This document shows positions 1 through 64,000 of a DNA stretch of 64,000 bases, piece after piece. A program made the translations under genes and the position numbers. Below the pieces are notes generated by a model. It was given only the letters and a program-made list of their open reading frames with translations. It had not been told where the DNA came from and did not search any database. The stretch is from Pedobacter sp. (lineage in GTDB: Bacteria > Bacteroidota > Bacteroidia > Sphingobacteriales > Sphingobacteriaceae), in contig JBBCJN010000007.1 in the NCBI GenBank assembly GCA_037190785.1, forward strand, positions 109,952 through 173,951, read 5' to 3'. Each line of letters opens with the position of its first letter. Positions within the stretch are counted from its first letter, which is position 1.

Positions 1-2
1 AC

Positions 3-1214
3 AAAGCTGATGTGTATGTGATCAATACTTGCTCGGTAACGGATCATGCGGACAAAAAGTGTCGGAAAGTGGTGAAAGAAGCATTGAAATATTCTCCGAA
101 CGCTTATGTCGTGATCGTGGGATGTTACGCCCAGTTAAAACCTGCGGAAATTGCGGAAATCGAGGGCGTCGATATGGTATTAGGAGCAGCGGAGAAGTTC
201 CGGATTGTAGAATTCATTACTGATCTCACGAAAACACCTAAAGCACGGGTGCATCAGCAATCCATTGAACAGGTGAATCACCATTTTATTGCAGCCTATT
301 CCATTGGCGATCGAACCCGTACTTTTCTGAAGGTTCAGGATGGCTGTGATTATCCATGTACGTATTGTACCATTCCTCTAGCGCGGGGGGGAAGTCGCAG
401 CGACACCATTCAGAACGTCCTCCTGCGGGCAAAACAAATTGCCGAGAGTGGGGTGAAGGAGATCGTGCTTACCGGTGTTAATTTAGGGGATTTCGGAATT
501 CGCAACGGGCAGCGAGAAGATCGTTTTTATGATTTGGTAAAGGCACTGGATGAGGTAGAGGGCATTGAACGCATTCGTATTTCTTCGATTGAACCTAATT
601 TGTTGAGTAATGAAATCATTGAGTTTGTAGCCCGCTCAAAACGTTTTGTTCCTCATTTTCATATCCCGCTTCAGTCAGGTTCAAACAAAATTCTAGGATT
701 GATGAAGCGTCGTTATCGCAGGGAATTATATGCGGAGCGCGTACAAAAAATCAAAGAGGTAATGCCCGATTGCTGCATAGGGGTGGATGTAATTGTTGGA
801 TTTCCGGGCGAAACTCAGGAGGATTTCCTTGATACTTATCAGTTCCTGAATGAATTGGAAGTTTCTTATCTCCACGTATTTACCTATTCAGAAAGGGAAC
901 AAACACCGGCTGCAACGATGAAAGGAAAAGTGGTCGGGGCGACACGTTTTGATCGGAATAAGATGTTGCATATTCTCTCCGATAAAAAAAGAAGGGCTTT
1001 CTATGAAAGCCAACTGGGACGTACTGCCGTGGTCTTGTTTGAAGATGATCAGAAAAATGGATACATGCATGGTTTTACCCAAAACTACGTGAAAGTACAG
1101 GCAAAATACGATCCGGTGATGGTAAATGAATTAAAAGAAGTGAAGCTAATGGCTTTTACCGCAGATGGAGAGGTCGAAGTGGCCGAACCTGAACGGGTGT
1201 ACGCACATTCCTAA
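3..1214 (+). CDS. mtaB: tRNA t6A37 methylthiotransferase MtaB (5' end beyond window edge)
   Basis: UPF0004 N-terminus (INTCSVT, VGCYAQ), radical-SAM CxxxCxxC (GCDYPCTYC), IGVDVIVGFPGET and a C-terminal TRAM-like region; frame is open to the window start. Confidence 0.92.
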   Translation, partial: KADVYVINTCSVTDHADKKCRKVVKEALKYSPNAYVVIVGCYAQLKPAEIAEIEGVDMVLGAAEKFRIVEFITDLTKTPKARVHQQSIEQVNHHFIAAYSIGDRTRTFLKVQDGCDYPCTYCTIPLARGGSRSDTIQNVLLRAKQIAESGVKEIVLTGVNLGDFGIRNGQREDRFYDLVKALDEVEGIERIRISSIEPNLLSNEIIEFVARSKRFVPHFHIPLQSGSNKILGLMKRRYRRELYAERVQKIKEVMPDCCIGVDVIVGFPGETQEDFLDTYQFLNELEVSYLHVFTYSEREQTPAATMKGKVVGATRFDRNKMLHILSDKKRRAFYESQLGRTAVVLFEDDQKNGYMHGFTQNYVKVQAKYDPVMVNELKEVKLMAFTADGEVEVAEPERVYAHS

Positions 1215-1310
1215 GTTTATTTGCTCATTTTAATGTAAAGCGATGTAGATTATCCCCCGGATATTTTAGCTTTGGTCTTTCTTTGCTATCTTCGCTTTAA
1301 AAAATAAGTT

Positions 1311-2465
1311 ATGTTCCCTACGGTTTCTCATTTTCTAGAATATTTATTTGGTATTCATCTGCCTCTTCCTTTCAATACATTTGGTGTCTTTGTGGCGCTC
1401 GCTTTTGTGGCGGGTTATTGGGCATTTTCACAAGAGTTGAAACGAAAGGAAGAATTAGGAATCCTAAAGCCGATCAAAAAGAAAGTGGTGACAGGAGAAC
1501 CGGCCAATTTTTTCTCCTTGTTTACCAATGGTATTTTCGGCTTCATTGTAGGGTATAAATTGATTTATGCACTGTTGAACTATCAGCAGTTTGTCAATGA
1601 TTCGCAAACCATTCTTCTTTCCGGAGAGGGAAGTTTTCTTGGAGGGTTGGCACTCGCGGCATTATTTATTTATTGGGAATATAAAGAGAAAGAGAAGAAT
1701 AAACTTCCTCAACCCAAAACGGTTGAAGTAGTGGTTCGCCCACATGAGTTAATGGGAACGCTGATTGTGTGGGCTGCGATCTGGGGATTTCTGGGAGCCA
1801 AGATTTTTGATAATCTTGAGCATTGGGATACTTTTGTGCAGGATCCGATTGGAAGTCTGCTTTCATTTAGCGGGCTTACCTTTTATGGAGGATTGATCTT
1901 TGGAGGGATAGCAGTGCTGTATATTGCGCGTAAAAATGGCATTAAACCCTTGCATATGCTTGATGTAGGCGGTCCTGGAATGATGTTGGCCTACAGCGTA
2001 GGACGAATTGGTTGCCATCTTTCGGGAGATGGAGACTGGGGCATTGTGAACCTACAGGCCAAGCCTTTTAGCTGGTTGCCTGATTGGTTATGGGCATATA
2101 CATACCCCAATAATGTTGCCAATGAGGGGGTTCCTATTCCTGATTGTGTAGGACGTTTCTGTCAGGTGCTTCCTGAACCGGTTTACCCAACCCCTATTTA
2201 TGAGGTCATCGTGGCCTTCCTTCTTTTCCTCATTCTATGGAATCTCCGGCACCGCATTAAGCTCCCTGGAATGATGTTTGGGATTTATCTAATGTTTAAC
2301 GGAGTGGAGCGTTTCTTCATTGAATTGATTCGCGTTAACAGTAAATACACCGTTGCCGGGATTTCTTTTACCCAGGCCGAACTTATTTCAGTTTGTATGT
2401 TTCTCGGTGGATTATTCTTGGTGGTCTCTGCCCTTCGGAATAAGGAAAAGCATGCGCATTATTAA
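1311..2465 (+). CDS. lgt: Prolipoprotein diacylglyceryl transferase (long Bacteroidota form)
   Basis: Multi-TM protein with GAKIF, GLTFYGG, GRIGCHLSGDGDWG, PTPIYE and ERFFIELIR Lgt motifs. Confidence 0.88.
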   Translation: MFPTVSHFLEYLFGIHLPLPFNTFGVFVALAFVAGYWAFSQELKRKEELGILKPIKKKVVTGEPANFFSLFTNGIFGFIVGYKLIYALLNYQQFVNDSQTILLSGEGSFLGGLALAALFIYWEYKEKEKNKLPQPKTVEVVVRPHELMGTLIVWAAIWGFLGAKIFDNLEHWDTFVQDPIGSLLSFSGLTFYGGLIFGGIAVLYIARKNGIKPLHMLDVGGPGMMLAYSVGRIGCHLSGDGDWGIVNLQAKPFSWLPDWLWAYTYPNNVANEGVPIPDCVGRFCQVLPEPVYPTPIYEVIVAFLLFLILWNLRHRIKLPGMMFGIYLMFNGVERFFIELIRVNSKYTVAGISFTQAELISVCMFLGGLFLVVSALRNKEKHAHY

Positions 2466-2468
2466 CCT

Positions 2469-3263
2469 ATGAATTACGAACTGCTGTGTACGAAAGTAGT
2501 GGCAATTGCCAGACTTGCAGGTAATTTTATCCGCAAAGAGTCCATCGGTTTTGATCAAAAACAGGTGGAGTACAAGGGGCTGAATGATCTTGTTTCTTAT
2601 GTGGATAAGCATGCCGAAAAACAGTTGGTTAGGAATCTGAATAAGTTGCTCCCCGATGCGGGATTTATCACAGAAGAAAATACACGTAATGTGAGTGATA
2701 AGTCTTTTACATGGATCATTGATCCATTGGATGGTACCACTAATTTTATTCACGGAATCCCTACCTATTCGGTCAGTATTGCTTTGTATGAGGAAAACCA
2801 GCCCGTGCTTGGGGTGGTTTACGAAATTAATCGGGGAGAGATGTTTTACAGTTACAAGGGAGGTCCTGCTTATCTTAATCAAAAGGAAATCAGGGTCTCT
2901 TCGGCTCCTACTTTTGACCAAAGCCTGCTCGCTACCGGTTTCCCTTATTACCAGTTCGAACAGCAACAGGCGTACATGAATTTACTAAGGGAGTTAATGC
3001 AGCAATGCCATGGAATTCGCCGGATAGGGTCTGCCGCTGTTGACCTGGCTTATGTGGCATGCGGACGTTTTGATGCGTATTTCGAATATAACCTTCAAGC
3101 CTACGACATGGCAGCAGGGGCTTACCTGGTGCAACAGGCGGGGGGAGATATTTTGAATTTTGACGGAGGGACGGATATATTGACTCCCCGAGAGGTCATT
3201 GCCACGAATGGAAAATTGTCCGAAGCACTTCTTCGCCTAATACAAAAGCACTTTTCAGCTTAA
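2469..3263 (+). CDS. suhB: Inositol monophosphatase family protein (SuhB-like)
   Basis: WIIDPLDGTTNF, RRIGSAAVDLAYVACGRFD and YDMAAG motifs. Confidence 0.9.
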   Translation: MNYELLCTKVVAIARLAGNFIRKESIGFDQKQVEYKGLNDLVSYVDKHAEKQLVRNLNKLLPDAGFITEENTRNVSDKSFTWIIDPLDGTTNFIHGIPTYSVSIALYEENQPVLGVVYEINRGEMFYSYKGGPAYLNQKEIRVSSAPTFDQSLLATGFPYYQFEQQQAYMNLLRELMQQCHGIRRIGSAAVDLAYVACGRFDAYFEYNLQAYDMAAGAYLVQQAGGDILNFDGGTDILTPREVIATNGKLSEALLRLIQKHFSA

Positions 3264-3316
3264 CAATAGGCAAAGGGTGAACCTGTCCCGACAGAATCCC
3301 TCTCTAGATTTGTCCC

Positions 3317-3661
3317 CTATGGCCTTCTATTCTTAATCACCGGCGTGTAGGGACCAATGTGAACGCGAATGAAGCTTTCCTGTTCGGTGTTCAGACAGAT
3401 TACAGGCGATCCTCTCGTTGCGAGCGTTGTCATATTCCAATGATCGCGGTCTCCTTCCTGTCTATACAGACCATCAAACACTTTATTTAGAGAGACGTGC
3501 CTAATTTTTGCTAACGGATAGGAGGGAGCAAAGGATTCACTTCCTTTTACCGGGCTAGAAATGACATTCGGTATTTCCGCAACAAACGCATGTTTAAGTG
3601 GATTCTTAAAAGCAGAACGACGTGTATTAAAAACTCTTCTGAAAGATACAAAACGTATCAT
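3317..3661 (-). CDS. Possible hypothetical protein (114 aa), unverified
   Basis: Only ORF of 60 aa or more in the 480-bp gap between convergent suhB and nfu; no recognisable motif. Confidence 0.25.
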   Translation of the reverse strand: MIRFVSFRRVFNTRRSAFKNPLKHAFVAEIPNVISSPVKGSESFAPSYPLAKIRHVSLNKVFDGLYRQEGDRDHWNMTTLATRGSPVICLNTEQESFIRVHIGPYTPVIKNRRP

Positions 3662-3741
3662 CCCGGGTTTTGAAAGATTTTAAATGCTTCGTTCCACTTT
3701 TATTGGAAAAAGAGAAAAGATTTTAACAGGTAGTTTCAAAC

Positions 3742-4293
3742 TTACAGGGCTTCAGAGACCACTTCTTTAACCTCGGGAACCATTCTCTGCAACAGGTTTT
3801 GTATTCCAGATTTAAGTGTAATGGTAGAAGAGGGGCAGCCGCTGCAGGAGCCTCTCAGTTCGACCGTCACTACTCCTTCATCAAAAGATTTATAACTGAT
3901 TGCACCGCCGTCCTGTTCCACTGCCGGACGAACATAATCATGGAGGATTTGCTGAATTTTCACTTCAATCTCAGTGCCTTCAAACTGAGGGTTTTCGAGC
4001 TCATTAAGGTCTTTAATCTTTAACTCAGATTCCACAGCGCCTTTTACAAACTCTTTTAGAATAGGCTCGATGTCATTCCAATCAACCCCTTCCGTCTTTG
4101 TAATCGTGACGAAATTGCTGGCAAAAAAGACACCGTTTACAAAGTTGAATTTGAAAAGCTCTTTTGCAAATGGAGAACTTTCCGCACTTTCTTTTGTGGC
4201 AAAGTCCTCGCTGCCGTTGATCAACAGTTTATTAACCATGAATTTCATGGTTGAAGGATTAGGCGTTTGTTCTGTATATACGTTAATGGTCAT
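3742..4293 (-). CDS. NifU/Nfu family Fe-S scaffold protein
   Basis: N-terminal Nfu domain (EQTPNPSTMKF) and C-terminal NifU domain with LRGSCSGCPSS (CxxC). Confidence 0.92.
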   Translation of the reverse strand: MTINVYTEQTPNPSTMKFMVNKLLINGSEDFATKESAESSPFAKELFKFNFVNGVFFASNFVTITKTEGVDWNDIEPILKEFVKGAVESELKIKDLNELENPQFEGTEIEVKIQQILHDYVRPAVEQDGGAISYKSFDEGVVTVELRGSCSGCPSSTITLKSGIQNLLQRMVPEVKEVVSEAL

Positions 4294-4419
4294 TGTCTGA
4301 ATGAATTGATATACAAAAGTAAAAAATAGAAACAGGAGATGCAGCGATCTCTTGTCTAATTTTAGTCATTTATGATAAAAGCCCTTGTATATGCTTTTAA
4401 AGGCCTGATTGCGTAGTTG

Positions 4420-5766
4420 TTAAAAGATACCGGTATAGTTAAAAGGGCTAATGTTTTTCAATTCTGTCTTAAGTTCCTCTGAAATATTCAGTCCATCGAT
4501 GAATTGAGCCATGGTCTCACTGGTAATTTTTTCATTGGTTCGCGTCAGTTCTTTAAGCGCCTCGTAGGGGTTTGGATAAGCTTCCCGTCGCAACACTGTC
4601 TGGATGGCTTCCGCAACAACAGCCCAATTTTGTTCCAGATCGGAACGAATGGCATCTTGATTTAAAAGAAGTTTGTTCAGCCCTCTGAGGGTTGATTGAA
4701 TAGCGAGCAGGCTATGCGCTAAAGGAACGCCTACATTTCTTAAAACAGTCGAATCAGTGAGGTCTCTCTGAAGACGGGATATAGGGAGTTTTGCAGCAAA
4801 GAACTCAAAAAGAGCGTTAGCTACTCCGGCATTTCCCTCTGCATTTTCGAAATCGATCGGATTGACTTTATGGGGCATGGCAGAAGAACCGACTTCCCCT
4901 GCTTTTATTTTTTGTTTAAAATAGTTTTTGGAAATATAAGCCCATACATCTCTATCCAGATCGATCAGAATATTGTTTATTCGTTTAAGGGCATCACATT
5001 GCGCAGCAAACTGATCGTAGTGTTCAATTTGGGTTGTATGTTGAGCACGGTTCAATCCCAAGCGGTCATTGACAAAATGATTGGCAAAAGAAGGCCAGTT
5101 AATGGCCGGGTAGGCAAGGTGATGAGCATTGAAATTGCCTGTTGCCCCTCCAAATTTGGCACTGTTGGGAATGCTAAAAAGTTGTTTCGTCTGAATCTGT
5201 AAACGGTCTGCAAAGATGAGGAACTCCTTTCCTAATTTAGTAGGAGAGGCAGGTTGACCGTGGGTATAAGCCAACAAAGGTATTTCTTTCCACTCTTCAG
5301 CAAGGGAATGGATTTTTTCGATTAATTCGTTGAGGGCGGGTTGGTAAATCTGGTTTAAACCTTCTTTAAATGAATAAGGGATAGCGGTATTATTAATGTC
5401 TTGGGAGGTAAGTCCGAAGTGGATAAATTCCTTAAAGGTACTCAGGTGTAGTTCATCAAAACGGGCCTTCACGAAGTATTCTACAGCTTTTACGTCGTGA
5501 TTGGTAATCCGTTCAGTAGCTTTTACCTCTTCCGCATGCGATTCATTGAAGTTTTCATAAATGGCCCGAAGTGTCGGATAGTGTGTCTTGTCAAAATTCT
5601 CGAGTCCTGGGAGCTTAATTTCACAAAGCTCAATGAAATATTCGATCTCAATAAAGACCCGGTACCTGATAAGGGCATATTCAGAAAAAAAATCAGCAAG
5701 AGATTCAGTGTTTTTTCGGTAACGCCCGTCGACTGGTGAAATGGCTTTTAGAGGAGATAAATTCAT
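4420..5766 (-). CDS. purB: Adenylosuccinate lyase
   Basis: AISPVDGRY, TNHDVKAVEY, THGQPASPT and the fumarate-lyase signature GSSAMPHKVNPIDFEN. Confidence 0.96.
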   Translation of the reverse strand: MNLSPLKAISPVDGRYRKNTESLADFFSEYALIRYRVFIEIEYFIELCEIKLPGLENFDKTHYPTLRAIYENFNESHAEEVKATERITNHDVKAVEYFVKARFDELHLSTFKEFIHFGLTSQDINNTAIPYSFKEGLNQIYQPALNELIEKIHSLAEEWKEIPLLAYTHGQPASPTKLGKEFLIFADRLQIQTKQLFSIPNSAKFGGATGNFNAHHLAYPAINWPSFANHFVNDRLGLNRAQHTTQIEHYDQFAAQCDALKRINNILIDLDRDVWAYISKNYFKQKIKAGEVGSSAMPHKVNPIDFENAEGNAGVANALFEFFAAKLPISRLQRDLTDSTVLRNVGVPLAHSLLAIQSTLRGLNKLLLNQDAIRSDLEQNWAVVAEAIQTVLRREAYPNPYEALKELTRTNEKITSETMAQFIDGLNISEELKTELKNISPFNYTGIF

Positions 5767-5885
5767 GAAAATTTTGTTTTTCGCAAAGTTACTATTAATC
5801 TCCCATTTTTAAAGACATGGGTGAAATGAACTCGTTGCTAATTACTGGAAAAGAAAGTAAATTTTTTAGGAAAAAGGATGTAAAC

Positions 5886-5917
5886 TAAAAAAGGAGATCC
5901 CGGGATCTCCTTTTTTA
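5886..5917. terminator. Perfect 32-bp palindrome, probable intrinsic terminator
   Basis: TAAAAAAGGAGATCCC/GGGATCTCCTTTTTTA, 22 nt downstream of the small lipoprotein stop. Confidence 0.8.
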
Positions 5918-5939
5918 TAATGTGCTATTTGCGATCAGA

Positions 5940-6107
5940 CTAGTGAGCAGCAGTATCAGCAGCAGTAGTATCCACAGCTACAGTGTCAACAGCTACAGTA
6001 TCCACAGCTACAGTATCAGTACCTTCAGATTTGTTTTCTGAGTTACAAGCAACTACTGATAAAGATAAAGCTAACGCTAAAAAGCCAAGTTTGAAAAAGT
6101 TTTTCAT
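5940..6107 (-). CDS. 55-aa lipoprotein with DTVAV repeats (below ORF-track cutoff)
   Basis: Hand translation: MKNFFKLGFLALALSLSVVA-CNSENKSEGTDTVAVDTVAVDTVAVDTTAADTAAH*. Has a signal peptide with lipobox VVA-C, an upstream promoter and a downstream terminator. Confidence 0.85.
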   Translation of the reverse strand: MKNFFKLGFLALALSLSVVACNSENKSEGTDTVAVDTVAVDTVAVDTTAADTAAH

Positions 6108-6154
6108 TCTAATTTTCTGTTTAAATAATTAATTAATTTTACATGTTAATACTG

Positions 6155-6185
6155 CAAAGGTAAAAAGGTAACCCTCATAATCGAA
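6155..6185 (-). promoter_or_regulatory. Bacteroidota housekeeping-type promoter for the small lipoprotein
   Basis: Minus strand TTCG-N19-TACCTTTG matches the -33/-7 consensus TTTG...TAnnTTTG. Confidence 0.6.
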
Positions 6186-6421
6186 AAAAAGTTAAAATAT
6201 TTTTGATCTCTGTCTGAAGCCAATGAATTTTTCCTTTTTATTCCATAGACAAAATAAGTGCAATACGGATCCGTTACAGAAGGGAATGTTTTTCTACAAA
6301 GTGCCTGGAAAGACTCTTTTCGAAAGGCTTGGTTTTCGTAGTAAGTAGCGTAGAAATATTCGTATAGAATTTTTTTTTTGGTTATCATTGGGTTACTATT
6401 CCATCATAAAGGTATTAATAA

Positions 6422-6994
6422 GTGAGCAACAAGTTAAGCAGTTCAGTCCCAAGCGATAGAGAGGTGGTGTTGGGTATCCTGAATCATTCGAACGAAGTGT
6501 TGAATAGATTGTATACGGGTTATTTTCCGATGATTTTACAATTTATTCTCCATAATAACGGAGATGAAGAGGATGCGAAGGATGTTTTTCAAGAGGCCAT
6601 CATTGTCTTGTATGACAAAGTGCGTGCTGGAGATTTTGAACTGAGTAGCAAGTTAAAAACCTATTTGTATTCGGTAAGCCGGAGGATATGGTTAAAAAAG
6701 TTAGCGCAGCAGCATCGGAAGTCGGATAATATTGCAGATTTTGAAGATGTACTTTTAGTGGAGGAGGATATGGAGCAGCATGAACAAAAGGATCTTCAGT
6801 TTCATAAGATGAAGCGTGCGATGGAAAGTTTGGGAGAACCCTGTCACACAATTATAAAGGATTTTTATATCCACAATTTATCTATGCAGGATATCTGCGA
6901 AAAGTTCGGTTATACGAATACAGACAATGCTAAAACGCAAAAGTATAAATGCCTGCAAAGGCTTAAACGGTTATTTTTTCAATCATCGTCATGA
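6422..6994 (+). CDS. ECF RNA polymerase sigma factor
   Basis: GTG start; sigma2 DAKDVFQEAIIVLY...LKTYLYSVSRRIW and sigma4 LSMQDICEKFGY...KTQKYKCLQRLK. Confidence 0.9.
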   Translation: MSNKLSSSVPSDREVVLGILNHSNEVLNRLYTGYFPMILQFILHNNGDEEDAKDVFQEAIIVLYDKVRAGDFELSSKLKTYLYSVSRRIWLKKLAQQHRKSDNIADFEDVLLVEEDMEQHEQKDLQFHKMKRAMESLGEPCHTIIKDFYIHNLSMQDICEKFGYTNTDNAKTQKYKCLQRLKRLFFQSSS

Positions 6995-8085
6995 GGAATG
7001 AGATCGCTTTAGAATCTATTATTGAAGATTACCTGAAAGGCAAACTAAGCCCGGAGGAAACCCACGCTTTTGAACAGTTGAGAGCCAGTGATCCTAGCGT
7101 GGATCACCGCGTAGTCACCCACATGGTTTTTCTGGAATCTATGAAGCAATATGCGGAAGTACTCCAGTTAAAAGAGCAGATGGATGCAGCCCATCAACAA
7201 CTGGATGTCGAGACCCTCAGCACTCGTTTGCGCCCTCACCGCTCTAAAATAGTGAGGTTATGGCAAAGCAATCGCTCTGCCATCGCCATTGTCGCATCCT
7301 TTTTGTTTTTTTCTCTGATTGTGTTTTATTCACATCGCAGCCAAACCAAACAGGAGGGAACGTTAAAGTTGCTGAGCGGAGAAGTTTCCAAGATCAAACA
7401 CTCACAAAGCACGCTCATCCGAAAAGTAGACAATACCGCGAAGAATTTTTCGGAGAATAGCCCCGCTGCACGATTCAGTGGCAGTGGTTTTGCCATCGCT
7501 AGCAACGGATATATTCTCACAAATTACCATGTAATTAAAGGCGCCGACTCCGTTTATATTCAAAATAGTAAAGGTGAGTCTTTCCGGGTAAAAGCATTTT
7601 ACACAGATCCCATTAATGACATTGCGATTTTGAAAATTAATGACCTGTCTTTTAGCAATCTTGGCTCGTTACCTTACAGCATCCGTAAAACAGGGACCGG
7701 CATTGGAGAGCAGGTTTATACCCTCGGTTATCCGAAAGACGACGTGGTGCTAGGAGATGGATATGTTAGCTCTAAAACGGGAATGAATGGCGATAGCCTC
7801 GCTTATCAGGTAGCTATTCCCGTTAACCCGGGCAATAGCGGAGGACCTTTGTTAGACAACCATGGAAATATTGTCGGGGTGATTAATGGAAAGGAAAATA
7901 AAACCGATGGGGCCGCATTCGCCATTAAATCTAAATACATCATCGAAGCGCTGAATGCCATTCCTCAGGATTCTCTCCAACGGAAAGTTCCTTATGGAAA
8001 ACGAAGTCAGCTTCAGGGACTAAAAAGAAATAAACAGGTCGAAAAAATACAGAGTTATGTATTTATGATCAAGGTATATAAATAA
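6991..8085 (+). CDS. Membrane-anchored trypsin-like (S1C) serine protease with anti-sigma-like N-terminus
   Basis: Triad motifs TNYHV / DIAILKI / GNSGGP, one TM (AIAIVASFLFFSLIVFY), N-terminal IEDYLKGKLSPEE...FEQ helix; 4-nt overlap with sigma gene; no PDZ seen. Confidence 0.85.
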   Translation: MRNEIALESIIEDYLKGKLSPEETHAFEQLRASDPSVDHRVVTHMVFLESMKQYAEVLQLKEQMDAAHQQLDVETLSTRLRPHRSKIVRLWQSNRSAIAIVASFLFFSLIVFYSHRSQTKQEGTLKLLSGEVSKIKHSQSTLIRKVDNTAKNFSENSPAARFSGSGFAIASNGYILTNYHVIKGADSVYIQNSKGESFRVKAFYTDPINDIAILKINDLSFSNLGSLPYSIRKTGTGIGEQVYTLGYPKDDVVLGDGYVSSKTGMNGDSLAYQVAIPVNPGNSGGPLLDNHGNIVGVINGKENKTDGAAFAIKSKYIIEALNAIPQDSLQRKVPYGKRSQLQGLKRNKQVEKIQSYVFMIKVYK

Positions 8086-8105
8086 GATTTTGTCATTAAA
8101 GATAG

Positions 8106-8139
8106 AACCGTGGATTTGTGAAAGTTCGCGGTTTTTTTT
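8106..8139 (+). terminator. Probable intrinsic terminator after sigma/protease pair
   Basis: AACCGTGGA...TTCGCGGTT stem followed by T-run. Confidence 0.6.
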
Positions 8140-8151
8140 GCAATAGTAAGA

Positions 8152-9075
8152 ATGGAATTCGGAAAATTACCCCCTTCAGCCATTGAGCAGGTAGATTTTA
8201 GTTTGCCGAGTGATGGCGCCTTCACAAAAGCAGTGTTAAATGGGCCTAAGAGTCATCGGGCTGCTTTTTACGTAGGCTGTGCGAAATGGGGACGTAAGGA
8301 ATGGAAAGGATTAATATATCCTCCGAAAACCAAAGAAGCAGATTTTCTGGCGGCCTATGTTCGCCAGTTTAACTCCATAGAGCTGAATGCAATCTTCTAT
8401 CAGCAACCCCGGGCAGAACAAATGCAGAAATGGAAGACAATTGCTGATGTATACGCTCCCGGCGAATTCCTCTTTTGCCCAAAAATTTCCCGTACCATTT
8501 CGCATATCCACCGCTTAAAAAACGCAGAAAAACTGACAGACGATTACCTATCCGCCATTGTGGAGCTAAAACCGTATCTCGGTCCTTGTTTCTTGCAGCT
8601 GAATGATCAGTTTGGGCCTTCACAATACCCCGTCTTAGAAAGCTACCTGAAAAAATTGCCTGAAGATTTCTCCGTCTTTGTAGAAGTCAGGCACCCTCAA
8701 TGGTTTCAGGATCGAGAAAGTCGCTATCAATTGTTTCAGTTATTGAAAGACACAAAAAAAGGAGCTGTAATTACAGATGCAAGTGGCCGAAGAGATTGTT
8801 TGCATATGGAATTGCCTATTCCGGAAGCATTTATCCGTTTTGTCGGAAATGGGGGAAATTTACTGAAATCAGATCAGCAGCGCATTGACGAATGGACATT
8901 AAGAATCAAGCAGTGGTTGGAAAATGGCTTGGAAAAAGTGTATTTCTTTCTTCATCAACACGATGAAAAAGACACACCGGTGATTGCCGATTACACCATC
9001 CGAAGGTTTAACGAAACACTTCATAGCCAGCTCCCCAGAATCCGTTTCATTCAGGGACAGCAACTTTCTTTTTAA
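8152..9075 (+). CDS. DUF72 (YecE-like) family protein
   Basis: VGCAKWGRKEWKG, FNSIELNAIFY, FCPKISRTISH, VEVRHPQW, FIRFVG pattern. Confidence 0.85.
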   Translation: MEFGKLPPSAIEQVDFSLPSDGAFTKAVLNGPKSHRAAFYVGCAKWGRKEWKGLIYPPKTKEADFLAAYVRQFNSIELNAIFYQQPRAEQMQKWKTIADVYAPGEFLFCPKISRTISHIHRLKNAEKLTDDYLSAIVELKPYLGPCFLQLNDQFGPSQYPVLESYLKKLPEDFSVFVEVRHPQWFQDRESRYQLFQLLKDTKKGAVITDASGRRDCLHMELPIPEAFIRFVGNGGNLLKSDQQRIDEWTLRIKQWLENGLEKVYFFLHQHDEKDTPVIADYTIRRFNETLHSQLPRIRFIQGQQLSF

Positions 9076-9132
9076 AGGCAATTTCGTATATTAGATTTCA
9101 TTTATTTTTTCACGATTTAATTAAAAAATGCC

Positions 9133-9768
9133 ATGAGTTTAAGAATTGGAGACATTGCGCCGAATTTTAATGCGATAACTTCTATAGGAAAGATAGACTT
9201 TTACGACTACCTTGGAGATAGCTGGGGTGTTTTATTTTCACATCCTGCTGATTTTACCCCGGTTTGTACCACAGAATTAGGAAGGACCGCTTCCCTAAAA
9301 GCGGACTTTGATCAGCGAAATGTCAAAGTTTTAGCATTGAGTGTCGATTCTGCAGCATCTCATATAGAGTGGATCAAAGACATTGACGAAACACAACGTA
9401 CGAAGGTAGAATTTCCAATCATCGCCGATGAAGATAGACAAATCGCCCATGCTTACGATATGATCCATCCCAATGCTTCCGAAACGCTGACGGTTCGCTC
9501 GCTATTTGTGATTTCTCCGGATAAGAAAGTCAAATTAATCATCACCTATCCAGCTTCCACTGGAAGAAATTTTACTGAAGTTTTGAGAGTCATTGACTCG
9601 TTGCAGCTGACAGCTGATTTTAGTGTGGCCACCCCGGCAGACTGGATTGATGGCGAAGATGTGATTGTCGTGAACAGTATCAAAACGGAAGATATCCCTT
9701 CCAGATTTCCAAAGGGATATACCGAGGTAAAACCTTACCTCAGAACTACGCCTCAGCCCAATAAATAG
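9133..9768 (+). CDS. 1-Cys peroxiredoxin (Prx6)
   Basis: FSHPADFTPVCTTE active site; YPASTGRNF; ATPADW. Confidence 0.93.
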   Translation: MSLRIGDIAPNFNAITSIGKIDFYDYLGDSWGVLFSHPADFTPVCTTELGRTASLKADFDQRNVKVLALSVDSAASHIEWIKDIDETQRTKVEFPIIADEDRQIAHAYDMIHPNASETLTVRSLFVISPDKKVKLIITYPASTGRNFTEVLRVIDSLQLTADFSVATPADWIDGEDVIVVNSIKTEDIPSRFPKGYTEVKPYLRTTPQPNK

Positions 9769-9798
9769 ACCTTCAGGAATATTATTGTTTACAAAAGT

Positions 9799-9845
9799 GG
9801 GTGTTCAGCTGTTTGTCCGGTATTTAGGAAACCAGTTGAACACCC
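9799..9845. terminator. Long inverted repeat between convergent prx and DUF2723 genes
   Basis: GGGTGTTCAGCTGTTT ... AAACCAGTTGAACACCC. Confidence 0.6.
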
Positions 9846-9876
9846 CTTATAGGGAAAATTTTTACGAATGGTGAAA

Positions 9877-12800
9877 CTACCCGAAACTTTTCATGAACGC
9901 TTTTTCATAATGTTGAAGGTGTGCTTCCGCCTTTTTCCATAATGCTTCGTGTTTTTGGAACCTTGCTGCTTCTTTTAACTCCTGAAAAACAAAGAATCCT
10001 GTCCTGATTTCCTGAATGAGTGCATGCTGATTCCCGGACTTTAGAGAGAGGATGTAATTAAATTCCTTGGCCAGGTAGTTCATCGCGTCATTGGCGATGG
10101 CATTAGCCTTTTCATTTTCCTTTAACTGCAATAGATTGTTAACTAGTCCAATCTTATTGACGGTATCTGAGATAGAAGTGTTACGAAGTGGCAGATCATT
10201 CAGACTTTTGTGAACTACTTGCCTGGCCGCTTCAGTACGTCCGTTTCGAAGAAGGTTTTGAGCAAGTGTATTTGAAAAATTGAACGTACTATGCAGTATC
10301 CTTTTGCTTTCAGGATCAAGATAACGGGCCGTTTTAAATCCTTTTAGTTCGAAGCGATTCACATAATGATCGTGCGCTAACAAGTCGTTGGTTTGGGCTG
10401 TTTTCGTAAAGTTTTCACCTTCTGAAGGTCGAAATGGCAATAATCGATAAGCAAAGCCTTCTAAATAAAGATATTTATCCAAGCCGATGTAGGTGTCTTC
10501 TGAAAGGGATGCCGCAAAGTAAACAGGTCTTTCCCATTGGTTATGAACAAGAATGTCAAAAATAGCCAGGTCAGATTTGAGGGCGAAATTTTTGTTGAAA
10601 TTCCACTCTAATTGAGAAGTAATCCGGTGGCTGTCAGCCTCCTGAACCGTTCCTGTTCGAAGGACCTTTTCAGGATCAACCTTCATTTTGAAACGCTGGG
10701 TCGGGAGAAAGTTTTCGAGACTGCCATCGCTCATGGCTATTTTGTCCTCTTTACTGTCGGAAGTAAGGACAGCTAAAAGATCGCTTAATTCCACGCTATC
10801 CTGGATGCCGTAATCGTAATAGGGCAGGTAATTCCGGCTTCCCTCTTTATACGTCTCCTTGTTCATGCGGATGGGAAGTGGCGCGGAAAGGTCCTGTTGT
10901 TTTTTCATCTGATCGATATACGACTCTGAGGAAAGAAACTGAAGATTAACCACCCTGACATCTGTACGTATTCCTTCCACTTCCTGAGCATACCAAAGTG
11001 GATAAGTATCGTTATCGGCATTGGTAAATAGAATGGCATTGGGTTCACAGCTGTTGAGGTAATTCTTTGCCATGTCTAGGGCAGTCGTTTTTCCGCTGCG
11101 ATCGTGATCGTCCCAGCCCTGAAAGGCCATCCAACCAGGCACAGCGAATAGGCAGATACCAAAGCTAAGTAATAAACTGTGCTTTTTGGAGAGTTTTTTA
11201 GATAAGAAAGACTGGATGGCAAGCATACCCAATCCTATAAAGATAGCGAATGCATAAAAGGAACCTACGTAGGCGTAATCTCTTTCTCTCACCTGCATAG
11301 GGTCCTGATTAATGTAAATAATGATGGCCAATCCCGTACAAAAAAACAGAGAACCAATGACCAGCAGGTCACTTTTACTTCGACGAGAAAGATAAATTAA
11401 ACCCGCCATTCCTAATAAGAAAGGCAACCCATAAAACAAATTGCGCCCCGCGTTTTCAAGCATGCTGGGAGGCAAATTTTGCTGATTATCTAAGCGAAGC
11501 GCGTCCAGAGCTTTGATCCCCGTTAGCCAATTGCCTTCCTGTAAACTGCCATGTCCTTGTACATCGTTTTGGCGACCAATGAAATTCCAGGCAAAATAGC
11601 GACCATACATAAAACCTAATTGATATTCCATAAAAAAACGCATGTTCTGCCAAAAACCGGGACTTTCATTTTCACCGAGATTCATCCAGTTTTTATAGAA
11701 CTGAACATGCTGGGGTCGGTTGCTGTATGTCCTTGGAAAGAGCATGTTTTTATCATAAACTGTCTGGTAACTTTTGCCGATCACTTCGTAACGACTTTCT
11801 CCACGACGATAATTTTCCCGACCTTCTTTTATGTCAATTGCTTTCGAATCAAACACTTTTCCATAAAGAATAGGTTTATCCTCATATTGGGTACGACTTA
11901 GGTAATCGAATAAAGAAAGGGGGGTATCTGGATTGGAAAGATTGATGTTGGGCTTGGCATTGGCACGTATAATTATCATGAAATAGGAGCTAAAACCAAA
12001 CAGGACAAAAGTGAGACAGAGCAATCCGAGGTGGAGGCGATAATTACTTTTCCGAATACTGTATCGAATTCCATAGGCAAGTAGGAGAGCGCTAAATAGT
12101 AAAAAAATAAGTGCACCGCTTCCAAATGGAAGTCCCCATTGATTTACTGCCATGACATCCGTTTTCGCTGCAAAAAGGACAAAGTATTGAATGATGCCAA
12201 ACTGAATTAATCCGAGAATCATCCCCCCAGCGAGAAAGGCTTTGAAAGCCCCAAACCAGGTTGGACGCTTACTCTTTCTGAAATAATAAACGAGCGCGAT
12301 GGGAGGAATGATTAAAAGACTTAGCAAATGAACTCCAATGGATAGGCCGACCAGAAAGGAAATGACTAATAACCAGCGGTCATTAAGCTCTTTTTCCCAC
12401 TTCAAAATACACCAAAAGACGAGGGCAGTAACGAGACTGGACAAAGCGTAAACTTCTGCTTCCACCGCCGAAAACCAAAAAGTATCGGAAAAAGCGTAAC
12501 AAAACGCGCCTACCAGTCCGGCAGCAAGTACACTCCATCCGTCTACCTGACTGAGCTCTTTCTCTTCTTTTTTTATTAATTTTAAGGCGATGAGGTTAAT
12601 CGACCAGAAAAGAAAAGTGATGGTAGCCGCACTGACAACTACTGATTGGAAGTTCACCCAATAAGCAATTTTTCCAGCGTTGGAACCTGCAAATAAGGAA
12701 AAAATTTTCCCTAACATTAAGAAAAGGGGCGCGCCAGGTTGATGTCCCACCTCCAACTTATAAGCGGCCGCAATAAATTCACCACAATCCCAGAAACTAA

Positions 12801-12891
12801 GCGTGGGTTCCATGCATGACCAATACACCAGTAGAGAAATCAGAAAAACTACTCCTCCAAGAAGTAGATTAATTTGTCGGTAATTCTGCAT
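9877..12891 (-). CDS. DUF2723 polytopic membrane protein (GT-C fold, TMEM260-like)
   Basis: FWDCGEFIAAAYKLEVGHQPGAP, FWFSAVEAEVY, RERDYAYVGSF and NADNDTYPLWY motifs; many TM segments. Confidence 0.85.
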   Translation of the reverse strand: MQNYRQINLLLGGVVFLISLLVYWSCMEPTLSFWDCGEFIAAAYKLEVGHQPGAPLFLMLGKIFSLFAGSNAGKIAYWVNFQSVVVSAATITFLFWSINLIALKLIKKEEKELSQVDGWSVLAAGLVGAFCYAFSDTFWFSAVEAEVYALSSLVTALVFWCILKWEKELNDRWLLVISFLVGLSIGVHLLSLLIIPPIALVYYFRKSKRPTWFGAFKAFLAGGMILGLIQFGIIQYFVLFAAKTDVMAVNQWGLPFGSGALIFLLFSALLLAYGIRYSIRKSNYRLHLGLLCLTFVLFGFSSYFMIIIRANAKPNINLSNPDTPLSLFDYLSRTQYEDKPILYGKVFDSKAIDIKEGRENYRRGESRYEVIGKSYQTVYDKNMLFPRTYSNRPQHVQFYKNWMNLGENESPGFWQNMRFFMEYQLGFMYGRYFAWNFIGRQNDVQGHGSLQEGNWLTGIKALDALRLDNQQNLPPSMLENAGRNLFYGLPFLLGMAGLIYLSRRSKSDLLVIGSLFFCTGLAIIIYINQDPMQVRERDYAYVGSFYAFAIFIGLGMLAIQSFLSKKLSKKHSLLLSFGICLFAVPGWMAFQGWDDHDRSGKTTALDMAKNYLNSCEPNAILFTNADNDTYPLWYAQEVEGIRTDVRVVNLQFLSSESYIDQMKKQQDLSAPLPIRMNKETYKEGSRNYLPYYDYGIQDSVELSDLLAVLTSDSKEDKIAMSDGSLENFLPTQRFKMKVDPEKVLRTGTVQEADSHRITSQLEWNFNKNFALKSDLAIFDILVHNQWERPVYFAASLSEDTYIGLDKYLYLEGFAYRLLPFRPSEGENFTKTAQTNDLLAHDHYVNRFELKGFKTARYLDPESKRILHSTFNFSNTLAQNLLRNGRTEAARQVVHKSLNDLPLRNTSISDTVNKIGLVNNLLQLKENEKANAIANDAMNYLAKEFNYILSLKSGNQHALIQEIRTGFFVFQELKEAARFQKHEALWKKAEAHLQHYEKAFMKSFG

Positions 12892-12998
12892 AACGAAAAT
12901 TTATTAACCAAAACTAGGTCAAATCTCGTCTCATAGCTGTTAAAAGATGTTAAAAAAGGTTAAATTTCAGGACAGCAAAAATTATAGACCATGAAATA

Positions 12999-14177
12999 TC
13001 AATAATACTGAACAATACGGGCGCTGATGACAGTAAGCCCCGAGGAAGCGCGCGTGAAAATGAGAAAGTCTTTTTCGCTCGGTTGAATGCGGTAGCGCTT
13101 TTGAAGTGTCTCCGGTTTTTCTGGGAACTGTCTGCATATCACATTTCCGGAAAGTTCTTTTTTCTTTTTAAATGTAGACATGTTCCAGACTTCATTCACC
13201 CTGAAAATGCGCCCCGGAAAAGCTTCGTTAAGCTGGTCACTCACGTAAAGTTGGGTTTGCGTGTGTAGTTTCAGAAGCCGATAGCGATGAGCAATCAGAT
13301 CAAAAGCCCCGCTTTTTAGCAAAGCAGCGTCGGGCTCATAAAGATAGGGATAGGATAAATGCATTGCTGTTGTTGCTTTTTCCGTTTCGCATCCCCAGGA
13401 ATACGTAAAAGTTTTTTGTTGTTCATTGAGCGTTACAGCATAAATAAGCGGGGATGGAGAAGCGTCTTCTCCTAAAATCCATAACAGCTCCTTGCATTCA
13501 TTTTTAGTGCTTACGATGTGAATTTCATGAACGCAGGAAAGTTCCTGCATACCTGCCGAAAGATCCAGTAGCGGAGAAGTTTTGATCATCACTCGTTTTC
13601 CTCTCTCCAAAAGTAAAGTAAGGTGCTGAGTGACATCAGGATGACAGTCTTTTAAGCGGAAGACTTTATTGCCCTCCTGCCGTCTGGCAGGATCCAGATA
13701 AATAAGGTCAAAAAGAAGGTCGCTTTCTCTTAAAAAGGAAATCCCGTCTGTAGCTAGCGATTGGATGGAGTTTATCCCCATTTTTTTGGCATTCCAGGCA
13801 GCTATTTCACTCAGATCTTCATTGACCTCACAACTAATAACCCGTTTAAATGACCTCGAAAAATAATAACTATCCACCCCAAACCCGGCGGTGAGATCAA
13901 TGGCCAGTTCCCCTTTGATTAGGGAAGCTTTATAGGCCGCTGTTATCTCTGATGAGCTTTGCTCAATGGAAAGAGATTTGGGATAGTAGATTTCAGTGTT
14001 AGAGAACCAGGATGGGAGCTTTGAAGAAGCTTTTTTTTTGGAAAGAATCTGACCAGCGAGTTCCGTCGAGGTGACTTCAGGAAAAGGACTCACCGAGAGT
14101 GCTATGCGATGCGCTTCTTTATCCAAGTGCGCCAAGATAAAGTCTTGTACCTCTTTCTCAAGCAAATGTGGATTCAT
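12999..14177 (-). CDS. Class I SAM-dependent methyltransferase with C-terminal THUMP-like domain
   Basis: DLTAGFGVDS SAM motif, DLIYLDPARR, MIKTSPLLD, YLYEPDAALLKSG. Confidence 0.85.
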   Translation of the reverse strand: MNPHLLEKEVQDFILAHLDKEAHRIALSVSPFPEVTSTELAGQILSKKKASSKLPSWFSNTEIYYPKSLSIEQSSSEITAAYKASLIKGELAIDLTAGFGVDSYYFSRSFKRVISCEVNEDLSEIAAWNAKKMGINSIQSLATDGISFLRESDLLFDLIYLDPARRQEGNKVFRLKDCHPDVTQHLTLLLERGKRVMIKTSPLLDLSAGMQELSCVHEIHIVSTKNECKELLWILGEDASPSPLIYAVTLNEQQKTFTYSWGCETEKATTAMHLSYPYLYEPDAALLKSGAFDLIAHRYRLLKLHTQTQLYVSDQLNEAFPGRIFRVNEVWNMSTFKKKKELSGNVICRQFPEKPETLQKRYRIQPSEKDFLIFTRASSGLTVISARIVQYY

Positions 14178-14181
14178 GTAC

Positions 14182-15474
14182 TTACGATTTGAGCGGGGTA
14201 TGTAGACCTTCTGCCGACAAATCTTTCAGTACCAGTTGACAGGTATGCCGGCTTTTTACTTCTAAAAGCACCTTTTTATGCAAGGCCACCCGCGAGATGG
14301 TTTCCGTGTTATAGTGACGAATAGTGGCTAATTCCAGACCTTTGTTATATTTTACGCGAAAGGAAATGGAAAGATCTTCTAAAAGAGGCATAATTTTAGG
14401 GGAATCGTCGACGCTAATGGAAAAACTGATTGCTGAATTCAGCATGGTGTTCACTTTTACTTTATGGTGGTGAAGAAGAGTAAAAATAGTACTTAGGTTT
14501 TCCTCTATAATAAAAGAAAAATCTCTTGGGAAGATGGAAATGAGTACCTGGTTGACCTTGAAAATGAACGAGGGCACAGGGAGGGGAGAATCAATATCCG
14601 TAATCAGTGTGCCACTTTGCCCGGGTTCGAGAAATGATTTAACGTATAGAGGAATCTTTTTGTTTTGAAGTGGTTTAATGGTTTTGGGATGAATGACATT
14701 GGCTCCATAATAGGTGAGTTCTATGGCATCATGATAAGACAATTGAGGGATTTTTCGCGTTTCGTCAAACCACTTAGGGTCAGCGTTTAAGACACCAGGA
14801 ACATCTTTCCAAATGGTAAGAGAAGAGGCATTAAGTGCTGAACTAAAAATGGCAGCCGAATAATCAGAACCGTCTCTCCCTAAGGTACTGCTAAAGTTTT
14901 CACTGGTACTTCCGATGAAACCTTGAGTTACTACCATGCCTTTAGACAAATAGCCTGGAAGATGTTTATTGATTTCCTGCTGGGTTTTCTCCCAATGAAT
15001 GACGGCTTCGCGATAGGTATTATCCGTATGAATATAATTACGGGCATCCAACCAGATGGTAAATACGCCTGTCACATTCAGATAAGCAGCTACGATCTTG
15101 GTAGAAAGTAGTTCGCCAACTGCCACGATCTGATCATATACATAATCAGCGGTGTCGCTAAACTCTTCTTCGAGAATCCATTCGATCTCGACAAAAGCAT
15201 TTGCGACTTCGTTGAAAACAGGATTTTGAACATCTGTAAAGAGATTTTTCATGATCTCTTCATGGTTTTTCTTTACCTCGTTCAGTAATGCATGTGCTTG
15301 TGGGTCACCTTCTATATACGCTTTCCAGATACGTTCCAACTGATTAGTGGTCTGTCCGATGGCAGATACGACAATAAGAAGCTCCTCAACGGAATGGTTT
15401 TTTATGATTTGTGCAATATTGCGGATGCCATCCGCGTCTTTGACAGAAGCGCCTCCAAATTTATATACCTGCAT
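14182..15474 (-). CDS. lysC: Aspartate kinase (monofunctional)
   Basis: KFGGASV, TQGFIG, TLGRDGSDYSA, WKDVPGVLNADP. Confidence 0.92.
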   Translation of the reverse strand: MQVYKFGGASVKDADGIRNIAQIIKNHSVEELLIVVSAIGQTTNQLERIWKAYIEGDPQAHALLNEVKKNHEEIMKNLFTDVQNPVFNEVANAFVEIEWILEEEFSDTADYVYDQIVAVGELLSTKIVAAYLNVTGVFTIWLDARNYIHTDNTYREAVIHWEKTQQEINKHLPGYLSKGMVVTQGFIGSTSENFSSTLGRDGSDYSAAIFSSALNASSLTIWKDVPGVLNADPKWFDETRKIPQLSYHDAIELTYYGANVIHPKTIKPLQNKKIPLYVKSFLEPGQSGTLITDIDSPLPVPSFIFKVNQVLISIFPRDFSFIIEENLSTIFTLLHHHKVKVNTMLNSAISFSISVDDSPKIMPLLEDLSISFRVKYNKGLELATIRHYNTETISRVALHKKVLLEVKSRHTCQLVLKDLSAEGLHTPLKS

Positions 15475-16279
15475 GAAGTTGTTGAATGATTTTGATAGTA
15501 GAGGGTTGAATCAGGGGTTTTACTTTGTCGAAAGGAAGGACGAGTGTAGTGGTTCCGGCCACGTACGGTTTGATCTCATACGCATTGTATAAAAAAACAA
15601 TCCCATCCTCGCGCAGATAAAAATTTTCAGGAAGCGAAAATTGACCGTTTTCAAAAAAATATTGATCCGTCAGTGATTGCTGCGGACTTAATTGCTCATT
15701 TTTTCGGAAGATCTGCTCAGCCAAACGCGTCAACTCGTCCATTTTTCCGGGTAATAGAAGGTCTTTTAACTGAAGCGATTTCTTTTGAACAGGGTCATAG
15801 TTGAGGTAAAGCATGACCTCGTTTCCATGCGCTCCTCCTGCATAATCTGCATGGGTATATTTAAAAGCCAGATAGCCGGGTTGAGCGCTAAGGACTTCAA
15901 TATCCACGTATAAATACCAGGATTGCACACGGTCTTTTTGTTCTGTTGAAAATTCGTCATACCCTTGAATGAAGCTTTCAACAATGTTTTTATAGCTGTA
16001 AATGGAATCCTCTTTACTGTAGTAACTTAAAACCTGCTTCCGTAAAAAATCATTAATGTCAGGCTGGCTAAAAACCGGGTAAATTACCCGGGCAACCGTC
16101 GTGTCAGACATCCCTTCCAGTTTGACAACGTGACTGCTTTTCATTACCACCGAGTCAAGTTGATAGTGGTTCACCATAAACGTCGAATCAGTGCCGGTTT
16201 TTTCACCTCCAGATTGCGAGGAGTTACGACAGGCAATAAATGAAGCCATTCCGATAAAGAGAATCCATGTTTTTTTCAT
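15461..16279 (-). CDS. DUF4163/DUF3298 lipoprotein (RsiV/PdaC-like)
   Basis: Lipobox FIA-C; YAGGAHG; FLYNAYEIKPYVAG. Confidence 0.82.
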   Translation of the reverse strand: MKKTWILFIGMASFIACRNSSQSGGEKTGTDSTFMVNHYQLDSVVMKSSHVVKLEGMSDTTVARVIYPVFSQPDINDFLRKQVLSYYSKEDSIYSYKNIVESFIQGYDEFSTEQKDRVQSWYLYVDIEVLSAQPGYLAFKYTHADYAGGAHGNEVMLYLNYDPVQKKSLQLKDLLLPGKMDELTRLAEQIFRKNEQLSPQQSLTDQYFFENGQFSLPENFYLREDGIVFLYNAYEIKPYVAGTTTLVLPFDKVKPLIQPSTIKIIQQLHAGI

Positions 16280-16359
16280 AGTTGTTCGTTTTTTAGCTTC
16301 ATTGCTTTCCTTTATTAATTAAGTCTGTGTGAGCGATAGACCTGCAAGCAATGCTTCGC

Positions 16360-16836
16360 TTATTTTTTTAATTTATCCTCACTAATGGAGGCATTGAGCC
16401 AACCCCCATCAAAATCGGCCTTATATCGCTGATAAAACCGGATGGCGGGCTCATTCCAGTCAAGGACCTGCCAACTCATTCCCTGATAAGGGGCTTGAGA
16501 GGCTTCCCCGATCACTTTTTCAAATAGCAATTTTCCCACCCCTTTGCCACGGTAAGGCTCAGTGACGAGAAAGTCTTCCAGGTAAAGCCGGCATCCTTTC
16601 CAGGTGGAGTATCTGGTATAATACAAGGCCATCCCAATAACTTTTCCTTCATGAAGGGCAACAAAAGATTTCCAGACCGGAGAGACACCAAAGCCTGCTT
16701 CTTCGAAGGCTTCCAGACTGACGGTTACTTCATGTTCCGCTTTTTCATACACCGCTAATTCACGGATTAAGGCCATGAGATCTTTGCAGTCCTCCCTGAC
16801 AGCATAACGGATATCGACGGTTAATTGTTCTTCCAA
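16360..16836 (-). CDS. GNAT N-acetyltransferase (diamine acetyltransferase-like)
   Basis: LIRELAVYEK, YSTWKG, LYLEDFLV, YRGKGVGK, WQVLDWNEPAIRFY. Confidence 0.9.
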   Translation of the reverse strand: MEEQLTVDIRYAVREDCKDLMALIRELAVYEKAEHEVTVSLEAFEEAGFGVSPVWKSFVALHEGKVIGMALYYTRYSTWKGCRLYLEDFLVTEPYRGKGVGKLLFEKVIGEASQAPYQGMSWQVLDWNEPAIRFYQRYKADFDGGWLNASISEDKLKK

Positions 16837-17510
16837 TGTTTGATGATTCGTTTCCCAAAAATATGACTCCCAATCCTGACCATGTTACTACCCTGTTCTA
16901 TGGCCAGTTGGTAATCTGAAGACATTCCCATAGATAAACGGTCAAAGCTTGCTTCTTTCCTGAAATAGCTGATCCTGATGCCGTCGAAAAGGACTTTTAA
17001 CTCGTTAAATTCTGCACGAATCTGTAAATCCGAAGCCGCATTGGTGGCAATTCCCATCAAGCCCCTGATCCGAACATTTTTTAATGAGACAAATGATTCG
17101 TCCCGTAATAAGTCAATCACTTCATCAAAATCAAGTCCAAATTTGGTGTCTTCATCAGCAATATTTACCTGAAGTAAACAATCAATGATCCGGTCATGTT
17201 TGAGTGCCTGTTTATTAATTTCTTTTAAAAGTTTAAGACTGTCTACTGATTCAATGAGAGCGACAAAGGGGGCAATGTATTTTACCTTATTACTTTGGAG
17301 ATGACCGATCAGATGCCATTCAATATCAGTCGGCAGGGTGGCAGCTTTTTCTACCATTTCCTGAACAAGGTTTTCTCCAAAAATTCTTTGACCCGCCTGA
17401 TAGGCTTCTTCCACAGCAGCGGCCGGATGATTTTTAGAAACAGCAACAAGCTGAACTCCTCGCGCATCTAATTCGTTTTTATATTTTTTTAAATTATCGG
17501 CAATTCCCAT
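16821..17510 (-). CDS. yggS: YggS/PLPBP pyridoxal-phosphate homeostasis protein
   Basis: LVAVSK, FGEN, WHLIGHLQSNK, LSMGMSSDY, VRIGSHIFG. Confidence 0.93.
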   Translation of the reverse strand: MGIADNLKKYKNELDARGVQLVAVSKNHPAAAVEEAYQAGQRIFGENLVQEMVEKAATLPTDIEWHLIGHLQSNKVKYIAPFVALIESVDSLKLLKEINKQALKHDRIIDCLLQVNIADEDTKFGLDFDEVIDLLRDESFVSLKNVRIRGLMGIATNAASDLQIRAEFNELKVLFDGIRISYFRKEASFDRLSMGMSSDYQLAIEQGSNMVRIGSHIFGKRIIKHWKNN

Positions 17511-17581
17511 TTATCAGTATTTTTGGTAAAATTAACAAACCTTCTTCCAAAATGACTAAGAAATTAAAAAGGTTTTAAAAA

Positions 17582-18034
17582 ATGAAGAAATTAGTAGTGA
17601 TCATAGGGTTGTTGTCCTGTGTGTATGCGTGTAAACCAGGAATTCCCAAAGAGATTATGCAACCGGATCAGATGCGTAAGGTCTTATTTGATGTTCACGT
17701 GGTGGATGGATATGTTTCTACCTTGCCTAACAGGGACACTGCACGGGTCATAGCGGGTGTTTATCTAAAAGGTGTATATAAAAAATATGGAATTGATTCA
17801 GCGCTCTATGAAAAAAGCATGAATTATTATTATACCCGGCCCGATCTGTTGAAAAAGATTTACGACGCTCTTGAAAAGGAAATAGAAACAGAGCGGAAAA
17901 AGGAAAGCGTTCGGGAAGATAAACGCCGAGAAAAGAAAAAGAAGGAACTCGAGAAAATAGAGAATTTAGACAGTGAGCCAGTGCCTCAGCCCGTTCCGGT
18001 TGAAGTTTCTGTCGATTCACTCAATCAACGATAG
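17582..18034 (+). CDS. DUF4296-like lipoprotein
   Basis: Lipobox VYA-C; IMQPDQMRKVLFDVH...KYGIDSALYEKSMNYY. Confidence 0.75.
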   Translation: MKKLVVIIGLLSCVYACKPGIPKEIMQPDQMRKVLFDVHVVDGYVSTLPNRDTARVIAGVYLKGVYKKYGIDSALYEKSMNYYYTRPDLLKKIYDALEKEIETERKKESVREDKRREKKKKELEKIENLDSEPVPQPVPVEVSVDSLNQR

Positions 18035-18035
18035 T

Positions 18036-20417
18036 ATGTTATATCCGGAAAATTGCCAGGAAAGATTAGGATTTTTAGAAATAAAGCAACTGGTACATCA
18101 ACATTGCATGAGTACGATGGGGCAACAACTTGTTCAGAAAATGCAGGTGATGAACAAGCCCGATCAGGTCATTAAATTCTTAAGACAAACCAATGAATTT
18201 AAGCAGATAATCGTAAATCAGGAACCTTTACAAATAAATACTTTTTATGATATTAAGGTACTGGTTGACAAAGTAAGGGTAGAAGGCACCTATCTCGGTG
18301 AGGAAGAACTTTACAAGGTGTATACTTCCTTAATCACGGTGTTTTCAGTGATCCGTTTTTTTGATGAACGGAAGGAGGTGTATCCTTATCTTGAAGCATT
18401 GTTTGAGCATTTAACCATTGAAAAGGATATTCTTCGAAAGATTGAAAGGGTATTGGATGCGAAAGGAAAAATGAAGAGCAATGCTTCTTCAGCTCTATTG
18501 GAAATTACCACCTCCATTGCGCAGGGTGAGCAGGAAGTAAGAAAAAAAATGGATTCCATTTACCGCATGGCGGTAGGTAAGAAATGGGTGGCAGATGGGA
18601 GCCTCACGGTAAGAGATGGCAGGATTTGTATTCCTGTGTTGGCTGAACACAAACGGAAAATAAAAGGCTATGTGCACGATGAATCGGCAAGCGGGCAAAC
18701 GGTCTTTTTAGAACCCGAAGAAGTGTTTAGTCTCAATAATTCCCTGCGTGACCTTGAATTTGACCGCAGGAGGGAAGTGATCCGCATTTTAATCGCTCTG
18801 ACCGATGAAATTCGCCCTTATAGTTCATTGTTGTTGTCCTATCATGGATTTCTGACGAAGTTGGATTTTGTACGGGCGAAAGCCCTTTTTGCCATAGACA
18901 TTGACGCACAATTGCCCATAGTGGTTAAAGAACCAAGGATAAAGCTGCTGAATGCACGACATCCTTTGTTGATGTTGTCTTTTGTGCAGGAAGACAAATC
19001 TAAAACAGTAGTTCCACTCAATCTTCAAATCGATGATTCATTAAGAATGATTTTGGTTTCGGGGCCGAATGCCGGAGGAAAGTCTGTATGTATGAAGACG
19101 GTAGGTCTATTGCAAATGATGTTACAGGCAGGATTATTAGTGCCGGTGGATGAAAGAAGTGAAATGGGAATATTTCATCAGTTATTTGCCGACATTGGCG
19201 ATGACCAGTCGATCGAGTCAGACTTAAGTACCTATAGTGCTCATTTGACCAAAATGAAATATTTTGTTTCTCATGCTGATCGTAAGACATTGATTCTTAT
19301 CGATGAATTTGGTACCGGGACTGATCCTCAGTTTGGAGGTCCCATGGCTGAGGCAGTACTGGAAGTGTTGAATCAAAAGAAATCGCGCGCCGTAATTACC
19401 ACACACTATTCCAATTTGAAGCAATTTGCCGGGCATACATCGGGGATTGAAAATGCTTCAATGCTGTTTGATCATCAGCAAATGCGCCCTTTATATGTGC
19501 TGGATGTAGGAAAACCGGGAAGCTCCTACGCTTTTGAAATTGCGCAGAACATTGGTTTGCAGAAAGAGGTTTTGTTGTTAGCCAGGGAGAAGAGTGGAGG
19601 GGCACAACATGATCTTGATCAATTGCTAATTTCGCTAGAACGGGAGAAAAGGGTAGTGCATGAAGGCAAAATTCAGCTGTCACAACAACAGAACCGTTTA
19701 AAGCAACTCATTGAGGAGAATGAGAAGTTAAAGTCTTACCTTGATGCGCATAAAAAGTCGCTGGTAAAAGAAGCAAAACTGGAAGCTCAACAGATTATTA
19801 GGGATGCCAATAAACTGGTGGAGAATACCATTGCAGAGATCAAACAGAAAAAGGCCGAGCAAGAAACAACCCGTCAGCTCAGACAAAACCTACAGCAGCA
19901 CCTTCGGAAGAATGAGGTAAAAGAAGAAAAAGAAATTCCCGTGGTGTTTGAAAAAGACAACTCGGCAATTGAGGTAGGAGACTGGGTTCAGCTAATTGGA
20001 AGTGAAACCAATGGGCAGGTGCTGGAAATCAGTCGCGATAACCTGGTCCTTTCTTTAGGTGATCTCCGATCGGTGGTGAAACGGAAAAGGGTACAGAAAA
20101 TTAGTCATAAACAAGCTAAAAAAATAGTTCGCGGAGCTTCTTATGCCAGTCAGATTACGGAGGCGATCAGTAGTTTTAAACCCGAATTAGACCTGCGTGG
20201 AATGCGTGCAGAGGAAGCCTTGCAGGAAGTAGAGAAGTACATGGATAAGGCCATTATGATGGGTTTCGCTTCCGTAAAACTGATTCATGGCAGAGGAGAC
20301 GGCATTCTTAGAAAGCTTGTCAGACAATCCCTCAAGGCTTATAAAGAAGTTAAATCCATGGAAGATGAGCATGAAGATAGGGGCGGAGATGGCATTACGT
20401 ATGTATTTCTGAAGTGA
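18036..20417 (+). CDS. mutS2: Endonuclease MutS2
   Basis: Start moved to ATG 18036 (MLYPE..). Walker A SGPNAGGKS, DIGDDQSI, LIDEFGTGTDP, TTHYSNLK; C-terminal Smr domain (LDLRGM, IHGRGDGILR). Confidence 0.93.
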   Translation: MLYPENCQERLGFLEIKQLVHQHCMSTMGQQLVQKMQVMNKPDQVIKFLRQTNEFKQIIVNQEPLQINTFYDIKVLVDKVRVEGTYLGEEELYKVYTSLITVFSVIRFFDERKEVYPYLEALFEHLTIEKDILRKIERVLDAKGKMKSNASSALLEITTSIAQGEQEVRKKMDSIYRMAVGKKWVADGSLTVRDGRICIPVLAEHKRKIKGYVHDESASGQTVFLEPEEVFSLNNSLRDLEFDRRREVIRILIALTDEIRPYSSLLLSYHGFLTKLDFVRAKALFAIDIDAQLPIVVKEPRIKLLNARHPLLMLSFVQEDKSKTVVPLNLQIDDSLRMILVSGPNAGGKSVCMKTVGLLQMMLQAGLLVPVDERSEMGIFHQLFADIGDDQSIESDLSTYSAHLTKMKYFVSHADRKTLILIDEFGTGTDPQFGGPMAEAVLEVLNQKKSRAVITTHYSNLKQFAGHTSGIENASMLFDHQQMRPLYVLDVGKPGSSYAFEIAQNIGLQKEVLLLAREKSGGAQHDLDQLLISLEREKRVVHEGKIQLSQQQNRLKQLIEENEKLKSYLDAHKKSLVKEAKLEAQQIIRDANKLVENTIAEIKQKKAEQETTRQLRQNLQQHLRKNEVKEEKEIPVVFEKDNSAIEVGDWVQLIGSETNGQVLEISRDNLVLSLGDLRSVVKRKRVQKISHKQAKKIVRGASYASQITEAISSFKPELDLRGMRAEEALQEVEKYMDKAIMMGFASVKLIHGRGDGILRKLVRQSLKAYKEVKSMEDEHEDRGGDGITYVFLK

Positions 20418-20586
20418 GCGTGTCGTTGCTTTGACATAAAGATTACAGTAAAGGGATGATTGGTTTAAGTTTTTGTAAATCAATGAGCTAATTCATTACT
20501 TAGTGTATCTTTTACAGGATGTTCGGATGCTTGCAGATTTGGCAGAAGCGGAATATCTTCTTAATTTAGCTCTTAAAACCGAATAT

Positions 20587-21288
20587 ATGATTAACAAAGT
20601 AGTGAAGGATGCGGAAGAAGCAATCTCAGATATTGTGAGTGGACAAACGCTCATGTTGGGAGGTTTTGGCTTATGTGGAATCCCTGAGAATTGCATTACT
20701 GCTCTGGTGAAAAAGGGCATTGATGAACTCACCTGTATTTCCAACAATGCTGGTGTCGATGATTTTGGAATTGGACTCCTATTACAAAAACGCCAGGTGA
20801 AAAAGATGATTGCGTCTTATGTCGGGGAAAATGCCGAGTTTGAACGGCAGTTGTTAAGTGGTGAGTTAGAGGTGGAACTGATCCCACAAGGCACGCTGGC
20901 CACTCGTTGCATGGCAGCTGGTTACGGAATGCCGGTGATTTATACACCCGCAGGTGTAGGTACCGAAGTAGCAGAAGGAAAAGAAGTCAGGAACTTTAAT
21001 GGAAAAGACTACCTGATGGAATATGCTTTTGACGCGGATTTTGCTCTGGTGAAAGCCTGGAAAGGAGACACCGCGGGGAATCTTATTTTTCGTTCCACTA
21101 GTAGGAACTTCAATCCCGTCATGGCCATGGCCGGAAAAGTAACTATTGCGGAAGTCGAAGAATTGGTGCCCGCTGGTGAACTCGATCCGGATCATATTCA
21201 TACACCAGGGATTTATGTCCACCGTATTTTTGAAGGGAAGGACTACGAGAAGAGGATCGAACAGCGAACTGTCAGAACTAAAAGATAA
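20587..21288 (+). CDS. scoA: 3-oxoacid CoA-transferase subunit A
   Basis: Start moved to ATG 20587 (MINKVV). [30 protein letters not shown]. Confidence 0.9.
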
Positions 21289-21360
21289 TTTTCAAGCGGG
21301 TGTTTCTTAGGATGTTTTTTGCACACAATTAAATGCCCTTTCATTTGATAAAGAAATTTC

Positions 21361-22023
21361 ATGTTAGATAAAAATGGAATTGCAAGAAGGATTGCAAAAG
21401 AAATAAAGAACGGCTATTATGTCAATCTGGGAATTGGAATTCCCACACTGGTAGCTAATTACATTCCCTCAGACATTGAGGTGGTGCTGCAGTCCGAAAA
21501 TGGCCTGCTAGGGATGGGACCTTTCCCCTTTGAAGGAGAAGAGGATGCAGATTTAATTAATGCAGGTAAGCAAACCATTACTACCCTTCCGGGATCATCT
21601 ATTTTTGATTCGGCAATGAGTTTTGGTATGATACGCGCTCAAAAGGTAGACTTGACTATCTTGGGAGCCATGGAAGTATCCGAAAATGGGGACATTGCCA
21701 ATTGGAAAATTCCAGGAAAAATGGTAAAGGGCATGGGTGGAGCGATGGATTTGGTGGCTTCTGCGAAACAGATTATTGTGGCGATGCAGCACGTGAATAA
21801 GGCAGGTGAAAGTAAATTATTGCCTTCTTGCACTTTACCCTTAACGGGAGTGAAATGCATTAAAAAAGTAGTCACTGAACTGGCCGTACTGGACATTCTT
21901 CCGGAAGGAGGATTTCATCTTCGTGAAAGAGCACCCGGGGTTAGTACCGACTATATCCGTCAGGCTACCGCCGGCAGACTGATCATCGAAGGAGAAATTC
22001 CGGAGATGAGGCTGGATGATTAA
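21361..22023 (+). CDS. scoB: 3-oxoacid CoA-transferase subunit B
   Basis: VNLGIGIPT, LQSENG (catalytic Glu), KGMGGAMDL. Confidence 0.9.
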   Translation: MLDKNGIARRIAKEIKNGYYVNLGIGIPTLVANYIPSDIEVVLQSENGLLGMGPFPFEGEEDADLINAGKQTITTLPGSSIFDSAMSFGMIRAQKVDLTILGAMEVSENGDIANWKIPGKMVKGMGGAMDLVASAKQIIVAMQHVNKAGESKLLPSCTLPLTGVKCIKKVVTELAVLDILPEGGFHLRERAPGVSTDYIRQATAGRLIIEGEIPEMRLDD

Positions 22024-22069
22024 ACACAAAAGGAACGCCTCATTAAATGCGCTGCCTTTTCGGAAGAAA

Positions 22070-22714
22070 TTAAATCTGATATTTTTCTTTGATGTCGGTG
22101 GAAATCTCTGCGGTAATGTTTATGATAACCTCGGGTACATCGACATTATTGATGACTACTTTGTCGCAGGTGTTTTTATGCGGAAGCAGGTAGGTCTTAT
22201 AGGCTGGAACTACATGGTTATGCCATTTATAGAGGACGTCTTCTTCAGGATAACCACGTTCCAGTCCGTCTCTTTTTATGCGTCGTTGAAGCGCTACCTG
22301 TTCGTCCGCATCAATGAAAATACGGATGTCCAATAATTCGGCAATGCGTTTAAAGTGTAAAATAAAGAGACCTTCTACGATAAGGATGGGTGCAGGATGA
22401 ATTTCCAAAATTTTAACAACGGCTAATGGATTGTTAAAACTATATTCTTTCTTATAAACGGTCTCACCCTTTATTAATTTTTTAATATCAATGAGAAACT
22501 GTTCTTCATCAATGGTCGAAGGGAGATCAAAATTATAAAGTTTGTTCTCCTCTTGGGTCATTTCTCCGGCCGGGATGTAATAGTCATCCTGCGAAACAAG
22601 GGTGACTTCATCGTGTTTAAAGTGGTGTAAAAAGGTATTGAGAAAAAATGTCTTCCCGGAGCCACTGCCTCCGGCTATTCCTATAATGAGCGGTTTTTCA
22701 GAATTATTGTTCAT
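22070..22714 (-). CDS. udk: Uridine kinase family protein
   Basis: GIAGGSGSGKT, QDDYY, NFDLP, IVEGL, RRIKRD...ERG. Confidence 0.85.
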   Translation of the reverse strand: MNNNSEKPLIIGIAGGSGSGKTFFLNTFLHHFKHDEVTLVSQDDYYIPAGEMTQEENKLYNFDLPSTIDEEQFLIDIKKLIKGETVYKKEYSFNNPLAVVKILEIHPAPILIVEGLFILHFKRIAELLDIRIFIDADEQVALQRRIKRDGLERGYPEEDVLYKWHNHVVPAYKTYLLPHKNTCDKVVINNVDVPEVIINITAEISTDIKEKYQI

Positions 22715-24002
22715 TCTCTACAGAGCCGTAATTTAAGTTACAAAAAAAACGCTTGTCCAACGCCCCTACAGCATCGGCAACCGCTTTTGTCATTACCACG
22801 ATCACATCTTTTGTTGATTCATTTTCAGTGAATTTACCAACTACTTTCGCAAAAGCAGAACGATTGGTCATAGGATTAGTGATTTTCATGATGGTTCCCA
22901 CAGGAGCAGTCCGGTGCAGAATTAACATTTTATTAGGGTCTAAATCAGGATCTGAGATCCATACAGCTGTCCCTTTTTCATCTACCTGGCTCAATCCATA
23001 GCGACTGGCTGGTAAACGTAAGGAGGGATCTTTGATTGTTTCTACTTGTCCTTCTTCGTGGCTTTCCGAGGTAGAGGTAACGAGGTTGCCTGCAGGAAGT
23101 GGAGCAGATGGGTTCGCCTTTGAGACGTTTTTTATTGTTAACTGCTGGCCCACAGTTAAATTATTCGAATTTAGGTTGTTGGCCTGCTGAATTTGATAAG
23201 TGGTTGTGCTGTACTTTCTGGCAATGGCGTAGATGGTTTCTCCAGAGGCCACGGTATGGATAATGTCGTTAGCAGCTGGATTGGTAACCGGAGAAGTCGT
23301 GGAAGGATTGGTTACAGTGTTCGCACCGGTAACAGAAGGGGTCTCGTCTTCCTGAAGTAAGAGGACCTGACCTACTTGCAGCTGGTTGTTTGTGAGACGA
23401 TTTATCCGCTTTAAATCATCTACACTCAATTGATAGCGTTGTGCAATTAAATGAAGGTTTTCTCTCGCCTTTACCGTATGGCTTTGCGGACGGTTGCTTG
23501 TCGCAGGAGCTGAAACGGGAATCGGATTCTGGATGGGTACAGGCGGGACCTGGCTAGGATTTCCTGAAGAGGGAATTAACAAAACCTGTCCAATACGAAG
23601 GTTATTCCCGCTGAGTTGGTTAAGTTGTTTAATTTCTTCTACACTGGTGCCAAATTTCTGAGCAATTAAGTGGAGATTGTCTTTCGCAACCACCGTGTAG
23701 GAGCTTTCGGAGGTAATTCGACCGGTATTCGATGCCGTATTATTGAAGGGTTGTCCTGTAGGAACTTTAATTACAATGCCCGGTTGCAATGGCTTGCTTT
23801 CATTGAAATCCATCACCTCTCTGAAATGAAGATTGTATTTTTTGGCAATAGAGAAATAGGTCTCTTTGGTTTCTACTTTATATAAAATCACCTTTTTACC
23901 CTGGTGATTTTCCACGCCAATGGAATCGATCGTATTTCCGGCCTTCGCTATCATAAAATGAGACAATAGAAAAACCAGAAGAAGGCTATATTTTTTACAC
24001 AT
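22704..24002 (-). CDS. Secreted protein with four LysM domains and a C-terminal RlpA-like DPBB domain
   Basis: Signal peptide; four (H/Y)TV..(D/E)NL..IA..Y/F-type LysM repeats; C-terminal HRTAPVGTIMKITNP. Confidence 0.82.
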   Translation of the reverse strand: MCKKYSLLLVFLLSHFMIAKAGNTIDSIGVENHQGKKVILYKVETKETYFSIAKKYNLHFREVMDFNESKPLQPGIVIKVPTGQPFNNTASNTGRITSESSYTVVAKDNLHLIAQKFGTSVEEIKQLNQLSGNNLRIGQVLLIPSSGNPSQVPPVPIQNPIPVSAPATSNRPQSHTVKARENLHLIAQRYQLSVDDLKRINRLTNNQLQVGQVLLLQEDETPSVTGANTVTNPSTTSPVTNPAANDIIHTVASGETIYAIARKYSTTTYQIQQANNLNSNNLTVGQQLTIKNVSKANPSAPLPAGNLVTSTSESHEEGQVETIKDPSLRLPASRYGLSQVDEKGTAVWISDPDLDPNKMLILHRTAPVGTIMKITNPMTNRSAFAKVVGKFTENESTKDVIVVMTKAVADAVGALDKRFFCNLNYGSVENEQ

Positions 24003-24168
24003 TAATCTGTCAGAATATTAGGAAATACAAGTATACGAATAATTTATCACGCTCAATCATGTTTGTTAAACGTTCTCATGACACATCTATTGTTCGCATT
24101 TGTTAAATTTGTGAAATCAAATTGCGCTTTCCTTTGTTCTATGAAGGAAATCATTAAACGCTAATATT

Positions 24169-24648
24169 ATGAATGTAAAAGAGATCAGTTTAAATGAAAA
24201 AGATGTCAAGCCAGTGGTAGACATGCTTAATGAGTACCTTGCAAACTACCATGTTCATTACCAGAAATTGAGAGGTTGTCACTGGAATATTAAAGGACAG
24301 AATTTCTTTACTTTACACTTAAAGTTTGAGGAATTATACACCAATGCACAATTGACTATTGATGAAATTGCCGAAAGGGTGTTGACCTTAGGTAAACCTC
24401 CGCACAGTCGTTTTGAAGATTATGTGCGTGAATCTTCCATTAAAGAAATTGATACCATTGGGATGTCTGATATTCATATGGTGGAAGCCATTTTGGACGA
24501 CATGTCAAAGCTGATTGAAATGGAAAGGGCATTGCTTGAAGCTACGGATAAGGCGGGAGATGATGGATCTAATGACATGGTAAACCGTTTTATGCAGTTT
24601 AAAGAGAAAACCACGTGGATGCTTCGGTCTTTTGCAGGTAAGAAATAG
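24169..24648 (+). CDS. dps: Dps ferritin-like DNA-protection protein
   Basis: HWNIKG..FFTLHLKFEELY...IDEIAERVLTLG. Confidence 0.93.
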   Translation: MNVKEISLNEKDVKPVVDMLNEYLANYHVHYQKLRGCHWNIKGQNFFTLHLKFEELYTNAQLTIDEIAERVLTLGKPPHSRFEDYVRESSIKEIDTIGMSDIHMVEAILDDMSKLIEMERALLEATDKAGDDGSNDMVNRFMQFKEKTTWMLRSFAGKK

Positions 24649-24732
24649 GAATCAGCCATTTCTTTTTAAGCAATATCTAAAGGTGAAATCCCTTTTGGCA
24701 TTTAAACAGATGTATCTCTATCTTTGAGGCCT

Positions 24733-26568
24733 ATGGGATATCAACATTTAGCGGCTTGCGTGGCCGATTTGGAGAGTCATGGACACCTGATACGTATCAA
24801 AGAAGAGGTGGATCCTTATCTGGAAATGGCTGCCATTCATCTTCGTGTCTACGAACAGCAAGGTCCGGCTTTATTTTTTGAGCGGGTAAAGGGAAGCCCT
24901 TTTCCAGCAGTTTCCAATCTGTTTGGAACGCTGGATCGCTCAAAATTTATGTTTCGAGACAGCCTTGACAAGGTGAAACGCTTGGTGGAGCTTCGTGGGG
25001 ATCCCATGAAAGCCCTAAAGAAACCTTGGGCGTATGTTGGAACAGGGATTTCTGCTGTATCCGCGCTGCCGTTTCGTCAATCTTTGTGGAGGAATACTTT
25101 TCAAAAGACAACCATCGATCAGTTGCCACAGATTGTCAACTGGCCCATGGATGGAGGTGCGTTTATCACCATGCCCCAGGTATATACGGAAGACGTTGAT
25201 TTGCCGGGGATCATGCATTCGAATCTGGGGATGTACCGGATTCAGTTATCCGGTAATGATTACCTTCCTAATCAGGAGGTAGGTCTTCACTACCAAATTC
25301 ACCGGGGAATTGGGGTTCATCAGACCAAAGCCAATGCCAAAGGCATCCCTTTAAAAGTATCTGTTTTTGTGGGAGGGCCTCCTTCGCATGCCTTGTCTGC
25401 AGTGATGCCTTTGCCCGAGGGGCTGTCCGAATTGACTTTTGCCGGTGTGCTCGGAAGCCGGCGCTTTCGCTATTTCTATGATGACGAAGGTTTTTGTCTA
25501 TCGGCAGATGCAGATTTCGTCATTACCGGGACCGTTTATCCTCAGGAGACAAAGCCTGAAGGTCCATTTGGTGACCATTTAGGCTATTATAGTCTGATTC
25601 ATCCCTTTCCGGTGATGAAGGTTCATTCGGTGTACCATCGGAAAGACGCCATTTGGAATTTCACCGTTGTTGGACGCCCTCCACAGGAAGACACCAGCTT
25701 CGGCGCACTTATTCATGAAATTACTGGGGCTGCCATGCCCCAGGAAATTGCGGGACTTAAGGAAGTAAATGCGGTAGATGCTGCGGGAGTACATCCATTG
25801 CTGTTTGCCATTGGAAGCGAACGGTATACTCCTTATTTGGAAAGCAAACGTCCGCAGGAAATTCTCACCATTGCAAATCACATTCTTGGGAAAAACCAAT
25901 TAAGTTTGGCCAAATACTTATGGATTGCTGCGCGAGAAGACAATGAACGGCTAAGTACGAAAACGATTGCCGATTTCCTGATCCATATGTTGGAAAGAAT
26001 AGACTTTAATCGAGATGTTCATTTTCATACACAAACCACCATTGATACGCTTGATTATACAGGGCATGGTTTAAATGCCGGCTCAAAAGTTGTTTTTGCA
26101 GCTGCTGGCCTGCCAAAAAGGAACTTAACCACTCAATTGCCCTCTTTTTCTTCTCTTCCTGAAAATTTCTCTAATCCGATAATTGCGATACCTGGTGTGC
26201 TGACACTTAGTGCCCCTATTTATACTGATGAGGTAATTCAGGAAAAGGAAATGCATGTATTAGACCATTGTCTGCGAGAGATGAATTTGGAAGGCATCGC
26301 ATTGATCATCGTTTGTGATGATTCCTCTTTTGCTGCTCATAATGTAGATAACCTAGTGTGGACGGCTTTTACAAAAAGTAATCCTGCAAGTGATATCTAT
26401 GGAGTAAAATCCCATTATTTCCATAAGCATTGGGGTTGTGATGGCCCTTTAATCATTGATGCCCGGACGAAAAATCACCACGCCCCACCGTTGGTAAAAG
26501 AGGGGGAGGTAGAAGAACGGATAGATCGTTTTTGGAAAAAAGGAGGGGCATTGGCTCATTTGAAATAG
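24733..26568 (+). CDS. UbiD family prFMN-dependent decarboxylase
   Basis: EEVDPYLE, ALFFERV, NLFGT, NLGMYRIQ, PEGPFGDHLGYY, VVGRPPQED; probable start ATG 24733. Confidence 0.88.
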   Translation: MGYQHLAACVADLESHGHLIRIKEEVDPYLEMAAIHLRVYEQQGPALFFERVKGSPFPAVSNLFGTLDRSKFMFRDSLDKVKRLVELRGDPMKALKKPWAYVGTGISAVSALPFRQSLWRNTFQKTTIDQLPQIVNWPMDGGAFITMPQVYTEDVDLPGIMHSNLGMYRIQLSGNDYLPNQEVGLHYQIHRGIGVHQTKANAKGIPLKVSVFVGGPPSHALSAVMPLPEGLSELTFAGVLGSRRFRYFYDDEGFCLSADADFVITGTVYPQETKPEGPFGDHLGYYSLIHPFPVMKVHSVYHRKDAIWNFTVVGRPPQEDTSFGALIHEITGAAMPQEIAGLKEVNAVDAAGVHPLLFAIGSERYTPYLESKRPQEILTIANHILGKNQLSLAKYLWIAAREDNERLSTKTIADFLIHMLERIDFNRDVHFHTQTTIDTLDYTGHGLNAGSKVVFAAAGLPKRNLTTQLPSFSSLPENFSNPIIAIPGVLTLSAPIYTDEVIQEKEMHVLDHCLREMNLEGIALIIVCDDSSFAAHNVDNLVWTAFTKSNPASDIYGVKSHYFHKHWGCDGPLIIDARTKNHHAPPLVKEGEVEERIDRFWKKGGALAHLK

Positions 26569-26842
26569 CAAGGATGATTTTTGGTTATGCTCCCCTTTAA
26601 TAAAAATTAAAACCGGTTAAAACACCGTTCTTAGTTTTGTCTTAGATAGGGACGATGGCATCGGCGAAGAGATTCTAAAAGGTTTTTGGTGAATTTTTCG
26701 CTGGATTTCAGGATAACTTTTTACAAAAGGGGATCGCGGGGTGTGAAGGAAAAACGCGCCTCAAGCTAAGGTCGTGACTGATCTGATGATTTTTCTGAGG
26801 AGTGATTTCGCAGCGTATAGCACCGTTAATCAGGCTAAAAGG

Positions 26843-26907
26843 AAAGGCTGTTTAAGAAGGTAGTCATCCGGGTCATTTGGGTTTTGACATCTTTTTAAAC
26901 AGCCTTT
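26843..26907. repeat. Inverted repeat with about 23-bp arms downstream of the FadL-like gene (terminator or REP-like)
   Basis: AAAGGCTGTTTAAGAAGGTAGTCA ... TGACATCTTTTTAAACAGCCTTT. Confidence 0.6.
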
Positions 26908-26942
26908 GGTATTTTAAGGAGGACTTCTCCTTTCATTCAGGT

Positions 26943-28454
26943 TTAAAATCTCACTCCGAAAGTAAGAAACACATTGTCTTTTCCTTGTTGCATGGTAGCG
27001 GTTGCATTCGCTCCATTGGAAAGGCTATAGGGGCTGAAAGTAAATGTGTTTTCAAAACGCTGATAGGTCAAATCTACAAAGTAGTTCTTAGCGCGATAGC
27101 CTAACCCTCCGCTATAAATCTGATTTTGAAAAGTATTGTCCTCGTCATCTTTATAGGGGCTTCCATTCACAGCATAACCAGCACGTAAACTCAAGGCGTC
27201 GATTTTAAATTCATACCCGATGCGAAAATTAATGGCCGACTGGAAATTATTTTGAACCGTTTGATTGCTTTGAACGATTTCCTGGGCAGTACTGTTGCCT
27301 CCTGAACTGGTAAAACGAATCGCCGAATAATCAATGAAATCAAGATCGGCGGTCAACATCGAAGTGCCTCCTATGATATAGCTTCCTCCGAGGGATCCCT
27401 TTAGCGGGGTTCTCAGATTATAGGAATAATCATACGTTCTACTGTTACTAGTTCCACGAACAGTTTCCCGGTTATCTAATTGTTCGGTATAGCTATCTTC
27501 AATGTTAAACCAGGTAGGTGTCTGAAGGGTAGCTCCAATACGCAGGCCTTCCGCTGCTCTGAAAATAACGCCTAATCTCCCGTTGATTCCTGAACCGGTC
27601 GTGTTTTGATTTTGATTAAAAAGCAATTTGTAATTGATGTTATTTCCGGAAAGATTCCCGTTAGCAAGGTATTCTCGGGCTATTCCACTTTCCATATAGG
27701 AAGCGTCATTTTGGTAACGCAAATCGATTAATCCAATATTCACCCCAATGTATACCTGATTGGAGATGTTCGCTGCGGCAGACAAACTAAATTCGGATAC
27801 GGAGCCGGATCTGATCTCGTTTTTATGTTGGAAATTGCTGTTTTGAGCATCTGCAAAGGTCTCGGGGTAATAATTATTGGCGACGTTATCGTAGCTGATC
27901 AGGTAGTTGTTATAGGCCCATCCTTCTAAGTGATCGGTATTTCCCAGGTTATTTTCGGAAGTTGATCCGGCAATTTGAGCAAAATAATCGGCAATGGAGG
28001 TACTTCGATTGTGACCTGAATAAGTCGTTTCCATACCGAAGTCATTGTTGCGGTTGTAGCCGAGACCAAACACCGTACTGATCAGCCCTGTTTTAGTGTC
28101 CTGGCCGGCCTGTTTATAGACCGGATTAAAGAAAACAACTCCTGCTTGTTGAATATTTAACTGGCTTTTATCGGTCTTGCTTTGTTGATCTAAGTAGGCT
28201 CCTTTCATGCCAGTGCGATTAAATTCAGGGGTAAAACTGAATTCCGACTTGGTAAAAAGACCTAAGCCTGCCGGGTTTCCACCTAAGGAACTCATGTCGC
28301 CCCCAACCCCTATCTGGGCATTTCCTAGGGCTTTAAAACGGGCAGTACTCCCATAATTGGTTTGGGAGAAACGCAAACCATCATGTCCGTATTGGGCATA
28401 GAGCGAGTGCGTAATCGCAAAAGTTGCGATCAGGGTGAATATGCGTTTTTTCAT
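26943..28454 (-). CDS. OmpP1/FadL family outer-membrane beta-barrel
   Basis: Signal peptide; STARFKALGNAQIGVGGDMSSLGGNPAGLG hatch motif; C-terminal Phe (GVRF). Confidence 0.82.
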   Translation of the reverse strand: MKKRIFTLIATFAITHSLYAQYGHDGLRFSQTNYGSTARFKALGNAQIGVGGDMSSLGGNPAGLGLFTKSEFSFTPEFNRTGMKGAYLDQQSKTDKSQLNIQQAGVVFFNPVYKQAGQDTKTGLISTVFGLGYNRNNDFGMETTYSGHNRSTSIADYFAQIAGSTSENNLGNTDHLEGWAYNNYLISYDNVANNYYPETFADAQNSNFQHKNEIRSGSVSEFSLSAAANISNQVYIGVNIGLIDLRYQNDASYMESGIAREYLANGNLSGNNINYKLLFNQNQNTTGSGINGRLGVIFRAAEGLRIGATLQTPTWFNIEDSYTEQLDNRETVRGTSNSRTYDYSYNLRTPLKGSLGGSYIIGGTSMLTADLDFIDYSAIRFTSSGGNSTAQEIVQSNQTVQNNFQSAINFRIGYEFKIDALSLRAGYAVNGSPYKDDEDNTFQNQIYSGGLGYRAKNYFVDLTYQRFENTFTFSPYSLSNGANATATMQQGKDNVFLTFGVRF

Positions 28455-28484
28455 TTTAAGAAGTGTGTTACAGTGTTAAAAGAA

Positions 28485-29426
28485 TTATCTGCCGCCACGG
28501 GTAGGTCGACCACCGCCGCCTCCACCACCACCACTTTCACCACCACGAGACCCACTACCCACCGTAGGGGGAGGAGTATTTGACCGGGTGGGAGGAGGGG
28601 TGTACGTTGGACGTGGAGGAGGTGACTGTGCTGGTCTCGCACTGCCATTCCCACTTCCTGCATTTGTATTTCCACGAGAAGGTCTTCCATCGGAGCTTGG
28701 ACGAGAAATCCCATTTGAGCCCCCGTTTGGAGCCGTAGAAGTACGACCCGAACCACTGTTAGTGTACCCATCTCCACCACGCATTCCTGCCGGGCGTTGA
28801 GAGGTAGTAGAGGTCCCGCCATAATAGCGGCCATTTGATCGATTATTGATTCCGTTCTCAATGCCTCTTACGGGTCTGGCACCATAATTAGGGTTGCTGC
28901 CACGGCCTGTACCAGTCCAGCCATAATTGCCGCCCCAGTAACCACCCCAGTAACCACCCCAATAAGCTCCGTAATGACTTCCCCAGTAACCTACTCCATA
29001 GTAGGGACGGTTAAATACATAAGGACCCCACAGGGAGGAATAATAATAAGGATAAGTAGACCAAACGGAATAAGGATTATACCATCCGCCGCCTGATCCC
29101 CAGAAGAAATCATCGTAATAACCGTAAGGAGAGTAGAAACTATGGAAATAGCCTCTCCATGGGTTTCCATAATAGAAGCGATCGATACGCGAGGTATAAT
29201 CCCTGTCATAATAAACATCATTGTCGCCATAATAGTCAGACTGAGCTAAACTGTCAGGAGCTCTTTCTGATTGAATAAGGGGAGCTACCCGATACTCTTT
29301 GGCTTGGACCTGTGAGTGATACACATCGTCAGGCATAGAAGTACCTGCCAGTCGGGGTGACGAACAGGAGCTGATCATCAGGGCTGAAAGCCCGGCAGCA
29401 AAGGTGAACAAATATCTCGATTTCAT
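28485..29426 (-). CDS. Low-complexity Tyr/Trp/Gly-rich lipoprotein
   Basis: Lipobox ISS-C; PDDVY motif; YWGG repeats; Gly/Ser/Pro-rich tail. Confidence 0.78.
   Translation of the reverse strand: MKSRYLFTFAAGLSALMISSCSSPRLAGTSMPDDVYHSQVQAKEYRVAPLIQSERAPDSLAQSDYYGDNDVYYDRDYTSRIDRFYYGNPWRGYFHSFYSPYGYYDDFFWGSGGGWYNPYSVWSTYPYYYSSLWGPYVFNRPYYGVGYWGSHYGAYWGGYWGGYWGGNYGWTGTGRGSNPNYGARPVRGIENGINNRSNGRYYGGTSTTSQRPAGMRGGDGYTNSGSGRTSTAPNGGSNGISRPSSDGRPSRGNTNAGSGNGSARPAQSPPPRPTYTPPPTRSNTPPPTVGSGSRGGESGGGGGGGGRPTRGGR
28933..28992 (-). repeat. 12-nt repeat (CCCCAGTAACCA) encoding YWGG units
   Basis: Exact copies at 28933 and 28945, degenerate copies at 28957 and 28981. Confidence 0.75.
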
Positions 29427-29523
29427 AGTGTGTATATGAGTTTGGTGTAAAATGTACCTATAAATTTATAAATTTGTATTTAAATATACAAGAATTATCA
29501 CGCAAAAAACGTTCCAAATTATT

Positions 29524-30996
29524 ATGAGTAAAGGCATTACAAGCAAAACAGACGATTATTCCCAATGGTATAACGATATTGTTATAAAAGCCGATTTGGC
29601 AGAGCATTCATCCGTTAAGGGCTGTATGGTTATTAAGCCATATGGATACGCCATCTGGGAAAAAATGCAGGCTGTTCTAGATCAGATGTTTAAAGATACA
29701 GGTCACAGCAATGCTTATTTTCCTTTGTTTATACCGAAATCTTACTTCTCCAAAGAAGCTGCACACGTGGAAGGTTTCGCTACGGAATGTGCAGTAGTTA
29801 CTCACTATCGTTTAAAAAACGATGGAAATGGGCAAATTATTGTAGATGAGGAAGCAAAATTAGAAGAAGAACTGATTGTAAGACCTACATCCGAAACAAT
29901 TATTTGGAACACTTATCGGGGATGGATTCAGTCACACCGGGATTTACCTCTCTTAATTAATCAATGGGCGAATGTGGTAAGATGGGAAATGAGAACGCGT
30001 CTTTTTTTAAGGACTACAGAGTTTTTATGGCAGGAAGGGCATACCGCTCACGCAACGGCAGAAGAGGCGGTTGAAGAAACAGAAAAGATGCTGGAGGTAT
30101 ATGCTACGTTTGCAGAAAACTGGATGGCTGTGCCAGTTGTTCGGGGAAGAAAGACCGAATCAGAACGTTTTGCGGGCGCTTTGGATACCTATTGTATTGA
30201 AGCCTTGATGCAGGATGGCAAAGCGCTTCAGGCGGGAACTTCCCATTTTCTGGGGCAGAATTTTGCAAAAGCTTTTGATGTGAAGTTTGCCAATAAAGAA
30301 GGAAAACTGGAACATGTTTGGGCCACTTCGTGGGGGGTTTCTACTCGCTTAATGGGCGCCCTTATCATGTCACATAGCGACGATAGCGGTCTAGTGCTGC
30401 CTCCTAAACTTGCCCCTATTCAGGTAGTGATTGTTCCCATTTATAAAGGTCAGGAAGAAAAGGAGAAGATCGGCGCATACGTGGATCAATTGATGGCAGA
30501 GTTAAAAACACTGGGCATTTCAGTGAAATACGATGACCGCGATAGTCAGCGTCCGGGCTTCAAATTCGCGGAATATGAACTTAAAGGGGTGCCTGTAAGG
30601 GTCGCCATTGGCGGAAGAGACATGGAAAATGGTACGGTAGAGCTTGCCAGAAGGGACACCCGCGAAAAAAGCAGTATTTCGCAGGAAGGTTTGTCCGGGC
30701 ATATTCATCTTTTATTGGAAGAGATTCAGGAAGCCATTTATTCAAAAGCCCTGTCTTTCCGTGACGAACATATTACAGAGGCAAATTCGTACGAAGAGTT
30801 TAAACAGTTATTGGAAGAAAAAACAGGATTCATTGCCGCCCATTGGGATGGCACTGCAGAAACCGAAAAGAGAATAAAAGAAGAAACCAAAGCCACCATT
30901 CGTTGCATTCCTTTAAACAATGTACAGGAAAATGGTGTTTGTATCATCTCAGGTAAACCTTCCGCACAACGAGTGCTGTTTGCCCGTGCCTATTAA
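29524..30996 (+). CDS. proS: Proline--tRNA ligase (eukaryote/archaeal-like type)
   Basis: [50 protein letters not shown]-terminal FARAY. Confidence 0.97.
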
Positions 30997-31007
30997 ATAG
31001 AGACCAA

Positions 31008-31697
31008 ATGCAGGAAAATAATTATCAGGAAATCCTTTATAAGCTCGAAAGTCGTTCTTCCCTCAAGCAGGCTGTCTACAGAAGTACTGCGGAAGTGTTT
31101 ACGTTGGTAAAAACGGTACTTTTTAAACTGGCAGCCAGATTGCATCAGGATTACACCCTTAAAGACCCCTCCGTAGAGGTTAGCTATAAAGACAACCATG
31201 TCTTTGAAGCACAGTTGAAGTTTTCAGGCGATATGTTGTTGGTATCTATGCACAGCAATATATTTAACTTCGAAGAGAATCATGCGGTTATGAAAAGTGG
31301 CTACGTTAAAAATGACGATAGTCTAAGTTACTGTGGAGTGATTTATATCCATAATTTCCTGGCAGATTCCATAAAGTACAACCGCCTAATGGATCAGGGG
31401 ACATTAATTGCCCGGATATTAATCAATAAAGAGCGTCATTTCATTGTGGAAGGAGAGGGAGCGCTGGGTTTTCTCTATCAGGATTTTGCAGCCAACGTGA
31501 TCTCTGAAACTTACCTGACAGATATTCTGGAAAGGACTATCTTGTGGTGTCTTCAGACTGATTTATACCTTCCTCCATTTGCACAGGTGAAAGACGTCAC
31601 TCTTCATCAAAAACAATCCCTCATTGCAGCTAGCGGATACCCTACCGGAAAGCGGTTGGGGTATTTATTTAACTCCGAAATACAAAAAAATCAATAG
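31008..31697 (+). CDS. Hypothetical protein (229 aa)
   Basis: Long clean ORF tightly packed between proS and the PLP lyase; no motif recognised. Confidence 0.75.
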   Translation: MQENNYQEILYKLESRSSLKQAVYRSTAEVFTLVKTVLFKLAARLHQDYTLKDPSVEVSYKDNHVFEAQLKFSGDMLLVSMHSNIFNFEENHAVMKSGYVKNDDSLSYCGVIYIHNFLADSIKYNRLMDQGTLIARILINKERHFIVEGEGALGFLYQDFAANVISETYLTDILERTILWCLQTDLYLPPFAQVKDVTLHQKQSLIAASGYPTGKRLGYLFNSEIQKNQ

Positions 31698-31699
31698 CT

Positions 31700-32839
31700 A
31701 TGAAATTTGCTACGAAAGCCATTCATGCAGGACAGGAGCCTGATCCGACCACTGGAGCAGTCATGACTCCCATTTATCAGACTTCCACTTATTGGCAGGC
31801 CTCCCCAGGGGATCATAAAGGATATGAATATTCGCGCGGAACCAATCCTACTCGCAAAGCGTTGGAAGATTGCCTCGCCGCACTTGAAAATTGTCAGTAT
31901 GGGTTGGCCTTTAGTAGTGGAATGGGAGCCACAGATGCTGTGCTGAGACTGCTTCAGCCAGGGGATGAAGTAATTACCGGAGACGATTTATATGGCGGCT
32001 CTTACCGCATTTTTACCAAAGTGTACGAAAAGTATGGGATCAAATTCCATTTTCTAGATCTTTCAAGTCCCGAGAATATCCTTCCTTACATCAATGAGAA
32101 AACCAAATTGGTTTGGCTGGAGACACCGACCAATCCCACCATGCGAATCATTGATATTGAAGGAATAGCGCGTATCACTAAAGCGCATCACCTATTGTTA
32201 ACCGTAGATAATACGTTTGCTTCTCCTTATTTACAAAATCCCATTGATCTTGGAGCAGACCTGGTGATGCATTCGGTAACAAAGTATTTAGGGGGACATT
32301 CGGATGTGGTCATGGGGGCATTGATGACCAATAGAGAAGACTTGTATAAACAACTGTTTTTTGTGTACAATGCCTGTGGCGCCACGCCAGGTCCACAAGA
32401 TTCTTTTTTGGTGCTGAGAGGAATTAAAACACTTCATTTAAGAATGAAAGCACATTGTGAAAATGGAGAAAAAGTCGCGCACTATTTAAGGCAGCACCCC
32501 AAAATTGATCAGGTGTTTTGGCCAGGTTTTGAAGACCACCCTAATCATGAGGTAGCCCGCCGACAAATGAGGGATTTTGGCGGGATGGTATCTGTGACAT
32601 TGAAAGACGCCGATCTTCAGGAGACTTTTCGAATCGCCTCTCGGTTTAAGATTTTCTCTCTGGCGGAATCACTGGGAGGAGTCGAATCGTTGGTGAATCA
32701 CCCCGTCACCATGACTCATGGTTCTATCCCGAAGGAAGCCCGGGAAAAGGTAGGCGTAACGGATAATTTATTGAGATTTAGTGTGGGAGTGGAAGACATT
32801 GAAGACCTGCTGGCCGACCTGGAACAAGCACTTCATTAA
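31700..32839 (+). CDS. Cystathionine gamma-synthase/gamma-lyase family PLP enzyme
   Basis: YEYSRGTNPTR, FSSGM, WLETPTNP, VDNTF, HSVTKYLGGHSD (PLP Lys), AESLGGVESL. Confidence 0.92.
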   Translation: MKFATKAIHAGQEPDPTTGAVMTPIYQTSTYWQASPGDHKGYEYSRGTNPTRKALEDCLAALENCQYGLAFSSGMGATDAVLRLLQPGDEVITGDDLYGGSYRIFTKVYEKYGIKFHFLDLSSPENILPYINEKTKLVWLETPTNPTMRIIDIEGIARITKAHHLLLTVDNTFASPYLQNPIDLGADLVMHSVTKYLGGHSDVVMGALMTNREDLYKQLFFVYNACGATPGPQDSFLVLRGIKTLHLRMKAHCENGEKVAHYLRQHPKIDQVFWPGFEDHPNHEVARRQMRDFGGMVSVTLKDADLQETFRIASRFKIFSLAESLGGVESLVNHPVTMTHGSIPKEAREKVGVTDNLLRFSVGVEDIEDLLADLEQALH

Positions 32840-32850
32840 GTGTAAAGTGA

Positions 32851-33723
32851 ATGAACAGGGAAGACTTAAAGGGGTTTTTAGATCTGAAAGTTCAACAGTA
32901 TAACCAGACTGCTTTTATTGAAGCAGATCCCATTGTTATTCCTCATCGTTTCACGTTGAAACAGGACCGGGAAATTGCAGGCTTTTTTGCAGCTATCCTG
33001 GCTTGGGGGCAACGCAAAACGATCATTAATAAATGTTTGGAATTAATGGAGCGGATGGATCAACGGCCTTATGATTTTATTTTACATCATTCAGAGACAG
33101 ATCTGAAAGGACTCTTAGGGTTTAAACATCGGACGTTTAATGACACGGATCTCCTCTACTTTATTCATTTTTTCAGACACCATTACCAACGGTATACAAG
33201 TCTTGAAAGTGCGTTTATTCCTGATAAACCAGGGTATACTCCCGGGTATGTCGAAGGAGGCGAGCAGAGAGATATTCTGGAAAACTCTTCACCGGTATGC
33301 TTAGCTGCAGCGGCATCAATGGCGATGTTTGAAATGGAAGCAGCGCTGATTCACTTTAGGAGTTATTTTTTTAGTCTGGAAGACCTTCCGCACCGTACCA
33401 GAAAACACGTGTCTTCGCCACTGCAAAAGTCGACCTGTAAACGGCTAAATATGTTTCTTCGCTGGATGGTTCGCCAGGATACAAACGGTGTGGATTTTGG
33501 CATATGGAATCGAATTCCCCCTTCCTCACTGATTTGTCCTTGCGATGTGCACGTAGATCGGGTAGGAAGAAGACTTGGGTTGATTTTACGTCCGCAGACC
33601 GATTGGAAAACTGCGATGGAATTAACCGAACAACTTCGGACTTTTGATCCGGATGATCCTGTGAAATATGATTTCGCTTTGTTTGGTCTGGGAATTGAGG
33701 ACCGAAAGAAAGGACTTGTATAA
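32851..33723 (+). CDS. TIGR02757 / DUF2400 family protein
   Basis: DPIVIPHRF, LAWGQR, STCKRLNMFLRWMVR, DVHVDR, DPVKYDFALFG. Confidence 0.88.
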   Translation: MNREDLKGFLDLKVQQYNQTAFIEADPIVIPHRFTLKQDREIAGFFAAILAWGQRKTIINKCLELMERMDQRPYDFILHHSETDLKGLLGFKHRTFNDTDLLYFIHFFRHHYQRYTSLESAFIPDKPGYTPGYVEGGEQRDILENSSPVCLAAAASMAMFEMEAALIHFRSYFFSLEDLPHRTRKHVSSPLQKSTCKRLNMFLRWMVRQDTNGVDFGIWNRIPPSSLICPCDVHVDRVGRRLGLILRPQTDWKTAMELTEQLRTFDPDDPVKYDFALFGLGIEDRKKGLV

Positions 33724-33793
33724 GTGTGTCTGTGCATGTTTCTTTCGGTTGTTACAGTTGGTGTTGTATCTCAAAATTCATACATTCGTATGT

Positions 33794-34309
33794 ATGGTAC
33801 AATGGAAAGCCAGGATAGCGCGTTTTGATCATAAGGGAGAAAAAACAGGCTGGCGTTACGTGATGGTCCCGGCAGCTATAGCCAACCAATTGAAAGAAGG
33901 TGAACGCCGAAGCATGCGGGTAAGAGGTATGATTGACTCAGTGCCGGTGGAAGGGTTAAGTCTGCTCCCTATGGGCGAGGGAGACTTTATTCTCGCTTTG
34001 AATACCTCTCTTCGGAAAAAGCTCAGAAAAGAAGAAGGAGCAGATGTTATTCTTTCGTTGGAATGGCATGCTGATTTCGAAATTGATCTTCCGGAGGATC
34101 TTCAGGCTTGTTTGGAAATGGAAGAATCTCTCTTTGATCGCTTTATGCGCTTTTCCAAATCCCATAGAAATTATTTTATTACTTGGCTCAATACCGCAAA
34201 AACGGAAGCAACTCGGACAAAGCGCCTGTTGATGATTGTGCACGCCATGGAGAATCATCTTGACTATAGTCAGATGATTCGTCATCATCAGAAGAAAAAA
34301 GAGAATTAA
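33794..34309 (+). CDS. DUF1905 + YdeI/OmpD-associated domain protein
   Basis: Start moved to ATG 33794; GEKTGWRY, LLPMGEG, LPEDL, SKSHRNYFITWLNTAKTEATR. Confidence 0.8.
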   Translation: MVQWKARIARFDHKGEKTGWRYVMVPAAIANQLKEGERRSMRVRGMIDSVPVEGLSLLPMGEGDFILALNTSLRKKLRKEEGADVILSLEWHADFEIDLPEDLQACLEMEESLFDRFMRFSKSHRNYFITWLNTAKTEATRTKRLLMIVHAMENHLDYSQMIRHHQKKKEN

Positions 34310-34313
34310 TTTT

Positions 34314-35063
34314 TTAGCGTCTGTATTGGCGAAACCAGCTATTGATCTTCATCTGGATAACGCCAAAGAACGCTTCTCTGAAAATGCGTGTGCTCATTTT
34401 TGATTCGCCGGCAGTCCGGTCTGTAAAGATAATTGGAATTTCGACGACGCTAAACCCGTATTGAATGGAAGTAAATTTCATTTCTATTTGAAAAGCATAC
34501 CCTACAAACTTAATTTTGTCCATAGGAATGGTTTCCAGTACGGTACGCCGATAACATTTAAAACCGGCCGTAGCATCCATGATAGAAATTCCTGTAATCC
34601 ACCGCACATACATCGAGGCAAAGTAAGACATTAATACACGTCCCATAGGCCAGTTTACCACATTTACACCTTTTACATAACGAGAACCAATCGCCAGGTC
34701 TGCTCCTTCTACGCAAGCTTGTCTTAGTCGAACCAAATCCTCCGGATTATGGGAAAAATCAGCATCCATTTCAAAAATGTATGCATAATGGCGCTGCAGT
34801 GCCCAATGAAAGCCATGAATATAGGCGGTGCCCAGTCCCATTTTTCCTTGTCGCTGTTCCAGAAATAAGTGTGCTGGGAAGTGCTGTTGCAATTGTTGAA
34901 CAATTTGGGCAGTTCCGTCGGGAGAACCATCATCAATAATCAGGATGTGGAAAGGCGTTTCCAGCGAGAACACTTTGCGTATTATGCGTTCGATATTTTC
35001 CTTTTCATTATAGGTTGGAATAATGACCAGGCTGTCACAAAGTGTTTCAGGAAGATGGGGCAT
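34314..35063 (-). CDS. Polyprenol-phosphate mannose synthase (Dpm1-like GT2)
   Basis: IIPTYNEKENI, IDDGSPDGT, EMDADFSH, GSRY, DATAGFK, GYAFQIEMK; start set at ATG 35063, downstream of the POT terminator. Confidence 0.88.
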   Translation of the reverse strand: MPHLPETLCDSLVIIPTYNEKENIERIIRKVFSLETPFHILIIDDGSPDGTAQIVQQLQQHFPAHLFLEQRQGKMGLGTAYIHGFHWALQRHYAYIFEMDADFSHNPEDLVRLRQACVEGADLAIGSRYVKGVNVVNWPMGRVLMSYFASMYVRWITGISIMDATAGFKCYRRTVLETIPMDKIKFVGYAFQIEMKFTSIQYGFSVVEIPIIFTDRTAGESKMSTRIFREAFFGVIQMKINSWFRQYRR

Positions 35064-35136
35064 GTAACGCAGTTTAGACGAATCCTTTATTCGAAAATTG
35101 GTAATTGCTGATAGACAAAAATAGCGATTAAATAGC

Positions 35137-35165
35137 AAAAGCCTGCTATGGATCTGCAGGCTTTT
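35137..35165 (-). terminator. Intrinsic terminator after POT transporter pair
   Basis: AAAAGCCTGC-N9-GCAGGCTTTT. Confidence 0.7.
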
Positions 35166-35187
35166 GGTTAAAAAAAGTTAAAATCGT

Positions 35188-36777
35188 TTAATGCACCCCA
35201 TGCATCCAACGTCGCAGCAAAGGATTGAGCATAAATAAAATCAAACCTGCCACAATAGGAATGAGGGTGAAAATAAGGAAGAAGGTAGAGATGGAATATT
35301 CTGAGCTGATCTTGTCAATCAAGCCACCTGTTTTACCGGCGAGCCAGTTGCCGATGGCGGTACAGGTAAACCAGAAACCAAACATCAGACCGATTAATCT
35401 GGCAGGTGCCAACTTGCTTACATACGAAAGGCCCACAGGAGATACGCACAACTCACCAATGGTATGGAAGAAATACGCGAATATGAGCCAGAACATACTC
35501 ACTTGAGCTACGGTAGCACCCTGTGGAATGTCTGAAGCTCCATATGCCAGTCCGGCAAAACCAAGCCCCACAAACACAAGCCCTAATCCGAACTTCACCG
35601 GGCCGCTAGGATTAAATTTCGTTTCCCACAGTTTCGAGAAGAGGGGGGCGAGGGAAACAATGAAAAAGGAGTTCAGGATGCCAAACCAGGATGCAGGTAC
35701 TTCCGTATTGGCTGCTGTAAATTCTTTTTGAATTTTCCAGATAGCGAGGCCCCATATAATTAAAAAGCTCAGCCCAGTAAATAGAATAGTTGCGGGGTAT
35801 TTTTTGTATATTTTAGAGGCCAAACCCGTCAAAACAATGGTAACTGCAATGAGTGGAAAGATGGTTAAAACGAAGTCAGTCCATTTGAAAAGGGTGCTGC
35901 TGGTGCCGGAAAGATTCCGGAGGGTATAATCTTTAGCGAAGATGGTCATGGATCCGCCAGCCTGTTCGAACACCATCCAGAAGAAAATCGTAAAGATCGA
36001 CAAAACTCCGATTACCCATAAACGTTGTTGTTCGACATTTTTGGGAACTTCTTTTTCGGCTGCTGCGGGTTCCGTTTTTTTGATCTTTTTGACTGTTTCT
36101 CCCAGTACGCCAAAGATTTTTTGTCCGAAATAGAATTGAAGCATTCCGAAAAACATGAAGATTCCGGCTAAACCAAAGCCCCAGTGCCATCCGATTTTTT
36201 CACCTATATATCCACACATCAAAACTCCTAAAAAGGCACCGCTATTAATTCCCATATAGAAGATGGTGTAGGCCGCATCTTTTTTGTCACTTGTGCCCGG
36301 GTATAACTGGCCCACCATGGAAGAGATGTTTGGTTTGAACAAGCCGTTCCCTGCAATCATAAAAAATAGCCCAAGGTAAAAGAAGTTTTTGTCAACTCCT
36401 TCCATCGCCATGGCCGCATGACCGAGGGTCATGATTAACGCACCGAGAATAACGGCTTTACGGTAGCCAGTGAGGCGATCTGCGATAAATCCCCCAATGA
36501 TGGGAGTTAAATAAACCAGGAAGGTATACCAGGCATACAGGTTCATGGCATCCGCACGGGTCCAGGCCCAGCCACCCTTACTGAGTTCGCTGACTAAAAA
36601 TAATGTGAGGAGGGCACGCATGCCGTAATAACTGAATCTTTCCCACATTTCTGTAAAAAAGAGCACAAACAAACCCACTGGATGTTTGATAAGTTTCTGG
36701 GTTTCTACACCGTTTTTTTTCAGATGAAGATCAATTGCTTGATCTTCTGCGGAAAGACTACTGGTTTCTGCTGCCAT
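35188..36777 (-). CDS. POT/PTR family proton-dependent oligopeptide transporter
   Basis: FFTEMWERFSYYGMR (ExxERF), GNGLFKPNISSMVG, YMGINSGA, GELCVSPVGLS. Confidence 0.92.
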   Translation of the reverse strand: MAAETSSLSAEDQAIDLHLKKNGVETQKLIKHPVGLFVLFFTEMWERFSYYGMRALLTLFLVSELSKGGWAWTRADAMNLYAWYTFLVYLTPIIGGFIADRLTGYRKAVILGALIMTLGHAAMAMEGVDKNFFYLGLFFMIAGNGLFKPNISSMVGQLYPGTSDKKDAAYTIFYMGINSGAFLGVLMCGYIGEKIGWHWGFGLAGIFMFFGMLQFYFGQKIFGVLGETVKKIKKTEPAAAEKEVPKNVEQQRLWVIGVLSIFTIFFWMVFEQAGGSMTIFAKDYTLRNLSGTSSTLFKWTDFVLTIFPLIAVTIVLTGLASKIYKKYPATILFTGLSFLIIWGLAIWKIQKEFTAANTEVPASWFGILNSFFIVSLAPLFSKLWETKFNPSGPVKFGLGLVFVGLGFAGLAYGASDIPQGATVAQVSMFWLIFAYFFHTIGELCVSPVGLSYVSKLAPARLIGLMFGFWFTCTAIGNWLAGKTGGLIDKISSEYSISTFFLIFTLIPIVAGLILFMLNPLLRRWMHGVH

Positions 36778-36833
36778 AGTTTCAGGAATAATCGTTTTTT
36801 GTTTAGTAATTTAGTTAGTTAATTGAGATGAAT

Positions 36834-38495
36834 TTATTTAATTCCACGTTCTTTCATGATGCCATTTAGCCATTTCAACAAGATAAAACCAACAATCGCG
36901 GCAAACATCAGCAATGCAAAGTTGACCCAAAAGAAGTTGGATTTATCACTGTAGGTATCCCACAGGGTAGATAGAACGCCTGAAAGTTTATTTCCGATAG
37001 AAGTAGCGAGAAACCAGCCACCCATCATCAGCGAAGTAATTCTTACTGGACTTAGTTTTGAAACAAGCGAAAGACCCATCGGACTTAAAAATAGCTCGCC
37101 AATGGTTATCACTCCGTAGCTAATCATGAGCCATCCTATCGACACTTTCTCGCTTCCATTGCTCCCCGCATATACTGCCCCCACCATTACTAATACCGAG
37201 AGTGCCGATATAAACAGTCCAAAAATGATCTTGGTAGCTGTACTTGGTTCTTTTTCCTTTTTTCGTAGCCAGCTAAAAAAAGCGACAATAAGGGGTGTAA
37301 GGAAAATGACCCAGGCGGGGTTAATGGATTGACTGAGGTTGGTGGCCCATAGTTCGACCTTGCTTCCTTCGGTGGGAAGTTTCTCGGGGGCCACATTTTT
37401 AAAATAGACGGGATAATTGTATTCTTTTAGAACCACCCCGTCTACCTTTTGAAGGCGGAATGCCTCGTCATAAAGCGCAACAGTGTCTTTTTGATAGGTT
37501 ACCTCCTGAGATAAACTCAATCCGGAGAAAACACTTTTGGCAGTGGGATTACTCACTTCCCGATCAGTGTAGCGATCTGCCCAGGTATTTAGGGCCGTAC
37601 CATTCTGTTTAAATACTGCCCAGAACATGATGACTACCGCAAAGATGGTAAGAAGTGCGGCAATGGATCTTTTTTCTTCTTTTGCAGCTCTGAAATAAAG
37701 ATTGGAGTAGAAGTAAATCACCGGCAGACACGCAAAGATAAACGCATCGGTGGAGGCCGATCCTACCAGTGCATGACCTAATAGTTTGGTGGGTAAAATC
37801 CAACCAATCACTCCTGCAATTAAGGAAGGAACAAGAATTAATAAAATGATTTTGGAAAAAGGCATGTCACTTTCTGTGACCCCCTTTTTTATGTCGTAAG
37901 CACGGTAATGTTTCATTCCGGTGAGGAAGATGATTACGCCTAAAAACATCCCAATACCTGCAGCCAGGAAGGCATATTCCCAACCCAACATGATGTAAAG
38001 GGCAGCTCCGAAGAAGTTACAGATGAAAGCACCAACATTGATCCCCATATAGAAGATATTATACCCGTCGTCTTTTTTTGATTCAAACTCGGGAGTAGAA
38101 TAAATATTCCCCAGCAAAGTGGAAATGTTGGGTTTGAAAAATCCGTTTCCGATAATGATGAGAGTCATGGAAAGGTACAAAACAGGAAGACTGTGTACAC
38201 CCATTAAACAATAGCCCGTTCCCATCATTAATCCCCCAATGATGATCGACTTTGAATAGCCCAGATAGCGATCTGCAATGAGCCCCCCTAAAAAAGGAGT
38301 GAGGAATACAAGGGCGATGAAAGTGCCGTAAAGATCAGCAGATTCTGCTTCGGTCATCGCGAAACCAGCTTTCACATCCTTCAGGTAAAGGGTGAAAATA
38401 CCAATCATCAGGTAATAACCGAACCGTTCCCACATTTCTGAAAGGAACAAAAACTTGAGTCCTTTCGGATGTTTGGCAGTAGTCGTTTGTGTCAT
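36834..38495 (-). CDS. Second POT/PTR family oligopeptide transporter
   Basis: FLSEMWERFGYY, GNGFFKPNISTLLG, YMGINVGA, GELFLSPMGLS; start probably 38495 or 38501. Confidence 0.92.
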   Translation of the reverse strand: MTQTTTAKHPKGLKFLFLSEMWERFGYYLMIGIFTLYLKDVKAGFAMTEAESADLYGTFIALVFLTPFLGGLIADRYLGYSKSIIIGGLMMGTGYCLMGVHSLPVLYLSMTLIIIGNGFFKPNISTLLGNIYSTPEFESKKDDGYNIFYMGINVGAFICNFFGAALYIMLGWEYAFLAAGIGMFLGVIIFLTGMKHYRAYDIKKGVTESDMPFSKIILLILVPSLIAGVIGWILPTKLLGHALVGSASTDAFIFACLPVIYFYSNLYFRAAKEEKRSIAALLTIFAVVIMFWAVFKQNGTALNTWADRYTDREVSNPTAKSVFSGLSLSQEVTYQKDTVALYDEAFRLQKVDGVVLKEYNYPVYFKNVAPEKLPTEGSKVELWATNLSQSINPAWVIFLTPLIVAFFSWLRKKEKEPSTATKIIFGLFISALSVLVMVGAVYAGSNGSEKVSIGWLMISYGVITIGELFLSPMGLSLVSKLSPVRITSLMMGGWFLATSIGNKLSGVLSTLWDTYSDKSNFFWVNFALLMFAAIVGFILLKWLNGIMKERGIK

Positions 38496-38565
38496 ATGCA
38501 TGTTTGGTTTAAATCTCTGCAATATAAAGAGCCTGCGGCATAGTCGCAAATGTAAAATTCAGACT

Positions 38566-39483
38566 CTACTGAGGACGGTTTCGCATTCGTTCTGAGGCTT
38601 TTATGGGAGCTATATACTGTTCGTCCTGCGCTGAAGGTGGGTTTTTTAAAGGCACATTTTCCACCAAAGAGAGTTTGGAATAGTTGATTTTGTAAGCGTC
38701 AAAACTGGAATCGCCAGCATAGTATTCGTATCGACCTGTCATTTCCGGGTCGATGGGGACCAGGTGATCAAATACGATCATCTGCACCTTCCGGTCATAG
38801 GTTAAGGTCATGGTATGCTGTCGGGTATATTCGAAAACAACGCGGTTTTGGAGGGCTTGTTCTTTTCTATTTTCAAAAACCGCTTTTCCGAATACAGGAT
38901 TTCCATCCTGAAACGAGAGCACATCGATGATTTTTTTAGTGCTTTTGGCCGAGTGTCCTTTCCAACCGAGTAAGATGAAATAGGGAAGACGCCCATTGTA
39001 GATCATGGGAATAATTTCATAATACCGTGCACCGATCCATTGTTTAGGGCCGGTTATTGCATTAAAGTCCGTTGTTTGTGCCGTGGCGTCACTCAAAGGG
39101 AATAAGCGAAGACTGCCATCAGTAGTGGGCAATTGGATTGCTCCGTAATAACGAAATGTCCCATCGCTGAGAGGTACAAACCAACTAAAAATCCGAAAGG
39201 AAAGATCGGAAGGTTGGAGAATGCTTACTCTTTTTAACGAATCGAAACTGTACCTGAAAGAAAATTTCAACTGGAGGCACTGGGTAAGTTGTTTAACAAA
39301 GGCCGTGTTCCGCACAATTTTTTCGAAGTCGTCTTCCGTTTGAAAGATGGCCTCGCTCAATTTTACCAGGCTGTCCTGCTGTTTGTGAAATGCCTTTCTC
39401 CCTTCTTCCGTGAGTTGTTGTCTCCCTTGTACTGTGAGGGAGACAACGCTCAGGAGGATAAGATATGTTAATTTTCTGAACAT
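38566..39483 (-). CDS. Exported hypothetical protein
   Basis: Signal peptide; WIGARYY, LLGWKG, FDHLVP, YAGDSSFD pattern; function unknown. Confidence 0.75.
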   Translation of the reverse strand: MFRKLTYLILLSVVSLTVQGRQQLTEEGRKAFHKQQDSLVKLSEAIFQTEDDFEKIVRNTAFVKQLTQCLQLKFSFRYSFDSLKRVSILQPSDLSFRIFSWFVPLSDGTFRYYGAIQLPTTDGSLRLFPLSDATAQTTDFNAITGPKQWIGARYYEIIPMIYNGRLPYFILLGWKGHSAKSTKKIIDVLSFQDGNPVFGKAVFENRKEQALQNRVVFEYTRQHTMTLTYDRKVQMIVFDHLVPIDPEMTGRYEYYAGDSSFDAYKINYSKLSLVENVPLKNPPSAQDEQYIAPIKASERMRNRPQ

Positions 39484-39489
39484 GCAGTT

Positions 39490-40668
39490 TTAACGAAGAT
39501 TTTCGATCACAATTGCGCTGGCACCCCCACCGCCATTGCAAATGCCGGCTACTCCAATTTTTCCTTGTTGTTGTTGAAGCACCTGTAAGAGGGTGACCAC
39601 AATTCTGGCTCCTGAGGCTCCGAGGGGATGCCCGATGGCCACGGCTCCTCCGTTGATATTTACTTTTTCGGCGTTGAGATTTAATTCCTGATTGTTGGCC
39701 AGGGCCACCACTGAAAAAGCTTCATTGATTTCGTAGAAGTCAACTTGTTCTTTCTCAATTCCTGCTTTTTGTAAGGCCAGGGGAATGGCCTTAGAGGGAG
39801 CGGTTGTAAACCATTCAGGTGCCTGTTGCGCGTCTGCAAAAGCCAGCACCTTCGCTAAAGGCTGGATTCCCAACTCAAGGGCTTTGTCTGCACTCATCAA
39901 CACCAATGCAGCTGCTCCGTCATTTAATGTGGAGGCGTTTGCCGCAGTAACGGTCCCATCTTTCTTAAAAACAGGTTTAAGTCCTGGAATTTTATCAAAT
40001 TTTACACTGGCTGGCTCTTCATCCTCACTTACCAGGCTAATTTCCCCTTTTCTGTTTTTGATCTCTATCGAAACAATTTCTTCGTTGAACAGTCCCTTGG
40101 ATTGAGCCATTTGCGCACGTTGATAGGATTCAATGGCATACTTATCCTGTTCTTCACGGGTAATTTCGCATGTGAGGGCGCATAGCTCAGCCGCCGAACC
40201 CATGTGATAGTCATTGTATACATCCCATAAACCGTCTTTTACCAATCCATCGGTCACCTGTCCGTGACCCAAACGGTAGCCATTTCGTGCTTTATCAAGG
40301 TAGTAAGGTACATTACTCATGCTTTCCATACCCCCGGCCACAATAATTTCCTGATCACCCGAGGCGATGCTTTGAGCGGCCAACATCAACGCTTTGGTGC
40401 CTGAAGCACAAACTTTATTAACGGTCGTGGCGGGAATGTCTGGCAATCCGGCAAATTTCGCAGCCTGTGTGGCTGGTGCTTGTCCTATGCCTGCAGATAA
40501 TACATTCCCCATGTACACTTCCTGTACCTGTTCAGGACGGATACCTGCCCGTTTTACAGCGGCTTGTATAGCAAAACCACCTAGCTGGGGAGCTGAAAAA
40601 CCAGCTAAACTTCCTCCGAAACTTCCGATAGGCGTCCTGACCGCCGATACAATGACTACGTCTTTCAT
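39490..40668 (-). CDS. Acetyl-CoA C-acyltransferase (thiolase)
   Basis: Start moved to ATG 40668 (MKDVVIVSAVRTPIG); NKVCASG, EINEAF, GHPLGASG, CNGGGGA. Confidence 0.93.
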   Translation of the reverse strand: MKDVVIVSAVRTPIGSFGGSLAGFSAPQLGGFAIQAAVKRAGIRPEQVQEVYMGNVLSAGIGQAPATQAAKFAGLPDIPATTVNKVCASGTKALMLAAQSIASGDQEIIVAGGMESMSNVPYYLDKARNGYRLGHGQVTDGLVKDGLWDVYNDYHMGSAAELCALTCEITREEQDKYAIESYQRAQMAQSKGLFNEEIVSIEIKNRKGEISLVSEDEEPASVKFDKIPGLKPVFKKDGTVTAANASTLNDGAAALVLMSADKALELGIQPLAKVLAFADAQQAPEWFTTAPSKAIPLALQKAGIEKEQVDFYEINEAFSVVALANNQELNLNAEKVNINGGAVAIGHPLGASGARIVVTLLQVLQQQQGKIGVAGICNGGGGASAIVIENLR

Positions 40669-41193
40669 ATGTGTTCTATTTATGATTTGGTCTCGCAATT
40701 TAGCGATTTTGCCACGTTTTATACTACAAAAGTTGTATTTTGACAAATGAACAGGAAGTAAAGAAGGGAATATCCATTCTCGCTTTGACGAATGGGAACG
40801 AGAAAAATGATCCTTATTGAATCAAAAGTTCCATAGAAGATTCGGGCAATGGATCAGCCGCTAATCGACCTAAATGAGTCAGCGATGCAGCGACTTTTTC
40901 AGGCTAAGGCATTTAAGGGAATCACTCTGTCCGGAGTAGTTAAAAACAGGGATCACTTACGGGAAGCCATCTAGATTTCTTTTTTTGAAAACGAATGCGC
41001 TTGTTTTAAATAAAAGCCGTTGCCTGAACTCAGTAGCTTATGAAGATGAAGAGGGTATTGCCCATAGCAATGGAATGAATGTGGTTTATATGAGTGGGGG
41101 AGTGTCTGATTTTAGCTGTACTGGTAAACACTGCTGTTGAAAAAAGCCGATGCAGGACATGCATCGGCACTAGTAAATTACAGCTCAGGTCGC

Positions 41194-41652
41194 CTATTGT
41201 CTGGTAAGTGTGAGACTAAAAACCATTTTGGCAGCACTTTTAACTGTTCCATTCATGGTATATTCGTAAGGGCCTTGGTCTAAAACATAGATCCATTCCA
41301 TTGATCTTTCGCTCCGATTACGGATTTCAAAAGGAAAAAGTAAGTGAGTAAGGTGATTGGTGTTGGTAAATTGGATCGTTTGGATGTTATCGGAGACCTG
41401 GTAGGTAGAGTAAACTGTTTCGTCAGAATCAGTGTATTTTAACTTCACTCTGTCCTTGCTAAATTCCCAAATAGTCCGCTCTGTGTCTGAATAAGCATCG
41501 ACCAGTTGATCCTGTGCATTGTAATAGCTTAAGGTGGAACCGGTGGAAGTCCAGGTACCGATTAAAAAATCCTGCTCGTTTTTGGATTTCTTGCAGGAAG
41601 AAAGCGCGAAACATGTAAAAAGAATAAAAAAAGTAAATTTTCTAAATGACAT
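41194..41652 (-). CDS. Lipocalin-like lipoprotein
   Basis: Lipobox LSS-C followed by FLIGTW (lipocalin GxW). Confidence 0.7.
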   Translation of the reverse strand: MSFRKFTFFILFTCFALSSCKKSKNEQDFLIGTWTSTGSTLSYYNAQDQLVDAYSDTERTIWEFSKDRVKLKYTDSDETVYSTYQVSDNIQTIQFTNTNHLTHLLFPFEIRNRSERSMEWIYVLDQGPYEYTMNGTVKSAAKMVFSLTLTRQ

Positions 41653-41706
41653 GGTAATTAGTTTTTGAGATTTTATTTAAATATAAATTAAGTTTAGACA
41701 CATTTT

Positions 41707-41886
41707 TCAGTCTTTTTTTTGCCTGTCCTGACTTTTTTTTCGGGATTTGATGGCCTGACTGAGCAAATATTCTATTTGTCCGTTGGTACTTCGGAATTCC
41801 TGCGCCGCCCATGCTTCTATCTCTTTAAGGAGAGAAGGGGCAATGCGCAACGCAAATGCTTTTTTATCTTTCTCTTTCTCTGACAT
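41707..41886 (-). CDS. Arc-like ribbon-helix-helix DNA-binding protein
   Basis: KKAFALRIAPSLLKEIEAWAAQEFRSTNGQIEYLL; start probably MSEK at 41886. Confidence 0.85.
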   Translation of the reverse strand: MSEKEKDKKAFALRIAPSLLKEIEAWAAQEFRSTNGQIEYLLSQAIKSRKKSQDRQKKD

Positions 41887-42406
41887 CGGTTTCAATCACT
41901 CCTATCTCATAGGTTTGTTTCAGGTTGATTAGAAATAAAGTAAGTTCATCCAATTGATTGGTACTGAATAATAATTTTTTTCCGTTGGAGAGCCACAACT
42001 GTAGGCCTGTGGATCGGTCGTTAAACAGGTAAGCCTTGTCTTTCCATTTGAACCAGAGCCGGTGCCGAACGCCCCATCCCCCGTATTCTCCTAAGGCATC
42101 GTATTTACGAAGAAATACTGCTCTCAGTTCTTCCCATAAAATGAGCTTTCTTCTCGTAAAAGGGAAGTAGCTATAGCTTATGCCTTGCGGATCAATTAAT
42201 AAACGAAAACGAATTTTTCCAATTAGGTAAATAATGATCACTGGAGAAAAGATTGCCAGGACAGGTAAAAAGTAAAGTTCTTTTAACTCTTCCATGGAAA
42301 TGGCCTGCTCTCCAAGAAAAAGAATAGCCGAAACAATGACGATTTCCATACCCAGAAGAAGGTATAGCCACCAGAGCTTTAAGGATTGTTTTTCTTCGAA
42401 ATTCAT
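41864..42406 (-). CDS. Membrane protein with bacterial PH-like domain
   Basis: Two N-terminal TMs followed by YGGWGVR motif; overlaps both neighbours. Confidence 0.7.
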   Translation of the reverse strand: MNFEEKQSLKLWWLYLLLGMEIVIVSAILFLGEQAISMEELKELYFLPVLAIFSPVIIIYLIGKIRFRLLIDPQGISYSYFPFTRRKLILWEELRAVFLRKYDALGEYGGWGVRHRLWFKWKDKAYLFNDRSTGLQLWLSNGKKLLFSTNQLDELTLFLINLKQTYEIGVIETDVRERER

Positions 42407-43263
42407 TAGTTATATAAAGTTCCGGTATTTACCACAGGTTGTGCATTGCGGTCGCCACAAAGCACTACTAATAAATTACTCACCATCGCTGCTTTTCGTT
42501 CTTCATCCAGATGAACAATGTCTTTTTCAGACAAGCGATCCAGTGCCATTTCTACCATGCTTACCGCACCTTCTACGATCAGCTTTCGTGCGGAGATGAC
42601 GGCACTTGCTTGTTGTCGTTGCAGCATCGCACTGGCAATTTCCTGGGCATAGGCTAAGTGCGAAATCCGCGCTTCAATTACCTGAATCCCCGCCATGGAG
42701 AGGCGTTCGTTGAGCTCTTCTTCCAGTAAAGAGTTAACCTTATCTGCGCCATCTTTCAGTGTGATTTCCGCATCTTCGTCTTCCAGGTTGTCGTAGGCAA
42801 AATTATTTGCCAGGTGACGCACGGCAGCTTCACTCTGTACATTCACATATTGCAGGTAATTTTCCACGCCGAAAGAGGCCTTCGCCGTTTCATTTACTTT
42901 CCAAACAATGACCGCCGCGATTTCGATAGGATTCCCCATTTTGTCATTCACTTTTAACTGTTGTCCATTCAAATTTCGTGCGCGAAGGGATAGTTTAGCC
43001 TTTGTTGTAAGTGGATTTACCCAGAAAAAACCATCCATCTTTACGGTGCCAAGGTACTTTCCAAAGAGCGTTAACACCTTTGATTCATTAGGGTTAACAA
43101 TGATAAAGCCAGGAGCTACTCCAAAAATGATAATGAATTTCAGGATGCTTCCTGCCCAGTAATGTTCGGAAGTAAACAAGTAAGTAGAAACGATTAAAGC
43201 AGCGAGAACCACCCCTGCCATGAGAAAGCCATTTAATGGTTTGATGATTTTTTCTTGATACAT
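42406..43263 (-). CDS. SPFH (band 7) domain protein
   Basis: Two TMs, [52 protein letters not shown]. Confidence 0.9.
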
Positions 43264-43266
43264 AAA

Positions 43267-43285
43267 TGATATTATTTTGATATCA
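43267..43285. promoter_or_regulatory. Putative RHH operator upstream of SPFH operon
   Basis: TGATATTA and TGATATCA boxes 11 bp apart, 4-22 nt upstream of the SPFH start. Confidence 0.5.
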
Positions 43286-43468
43286 CAAATGAAATTAAAA
43301 AAAAGGAAGATTACAAATTTATTTGATCTTTATACGGGATGCTGTCAGGGATACGATGCGTAGCAAAGAAAGTGGAGGGGGAAAAGACAAGACCTGATAA
43401 AGTTTGCTTCTTTTTATGCAAATGGCCGGAAATTTATGTTATTTTTGATTAGTTAAACTCTTTCGATT

Positions 43469-45538
43469 TTGGCAAAAACAAAGAAAAAATCCAGAAATCT
43501 TTTATTCAGCAAGTATTCCAGTAAACTGAAATATGTGATGATGGTGGTGAGTGTATTCATCATTACCCTTTATTTACCAAAGCAACCCCGTTTCAGATAC
43601 GAATTTGAGAAGGGAAAAACATGGCTGAATAAGGATTTGGTGTCTTCTTTCAGTTTTGCGATTTTGAAGACACCCGCGCAATTGGCGCAAGATAAAAAAG
43701 AAGTGCTGGAGCAGGTATTGCCTATTTATCAGTACAATGAAGAAGTATGGAAGGGGCAGGGAGAGGCCTTTTTGACGGAGTTTGAGTTGAAGTGGAAAGC
43801 AGCCTTTTTGCCGGAAAATGACCAGGAAAGGGTAAAAAAGGACGCACATAAAATGTTGCAAGACATTTATAAAAGAGGGATGATTGGATTAACCGCCAAA
43901 CATCAGGAGCATGGAGCGCATTACGATTTTAACCAGTTAACCCAGAATGTGTCCAGTCGACGTAATTCGCAGGACGTTTATACCACCGAATCAGCGCTTG
44001 ATTTTTTTAAAACCAATTTCAGGGCACCGCATGAAAATGAAAAGACCCTAGTCATTGATCTGGCGGAAAGCCATTTGAAACCGAACATTATTTTTGATGA
44101 AAACCTGACGAATACCGTTCAACAAAATGCCATCAATAGTTTATCGACCACTAAAGGAATGGTTCAAAAAGGAGAATTGATCATCTCTAAAGGCATGGTG
44201 GTGGATGAAGACACCTTTCAAAAGCTTCGTTCTTACAAAGAAACATTCGAAGTGCAGACGAAAGCGGTTGGCGATAACCGTCTCATTTACTTGGGACAGA
44301 TTTTTCTGACTGGTTTTATCATTACATTATTGATGGTCTTTCTCTTTCTTTTCAGGAAGGATATTTTCGCAGATGTAAGGCAGCTTTCACTAATCTTACT
44401 TGTGATTACTTCTATGTTATTGGCGCTTACTTGGGCGATTAAGATCAATCTTCCTAGCTTATATTACATTCCTTTTTGTATTGTCCCTATCATTATCCGG
44501 ATTTTGTTTGATACCCGGCTGGCCTTAAATCTGCATTTGCTGGTCATTTTGATAGCCGGCTTTTTTGTTCCCAATAGCTTTGAATTTGTATTCTTTCAGG
44601 TGACTGCAGGAATGGTAGCCATATACAGCATTAAAAACCTGGTGAAAAGGGAGCAATTGCTTATCTCAGCCTCCTTTATTCTAAGTGCCTACCTGGTGTC
44701 CTTTTTAGGGATCGAATTGTTAAGGGAGGGTTCTTTCGAGCATATTGACTGGAGTAATTTCCTTCCCTTTGTGTTTAGTGTTGTCTTATCACTCCTCGCC
44801 TATCCGCTTATATATGCCTTTGAAAGGGTGTTCGGGATTACTTCTGATGTGGCATTGATTGAATTGACCAATACCAATAATAAGCTCTTGAGAGAGCTTG
44901 CTTTCAAGGCACCCGGGACCTTTCAGCATTCGCTTCAGGTAGCAAACTTGGCCGAAGCTGCTATTTTTAAGATTGGAGGGAATTCGTTGCTGGTAAGGGC
45001 GGGGGCGCTCTATCACGATATTGGAAAGATGATAAATCCTCAATATTTCATTGAAAATCAGAACGTGGGATTAAGTCCTCATGATAAGTTACCTTATGAG
45101 CAAAGTGCCCAAATTATCATTCAGCACGTGAGTAAAGGAATTGAAATTGCTAAGAAACACAAATTGCCCGAAAGTGTCATTGACTTTATACGTACCCATC
45201 ATGGGAATACGCGTGTGGATTATTTTTATCAGTCATTTCTAAAGAATTCGCCGGAGAAATTCGTGGATGAAAATATTTTCAGATACCCGGGACCTATTCC
45301 TTTTTCAAAAGAAACCGGGGTATTGATGATGGCTGATTCGGTGGAAGCCGCTTCGCGAAGTTTGAAAAACCCGGATGCGCAAAGTATCAATGACCTCGTC
45401 GAGCGCATCATTAATTACAAACTGGAACAGGATCAATTGGACAATTGCGACTTGACCTTAAAAGATATCGAAACTATAAAGCTGATATTCAAGGCGATGC
45501 TTATGAGTGTGTATCATGTGCGTATTGATTATGTATAA
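43469..45538 (+). CDS. 7TM-HD (HDIG) phosphohydrolase, PgpH-like
   Basis: 7TMR-HD extracellular region, TM cluster, APGTFQHS, YHDIGK, RTHHG, MADSVEAASRSL. Confidence 0.9.
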   Translation: MAKTKKKSRNLLFSKYSSKLKYVMMVVSVFIITLYLPKQPRFRYEFEKGKTWLNKDLVSSFSFAILKTPAQLAQDKKEVLEQVLPIYQYNEEVWKGQGEAFLTEFELKWKAAFLPENDQERVKKDAHKMLQDIYKRGMIGLTAKHQEHGAHYDFNQLTQNVSSRRNSQDVYTTESALDFFKTNFRAPHENEKTLVIDLAESHLKPNIIFDENLTNTVQQNAINSLSTTKGMVQKGELIISKGMVVDEDTFQKLRSYKETFEVQTKAVGDNRLIYLGQIFLTGFIITLLMVFLFLFRKDIFADVRQLSLILLVITSMLLALTWAIKINLPSLYYIPFCIVPIIIRILFDTRLALNLHLLVILIAGFFVPNSFEFVFFQVTAGMVAIYSIKNLVKREQLLISASFILSAYLVSFLGIELLREGSFEHIDWSNFLPFVFSVVLSLLAYPLIYAFERVFGITSDVALIELTNTNNKLLRELAFKAPGTFQHSLQVANLAEAAIFKIGGNSLLVRAGALYHDIGKMINPQYFIENQNVGLSPHDKLPYEQSAQIIIQHVSKGIEIAKKHKLPESVIDFIRTHHGNTRVDYFYQSFLKNSPEKFVDENIFRYPGPIPFSKETGVLMMADSVEAASRSLKNPDAQSINDLVERIINYKLEQDQLDNCDLTLKDIETIKLIFKAMLMSVYHVRIDYV

Positions 45539-45553
45539 ACAATGCATTTTTTT

Positions 45554-45583
45554 TTTGCAAACATTAATGAATTGCTATATTTG
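45554..45583 (+). promoter_or_regulatory. Housekeeping promoter of tRNA-Ser
   Basis: TTTG-N18-TATATTTG (-33/-7). Confidence 0.65.
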
Positions 45584-45611
45584 CAACCTCGAAACGCGAC
45601 GTTTCGTAAGA

Positions 45612-45699
<88 letters not shown>

Positions 45700-45711
45700 A
45701 TTCAATTTGAC

Positions 45712-45735
45712 AACCGCCTTTCAGGCGGTTTTTTT
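45712..45735 (+). terminator. tRNA terminator
   Basis: AACCGCC-TTTCA-GGCGGTT followed by T-run. Confidence 0.8.
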
Positions 45736-46120
45736 ATTTTTCTAAAAATGAATGCTGTATTTTTTGATTTAGGCCAACCCATGGATCAATAGGTGGGAAA
45801 TCCTGAAGGTGAGAGCCGCTAGTCATGATCACCCATCCTTTTTCCAATGGAGGAATAACCGTGTTTGATCAATTAAACGAGCGGCATTAAGGAACAATGG
45901 AAACGCAGACAGAGGTTTCCCTTAGGGGACTTATTCCCAACTAAAGACGAGAATCTAAGCGAATAAATCCGATTGATCGAAGCGATAAGGAGAAAGGAAG
46001 CCTTTCAAAGGGGCTGGTTCTCTTTTTGCGGAAGCCCCTCTAAAAAGAATCTTTCCAAACGACAGTTTTTTCAGGTTTTACCCAGGTCCTAATGAACGAA
46101 ATAGCCCCTTTCACAGGTTC

Positions 46121-46714
46121 TTAAGGATGTAAATCTGCCAGAGCCTTTTCCACTTCATTTAGTTTTTTATTATAAGAACGGAGAACGAAAAAGGCAAAAA
46201 GCAAAAAGAAACCGATCGCAATGGGGAAAAGGCGTGTCCAGAAATGAGGAATGAGGTGAAGGTCTTTTCCCTGGATGGATGCGAACACCGGCGTCCCGAT
46301 CAACAAAAGAAACAGACCTAAGGAAACATTGAGTTTTTGCATTTTCTGAAAACGGGCTTTTCTTCTGAAGAATACTTCTATGGATTGCAGGTAAGTAGTC
46401 GTCGAAAGAGGGACATTTTTAAGTGTGCGTAACATGCTTAGGGAGATAAAAGGGAGTAAAAACAGTAAACCAATCGCAATAAGTCCGAAGAGCTGCAGAG
46501 TTGTGTCTGCTAGTTTTGTGAAATGCAGCATCAGGTAGATCGCTCCGAGGAAACAAATCACTGCGCCGATGTATTCCGAAGAGTGAATACTTCTTAATCT
46601 GGACCGGTATTTTTCTGTGGTCATTTTTTCGATAAGTTGCTGAGTCACGAGTTCCTGATTCTCGAAACGTTTGTCTATTGCTTTCCAAACATTTTTCATT
46701 TCTTCCAATTCCAT
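46121..46714 (-). CDS. Putative membrane anti-sigma factor (4 TM)
   Basis: MELEEMKNVWK N-terminus plus four hydrophobic segments, directly after the ECF gene. Confidence 0.7.
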   Translation of the reverse strand: MELEEMKNVWKAIDKRFENQELVTQQLIEKMTTEKYRSRLRSIHSSEYIGAVICFLGAIYLMLHFTKLADTTLQLFGLIAIGLLFLLPFISLSMLRTLKNVPLSTTTYLQSIEVFFRRKARFQKMQKLNVSLGLFLLLIGTPVFASIQGKDLHLIPHFWTRLFPIAIGFFLLFAFFVLRSYNKKLNEVEKALADLHP

Positions 46715-46716
46715 TT

Positions 46717-47205
46717 TTACGGTTGTTTATTAATTTGTGATTTAAGTTTTTCTTTAATTCTCGCAATACGTGTACCTACATTGCTGACGGTTATCCCAAT
46801 AATTTCTGCAATCTCCCCATGATTTTTACCCTCCAGGTAAAGAAGGATGATCCCTTTTTCCAAAAGGCTCAGTGTTTGAATATGTTGATACAGGAGCTGT
46901 ATTCTTTCCTCTTCCGATGGATCGATCATATCCGTAAATCTTTCGTCCTGTAAGTCTATCGGAACCGTATGTACTTGTTTTTGATGACTTTTTAAATGAT
47001 AAATGGCGGTATTCATCGCCACCCGATACATCCAGGTACTGAGTTTCGACTGCTTTTTGAAGGTGTCGAAAGACTTCCAAAGCTGAAACACGATTTCCTG
47101 ATACAAATCTTCTCTGTCTGCCTGGTGACCATACAATGCAGATATTTTATAAATCAAACCCGCATGCGTTTGGATCACTTCTGTAAATCGTTCTTTTTTA
47201 TCCAT
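46717..47205 (-). CDS. ECF RNA polymerase sigma factor
   Basis: EDLYQEIVFQLWKS, KLSTWMYRVAMNT, LYLEGKNHGEIAEIIG...VGTRIARIK; start probably ATG 47205. Confidence 0.9.
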   Translation of the reverse strand: MDKKERFTEVIQTHAGLIYKISALYGHQADREDLYQEIVFQLWKSFDTFKKQSKLSTWMYRVAMNTAIYHLKSHQKQVHTVPIDLQDERFTDMIDPSEEERIQLLYQHIQTLSLLEKGIILLYLEGKNHGEIAEIIGITVSNVGTRIARIKEKLKSQINKQP

Positions 47206-47399
47206 TCCATCAAACTTCGAATAATGAGTGTAAAAAGTGATCAATAAATCACAAAAGATGTCAATTATTTTTGCATGACTGTCCTTATACTTCCAAAGCT
47301 AGCCATGGGAGGGGAGGAAGACATGTGCCGCTGTTAATACAAAGATCGGATGGCAATGGATTCATTCATCAAAAAATAGTAAAAATATCCCTTTTATCA

Positions 47400-47529
47400 T
47401 ACCTTTGTTTGAAGCCACCAGGTCATGAATAGAAACCCCAGTATTTCCCCACCCGCTCCTTAAGTTTTTCTTCGCAGGCCGTGACCACAGCATGTAGTGA
47501 CTGAACGTGGGGAGACGATCTGTTTTTTT
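47400..47529 (+). promoter_or_regulatory. Promoter plus candidate structured leader with Pro-rich uORF before EamA gene
   Basis: TACCTTTG at 47400-47407; uORF 47425-47463 MNRNPSISPPAP*; complementary segments 47421-27/47480-86 and 47445-52/47507-14; T7 at 47523. Confidence 0.4.
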
Positions 47530-47644
47530 AGCCAATTATCAACTACTTTACTAGAGAAATGCCTGTTGGCTAATCCGCTGTCTACAAATTTACCCGAACC
47601 GATGAACTCAAAGAATGATCACCCCCTGAAATTACATTAGAAAC

Positions 47645-48526
47645 ATGAAAAAATCATACGTATGGTTGCATTTTGCCGTGTTACTGGCCGGATTTACAGG
47701 AGTTTTTGGAAAACTTATTTCATTGAATGAAGGGTTATTAACTTGGTATAGAGTTCTTTTTTCGTCCATAATTTTGTGGGTTGTCTTGAAAATCCTTAAA
47801 ATTCCCATAGGAATTACCAGAAAGGAAAAGATAGCGATTGCCCGTATTGGCCTGCTTATTACCATACATTGGGTATTTTTTTATGCCAGTATTAAATATT
47901 CTAATATTTCAATCGGCGTAGTGTGCTATTGCCTCACCAGTTTTTTTACCGCCATTTTTCAACCTCTTATTCATCGGCAGCCCTTTAAACTTTCCGAATT
48001 GTTGCTGAGCTGCGTCACACTCTTTGGAATTAGCCTGATATTTCATTTTGATGTTTCGTATCAATGGGGCATTGGATTGGGCGTCGTTTCATCTGCCTTC
48101 GCTGCACTTTACACCATTTATAACGCGCAGCTGGTTCGTAAATACGATAGCAAAGTCATTAATTTTTATCAGATGAGCGGAGGGACCATCGGATTGGGAC
48201 TTGGACTCCCAGTATATTTGTATTTCTTTCCGACGGATCATCTGATACCTGGCTTCAGGGATGTCTTTTACTTAGTGATATTATCACTGTTCTGTACGGT
48301 AGGCCTGTATGTGATTTTTGCAGAGGTACTTAAACGTATCTCAGCTTTTACGGTGAACCTCAGTTTCAATCTTGAACCGATTTATGCCATCATATTGGCT
48401 TTTATTTTCTTTCAGGAAGGGAAAGAAGTAAATTTTTCTTTTTATGTAGGACTGATGTTTGTGATGACTTCCGTTGTCTTACAGACTCTGATTTCCATGA
48501 GAAAGAAAGCCCCTGAATTGAAATAG
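47645..48526 (+). CDS. EamA/DMT family transporter
   Basis: About 10 TMs; GFTGVFGKLI, HWVFFYASIK, NLSFNLEPIYAI. Confidence 0.88.
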   Translation: MKKSYVWLHFAVLLAGFTGVFGKLISLNEGLLTWYRVLFSSIILWVVLKILKIPIGITRKEKIAIARIGLLITIHWVFFYASIKYSNISIGVVCYCLTSFFTAIFQPLIHRQPFKLSELLLSCVTLFGISLIFHFDVSYQWGIGLGVVSSAFAALYTIYNAQLVRKYDSKVINFYQMSGGTIGLGLGLPVYLYFFPTDHLIPGFRDVFYLVILSLFCTVGLYVIFAEVLKRISAFTVNLSFNLEPIYAIILAFIFFQEGKEVNFSFYVGLMFVMTSVVLQTLISMRKKAPELK

Positions 48527-48977
48527 CGGATATCCGAAAGAAAGGCACCTGGGAAGAAGTACCGGCTGTGACTTTTCGTTGACCTATTTCGAGTGTTTCG
48601 GAAGGAAAGACAGCAATCATCCGCTTTGAAAAATCCAAACGATACACGTTTCTTGGCATTACAGGTCTCTAGCATTTCGAGGAAGGGATGCTGCAAGGCA
48701 TGGTTCTTTTGTGGAAGCAATTGAATACTTCGCTTTTGTCTCCAATGAAATGGGCTGTTGTAGTCCTAAGTGGGGCTTAAAGTACCTGGGATCATGGAAA
48801 CACAGACTGATTGACAGATGTACGGTATGATTGGCCTGGTTGATCGTAGACTAATCACTTCGCTGTTGAAATCTGAAAGAAAATACCGTCAGCAACGTTG
48901 AAAGGAAAGCAAACCATCGGGGATGCCTTCGCCTTTTTAATTTTTATTCATCCAAATAAAAAAAAGGAGTATATTTA

Positions 48978-49003
48978 CATAATTAGTTATATAATCAATT
49001 ATG
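48978..49003. promoter_or_regulatory. Putative MarR operator palindrome
   Basis: CATAATTAGTTATATAATCAATTATG, 22 of 26 positions self-complementary, ending 4 nt before the MarR-GNAT ATG. Confidence 0.55.
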
Positions 49004-49007
49004 TTTT

Positions 49008-49967
49008 ATGAAATTGTTTGAAAAGACCGGTAAAATGGCTATTGGAAGCCGGATGAGATTGCTCACTGCTCGACTGGCGGAAGATGTAAACAACATATAT
49101 AAACTCTACGAAATTGATTTTTCTCCCAAATGGTTCCCGGTTTTCTTCGCATTAGCGGAAGAAGGAAAACAGAAAATTACAGAGATAGCGACATACATTG
49201 GACATTCTCAGCCCTCGGTGACCAAAATAGTAAAGGAAATGACAACGGCTGGACTTTGTGCGCATTTTAAATCATCCGATAAACGACAAAATACCGTGGG
49301 TTTGACAGCAAAGGGAATTGCACTTTCGGTGCAAATCCTTCCTCAATACGAAGATACACATGCCGCTGTAGAAACGCTCATGGCAGAAGCAAATCATGAT
49401 CTTTGGGAAGCCATTCAGGAATGGGAAATGTTGTTGGAGAAGAAGTCTTTATTCGACCGCGTAAAAGAAGAGAAAAGGCGGAGAGAAAGCAAACAGATAA
49501 AAATTATTCCCTATCAGGACAAATACCTTTCGGACTTTAAATCGATTAATGAACAATGGATTTCCACCTATTTTGAGATGGAAGAAGGAGATTATCGCTT
49601 ACTGAATGAACCCCGGAAATATATACTAGATAAAGGAGGGAAACTTTTTGTGGCTCTTTATAAAGAGAAGGTCGTAGGGGTTTGTTCCTTACTTAAAATT
49701 GATGAGCACACTTATGAAATGGCAAAGATGGCTGTTCTTCCAGAAGCCCAAGGCCGGCACATAGGGTGGTTACTTGGAAAGAAAATCGTGGCTGAAGCCC
49801 TTGAACTCGGTGCAACCAGGGTGATTTTGGAAAGCAATACCGCTCTAAAAGCAGCGATTAAACTGTACGAAAAGCTAGGATTTAAAAAGGTGGAAAGTCC
49901 TTCAAACTCTTATAAACGGGTAGATATCCACATGGAATTGGAGCTGTGTACCTACGAAGACAGGTAA
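49008..49967 (+). CDS. MarR-type HTH / GNAT acetyltransferase fusion
   Basis: N-terminal AIGSRMR...ITEIATYIGHSQPSVTKIVKEM wHTH; C-terminal EMAKMAV...AQGRHIG...ESNTALKAAIKLYEKLGF. Confidence 0.88.
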   Translation: MKLFEKTGKMAIGSRMRLLTARLAEDVNNIYKLYEIDFSPKWFPVFFALAEEGKQKITEIATYIGHSQPSVTKIVKEMTTAGLCAHFKSSDKRQNTVGLTAKGIALSVQILPQYEDTHAAVETLMAEANHDLWEAIQEWEMLLEKKSLFDRVKEEKRRRESKQIKIIPYQDKYLSDFKSINEQWISTYFEMEEGDYRLLNEPRKYILDKGGKLFVALYKEKVVGVCSLLKIDEHTYEMAKMAVLPEAQGRHIGWLLGKKIVAEALELGATRVILESNTALKAAIKLYEKLGFKKVESPSNSYKRVDIHMELELCTYEDR

Positions 49968-50024
49968 GCTCGCGCGGACATACATGGCATCCACGGGGGC
50001 AAGCCGGAAGAAGGTCGACATCCC

Positions 50025-50501
50025 TTATTTCTTTAATGGAATAATCCTTCCATGGACATTGGTTTCCAGCTGGGTGTGATTCACCAGTAATCGATCAAGC
50101 AGGTATTGGGGACATGATTTTTGGAGATCTCTTCGCATCGAGTACTGTAGATCGAACGCCCGTTGTTGATCGATGTAAATATCAATATTTCCAGTTGCCG
50201 TACCAGCGCCAATGGCAATGTAAAAATGTTTTCCCTGAACCGAGGTGCTTATCCTGGGCAATACCGGTACATTTACCCCTTCTATCTGGCAATAGATCTG
50301 ATCCTCTCGATAAAAAGGCTTGGCGGAAAAAAACAGATCTGTACCACTTTCGATATCCAGAATATGGAAACGCAATGTATCAGGTATAATGGCTGTGATA
50401 CAATTGGCCGGTACGGACTTTTTTTTGCAGGAACCAAGGCTCAACAATGCCGTGAAAAGAAGTCCGCCGACGAGGGGGAGAAGAAAAAAAGAATGTCTCA
50501 T
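50025..50501 (-). CDS. Hypothetical lipoprotein
   Basis: Signal peptide with lipobox LGS-C KKK. Confidence 0.6.
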   Translation of the reverse strand: MRHSFFLLPLVGGLLFTALLSLGSCKKKSVPANCITAIIPDTLRFHILDIESGTDLFFSAKPFYREDQIYCQIEGVNVPVLPRISTSVQGKHFYIAIGAGTATGNIDIYIDQQRAFDLQYSMRRDLQKSCPQYLLDRLLVNHTQLETNVHGRIIPLKK

Positions 50502-50870
50502 TTAACAGGTGGAACGTTGGTGGAATAAAAATCGCTACATGAAGCAATGCGATATGGAGGAGGAATGTCAGGTTTACCTCCGAAAATTAGAAGAGGGGGA
50601 GAGGCCCAACAGCTCAATCAATTTGCAGAACCTCTTCGAAAGACCACTGACCGAATTTATTCTTATTGGAAAAGGACTTTCTGCCGTCTTAAAAGAATGA
50701 AAGTTAAAACGAGAAGGTATTTTAATAAACTGGGTTAGGCTCCCATCAGAGTAAAGAAATAACAAAGGGCATTGCTATTTGTAGAGCGGAATGAGCAAAA
50801 GTTTGCTTTTGAGTGAGTATATTGGCGGAAATGAGTGTCCTTTGAAAGGATTTGTATAGTTAGAAATTTC

Positions 50871-51494
50871 ATGATTGAAAAGGAAGTTAAGATAAGGTTG
50901 CTGTTTAATGAAATAGAACGGGGAAATAAAGCCGCTTTTGAAGAACTCTTTAACTGTTATTACGATAAGTTGTTGCTTTTTGCAAAGCAATACACCAATC
51001 AAAGAGAAAGTGCCGAAGAGATGATCTCTGAACTGTTTGTCCGGCTATGGTTGAAACGTGATCATTTGTCGAAGGTAATGCGTCCGGAGGTTTATTTGTA
51101 TGTTTCAGTAAAAAATGCCTGTCTCAATTTTCTGCGTTCGACGAGAAGTCGATCGGTACGGCTTCAGGACGATGAAGAGCAATCTGTGTTACAGAGGCTG
51201 GCTGCCCCTCTACAGCACACACCGGAACAAAAGGAGCTGGAAAGAATCGTTGACCGGGCAGTGGCCGCTTTGCCGGCTCAACGGCAATTGATTTTTAAAT
51301 TGATGAAAGAAGATGGGTTTAAATCGTCCGAGGTGGCAGAACTGCTGGGTATCTCTAAGAGAACAGTCGAAAATCAGCTTTACAGAGCAATCAAATCCCT
51401 TTCGGAAGTCATCAGCCACTATTTAGGGTATCCACTTTCTTCTCCAAAGGATCAAAAGAAACTGCCCGCTTCTCTTCAATTGCTCTTTTTTTAA
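50871..51494 (+). CDS. ECF sigma factor (FecI-like, Bacteroidota expansion)
   Basis: AAFEELFNCYY, AEEMISELFVRLW, YLYVSVKNACLN, LPAQRQLIF, GISKRTVENQLYRA; start ATG 50871. Confidence 0.9.
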   Translation: MIEKEVKIRLLFNEIERGNKAAFEELFNCYYDKLLLFAKQYTNQRESAEEMISELFVRLWLKRDHLSKVMRPEVYLYVSVKNACLNFLRSTRSRSVRLQDDEEQSVLQRLAAPLQHTPEQKELERIVDRAVAALPAQRQLIFKLMKEDGFKSSEVAELLGISKRTVENQLYRAIKSLSEVISHYLGYPLSSPKDQKKLPASLQLLFF

Positions 51495-51553
51495 TTAACT
51501 GATGAGTAAATTCGGGCGAGAAGGTGTCTTAATTAATAGTTGCTAATTAGAAA

Positions 51554-52579
51554 ATGGAAAAAGATACATTCATCACGCTGATGTCTCGAAAACTTTCAGG
51601 GGAAATTGCAAACAAGGAACTTGCTTTGCTGAATTTGGCTATTCAAACCGATGAAAGTTATCGTTTGCTGGCAAGACAATTGGAACGATATTACAAAGGG
51701 AAAGGGAGCCCGCAGACTCATGTGTCTGAATTAGCCCATGTATGGGCCTGCATTGAGCAGGCTGAAAATGAAAATCAGGAAAGTAAATTCAATTTTAGCC
51801 CTCCCCGTTTCTCCTTCCTAAGGAGTACCTGGTGGAAGGTGGCAGCTGTGTTGATCCTTCTGACAGGAGTAGGGTTTTTGACTTACCCATTGGTCGAAGC
51901 TTCCCTGAACGGTATGGAAACCCTGGTAGCGAAAGAGGAAAAAATATTTAAAATACTGGATGATGGAACCAATGTATGGTTAAACAAACAATCGACTCTC
52001 CGTTATACAAAGGATTTCGGCGATAAGAAGAGAGAAATTTTTTTACAGGGGGAGGCTTATTTTGATGTGGTTAAGCGAGCAGACATTCCTCTCTGGGTGC
52101 ATGCGGGAGGGGTGGATATTGAAGTGAAAGGAACCTCTTTTAATGTCAATGCGTATGAGGAAAATCAACAGGTGCAAATTGCTTTGGTAAGGGGAGTGAT
52201 AACCGTTAGTGAACGTGACCACCCACAAAATAAGGTGTGGCTGAAGCCGCAGAATAAAGTGATTTTTTCGCAGGCACAGGGGCTCCTTTCTTCCCGAATG
52301 GATGTGATGCAGATTAATGAACAGGCTTTATTCAAAGAAACCGGTTGGACCACGGATACATTGATTTTTCAAAAGGAAAAGCTGAGTGATCTGGTACTGA
52401 AATTAGAAAAAAAATACGATGTAAAGATCGACGTACAGAGTGAAAAGCTAAAAGAGAAACGTTTCAGTGGAACTTTTACTGATGAGACCATTCAAGAAGT
52501 AATGGAAGCTCTTAAACTTTCTTATCCGCTTACCTACAGTATCCGGCCAAGATTGGTCATAATTAAAGACCAGGAATGA
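51554..52579 (+). CDS. FecR family anti-sigma factor
   Basis: TM then LDDGTNVWLNKQSTLRY, LQGEAYFDV, VKGTSFNV and C-terminal DUF4974-like LEKKYDVKI...FSGTF. Confidence 0.9.
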   Translation: MEKDTFITLMSRKLSGEIANKELALLNLAIQTDESYRLLARQLERYYKGKGSPQTHVSELAHVWACIEQAENENQESKFNFSPPRFSFLRSTWWKVAAVLILLTGVGFLTYPLVEASLNGMETLVAKEEKIFKILDDGTNVWLNKQSTLRYTKDFGDKKREIFLQGEAYFDVVKRADIPLWVHAGGVDIEVKGTSFNVNAYEENQQVQIALVRGVITVSERDHPQNKVWLKPQNKVIFSQAQGLLSSRMDVMQINEQALFKETGWTTDTLIFQKEKLSDLVLKLEKKYDVKIDVQSEKLKEKRFSGTFTDETIQEVMEALKLSYPLTYSIRPRLVIIKDQE

Positions 52580-55263
52580 GAAGAATTGCTTTTTTGCTAT
52601 TTATTAGTAGTCTGCTGCGTGTGCCCATATGGGCGCAAGACCGAAAAGTTACTTTAACTGAAACGTCCATTCCACTGATCTCGCTTTTGAAAAAAATTCA
52701 GGAACAAAGTGGTTATACTTTTGTATATAGCGATGAACTCGTTTCAGACACGATGATGTTGCAGGTGTCGGCAGATCGTTCTCCTGTCTCCCAGGTGCTG
52801 CATAGGATTCTGCCGTCCAAAGGACTATTTTATCAGCTTTTATCCAGAAACATGATCATTATCGGCCGTGAGGACCGTTTTAAAAATAACACCCACTCGT
52901 TGACGAACGTACCCTTGAAAGGAGAAGTGAAAGATAAGGAGGGAGCCCCAATTCCTTTTGCAACCGTGCTGCTTCTAGAAGATACTTTGCAGGTAAACGG
53001 AACGATTGCGAATGAAAAAGGCGAATTTCAATTGACACATTTTTTTCGTAAGAAGCTGAATTTCCGACTTAAGATATCTTCAATGGGGTATGAAAGCAGC
53101 ATTGTCCCCCTCTCATTCTCCGGTGATTCTTATTCCTTCGGGACAATCTATCTGAAAGAAAAAGCAGAAAAACTCAGGGAAGTGGCGGTGAGTGGAAACC
53201 AGAAAATCATTGAGATGGATGGAGGAAATATTGTATTTCATGTCTCAAGGAGCGTGACTACTGCTGGAACCAACGCATTAGAGTTACTGAGCAGAGCTCC
53301 AGGAGTGACTGTTGGGACGGATCATCACATCGCTTTAAACGGGAAAGCCGGTGCAGCGGTGCTCATCGACGGAAAACAAACTTACCTTTCCAATGGCGAA
53401 ATAGCCGAATTGCTTAAAACCATGTCTGCATCTGCAATTAAATCCATTGAGATCATTGCCAGTCCGGGAGCAAAATACGATGCGGCCGGTACGGCTGGAA
53501 TTATCAATGTACGAACACAGAAATCAACAATAAGTGGGTTCAGCGCAGCAATGAATACGGGATTAAGCTATGGGGTATATCTCAGAAATAATCAGGACCT
53601 GGCGGTGAATTATCGGAAAAACAAGCTGAATGTTTTTGGAAATTACACCCATTTTATAGGGCATTCTTCCTATTTGTATGGAGCAGATCGTATTCAGGAA
53701 GATCGTTTTTATCATAGTTTTACCGATGATATTGACAAACGACGAAAGATGGGTACGCGCCTGGGTGCCGATTTTGCCATTAACAATCGACATACGATCG
53801 GTGTACTGCTCAATGGGAATTTTGTCTTTGGCGGAGGAATCACCGATACACGAACCAATACTGGTCTAGCCGGGAATTCGAGGATTGATCAGACACTTAG
53901 GGCCATTAATGATTACTATTACCAACAAACCGAACGCTATAACCTGAATGTGAATTACCGGTATGAAGATACTTTGGGAACCATCCTCAATGTGGACGCG
54001 GATTATGGAGATTTTAGTAAGAACAATGCGAATCTTCAATCCAATACCTATACCTCCTCGGCTCAGGAAATCCTGAGTGATCGTCTTTACCGATCCCTGA
54101 ATGCCATTGCCATTGATATGGGAGCGGTGAAAGCAGATTATGCCAAAAAAATAGGAAAAGATAAGTTGGAAACAGGAATGAAATTTTCACGCGTCATGTC
54201 GGATAATGATGCCATTTTTTTGGAAGTAAAGCCCGATGGAGAATTCGTCGATCCTGAGAGGACCAATCGTTTTGCCTACCGCGAAGTAATTTCAGCTGCA
54301 TACGTTAGTTATCAAAAGGTTTGGAGGAAATGGCAGTTTCAGGGTGGTTTGAGGGTGGAGCATTCGACTTCGGAAGGAAAACTCGAGGAACATCCTGAAA
54401 ACGAAGCAACCGGAGGGGCAACAAGAAGGAATTATACCCATTGGTTTCCTTCCTTTTCTGCCACCATCAAACCAGCGGCTCCGCATAGTTTTTCCTTGCA
54501 TTATTCCAGACGAATTGACCGCCCAGCGTATCAAAATCTGAATCCTTTCATCTACCTCCTCGATGAACTTTCTTACTGGCAGGGAAACCCCTTTCTTGAA
54601 CCCCAGCTAAGCCACCGTTTGCTTTTTCAATACATTTATAAAGGAGCCACCATCCTGGGATTAAGCTATACGCATACCGATAAATTTAGTGTCGAAATTA
54701 CCGACAGGGTAGATTCTACCCGGATTGTGATGGTTCCTCGAAATCTGGGAGTACAGCAACACCTTGCACTCACCTTGACGCAGACTTTCAGTCCTCTGGC
54801 ATGGTGGAGTATGACCTTTAACGGAACGTTGTTTGGTGTGTTTAATCAGATCGATTTTGGAGAAGGAAGAACACAATCCCCCCGGCAAACCGCAGGGAGG
54901 GTGAGTGTACAACAAAATTTTAAGTTGCCTTATGGGTTGAATGGTGAGATCACGGGTTTTTATAATTCAAAAAGACTAAATGGAGCCAATAAGTTTTCAA
55001 ATCCTATTAGTCAGATTGACGTGGGCCTGCAGCGTCAGTTTATGCAGAATAAAGCTACTTTGAGATTGGTGTACAGTGATTTATATAAAGGAAGTAAGGC
55101 GAGCTCTGTTCAGCAATTGGAAACGTTGTATATTCGTAATTTTGGTTATTTCGAAACGCGGCAGGTAAAACTGAACTTTAGCTACCGTTTTCATACAGGA
55201 CAGTCAAAAGGTCCGCGAAACCGTAGCTCTGCACTCGAAAATGAAGTGGGAAGGATTAAATAG
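52576..55263 (+). CDS. TonB-dependent-receptor-like outer membrane beta-barrel with N-terminal STN domain
   Basis: Signal peptide, STN (LISLLKKIQEQSGYTFVY), CarboxypepD-like region, plug (LLSRAPGVTV...IEII..PGAKYDA.GTAGIINV), YSRRIDRPAY..LNPF...GNPFLEP barrel. Confidence 0.85.
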   Translation: MRRIAFLLFISSLLRVPIWAQDRKVTLTETSIPLISLLKKIQEQSGYTFVYSDELVSDTMMLQVSADRSPVSQVLHRILPSKGLFYQLLSRNMIIIGREDRFKNNTHSLTNVPLKGEVKDKEGAPIPFATVLLLEDTLQVNGTIANEKGEFQLTHFFRKKLNFRLKISSMGYESSIVPLSFSGDSYSFGTIYLKEKAEKLREVAVSGNQKIIEMDGGNIVFHVSRSVTTAGTNALELLSRAPGVTVGTDHHIALNGKAGAAVLIDGKQTYLSNGEIAELLKTMSASAIKSIEIIASPGAKYDAAGTAGIINVRTQKSTISGFSAAMNTGLSYGVYLRNNQDLAVNYRKNKLNVFGNYTHFIGHSSYLYGADRIQEDRFYHSFTDDIDKRRKMGTRLGADFAINNRHTIGVLLNGNFVFGGGITDTRTNTGLAGNSRIDQTLRAINDYYYQQTERYNLNVNYRYEDTLGTILNVDADYGDFSKNNANLQSNTYTSSAQEILSDRLYRSLNAIAIDMGAVKADYAKKIGKDKLETGMKFSRVMSDNDAIFLEVKPDGEFVDPERTNRFAYREVISAAYVSYQKVWRKWQFQGGLRVEHSTSEGKLEEHPENEATGGATRRNYTHWFPSFSATIKPAAPHSFSLHYSRRIDRPAYQNLNPFIYLLDELSYWQGNPFLEPQLSHRLLFQYIYKGATILGLSYTHTDKFSVEITDRVDSTRIVMVPRNLGVQQHLALTLTQTFSPLAWWSMTFNGTLFGVFNQIDFGEGRTQSPRQTAGRVSVQQNFKLPYGLNGEITGFYNSKRLNGANKFSNPISQIDVGLQRQFMQNKATLRLVYSDLYKGSKASSVQQLETLYIRNFGYFETRQVKLNFSYRFHTGQSKGPRNRSSALENEVGRIK

Positions 55264-55465
55264 ATCGATCTGTATTTTGTAGCTGGAGCGCTCAGACAGA
55301 CAGTCTTTTGGGCAATGAAATTAAGGAATTAGGGTGTGAAGCGATCCATGTAAAAATAAGAGACAGGATGTGTTAGAGCGGTAGGAAGAAAGGTAAAAAC
55401 TTTTGAACAATGCCAAGGAGCATGCAGCCATGACTGAATGGTCTTTTATCTCTTTTTCTGCTCCA

Positions 55466-56464
55466 TCAAGAATGGAAGGAATGGTGCCGGTGCAGTTGAC
55501 TAGGAAGTACCCCGAATTTTTTCTTAAAAGCGGTCGAAAAGTGGCGGGCATTTTTGTAACCAGTCTTGTCGGAGACTTCGCCTACATTCATTCCGCTGTC
55601 CAAGAGCATTAACCGGGCCTGTTCCAATTTAAGGTCATTCCAAAAACCAAAAACCGTCGTGCCAAAAAGCTCCTTGAACCCCTTTTTTAAGGTGTATTCA
55701 TTGGTACCCACCCCAAGTGCCAGGTTGACTAGCGTAGCCGGTTTATCGGGATTGGCGATGATAAGTTCGCGCACGGCATAGACTTTTTCAAGATCATTTT
55801 TCTTAAGAGAAGAAGTGGTTAAAGGGACGTCACTTAATTGCTCTAATTGAAGCATTAGCAGTTCGATGACTTTTGCTTCAAGAAACATTCTTTTAAAAGC
55901 GCCCTGACGATCGCAATGCATGATGTCCTCGATAAGGGGGTACATGTTAGCCTGAATAAGAGGATGCCTGGGACTTAAAATTCCGGAGCGACCTTCTTCC
56001 ATTGACCGGCGAAAATGCTCGAAAAGCAACCCCGTTTGAGGCAGAAATTTTTTAAAAAATCCCGGATGCAGGTTAATCTCACATAATTTAAACTCATGAG
56101 AATTCCAGTGCATGGTTCCTTTTAATTTGTTGGCATAAAGAATGTTATGTTGATGTGCCTGAAAGCCAATTGCTTGTTGAAACTGATCAGTAATGGCTGC
56201 GGTTTGTCCCTTTAATGAGAAATGCATTTCCACAGTTTCCAGCTCAGCTTCAAAACCCAACTGTACCTGCTCACGCAAGCTGGCATGTCCAAAACCAATG
56301 TGTACCCCTTCAAAAAAGATTTCCTGGTAGGAAGCATCCCCGAAGCAATGCGTCAGCTCGGTATGCCGCTCACTGACGCCTTCTCCCTGATGTAAGAAAT
56401 CCATGGGGAAGTTGCGTTCAAGAAGTATTTCGGAAAGATCTTGCCGGTATAATCGAACAGCCAT
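55466..56464 (-). CDS. AraC family regulator (PchR/YbtA-like)
   Basis: RMFLEAKVIELL, LKKGFKELFGTTVFG, GYKNARHFSTAFKKKFG; start probably ATG 56464. Confidence 0.88.
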   Translation of the reverse strand: MAVRLYRQDLSEILLERNFPMDFLHQGEGVSERHTELTHCFGDASYQEIFFEGVHIGFGHASLREQVQLGFEAELETVEMHFSLKGQTAAITDQFQQAIGFQAHQHNILYANKLKGTMHWNSHEFKLCEINLHPGFFKKFLPQTGLLFEHFRRSMEEGRSGILSPRHPLIQANMYPLIEDIMHCDRQGAFKRMFLEAKVIELLMLQLEQLSDVPLTTSSLKKNDLEKVYAVRELIIANPDKPATLVNLALGVGTNEYTLKKGFKELFGTTVFGFWNDLKLEQARLMLLDSGMNVGEVSDKTGYKNARHFSTAFKKKFGVLPSQLHRHHSFHS

Positions 56465-56560
56465 GTAAATACGTTTATTAAAATTCCTTTTGGCGGACTT
56501 TTTATTCCTTTTATCGGAGTCGAACTGAAGCTGGGTCCATTTACTTTTGTACAAAGATAG

Positions 56561-56583
56561 TTATTTAGAATTATTCTTAATAA
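56561..56583. promoter_or_regulatory. Putative Fur-type box between araC and ABC genes
   Basis: TTATTTAGAAT-T-ATTCTTAATAA, an 11-1-11 inverted repeat with one mismatch, adjacent to a minus-strand TATCTTTG -7 element (56552-56559). Confidence 0.55.
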
Positions 56584-56593
56584 TAAAGAGCTT

Positions 56594-58354
56594 ATGAAAG
56601 AAAGATCGACATCAAAAAATGGTGTGGCCAGACTATTACAAGTTGCCGGGAAGCGAAGGCTATTGCTCGCATTATCTGCGTTTTTTGCGCTGATACATGC
56701 CCTGCTTAGCCTGGTTCCCTACTTGCTAATTTTTTACATCATTTCTTTAATTACGCGAGAAAATCTTGTTTTTCAGGAGGGGTTAACGTACCTCTATGGA
56801 GCAATGGGTGCTGCTATTTTAGCAATGCTTTTTCTTTTTTTATCTGGAATTTTATCGCATGTCGCGGCTTTTCACATTTTGTATGAGCTGCGTCGTTACA
56901 TTACAGATAAAGTGGGGAGATTGCCAATGGGTTACCTCAGCAATCAGCATTCAGGTCGTTTGCAAAAGATTCTTTCGGATGATGTGGAGCGAATGGAGAA
57001 CTTCATTGCACATCAGATTCCTGATTTTGTAAAAGGGGTGACTCTACCCCTTATTACCATTATGTACCTGTTTAGTAGAGACTGGCGGTTGGCAGCGATT
57101 AGTTTTGTGCCTTTATTGATTTTAGCCATTTGGATGCCACGCATGTATAGTGGACGGAACAAGGAACTCATTAAAAAATACCACCGGTCTTTAGAGGAAA
57201 TGAACGCAGGAATCATTGAATACCTGCGTGCCATGCCCGTTATGAAAATTTTCGGCCAATCAGCAGAAACATTCACTCACTATGGAAAGAAAGTCAAAGA
57301 TTTTCATCATTTTTTGATGGCCTGGATTAAAAGCAGCACGCCACCTTTTGCCGTCTTCATTAGTTTTACCAGCAATGCCATCTTACCGGTATTGGCTTTA
57401 GGCTTATATTTATACCTTCACCAGGGACTTGCTTTATCCACTTTTATTCTTTTTCTCATTTTGGGAACGGGTTATATACGGCCTTTATTTGCCTTGAGTA
57501 ACCTGACCATGCAACTATCTGTGCTTAATCGTGGAATGGAGCAGATCGACGAATTACTGAGTGTTGCTCCACTAAATGAGCCTAAAGTATGGCAACACCC
57601 AGCACATTTCCGCATTCGCTTTGAGAAGGTATCGTTTGCCTATGAGCATGCACAATGGGCTTTGAATGAGGTGGATGTGGAGATGAAGCAGAATGAAATT
57701 ACGGCGCTGGTAGGCCCATCTGGAGCAGGTAAAAGTACAATGGGGCAGTTATTGGCGCGTTTTTGGGATCCCAGTGAGGGAACGATACGCGTTGGGGGGA
57801 TAGATGTGCGTGAATATCCCGGTAAGCAGTTAATGCAGTTAATTTCTTTCGTTTTCCAGGATAGTTTTATGTTTCAACAGAGCATGTATGAAAATATACG
57901 CATGGGAATGGACAAGAGTCGCGAGGAGATCGAAAAAGCAGCTAAAGCAGCTCAGTTACATGAGTTGATTATGGAAATGCCCAAGGGATACGATACGTTA
58001 TTTGGGCAGGATAGAACCCATTTGAGTGGAGGAGAGCAGCAAAGGTTTCAATTGGCTCGCGCCATTCTAAAAGATGCACCCATTCTTATTTTGGACGAGG
58101 CCACTGCCTTTGCGGATCCGGAGAACGAATACCATATCCAGCAGGCATTTCGACATTTAATGAAAGGGAAAACGGTGCTGATTATTGCCCATCGCTTAAG
58201 TACCATTGTGAATGCTGACCAAATCCTGGTATTTGAAAAGGGATGGCTGGTGGGGAAAGGTAAACACAAGGATTTATTAAGAGAAAGCCCTGTGTACCAG
58301 CGTATGTGGGATGCCCATACACGAGCTAAAGATTTTGCTCTGCAAGGAAATTAA
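56594..58354 (+). CDS. ABC transporter fused TMD-NBD (YbtP/IrtA-like)
   Basis: SHVAAFHILYELR, DDVERMENFIAH, GPSGAGKST, LSGGEQQR, LDEATAFADPENE. Confidence 0.9.
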   Translation: MKERSTSKNGVARLLQVAGKRRLLLALSAFFALIHALLSLVPYLLIFYIISLITRENLVFQEGLTYLYGAMGAAILAMLFLFLSGILSHVAAFHILYELRRYITDKVGRLPMGYLSNQHSGRLQKILSDDVERMENFIAHQIPDFVKGVTLPLITIMYLFSRDWRLAAISFVPLLILAIWMPRMYSGRNKELIKKYHRSLEEMNAGIIEYLRAMPVMKIFGQSAETFTHYGKKVKDFHHFLMAWIKSSTPPFAVFISFTSNAILPVLALGLYLYLHQGLALSTFILFLILGTGYIRPLFALSNLTMQLSVLNRGMEQIDELLSVAPLNEPKVWQHPAHFRIRFEKVSFAYEHAQWALNEVDVEMKQNEITALVGPSGAGKSTMGQLLARFWDPSEGTIRVGGIDVREYPGKQLMQLISFVFQDSFMFQQSMYENIRMGMDKSREEIEKAAKAAQLHELIMEMPKGYDTLFGQDRTHLSGGEQQRFQLARAILKDAPILILDEATAFADPENEYHIQQAFRHLMKGKTVLIIAHRLSTIVNADQILVFEKGWLVGKGKHKDLLRESPVYQRMWDAHTRAKDFALQGN

Positions 58355-58387
58355 CAAAAGCTAACAGAAACAAGCGAATAAGGAAAA

Positions 58388-60106
58388 ATGATTAAAAATT
58401 TAAAATACATCGCATCTCTGGATCGTTCGGGGATGAAAAAAGCACTGATATGGGAGATTCTGCACAGTTGCCTCGTGGTGGCTCCTTCGGGAATAGTACT
58501 CGCGATTGTCCGTGAATTGTTTACGGAAAACCCTGATCCATCCAAACTGTGGGCCTTAACAGGTTCGATTGCAGCCTTGTTACTTCTGCAATTTTGGGTA
58601 GCGACCAAGGCCATGCTTCGCTCTAATCAGTGGGTATACGGACTTTCTACCCAGTTAAGGATGTTATTAGGCAACCGAATACAAAAATTTTCACTGGGAT
58701 TTTTTAAAAAGCGAGACCCTGGTGAGATTGCCTCAGTAGTGTTGCAGGATGTGGCCAATTTTGAAGGAATTTTTGGCCATAGCATTGGGAACATGGCGGC
58801 AGCAATTTTTGGAACGGTCTTTCTGTCCGGATTTCTTCTAATGTATGACTGGCGACTGGCTCTATGCCTATTGGTGGCTATCCCTTGTGTGATTCCATTT
58901 CTATATATAGCCAACCGACTGATCTCCAGGCTGGGAAAAAAGCAGATTGCTGCCAGAAATCGGGTGGTCGCAAAATTTCTTGAGTACCTTCATGGAATAA
59001 GGCATCTGAAGGCCTATGGTTTAACCGGACAACAGCATGAAGTATTAGATGCTTCCTTTGATGAGCTTCGAAAACGGAGCATCCGAATGGAAGCGCTGCC
59101 CGGGCCGTTTATGCTCGTAGCAGGAATCGTCTTCGAGATTGGTTTTATCCTAATGACGACCTTGGGTCTCTACTACCTCAATGGGAATCAGTTAAGTATA
59201 CCCGTTTTTTTGACATTCTTATGGTTGGGATATCATTTATATGGGCCTTTAAAAGTGTTAATGGTAGATTACGTGGTATTGAGGTATATGAACGAAAGTC
59301 TTCATAGAATTTTAGAAGTCATGGAGGAGCCTACTATGGAAGTGAGTGCCGATGAATGGCCCCTTCAATTTGACCTTCATTTTGAACAGGTGAACTTTGC
59401 CTATCAGGAAAAATTGGTGTTGAGAGCGGTTAGTTTCAGTGTTCCTCAGCATTCAATGGTAGCATTGGTGGGGCCTTCTGGTTCGGGAAAAACGACCATT
59501 GCTTCACTCATTGCCAGATTCTGGGACGTCAGTGAAGGTCGTATTCGAATTGGAACCGTCGACATTCGTCATATTGATCAGAATCGTTTTTATCAACTCA
59601 TCAGTGAAGTATTTCAGGAAGTATACCTCTTTAATGACAGCATTTACAATAATATCAAACTGGGAAATCCTGAGGCGACCCACGAAGAGGTTATTGATGC
59701 AGCCGATAAAGCGCAGGTGCTTGGTTTTGCCTGGGAATTGCCAGAAGGTATGGATACGCAGGTTGGTGAGGGCGGCAGCAAGTTGTCGGGAGGACAAAAG
59801 CAACGGATAAGTATTGCACGTGCACTTTTAAAAAATGCTCCGATCATTCTTCTGGATGAAGCCACTGCCAGCCTGGATCCCGAAAATGAGGTCTACATCC
59901 AACAGGCCATTCAGGAACTGATAAAGTCTAAAACGGTGTTGGTTATTGCCCATAAGCTGGCAACCATTCAGCATGCCGATCAAATTCTTGTACTCAATAA
60001 AGGCAGTATTGTAGAAAGGGGAACACATGAACTCCTCCTTCAGCAAAAGGGCGTGTATCATCATTTATGGACTCTTCAGCAGGAAGCCGAAGGGTGGACA
60101 GTTTAG
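58388..60106 (+). CDS. ABC transporter fused TMD-NBD (YbtQ/IrtB-like)
   Basis: GPSGSGKTT, LSGGQKQRISIAR, LDEATASLDPENE; partner of the upstream half-transporter. Confidence 0.9.
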   Translation: MIKNLKYIASLDRSGMKKALIWEILHSCLVVAPSGIVLAIVRELFTENPDPSKLWALTGSIAALLLLQFWVATKAMLRSNQWVYGLSTQLRMLLGNRIQKFSLGFFKKRDPGEIASVVLQDVANFEGIFGHSIGNMAAAIFGTVFLSGFLLMYDWRLALCLLVAIPCVIPFLYIANRLISRLGKKQIAARNRVVAKFLEYLHGIRHLKAYGLTGQQHEVLDASFDELRKRSIRMEALPGPFMLVAGIVFEIGFILMTTLGLYYLNGNQLSIPVFLTFLWLGYHLYGPLKVLMVDYVVLRYMNESLHRILEVMEEPTMEVSADEWPLQFDLHFEQVNFAYQEKLVLRAVSFSVPQHSMVALVGPSGSGKTTIASLIARFWDVSEGRIRIGTVDIRHIDQNRFYQLISEVFQEVYLFNDSIYNNIKLGNPEATHEEVIDAADKAQVLGFAWELPEGMDTQVGEGGSKLSGGQKQRISIARALLKNAPIILLDEATASLDPENEVYIQQAIQELIKSKTVLVIAHKLATIQHADQILVLNKGSIVERGTHELLLQQKGVYHHLWTLQQEAEGWTV

Positions 60107-60325
60107 AGAGGGTGCAATGGTAAAGTAGCGGTTTTTTTTTAAAGTTAAAAAGTAAGCTTTCTTCATTTATAATGCGCACTGCCCGCTTTTCAGGAGGGTG
60201 TTTTTTTATGAAGGAGAGCCTAAGAAACTCTCTAAACTACTCCTACAACCGTACAAACTCCGGTTATCCATTGCATCATTTTGTCATATAATAAAGGATT
60301 ATTTAGAGGATAAAATTAAAACCAC

Positions 60326-60333
60326 TACTTTCG
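60326..60333 (+). promoter_or_regulatory. Candidate -7 promoter element for the riboswitch transcript
   Basis: TACTTTCG about 30 nt upstream of the aptamer. Confidence 0.4.
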
Positions 60334-60364
60334 TGCCCGTAAAGTTCTTTTTTATTTCTTTATC

Positions 60365-60527
60365 AACCGAAAGAGGTTACACCGCAACGTGTATTAAAAG
60401 GGAATCGTGTGTAAATCACGAGCTGTCGCGCAACTGTAAGTAACAGGAAAGGTATTTATTAAGAGCATTCACTATCTGTTGAGGAGGGGAAAGGTCATAA
60501 ATACGGTTACAAGTCAGATACCTGCTT
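60365..60527 (+). ncRNA. Cobalamin (B12) riboswitch
   Basis: GGTT-ACAC/GTGT hairpin, AAAAGGGAA, TCGTG-TGTAAAT-CACGA T-loop hairpin, GCTGTCGCGCAACTGTAA, GTAAC/GTTAC and GTATTTAT/ATAAATAC stems, CACT...GGGAAAG, AAGTCAGATACCTGC. Confidence 0.9.
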
Positions 60528-60617
60528 TTTTCGAGTGGACGATGCTTTCGCGATTTGAAGCTGGAGTCAGGTAGAGGTGATTTTGTAGAGGAGCCATTCT
60601 CTTGCTAAATCCAGTTT

Positions 60618-60645
60618 AGAGGATGTGCATATCCTTTTTTCTTCT
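60618..60645 (+). terminator. Candidate attenuator terminator in riboswitch expression platform
   Basis: AGAGGATG-TGCA-TATCCTTT stem with G-U pairs followed by a T/C-rich tract. Confidence 0.4.
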
Positions 60646-60856
60646 CTGTTTCTATTTTTCATGTCGGCATTGTGAAGCAAAAAGGAACATTTGCCGGTTA
60701 CACCATGCTGTAATCACTAACGGGCGATGCTGGAATAACCGTTTCATTGATCAAAATGCTATAGCGGATGGTTAATTAAATGGTAAAACAGGCTAATCAC
60801 TGTTCATTCATCAGCCTGAAATGTACATATAAAGATAGACTATTTAAAAAACAGAA

Positions 60857-61891
60857 GTGGAAGGTCCCGGGATTTTCCACCTCAAAAGGATCAACAGATT
60901 TGTGGAGAATTTAAAGGTTACAGCGGGTATAGCTGCCATTGGAGGATATGTGCCTCCTGCGATTTTAACTAATCAGCAATTGGAAAATACACTGGATACC
61001 ACCAATGAGTGGATTGTTTCAAGAACGGGTATTAAAGAGAGACATATTCTCAAAGATCCTTCCATGGCTACTTCAGATATGGCTGCGCTGGCCATTCAGA
61101 ATTTGTTAACTCACTACGGTGTGGATCCTTTAACGGTGGAATGTTTGATTTTGGCCACTTCAACCCCCGATTACATACTCTGTCCAACGGCCGGCATTGC
61201 CTGTGAGAAAGCAGGCTTATTAAACGCTTGGGGTTTTGATATGAATGCTGCCTGTAGCGGCTTTCTCTATGCCTTATCCATCGCAGCAGGTATGATCGAG
61301 AGCCAAAGACATCAACGAGTGCTTGTTGTAGGGGCCGATCAGATGAGTACGATTGTCAATTATGAGGACCGAAATAGTTGCATTCTGTTTGGTGACGGGG
61401 CAGGAGCTGTTTTATTGGAAGCACGTACGGATGGACATGGAATTCAAGAAAGCCTTTTCAGAACAAACGGAAAAGGAGCATCGTCACTGTATGTCCCTGC
61501 AGGCGGATCAGCGATGCCATTATCTCTGGAGGTACTTAACGAAAAGAAACAGTTTATCCATCAGGATGGTAGAACGGTTTTTAAGGAGGCCATTCGGAAC
61601 ATGAGTGCAACCAGTGAGGAATTACTTGACAAAGCAGGGATTTCCCCGACACACATTAATTGGGTTGTGCCTCACCAAGCAAATCTGCGTATAATAAAAG
61701 GTGTAAGCGAAGAAATTGGCATTCCGATGGAGAAATTCAAGGTAAATATCGAACGCTATGGGAATACCACTGCAGCGACTCTCCCATTGTGTCTCTGGGA
61801 TTTTAAAAATGACTTCAAAGAAGGGGATTATGTGTTGTTGACTGCGTTTGGAGCAGGCTTTAATTGGGGGAGTACCCTGATGAAATGGTAA
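60857..61891 (+). CDS. fabH: Beta-ketoacyl-ACP synthase III (FabH paralog)
   Basis: WIVSRTGIKERH, NAACSGF (Cys), PHQAN (His), YGNTTAA (Asn), AFGAGFNWG; GTG start at 60857 or 60902. Confidence 0.93.
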   Translation: MEGPGIFHLKRINRFVENLKVTAGIAAIGGYVPPAILTNQQLENTLDTTNEWIVSRTGIKERHILKDPSMATSDMAALAIQNLLTHYGVDPLTVECLILATSTPDYILCPTAGIACEKAGLLNAWGFDMNAACSGFLYALSIAAGMIESQRHQRVLVVGADQMSTIVNYEDRNSCILFGDGAGAVLLEARTDGHGIQESLFRTNGKGASSLYVPAGGSAMPLSLEVLNEKKQFIHQDGRTVFKEAIRNMSATSEELLDKAGISPTHINWVVPHQANLRIIKGVSEEIGIPMEKFKVNIERYGNTTAATLPLCLWDFKNDFKEGDYVLLTAFGAGFNWGSTLMKW

Positions 61892-61932
61892 CGGTTTTTT
61901 CAAAAAAAGCAAAACTGGACAAAAGGAAATCA

Positions 61933-62150
61933 ATGGATATCCGAAGAGAAAAACTGTCTTCTGCTGAGGGAGGGAAACGTTTATTGTTGCATTCTTGGTG
62001 TGCTCCCTGTTCAGGAGAGGTCAGGTAGGCTATCATCGCCGCTGAAATTGAATTTACCCTCTTTTTTTATAACCTTAATATCCATCCCAGAAAAGAGTAT
62101 GAAATTCGCAAGGAGGAGAACGTCAGATTTGCTGAGAAACATCGTATTCC
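61933..62150 (+). pseudogene. queH: Epoxyqueuosine reductase QueH (DUF208) 5' fragment with in-frame stop
   Basis: Hand translation from ATG 61933: [72 protein letters not shown]. Resembles QueH HSCCAPCSGEVMEA...FYNPNIHP..EY..RKEEN.RFAEKHGIP; TAG at 62026-62028; truncated near 62150. Confidence 0.85.
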
Positions 62151-62323
62151 ATCACTCACCACGTATCCCTTCTAAGGAAGAAATGGTACAACTTCTTCAA
62201 AGGGCAAAAGCCATTATTCCGGAAGATCAGCTTTGGGTAAATCCGGATTGTGAACTTAAAACCAGGCATTGGGATGACACACAAAAAGCCCTTAAAGCGA
62301 TGGTAGAAGCCGTGCCTTTGTGA
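62151..62323 (+). pseudogene. metE: Cobalamin-independent methionine synthase MetE 3' fragment
   Basis: [40 protein letters not shown]...ALKAMVEA matches the MetE C-terminus (HSPRVP...LWVNPDCGLKTR); only about 57 codons remain. Confidence 0.88.
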
Positions 62324-62365
62324 CATCTCGGCGTATGAAAGTGAACTTTTAAAAACACCTGTCTT

Positions 62366-62402
62366 AAAATACCGGATCGGCTAATTCCTGTTCCGGTATT
62401 TT
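62366..62402. terminator. Hairpin between metE remnant and convergent pdeM
   Basis: AAAATACCGGA...TCCGGTATTTT. Confidence 0.65.
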
Positions 62403-62443
62403 TGGGGATAATCCAAAAACCATGGACCCCATCCGGTTCAATA

Positions 62444-63079
62444 TTAAATGCTGATTATTTGCTGAGGAGTAATGGCAAATACCCGGTCACTGGCAGTTGG
62501 TTGAATTAATTTTAGACCTGTAAAATGACTGAAAGCAGGTAAAATGGCGTATTTTTCACCGAAATAGAAGCAGGGTAACCGTAGGCGCTGTTTTACCTTG
62601 TTGGAGATTAGGACACCAGGATGCAGGTGACCGCTAATGGGATACAAATCTGAAAAACTATTTTTTGCATCATGGACAAAACAGAATGGTTCCATTTGAA
62701 AGCTAGGTTCAAATACCTCGATCCGCATGTCTTTGTAAACAGTTTCGTGTTGCCTGTCGTGGTTGCCTTTCACCAGTATAAAGCGGATTTCTCTCCAGCT
62801 CTCTTTCCATCGGCCGAACTCGGCGATTTCCTCGTTCCAGTCACTATGGAACATGTCTCCGTTGATCACTAGGGTATGGGGCTGGTAGTGGTCAAGCAAA
62901 TGGGATAAACGTTGAAGATCTTTTTGAGCTACCTGGTCGGGGATCGCGATTCCCGCTTTACGAAAATGGGCTGCTTTTCCTAGGTGAAGGTCACTAATCA
63001 CCAATACCCGTCTTTCCGGGAAATAGAGGGCTCTTTCAACGTCTAAAATAAGCTGCTCAGATCGGATGGAAATTTTCAC
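62444..63079 (-). CDS. pdeM: Ligase-associated DNA damage response endonuclease PdeM (metallophosphoesterase)
   Basis: ISDLHLGKAAHFR, NGDMFHS, KGNHDR, SGHLHPG, LPAFSHFTG. Confidence 0.88.
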   Translation of the reverse strand: MKISIRSEQLILDVERALYFPERRVLVISDLHLGKAAHFRKAGIAIPDQVAQKDLQRLSHLLDHYQPHTLVINGDMFHSDWNEEIAEFGRWKESWREIRFILVKGNHDRQHETVYKDMRIEVFEPSFQMEPFCFVHDAKNSFSDLYPISGHLHPGVLISNKVKQRLRLPCFYFGEKYAILPAFSHFTGLKLIQPTASDRVFAITPQQIISI

Positions 63080-63122
63080 TTTACAAAAATAAGGATTTCA
63101 GGATTGAGAATGTGCCTCGCGG

Positions 63123-63998
63123 CTATTTGAATAGTTCTTTCTTCATACGCTCAATTCGTTTTTCTAACTCCTCAGAGCTCATGGTGGCTCTTAAACTGTC
63201 CACTTTGATGGGAAAGGAAAGGGGGGTAAATCTTTTGGGATAGGTAAGAATGATGTTGCTGTGCTGAATTCTCTGTAATGCGGCTATCAGACGGGGCTCA
63301 TCCAGCTGTTGGTAAAAAACTTCCTCATACGCCTGCCGGAGGAGGAGGTTGTGAGCGTCAAAATCACGGAACACATCGAAAAATAGTCCGGAGCTGGCTT
63401 GTAAATGTTTGTTGCTTACATATTTGCCGGGGTAGCCCTGAAATACCAGCCCTGAGATACAGGCAATGTCCCGAAATTTTCTTCGAGCCATTTCGGTAGA
63501 ATTGATGCTTCGCTGCATGTCTTCATTTAGGTTTTCCGGAGAAAAGATAGCGTAGGCGATGGCATCGTCCATTGGAATTTCGACATCACTGAGCAATTCA
63601 AAACCATAATCATTCATAGCGATGGAAAAAGTAATTGGCAGGAGTTTACTTAGACGATAAGCGACAAGTGCTGCCATAATTTCATGGATCAACCTTCCTT
63701 CGAAAGGGTAAGCAAACAGATGGAAACCCTCTCTGTTGGAGATCATTTCTATTAATAGTTCATGACTTTGAGGTACATGAGAGCGTTCCTTCTGTGTTAA
63801 GAATAAAGGATATACGGTGTGGAGTTCCTCATCCAGATGATTCTTCTCCAATACTTCATTGTATTTTTTGCGAAGGACTTCACTTAGGTTGGATGAAAGG
63901 GGTAGTCGGCCACCCAGCCAGCTCGGCGTAATTCCTTTCTTCTGCTTACTTTTTCGGACGATGACCGTCATCTCCTTAAGTTGTATGAACTCCAGCAC
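63123..63998 (-). CDS. Ligase-associated DEXH-box (Lhr-like) helicase, 3' part (5' beyond window)
   Basis: WLGGRLPLSS, YPFEGRLIHE, NDYGFELLS, EMARRKFRDIACISGL, PKRFTPLSFPI; upstream of pdeM. Confidence 0.88.
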   Translation of the reverse strand: MLEFIQLKEMTVIVRKSKQKKGITPSWLGGRLPLSSNLSEVLRKKYNEVLEKNHLDEELHTVYPLFLTQKERSHVPQSHELLIEMISNREGFHLFAYPFEGRLIHEIMAALVAYRLSKLLPITFSIAMNDYGFELLSDVEIPMDDAIAYAIFSPENLNEDMQRSINSTEMARRKFRDIACISGLVFQGYPGKYVSNKHLQASSGLFFDVFRDFDAHNLLLRQAYEEVFYQQLDEPRLIAALQRIQHSNIILTYPKRFTPLSFPIKVDSLRATMSSEELEKRIERMKKELFK

Positions 63999-64000
63999 CC

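Follow-up and report, generated by a model that had tools for sequence, protein, structure and literature searches.

Cobalamin (B12) riboswitches control B12-independent isoenzymes (MetE versus MetH, NrdAB/NrdDG versus NrdJ and QueH versus QueG), and their regulons serve as a map of how cells respond to cobalamin shortage, made up of uptake, B12 synthesis and these few isoenzymes. The methylcitrate cycle (prpBCD) provides a B12-independent route for propionyl-CoA. Odd and branched chains predominate in the membranes of Bacteroidota. A KAS III enzyme encoded in a vitamin operon is BioZ, which is found in a biotin operon and uses glutaryl-CoA as primer (PMC8024396). Within the Bacteroidota, the RegPrecise survey comprises Bacteroidaceae only (PMC3766115), and our literature search found no report of fabH or of a YciA-like thioesterase in a B12 regulon.

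We analysed a locus in a 64,000-nt stretch of Pedobacter sp. DNA (the window), for which an earlier note had proposed a B12 aptamer upstream of a FabH paralog. A cmscan search confirmed this proposal with a full-length match to RF00174 (75.8 bits, E 7e-17, model positions 1-189), the gathering score of the family being 31.5 bits. The features of the locus and of a related gene elsewhere in the genome are listed in Table 1.

Table 1. Features of the riboswitch-fabH locus (window positions) and the thioesterase gene of the same genome
Feature	Position	Strand	Basis
Candidate Bacteroidota -7 promoter box TACTTTCG	60326..60333	+	Consensus TAnnTTTG, one mismatch; predicted from sequence only
Cobalamin riboswitch aptamer (RF00174)	60357..60543	+	cmscan, full-length
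P13/L13 hairpin GCTTTCGCGATTTGAAGC	60544..60561	+	Appears in predicted folds
Weak hairpin and T-run (attenuator candidate)	60618..60644	+	7-bp stem, read from sequence
Expression-platform motif GGCATTGTGAAGC...AAAAAGGAACATTT	60666..60695	+	Alignment and leader listing
fabH paralog, FabH-B clade (KAS III), 329 aa	60902..61891	+	GTG start; PF08545 and PF08541
queH pseudogene, N-terminal ~75 codons	61933..62157	+	PF02677 positions 1-59 of 175
metE pseudogene, last ~57 codons	62147..62323	+	PF01717 positions 268-321 of 324
Strong terminator hairpin and U-run, end of unit	62366..62403	+	-20.2 kcal/mol, z -3.5; 0/200 shuffles fold as well
YciA-like thioesterase, this genome	contig C2:507444-507878		PF03061, 66.5 bits

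The aptamer, its leader and the transcription unit

The aptamer is the lowest scorer among the five cobalamin riboswitches of the genome, the other four reaching 96-104 bits. Its B12 box is present but 1 nt short (AGUCA-GAUACCUGC). The L5 loop (GUCGCGC) and the P13/L13 hairpin agree with the consensus of the relatives, and within the P13/L13 region GCTTTCGCG is unchanged in all eight aligned leaders. The CGCG loop of P13/L13 can pair with the CGCG of L5, which would be the kissing loop typical of the riboswitch class. Phylogenetic analysis grouped the riboswitch with those of Pedobacter metE genes (SH-aLRT 98), but its branch (0.33) is 5-10 times longer than theirs; by sequence comparison, the aptamer is fast-evolving. 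The candidate promoter box lies ~24 nt 5' of the aptamer, and a TAnnTTTG box is found at the aligned position in relatives.

Downstream of the aptamer, the candidate attenuator hairpin of the earlier note was confirmed in part: a hairpin followed by a T-run exists, but its stability (-7 kcal/mol, z -0.5) is no better than that of shuffled sequence. A pyrimidine-rich tract recurs at the corresponding place in related leaders, whose divergence precludes testing the hairpin by covariation. The expression-platform motif is common to related Bacteroidota B12 leaders, where it reads GCATTGTGAAG..AAAAGAGCTTTTAAC.

The end of the aptamer and the start of fabH are separated by 358 nt. This spacer (60544-60901) holds neither a noteworthy ORF nor a significant terminator, and a search of it for remnants of a thioesterase or of prpBCD was negative. 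It also lacks an exact TAnnTTTG box; boxes with one mismatch are so frequent as to be uninformative, and sigma-70 promoter scans are ill-suited to Bacteroidota. The ~260 nt between the hairpin/T-run and fabH leave room for a hidden promoter.

In agreement with the earlier description, the 41-nt gap between fabH and the queH ATG (61933) lacks a stable hairpin (-3.5 kcal/mol, z +0.4). The first strong terminator 3' of the aptamer follows only after the metE remnant and is shared with a convergent metallophosphoesterase gene. As there is neither an ORF nor a significant terminator between aptamer and fabH, nor a hairpin between fabH and queH, the assignment of fabH to a riboswitch-led unit holds. 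Positions 60326-62403 would thus form a single transcription unit that runs from the promoter through the aptamer, an expression platform of ~360 nt and fabH to the dead queH::metE stub and the terminator.

The FabH-B clade and its association with cobalamin riboswitches

The GTG start of fabH corresponds to the position used by its closest orthologue, and the frame ends with TAA at 61889-61891. The gene had been described as an intact stand-alone fabH, and its intactness is confirmed: its product contains both KAS III domains (PF08545, 106.8 bits; PF08541, 104 bits) and passes the NCBIfam cut-offs (NF006829, 373.1 bits, cut-off 249; TIGR00747, 321.6 bits, cut-off 292.1). The catalytic triad Cys112-His244-Asn274 (E. 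coli residue numbering) is complete and invariant in the clade to which the protein belongs, here called FabH-B, and 97 of the 99 clade-invariant residues are retained. Judged by these domains and residues, fabH is intact.

FabH-B sequences form a clade separate from housekeeping FabH (support 100/100, stem length 0.34-0.5), with members in Flavobacterium, Gelidibacter, Mucilaginibacter and Pedobacter. Their distribution is patchy (10 of 24 Pedobacter; 4 of 400 genomes in a class-wide sample). Pocket position 87 is Phe, Tyr or His in 21 housekeeping sequences, whereas it is Leu or Met in 38 of 38 FabH-B proteins. Positions 88, 215 and 306 also differ systematically between the two groups, and FabH-B has aliphatic or small residues where housekeeping FabH has aromatics at 87 and 215. 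The window FabH, which is 48% identical to the housekeeping copy of the same genome, is by phylogeny and pocket residues not the housekeeping enzyme but a FabH-B paralog alongside it. Its closest homologue (70% identity) is its sister in the tree and is encoded by the fourth gene of a prpB-prpC-prpD-fabH operon. This prpBCD-fabH linkage is a single instance.

FabH-B genes are usually adjoined by a gene for a YciA-like acyl-CoA thioesterase, in both gene orders and with gaps of 0-5 nt. A riboswitch was found near the thioesterase in 10 of 23 genomes, while 19 of the 20 Pedobacter thioesterase loci are without one. In the genome studied here, the thioesterase gene lies apart from fabH, on contig C2, under its own B12 riboswitch (101.8 bits). 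Its product contains a 4HBT hotdog domain (PF03061) and reaches 46.5 bits against NF007970 (cut-off 162), which marks it as a relative of YciA and not as an equivalog.

A survey of relatives revealed a same-strand upstream RF00174 match at 18 of 48 non-redundant FabH-B loci (absent at 30), whereas 30 FabH loci outside the clade gave no match (Fisher p = 5e-5). Linkage occurs in all major FabH-B subclades, requires at least nine state changes on the FabH-B tree and falls into six architectures; the genomes with FabH-B loci contain only 1-5 riboswitches each. Membership of a FabH in the B12 regulon, unfamiliar when first raised for this locus, thus gains a basis in a paralog clade repeatedly positioned behind RF00174 in other Bacteroidota. 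For the FabH-B clade this membership is well supported by genomic comparison, given the RF00174 linkage, the thioesterase's own riboswitch, the prpBCD-linked homologue and the distinct clade and pocket.

The best explanation of these findings, to which we give slightly better than even credence, is a riboswitch-led unit with FabH-B, in which FabH-B and the thioesterase would constitute a B12-repressed short acyl-CoA module. The two adjoining genes would act as a module across Bacteroidota that has repeatedly come under B12 riboswitches, as the sole cargo, downstream of metE or as the last genes of B12-uptake operons. Following the usual logic of these riboswitches, bound cobalamin would likely switch the module off, and it would be made when cobalamin is absent. 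Against this explanation stand the low score, the B12-box deletion and the long branch of the window aptamer, the non-significant hairpin, the room for a promoter in the spacer, the foreign origin of fabH here, the FabH-B and Pedobacter thioesterase loci that have no riboswitch, the absence of canonical MCM (methylmalonyl-CoA mutase) from this genome and of mutase genes from FabH-B loci, and the single instance of prpBCD linkage.

Mosaic origin of the window locus

Neither queH nor metE can serve fabH as a functional partner at this locus: both genes are dead and fused by a deletion into one stub (61933-62323). The queH remnant contains an in-frame TAG (62026-62028) and a Cys-to-Trp change in its CCAPC motif, and shares 68% aa identity with an intact QueH encoded in the same genome (C1:135095-135769). 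The metE remnant, in a different frame, retains only the final 54 profile positions of PF01717 in place of a two-domain frame of ~770 aa, and its best match is a Pedobacter MetE (74%). An AU test rejected a placement of the window FabH within the FabH-B lineage of Pedobacter (p = 7e-7). Because riboswitch and metE stub are of Pedobacter type and FabH falls outside the Pedobacter lineage, fabH is an insertion or replacement at this locus, an outcome that the earlier note had itself named as speaking against its reading (fabH inserted into a riboswitch-queH-metE locus).

Comparison of positions 60100-62450 with the rest of the genome matched only other riboswitches, queH and fabH and gave no traces of repeats or mobile elements, and no GC anomaly was found at the locus. 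In the flanks, the Lhr-metallophosphoesterase side is kept in four congeners and the ABC-transporter side is not; a clean empty site could not be demonstrated from this synteny. On the combined sequence evidence, the window locus is a decaying mosaic, and B12 control may therefore be weakened here.

A rival reading, which we consider possible though rather unlikely, is that the riboswitch is a relic: a foreign fabH, together with queH, would have landed between the riboswitch and metE of a native Pedobacter operon, the operon would have decayed, and fabH would now be expressed constitutively and independently of B12, through read-through of a crippled switch or by means of a promoter of its own. 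The grouping of the riboswitch with Pedobacter metE riboswitches on its long branch, the deletion in the B12 box of the lowest-scoring copy and the Pedobacter-type metE stub are in line with this history, as are the rejection of FabH from the Pedobacter FabH-B clade, the death of queH and metE and the loss of methylmalonyl-CoA mutase (MCM) from the genome. The homologous 5' leader in the closest relative lacks an aptamer, which also fits. However, 75.8 bits is well over the threshold and equals the score of presumably working copies such as that at locus L149, L5 and P13/L13 are intact, and the spacer has no exact TAnnTTTG box. Furthermore, the riboswitch of the partner thioesterase has stayed healthy in this genome, and a foreign fabH placed once again behind a B12 riboswitch is the outcome expected from selection for such wiring.

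Proposed role and relation to known systems

If the riboswitch-led module is the right explanation, both enzymes would probably take short acyl-CoAs (propionyl, or of the butyryl/isobutyryl type), which would go unprocessed when AdoCbl-dependent acyl-CoA mutases are idle. FabH-B would then prime fatty acids with these acyl-CoAs, and the thioesterase would release CoA. The mutase concerned would be MCM in most relatives and IcmF alone here: canonical MCM, present in 23 of 24 congeners, is absent from this genome, whose only proteins with a B12-binding domain are MetH and IcmF, the latter being its sole AdoCbl acyl-CoA mutase. The propionyl-CoA bypass suggested in the earlier note gains separate support from the prpB-prpC-prpD-fabH operon of the closest homologue, but its proposed cause, MCM without B12, is impossible in a genome that has no canonical MCM. 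The prpBCD genes of this genome stand alone with a terminator at their end, and neither here nor in the genome of the closest homologue was a riboswitch found upstream of prpB. The remaining riboswitches of the genome head queH, mesX-mesD, a btuB-type uptake operon and the thioesterase gene. None of the FabH-B loci examined contained an IcmF or MCM gene.

In a more specific form, which we advance only tentatively, this would be a cobalamin-repressed overflow module, in which a stall of MCM or IcmF is answered by a KAS III with a wider pocket and a thioesterase that drain propionyl- and branched short acyl-CoAs into fatty or free acids. In that case the membrane fatty acids of Bacteroidota from soil and water would be reshaped by B12 supply, MetE, NrdAB/NrdDG and QueH would be joined by a fourth class of B12-sparing function, and there would be a physiological handle on IcmF that could help to explain its role.

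The two enzymes might instead act one after the other when B12 or methionine is short, and their output would be a small molecule, for instance a beta-keto acid, a methyl ketone or a signal, and not membrane fatty acids. That the genes are tightly coupled in translation in either order suggests a single pathway, FabH paralogs with special primers are known (BioZ in biotin operons, PMC8024396), and there are links to metE and, in one FabH-B group, to a SAM riboswitch 4 kb upstream. We nevertheless find this improbable, since the thioesterase belongs to the YciA/acyl-CoA type (PF03061, with a weak match to NF007970), whereas KAS III yields an acyl-ACP, FabH-B has the scores of a standard FabH, and conserved tailoring genes were not found near FabH-B loci.

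It is about as hard to credit that FabH-B and the thioesterase merely travel by descent with metE or B12-uptake operons, with no B12 role of their own and with riboswitches that serve metE or btuB only. The commonest architecture is indeed riboswitch-metE-fabH-thioesterase, in Gelidibacter the fabH-thioesterase pair closes a B12-uptake operon, and many FabH-B members have no riboswitch at all. Yet fabH and/or the thioesterase gene are the sole cargo of a dedicated riboswitch at several loci (L036, L038, L156, L048, L055, L247, L249, L149 and the C2 locus of this genome), two of which have leaders of ~117 nt; in several named isolates, among them Flavobacterium cerinum 1E403, F. microcysteis MaA-Y11, Mucilaginibacter pineti 47C3B and Gelidibacter gilvus IC158, such a riboswitch would control fabH and thioesterase alone. 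The existence of both gene orders and the spread of the association over all major subclades likewise argue against such hitch-hiking. A function of FabH-B as a BioZ-type biotin enzyme was rejected, as the window FabH is far closer to true FabH, its best solved-structure relatives being ordinary FabHs (1ub7, E 5e-75, versus E 2e-50 for the BioZ structure PDB 9j6e).

The recurrent pairing of riboswitch and FabH-B points to a link, so far undescribed, from the supply of B12 to the priming of fatty acids. A KAS III and an acyl-CoA thioesterase under a B12 switch would couple vitamin supply to lipid composition and to the balance of short acyl-CoAs, and such a link could matter for the phylum, given the odd and branched chains of its membranes. 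The lesson of the window itself is narrower, that of a decaying mosaic in which two of the three counted genes are dead.

FabH-B shares with the known B12-independent isoenzyme regulons the RF00174 sensor, its placement in the 5' leader and often the operon of metE itself. In contrast to those enzymes, it has no counterpart isoenzyme that depends on B12 and, if our reading is right, would divert the substrates of AdoCbl acyl-CoA mutases as a bypass or a sink. Fold, domains, catalytic triad and NCBIfam fabH scores over the cut-off are common to FabH-B and housekeeping FabH; FabH-B differs in its separate clade, in the altered pocket (87/215) and in being carried by only some species. Like BioZ, it is a second KAS III in a vitamin-linked operon with a presumed non-standard primer, but it shares its operons with a thioesterase, metE or prpBCD and not with a biosynthetic pathway. 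With the methylcitrate cycle it is connected through the homologue in prpB-prpC-prpD-fabH, and both would use propionyl-CoA without the B12 route; this connection is one linked instance, whereas prpBCD is alone in the present genome and prpB has no riboswitch in either genome.

The riboswitch-led fabH locus

A full-length match to RF00174 and the detection of both KAS III domains confirmed that a cobalamin riboswitch precedes an intact fabH, as described in an earlier note on this DNA. The aptamer is the lowest-scoring of the genome's five cobalamin riboswitches (other four: 96-104 bits) and its B12 box is 1 nt short; its L5 loop agrees with the consensus of related leaders. The candidate attenuator of that note exists as a hairpin with a T-run, but its fold is no better than that of shuffled sequence. 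Between aptamer and fabH we detected no ORF of note, and a search of this interval for remnants of a thioesterase or prp gene found none. On balance, we lean slightly towards a riboswitch that still works in its genome.

Features of the locus and of the surrounding window
Feature	Position	Strand	Details
tRNA gene	45612-45698		long variable arm; RF00005, 57.9 bits; ordinary in appearance
Candidate Bacteroidota-type -7 box TACTTTCG	60326-60333		1 mismatch; relatives have TAnnTTTG at this place
Cobalamin riboswitch aptamer	60357-60543	+	cmscan, full-length, 75.8 bits, E 7e-17
P13/L13 hairpin GCTTTCGCGATTTGAAGC	60544-60561		agrees with consensus of related leaders
Hairpin with T-run	60618-60644		-7 kcal/mol
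Motif common to related B12 leaders	60666-60695		downstream of hairpin with T-run
fabH	60902 (GTG start) to 61889-61891 (TAA)
queH ATG	61933		41 nt past fabH
queH::metE deletion-fusion pseudogene	61933-62323		QueH N-terminus, then frame change, then Pedobacter-type MetE end
Strong terminator	62366-62403		-20.2 kcal/mol, z -3.5; closes riboswitch-led unit

The window FabH passes the NCBIfam fabH subfamily cut-offs, has ordinary FabHs as its best solved-structure relatives and shares the position of its GTG start with the closest orthologue. It looks functional because 97 of 99 clade-invariant columns are retained; its branch is long (0.41-0.57 in the trees). The genome also contains the gene of a housekeeping FabH (contig C3:1083111), 48% identical to the window FabH, as well as two KAS III-like genes that are more diverged.

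The proposed linkage of fabH to queH holds in so far as no stable hairpin was found in the gap between them, but queH and metE are both dead. The queH frame contains an in-frame TAG (62026-62028) and a Cys-to-Trp exchange in the CCAPC motif and stops after ~75 codons. The stub continues, in another frame, directly into the final ~57 codons of metE; a deletion of roughly 2.6 kb has thus fused both genes. The hairpin at the end of the unit, very stable, with U-runs on both sides and located between the convergent metE stub and a metallophosphoesterase gene, is probably a bidirectional terminator. Working replacements, queH as well as mesX with a core-MetE gene, are found on contig C1, each with its own riboswitch. 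In this region (C1:134581-137779; L029 3582-6780), the riboswitch-queH unit is followed by an aGPT-Pplase3/ADDT-like gene split in two ORFs and ends in a second thioesterase copy, a pseudogene with a 39-aa internal deletion and no start; a second riboswitch heads mesX, the core-MetE-like gene, an SBF-like transporter and an OYE reductase.

B12 riboswitches at FabH-B loci

In the trees, the window FabH grouped in the FabH-B clade (support 100/100, stem length 0.34-0.5), whose members come from Flavobacterium, Gelidibacter, Mucilaginibacter and Pedobacter and stand apart from the housekeeping FabHs that these genera encode. Its sequence marks it as a distinct paralog, not the housekeeping enzyme. 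The distribution of FabH-B is patchy (10/24 congeners; 4/400 genomes sampled across the class).

Counting RF00174 as linked when it precedes the locus on the same strand and no opposing gene intervenes, we found a riboswitch at 18 of 48 FabH-B loci (near-duplicates removed) versus 0 of 30 other-FabH loci (Fisher p = 5e-5). Part of the search used an nhmmer model from 21 riboswitches, which recovered all earlier cmscan hits and no extras. The FabH-B tree requires at least nine changes of riboswitch state, with riboswitches present in all major subclades. Genomes with such loci carry only 1-5 cobalamin riboswitches each, and the sole riboswitch of Gelidibacter gilvus heads an operon ending in thioesterase-fabH. 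The idea that fabH belongs to the B12 regulon is thus well supported at the level of the clade; the literature searched contained no mention of FabH-B as a member.

Six architectures were observed: riboswitch-metE-fabH-thioesterase (Mucilaginibacter, two Pedobacter, Flavobacteriaceae-like metagenome contigs), riboswitch-fabH-thioesterase (F. cerinum and loci L156, L036, L247 and L249; the leader is just ~117 nt long in L247 and L249), riboswitch-thioesterase-fabH (F. microcysteis, L055), riboswitch-TonB receptor-DUF5074-PAS-thioesterase-fabH (Gelidibacter, L243), riboswitch-metE-fabH (L042) and, in the window, riboswitch-fabH-queH::metE stub. DUF5074 proteins are carried by Flavobacteriaceae B12-riboswitch uptake operons (L035 1374-3474, L243 3412-5484, L030 28-3221); those of Gelidibacter-like genomes additionally have a small PAS-domain protein between TonB receptor and thioesterase-fabH.

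The neighbour of FabH-B, a distantly YciA-like 4HBT hotdog protein, is encoded directly before or directly after fabH, 0-5 nt away, and has a riboswitch nearby in 10 of 23 FabH-B genomes. One Pedobacter shows riboswitch-metE-thioesterase with fabH elsewhere. On contig C2 of the window's genome, a riboswitch (506943-507130, 101.8 bits) has the thioesterase orthologue (507444-507878) as its single cargo gene (C2:506943-507878 = L110 2944-3882); the module is therefore split in this genome, with a B12 riboswitch on each half. Against a B12 link counts the situation in other Pedobacter, where 19 of 20 thioesterase loci lack a riboswitch within 1.5 kb.

In the Flavobacterium psychroterrae group, a SAM riboswitch (L049 17-116, L052 144-243) heads a same-strand run of AhpC/thioredoxin-like, class-V aminotransferase and VOC/glyoxalase-like genes and, after a 236-nt gap, FabH-B. 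A ~330-aa family (cluster c17), which by eye we take to be an AraC/GlxA-type regulator, recurs beside the module (L039 2911-3882, L217 3823-4833, L048 757-1755, L110 4298-5338) and is possibly its regulator where the riboswitch is absent.

History of the locus

The window aptamer clusters with Pedobacter metE riboswitches (SH-aLRT 98), its branch exceeding theirs 5-10-fold in length, and the metE stub matches Pedobacter MetE best (74%). Placement of the window FabH in the Pedobacter FabH-B lineage was rejected (AU p = 7e-7). It was placed with Flavobacteriaceae members and its closest homologue (70% identical; sisters at 99/95 support), from a Pedobacter MAG (locus L241). QueH was found in 0 of 40 relatives sampled. 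Together, these data make the locus a mosaic: fabH and queH are foreign, whereas the riboswitch before them and the metE remnant after them are native. GC content shows no anomaly, so the event is not recent. In the MAG, the 67-nt stretch immediately upstream of prpB (L241 3125-3190) aligns with the window promoter and 5' leader (60300-60372; score 39 versus a shuffle maximum of 29) and is missing the aptamer. Possibly the switch was lost in the MAG lineage, and the L241 leader may be a riboswitch relic.

Possible role and primer pocket

The MAG homologue stands in fourth place in prpB-prpC-prpD-fabH (33-nt gap). prpBCD encodes the methylcitrate cycle, a B12-independent propionyl-CoA route, and this one instance lends independent support to the earlier proposal that FabH consumes propionyl-CoA. 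The cause proposed there, a B12-starved methylmalonyl-CoA mutase, fails in the window's genome, which encodes no canonical enzyme (present in 23/24 congeners); no mutase gene lies beside FabH-B at any locus examined. The genome's own prpBCD, on C1, is without fabH. MetH and IcmF (NF045497, 1832 bits; icmF region C2:4268-7645) are the only B12-binding-domain proteins that the genome encodes, and icmF is followed by a butyryl-CoA:acetate CoA-transferase-like gene.

FabH-B and the thioesterase would both use acyl-CoA, which fits two sinks of one acyl-CoA pool better than two sequential steps. As hypotheses for the substrate and physiological role of FabH-B, our best reading is that under B12 scarcity short acyl-CoAs would be left unprocessed by AdoCbl mutases (MCM or IcmF), and that a cobalamin-repressed FabH-B/thioesterase would serve as their sink.

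Comparison of 21 housekeeping and 38 FabH-B sequences revealed systematic differences in pocket residues, whose positions are given in presumed E. coli FabH numbering. Position 87 is Phe, Tyr or His in housekeeping FabHs versus Leu or Met in FabH-B (38/38), position 88 Pro versus Val, Thr, Ala, Leu or Cys, position 215 aromatic versus small or polar, and position 306 Gly (18/21) versus Ala. As in FabH-B, position 87 is aliphatic in V. cholerae FabH2 (4wzu), an enzyme that prefers longer primers.

Follow-up and report, generated by a model that had tools for sequence, protein, structure and literature searches.

The window, a stretch of 64,000 nucleotides of Pedobacter DNA (C7:109952-173951 of a draft genome of 3.69 Mb in 12 contigs, 98.5% complete), carries the beginning of a queH gene joined directly to the end of a metE gene, on the same strand and out of frame. 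This abutment supports the proposal of a first-pass annotation that the locus is a deletion-type fusion relic of the two genes. The relic is very probably non-functional, the product of an illegitimate deletion that joined a second queH copy to a full-length metE in a redundant locus formerly repressed by B12. Such a deletion would have fused queH codon 73 out of frame to metE codon ~708, and would have taken the rest of both genes along with anything in between. Since the relic ends a gene string headed by a predicted cobalamin riboswitch, it would be the trace of a former B12-repressed locus for B12-independent enzymes, and this locus may have been free to decay because of redundancy, with a riboswitch-controlled queH and mesX-mesD elsewhere in the genome, metH, queG and a BtuB-like receptor. 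The relic is ordinary decay of a redundant locus and not a new vitamin dependence; its regulatory context is modestly interesting.

Layout of the relic and its flanks

The features of the region, with window coordinates, are as follows.

60357..60543, plus strand: predicted cobalamin riboswitch aptamer (Rfam RF00174, 75.8 bits against a gathering threshold of 31.5, E 9e-18, full length 1-189)
60899..61891, plus strand: intact accessory fabH paralogue, likely GTG start at 60899 (longest ORF from GTG 60857)
61933..62152, plus strand: queH' remnant, codons 1-73 plus one base (Pfam PF02677 positions 1-59 of 175, E 6e-15)
62000..62323, plus strand: 107-aa ORF with a GTG start, open across the queH'/'metE junction
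62152..62153, plus strand: junction, ...CGTATTCCAT joined to CACTCACCACGT..., with a +1 frame change and microhomology of at most ~1 nt
62153..62323, plus strand: 'metE remnant, last 56 codons plus TGA (62321-62323), in the next frame relative to queH'
62366..62403, no strand assigned: hairpin with A-run and U-run flanks between the convergent 'metE and pdeM (MFE -20.2 kcal/mol, z = -3.6)

Three-frame translation of 61880-62400 showed that the queH' frame starts at ATG 61933 and is closed by a TAA at 62172-62174, 7 codons past the junction. The 'metE remnant matched NCBIfam TIGR01371 at positions 695-748 of 754 (E 2e-20, 73 bits) and the Pfam MetE catalytic domain at positions 268-321 of 324 (E 9e-18). 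It corresponds to residues 708-763 of the 771-aa MetE on contig L176 of a bioreactor metagenome, which carries the closest MetE C-terminus (87% identity) among 5.8 billion proteins; the identity to L176 MetE is 85-87% in protein and 80% in DNA. The beginning of the MetE frame, first estimated at about 62150, was refined by comparing the flanks with the genome's own intact queH, with both genes on L176 and with several relatives, which places the junction between 62152 and 62153. When 234 further genomes of the genus were searched at the DNA level, all queH matches ended by query base 250 and all metE matches began at or after query base 261 (window 62152), and none ran across the queH'-'metE junction.

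The 107-aa ORF had been read as a queH::metE chimera, and frame translation together with the PF02677 and TIGR01371 matches confirmed this: residues 1-51 are queH' DNA read out of frame, while residues 52-107 are the MetE C-terminus. It is by accident that the ORF stays open across the junction. Downstream, the fold stability of the hairpin was reached by none of 200 shuffled sequences; it is probably the retained, bidirectional metE terminator, which suggests that metE has kept its native 3' end. The gene string in the window hence reads riboswitch-fabH-queH'-'metE-terminator.

The fabH gene within this string was described beforehand as intact, and it is. Its product is full-length and scores above both family cut-offs (NF006829, 373 bits against 249; TIGR00747, 321 bits against 292), with the Cys, His and Asn motif contexts of FabH visible in the translation. 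Its identity to the housekeeping fabH at C3:1083105-1084091, part of a plsX-fabH-accBC cluster on contig C3, is 51%. Among 5.8 billion proteins the best match reaches no more than 70% identity, and no orthologue above 58% was found in relatives; neither queH nor metE was seen near the closest FabH homologues, in a Pedobacter MAG and a Flavobacterium.

On the other side, an operon for PdeM phosphoesterase, Lhr-type helicase, ATP-dependent ligase and exonuclease converges on the relic (window 62444-64000 and beyond). This operon with pdeM is the ligase-associated DNA damage response. Its synteny with relatives stops at pdeM, on whose left side 12 relatives have nothing in common with the window.

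Lesions in the two fragments

The three queH lesions listed in the first-pass annotation (HSWC, R-stop and NLN) are all present, each at a residue invariant in 80 of 80 homologues. They are C22W at 61996-61998 (HSCC to HSWC), M31R followed by an in-frame TAG in codon 32 at 62026-62028, and P48L at 62074-62076 (NPN to NLN). Altogether seven queH' changes fall on positions invariant in 80/80 homologues, namely L10S, P11A, C22W, M31R, E32stop, S37A and P48L; the 80 QueH loci were gathered by similarity to the remnant, so that invariance at unchanged positions is partly ascertainment, while the changed positions are unaffected. The remnant lacks the full-length open-frame domain of ~175 positions that marks the epoxyqueuosine reductase QueH (PF02677), and the conserved cysteine motif HSCCAPC reads HSWCAPC.

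The 'metE fragment has decayed on its own account. The change from DCGLKT to DCELKT noted earlier was found as G34E at 62252-62254 (NPDCGLKT to NPDCELKT), at a position that is Gly in 120/120 homologues; the conserved Cys beside the mutated Gly is the MetE zinc ligand. None of the 120 best homologues has K17R, G34E or E42D. After MVEA 4 residues follow, compared with the usual 10-17 in homologues, and the fragment falls short of the two-domain protein of ~750 residues scoring above 930 bits that defines MetE in TIGR01371. No internal frameshift was found in either queH' or 'metE.

Substitutes elsewhere in the genome

From the fusion it had been concluded that the strain lost two B12-independent enzymes. 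This is not supported. For queH, an intact copy lies at C1:135124-135768 (214 aa, PF02677 positions 1-174 of 175, 213 bits); for metE, no second full-length copy was found in the genome. The genome-wide check proposed with that claim, for metH, queG, another queH and btuB, was answered throughout: queG is intact, metH is an open frame of 1236 aa (1743 bits), queH is intact and a BtuB-like receptor is present. Contig C1 also carries a predicted alternative to MetE in two genes.

C1:137949-138953: MesX (PF08908, 562 bits)
C1:139005-140039: MesD (NF006589, 673 bits, cut-off 392)

MesD and MesX together make methionine without cobalamin or 5-methyl-THF, and oxygen is required (Price et al. 2021, PMC7857596). 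As in this core methionine synthase, the C1 pair is adjacent and above the family cut-offs, with MesD above its own and the DUF1852/MesX gene next to it, so that it should provide a B12- and folate-independent methionine synthase. The expected reliance on B12-dependent MetH and QueG, or on methionine uptake, is contradicted by intact queH, queG and metH plus MesX/MesD in the same genome.

The mesXD pair lies outside the window, at the place where L176 has metE, and is preceded by the same divergent asnC regulator and riboswitch. Judged from this gene order, mesXD on C1 looks like a non-orthologous replacement of metE. Of 24 sampled genomes of the genus, 19 have an intact MetE and 2 a broken one; MesX is confined to the present genome and G019, both of which have MesD and no MetE. 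Comparison of C1:139005-141066 with the G019 locus L180 gave 93% identity for MesD and 89.5% for a neighbouring membrane protein, while MesX is only 63% and PdeM 47% identical between the two genomes. Judged by this mosaic of identities, some of the mesXD block may have moved laterally.

Cobalamin riboswitches

The aptamer in the window passes the covariance-model test of RF00174, and its DNA identity to the riboswitches in the metE leaders of the genus is 74-78%. It scores lowest, and may be decaying, among five predicted cobalamin riboswitches in the genome, which lie upstream of

the BtuB-like TonB-dependent receptor
the intact queH
mesX-mesD
a 4HBT thioesterase (C2)
the relic string.

Where a cobalamin riboswitch governs metE, the B12-independent synthase is repressed by B12, and in most relatives the riboswitch directly precedes metE. 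The present genome differs from that system, as the window riboswitch now heads fabH and a dead fusion, and the intact C1 queH and mesXD are each headed by a cobalamin riboswitch of their own. Only one sub-lineage (own C1, G198 and G110) showed a riboswitch upstream of queH, and 22 other queH loci tested had none; in the literature searched, no report of a riboswitch-controlled queH was found.

Between the aptamer and the likely fabH start lie ~355 nt (60544-60898), about twice the pre-metE leader of relatives. No remnant of metE, of the L176 genes or of any other gene was detectable there, and comparison of aptamers did not reveal the parent leader of the window riboswitch. On the same genome's C2 (506943-507881), 274 nt separate a cobalamin riboswitch from the 4HBT thioesterase that follows it, and the collinear site in most same-genus genomes reads riboswitch-metE-4HBT. 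Compared with these, the C2 site looks like the orthologous metE slot, cleanly emptied, and would be a second trace of metE loss.

Likely ancestral layouts and size of the proposed deletion

Two relatives offer models for the undeleted state. L176 reads queH-ADDT-4HBT-asnC(-)-riboswitch-metE, and its queH and metE share one strand with 2.3 kb between them; measured from breakpoint to breakpoint, the deletion on this model is 4,868 bp. In G198, a MAG of the same genus, a riboswitch is followed by queH and, after 95 nt, by a metE relic that decayed independently, with residues ~163-252 fused to residues 707-770.

L194 (G198:C255), about 5496-7079, reverse strand: metE-relic locus of G198

From these layouts the deletion would amount to at least ~2.6 kb by the adjacency in G198, or ~4.9 kb by the L176 model. 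The size of roughly 2.5 kb given in the first-pass annotation, estimated from typical gene lengths, thus holds only as a lower bound, the relatives' layouts giving about 2.6-4.9 kb, or conceivably more. The exact undeleted layout riboswitch-fabH-queH-...-metE was found in no genome; likewise, adjacency of queH and metE was seen in none of 18 metE loci of the genus and none of the 80 closest queH loci. Typically in the genus, queH sits upstream of yceD-plsX-fabH.

The 3' metE piece of G198 starts within ~6 nt of the breakpoint in the window. Third codon positions are saturated between the two pieces (44% identity), so the events are independent, and the near-identical breakpoint may reflect a hotspot or chance.

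Origin of the second queH copy

By queH identity, the orthologue of the L176 and G198 loci is not the relic; it is the C1 locus. The QueH of G198 is 92.5% identical to that of C1, and between C1 and L176 the identities are 85% for QueH and 74.5% for AsnC. The C1 locus is arranged like those of G110 and G215, and on C1 mesXD takes the place of metE. The queH' remnant itself is 67% identical in DNA to the genome's own intact queH and 70.5% to the queH of L176. Its identity to homologues at codon positions 1, 2 and 3 is 77, 85 and 49%, a pattern indicating that most of its divergence arose while it was a working gene. Divergence gained in such a phase suggests that queH' was an old paralogue or a foreign copy rather than a recent duplicate. 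A recent duplication of the intact queH was considered and rejected, given the DNA identity of only 67% and the saturated third positions. Homologues of the QueH fragment above 78% identity were not found, and the single context viewed was unrelated; base composition gave no sign of foreign origin.

On C1, the region after the intact queH (C1:135790-136978) holds an ADDT-like gene broken into two frames (135793-136131 and 136143-136529) and, of 4HBT, only a shortened stretch of similarity at 136730-136978. These pieces are probably further pseudogenes of the same locus.

Alternative explanations

That the junction arose in several steps, or by a tandem duplication or translocation that joined queH to metE with a later loss of the flanking copies, is unlikely. 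In its favour, the metabolic region has been rearranged repeatedly: in G016 and G002 the order is riboswitch-metE-fabH-4HBT, with fabH after metE, the reverse of the window; the genome's own metE slot on C2 is empty (riboswitch, 274 nt, 4HBT); and the C1 locus has mesXD instead of metE. A multi-step origin, however, takes at least three events, and a single deletion would be enough. The two fragments lie right against each other on one strand, queH then metE, as in L176 and G198, and the metE terminator hairpin is retained in place. With the undeleted layout not found and synteny left of pdeM not conserved, a single deletion is inseparable from a tandem-duplication junction or from successive events by layout.

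An assembly artefact, in which separate intact genes were wrongly joined, is very improbable. Apart from the draft state of the assembly, with its 12 contigs, the evidence opposes it: each fragment bears its own decay (a stop and seven changes of invariant residues in queH', G34E and a shortened tail in 'metE), the junction is interior to a 412-kb contig, and the genome holds no donor, its other queH being 67% identical in DNA and another full-length metE missing. Selection on the 107-aa ORF, or on the C-terminal 56 residues of MetE, as a functional small protein can be given scarcely any credence. It draws on G198, which independently keeps nearly the same metE 3' piece (start within ~6 nt), also in an open frame across its junction. 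Yet the N-terminal half of the 107-aa ORF is out-of-frame queH, the MetE tail of 56 residues lacks most of the catalytic barrel and has Glu for the invariant Gly next to the conserved Cys, and a junction-spanning match was absent from 234 genomes of the genus. Decay after a single deletion stays the preferred account of the relic.

Significance and regulatory context

Deletion-derived fusion pseudogenes in shrinking genomes likewise consist of same-strand fragments joined out of frame, with later point lesions and substitutes elsewhere, and the present genome is small for its genus, at 3.69 Mb compared with mostly 4.6-6.9 Mb. Among fusion pseudogenes the relic is usual in kind, and it stands out only for uniting two B12-independent isozymes under a cobalamin riboswitch. 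A single pseudogene is poor ground for concluding vitamin dependence, and the relic itself is of little weight because working replacements exist; it would mark the replacement of MetE by MesX/MesD in a small-genome lineage.

Through the predicted riboswitches upstream of queH, B12 supply may bear on which epoxyqueuosine reductase is used, and riboswitch control of queH, if true, would add a member to the B12 regulon. More tentatively, and with the odds somewhat against it, an ancestral operon can be pictured in which one cobalamin riboswitch repressed the QueH (queuosine) and MetE (methionine) back-ups together, plus FabH. The sub-lineage would then switch between QueG and QueH, and between MetH and MetE (or MesXD), by B12 supply, and the near-identical metE breakpoint of G198 could mark a deletion hotspot. 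In two other species of the genus, G003 (L043/L027/L029) and G002 (L044/L026/L030), metE is split into two open frames, which points to repeated damage of metE in the genus.
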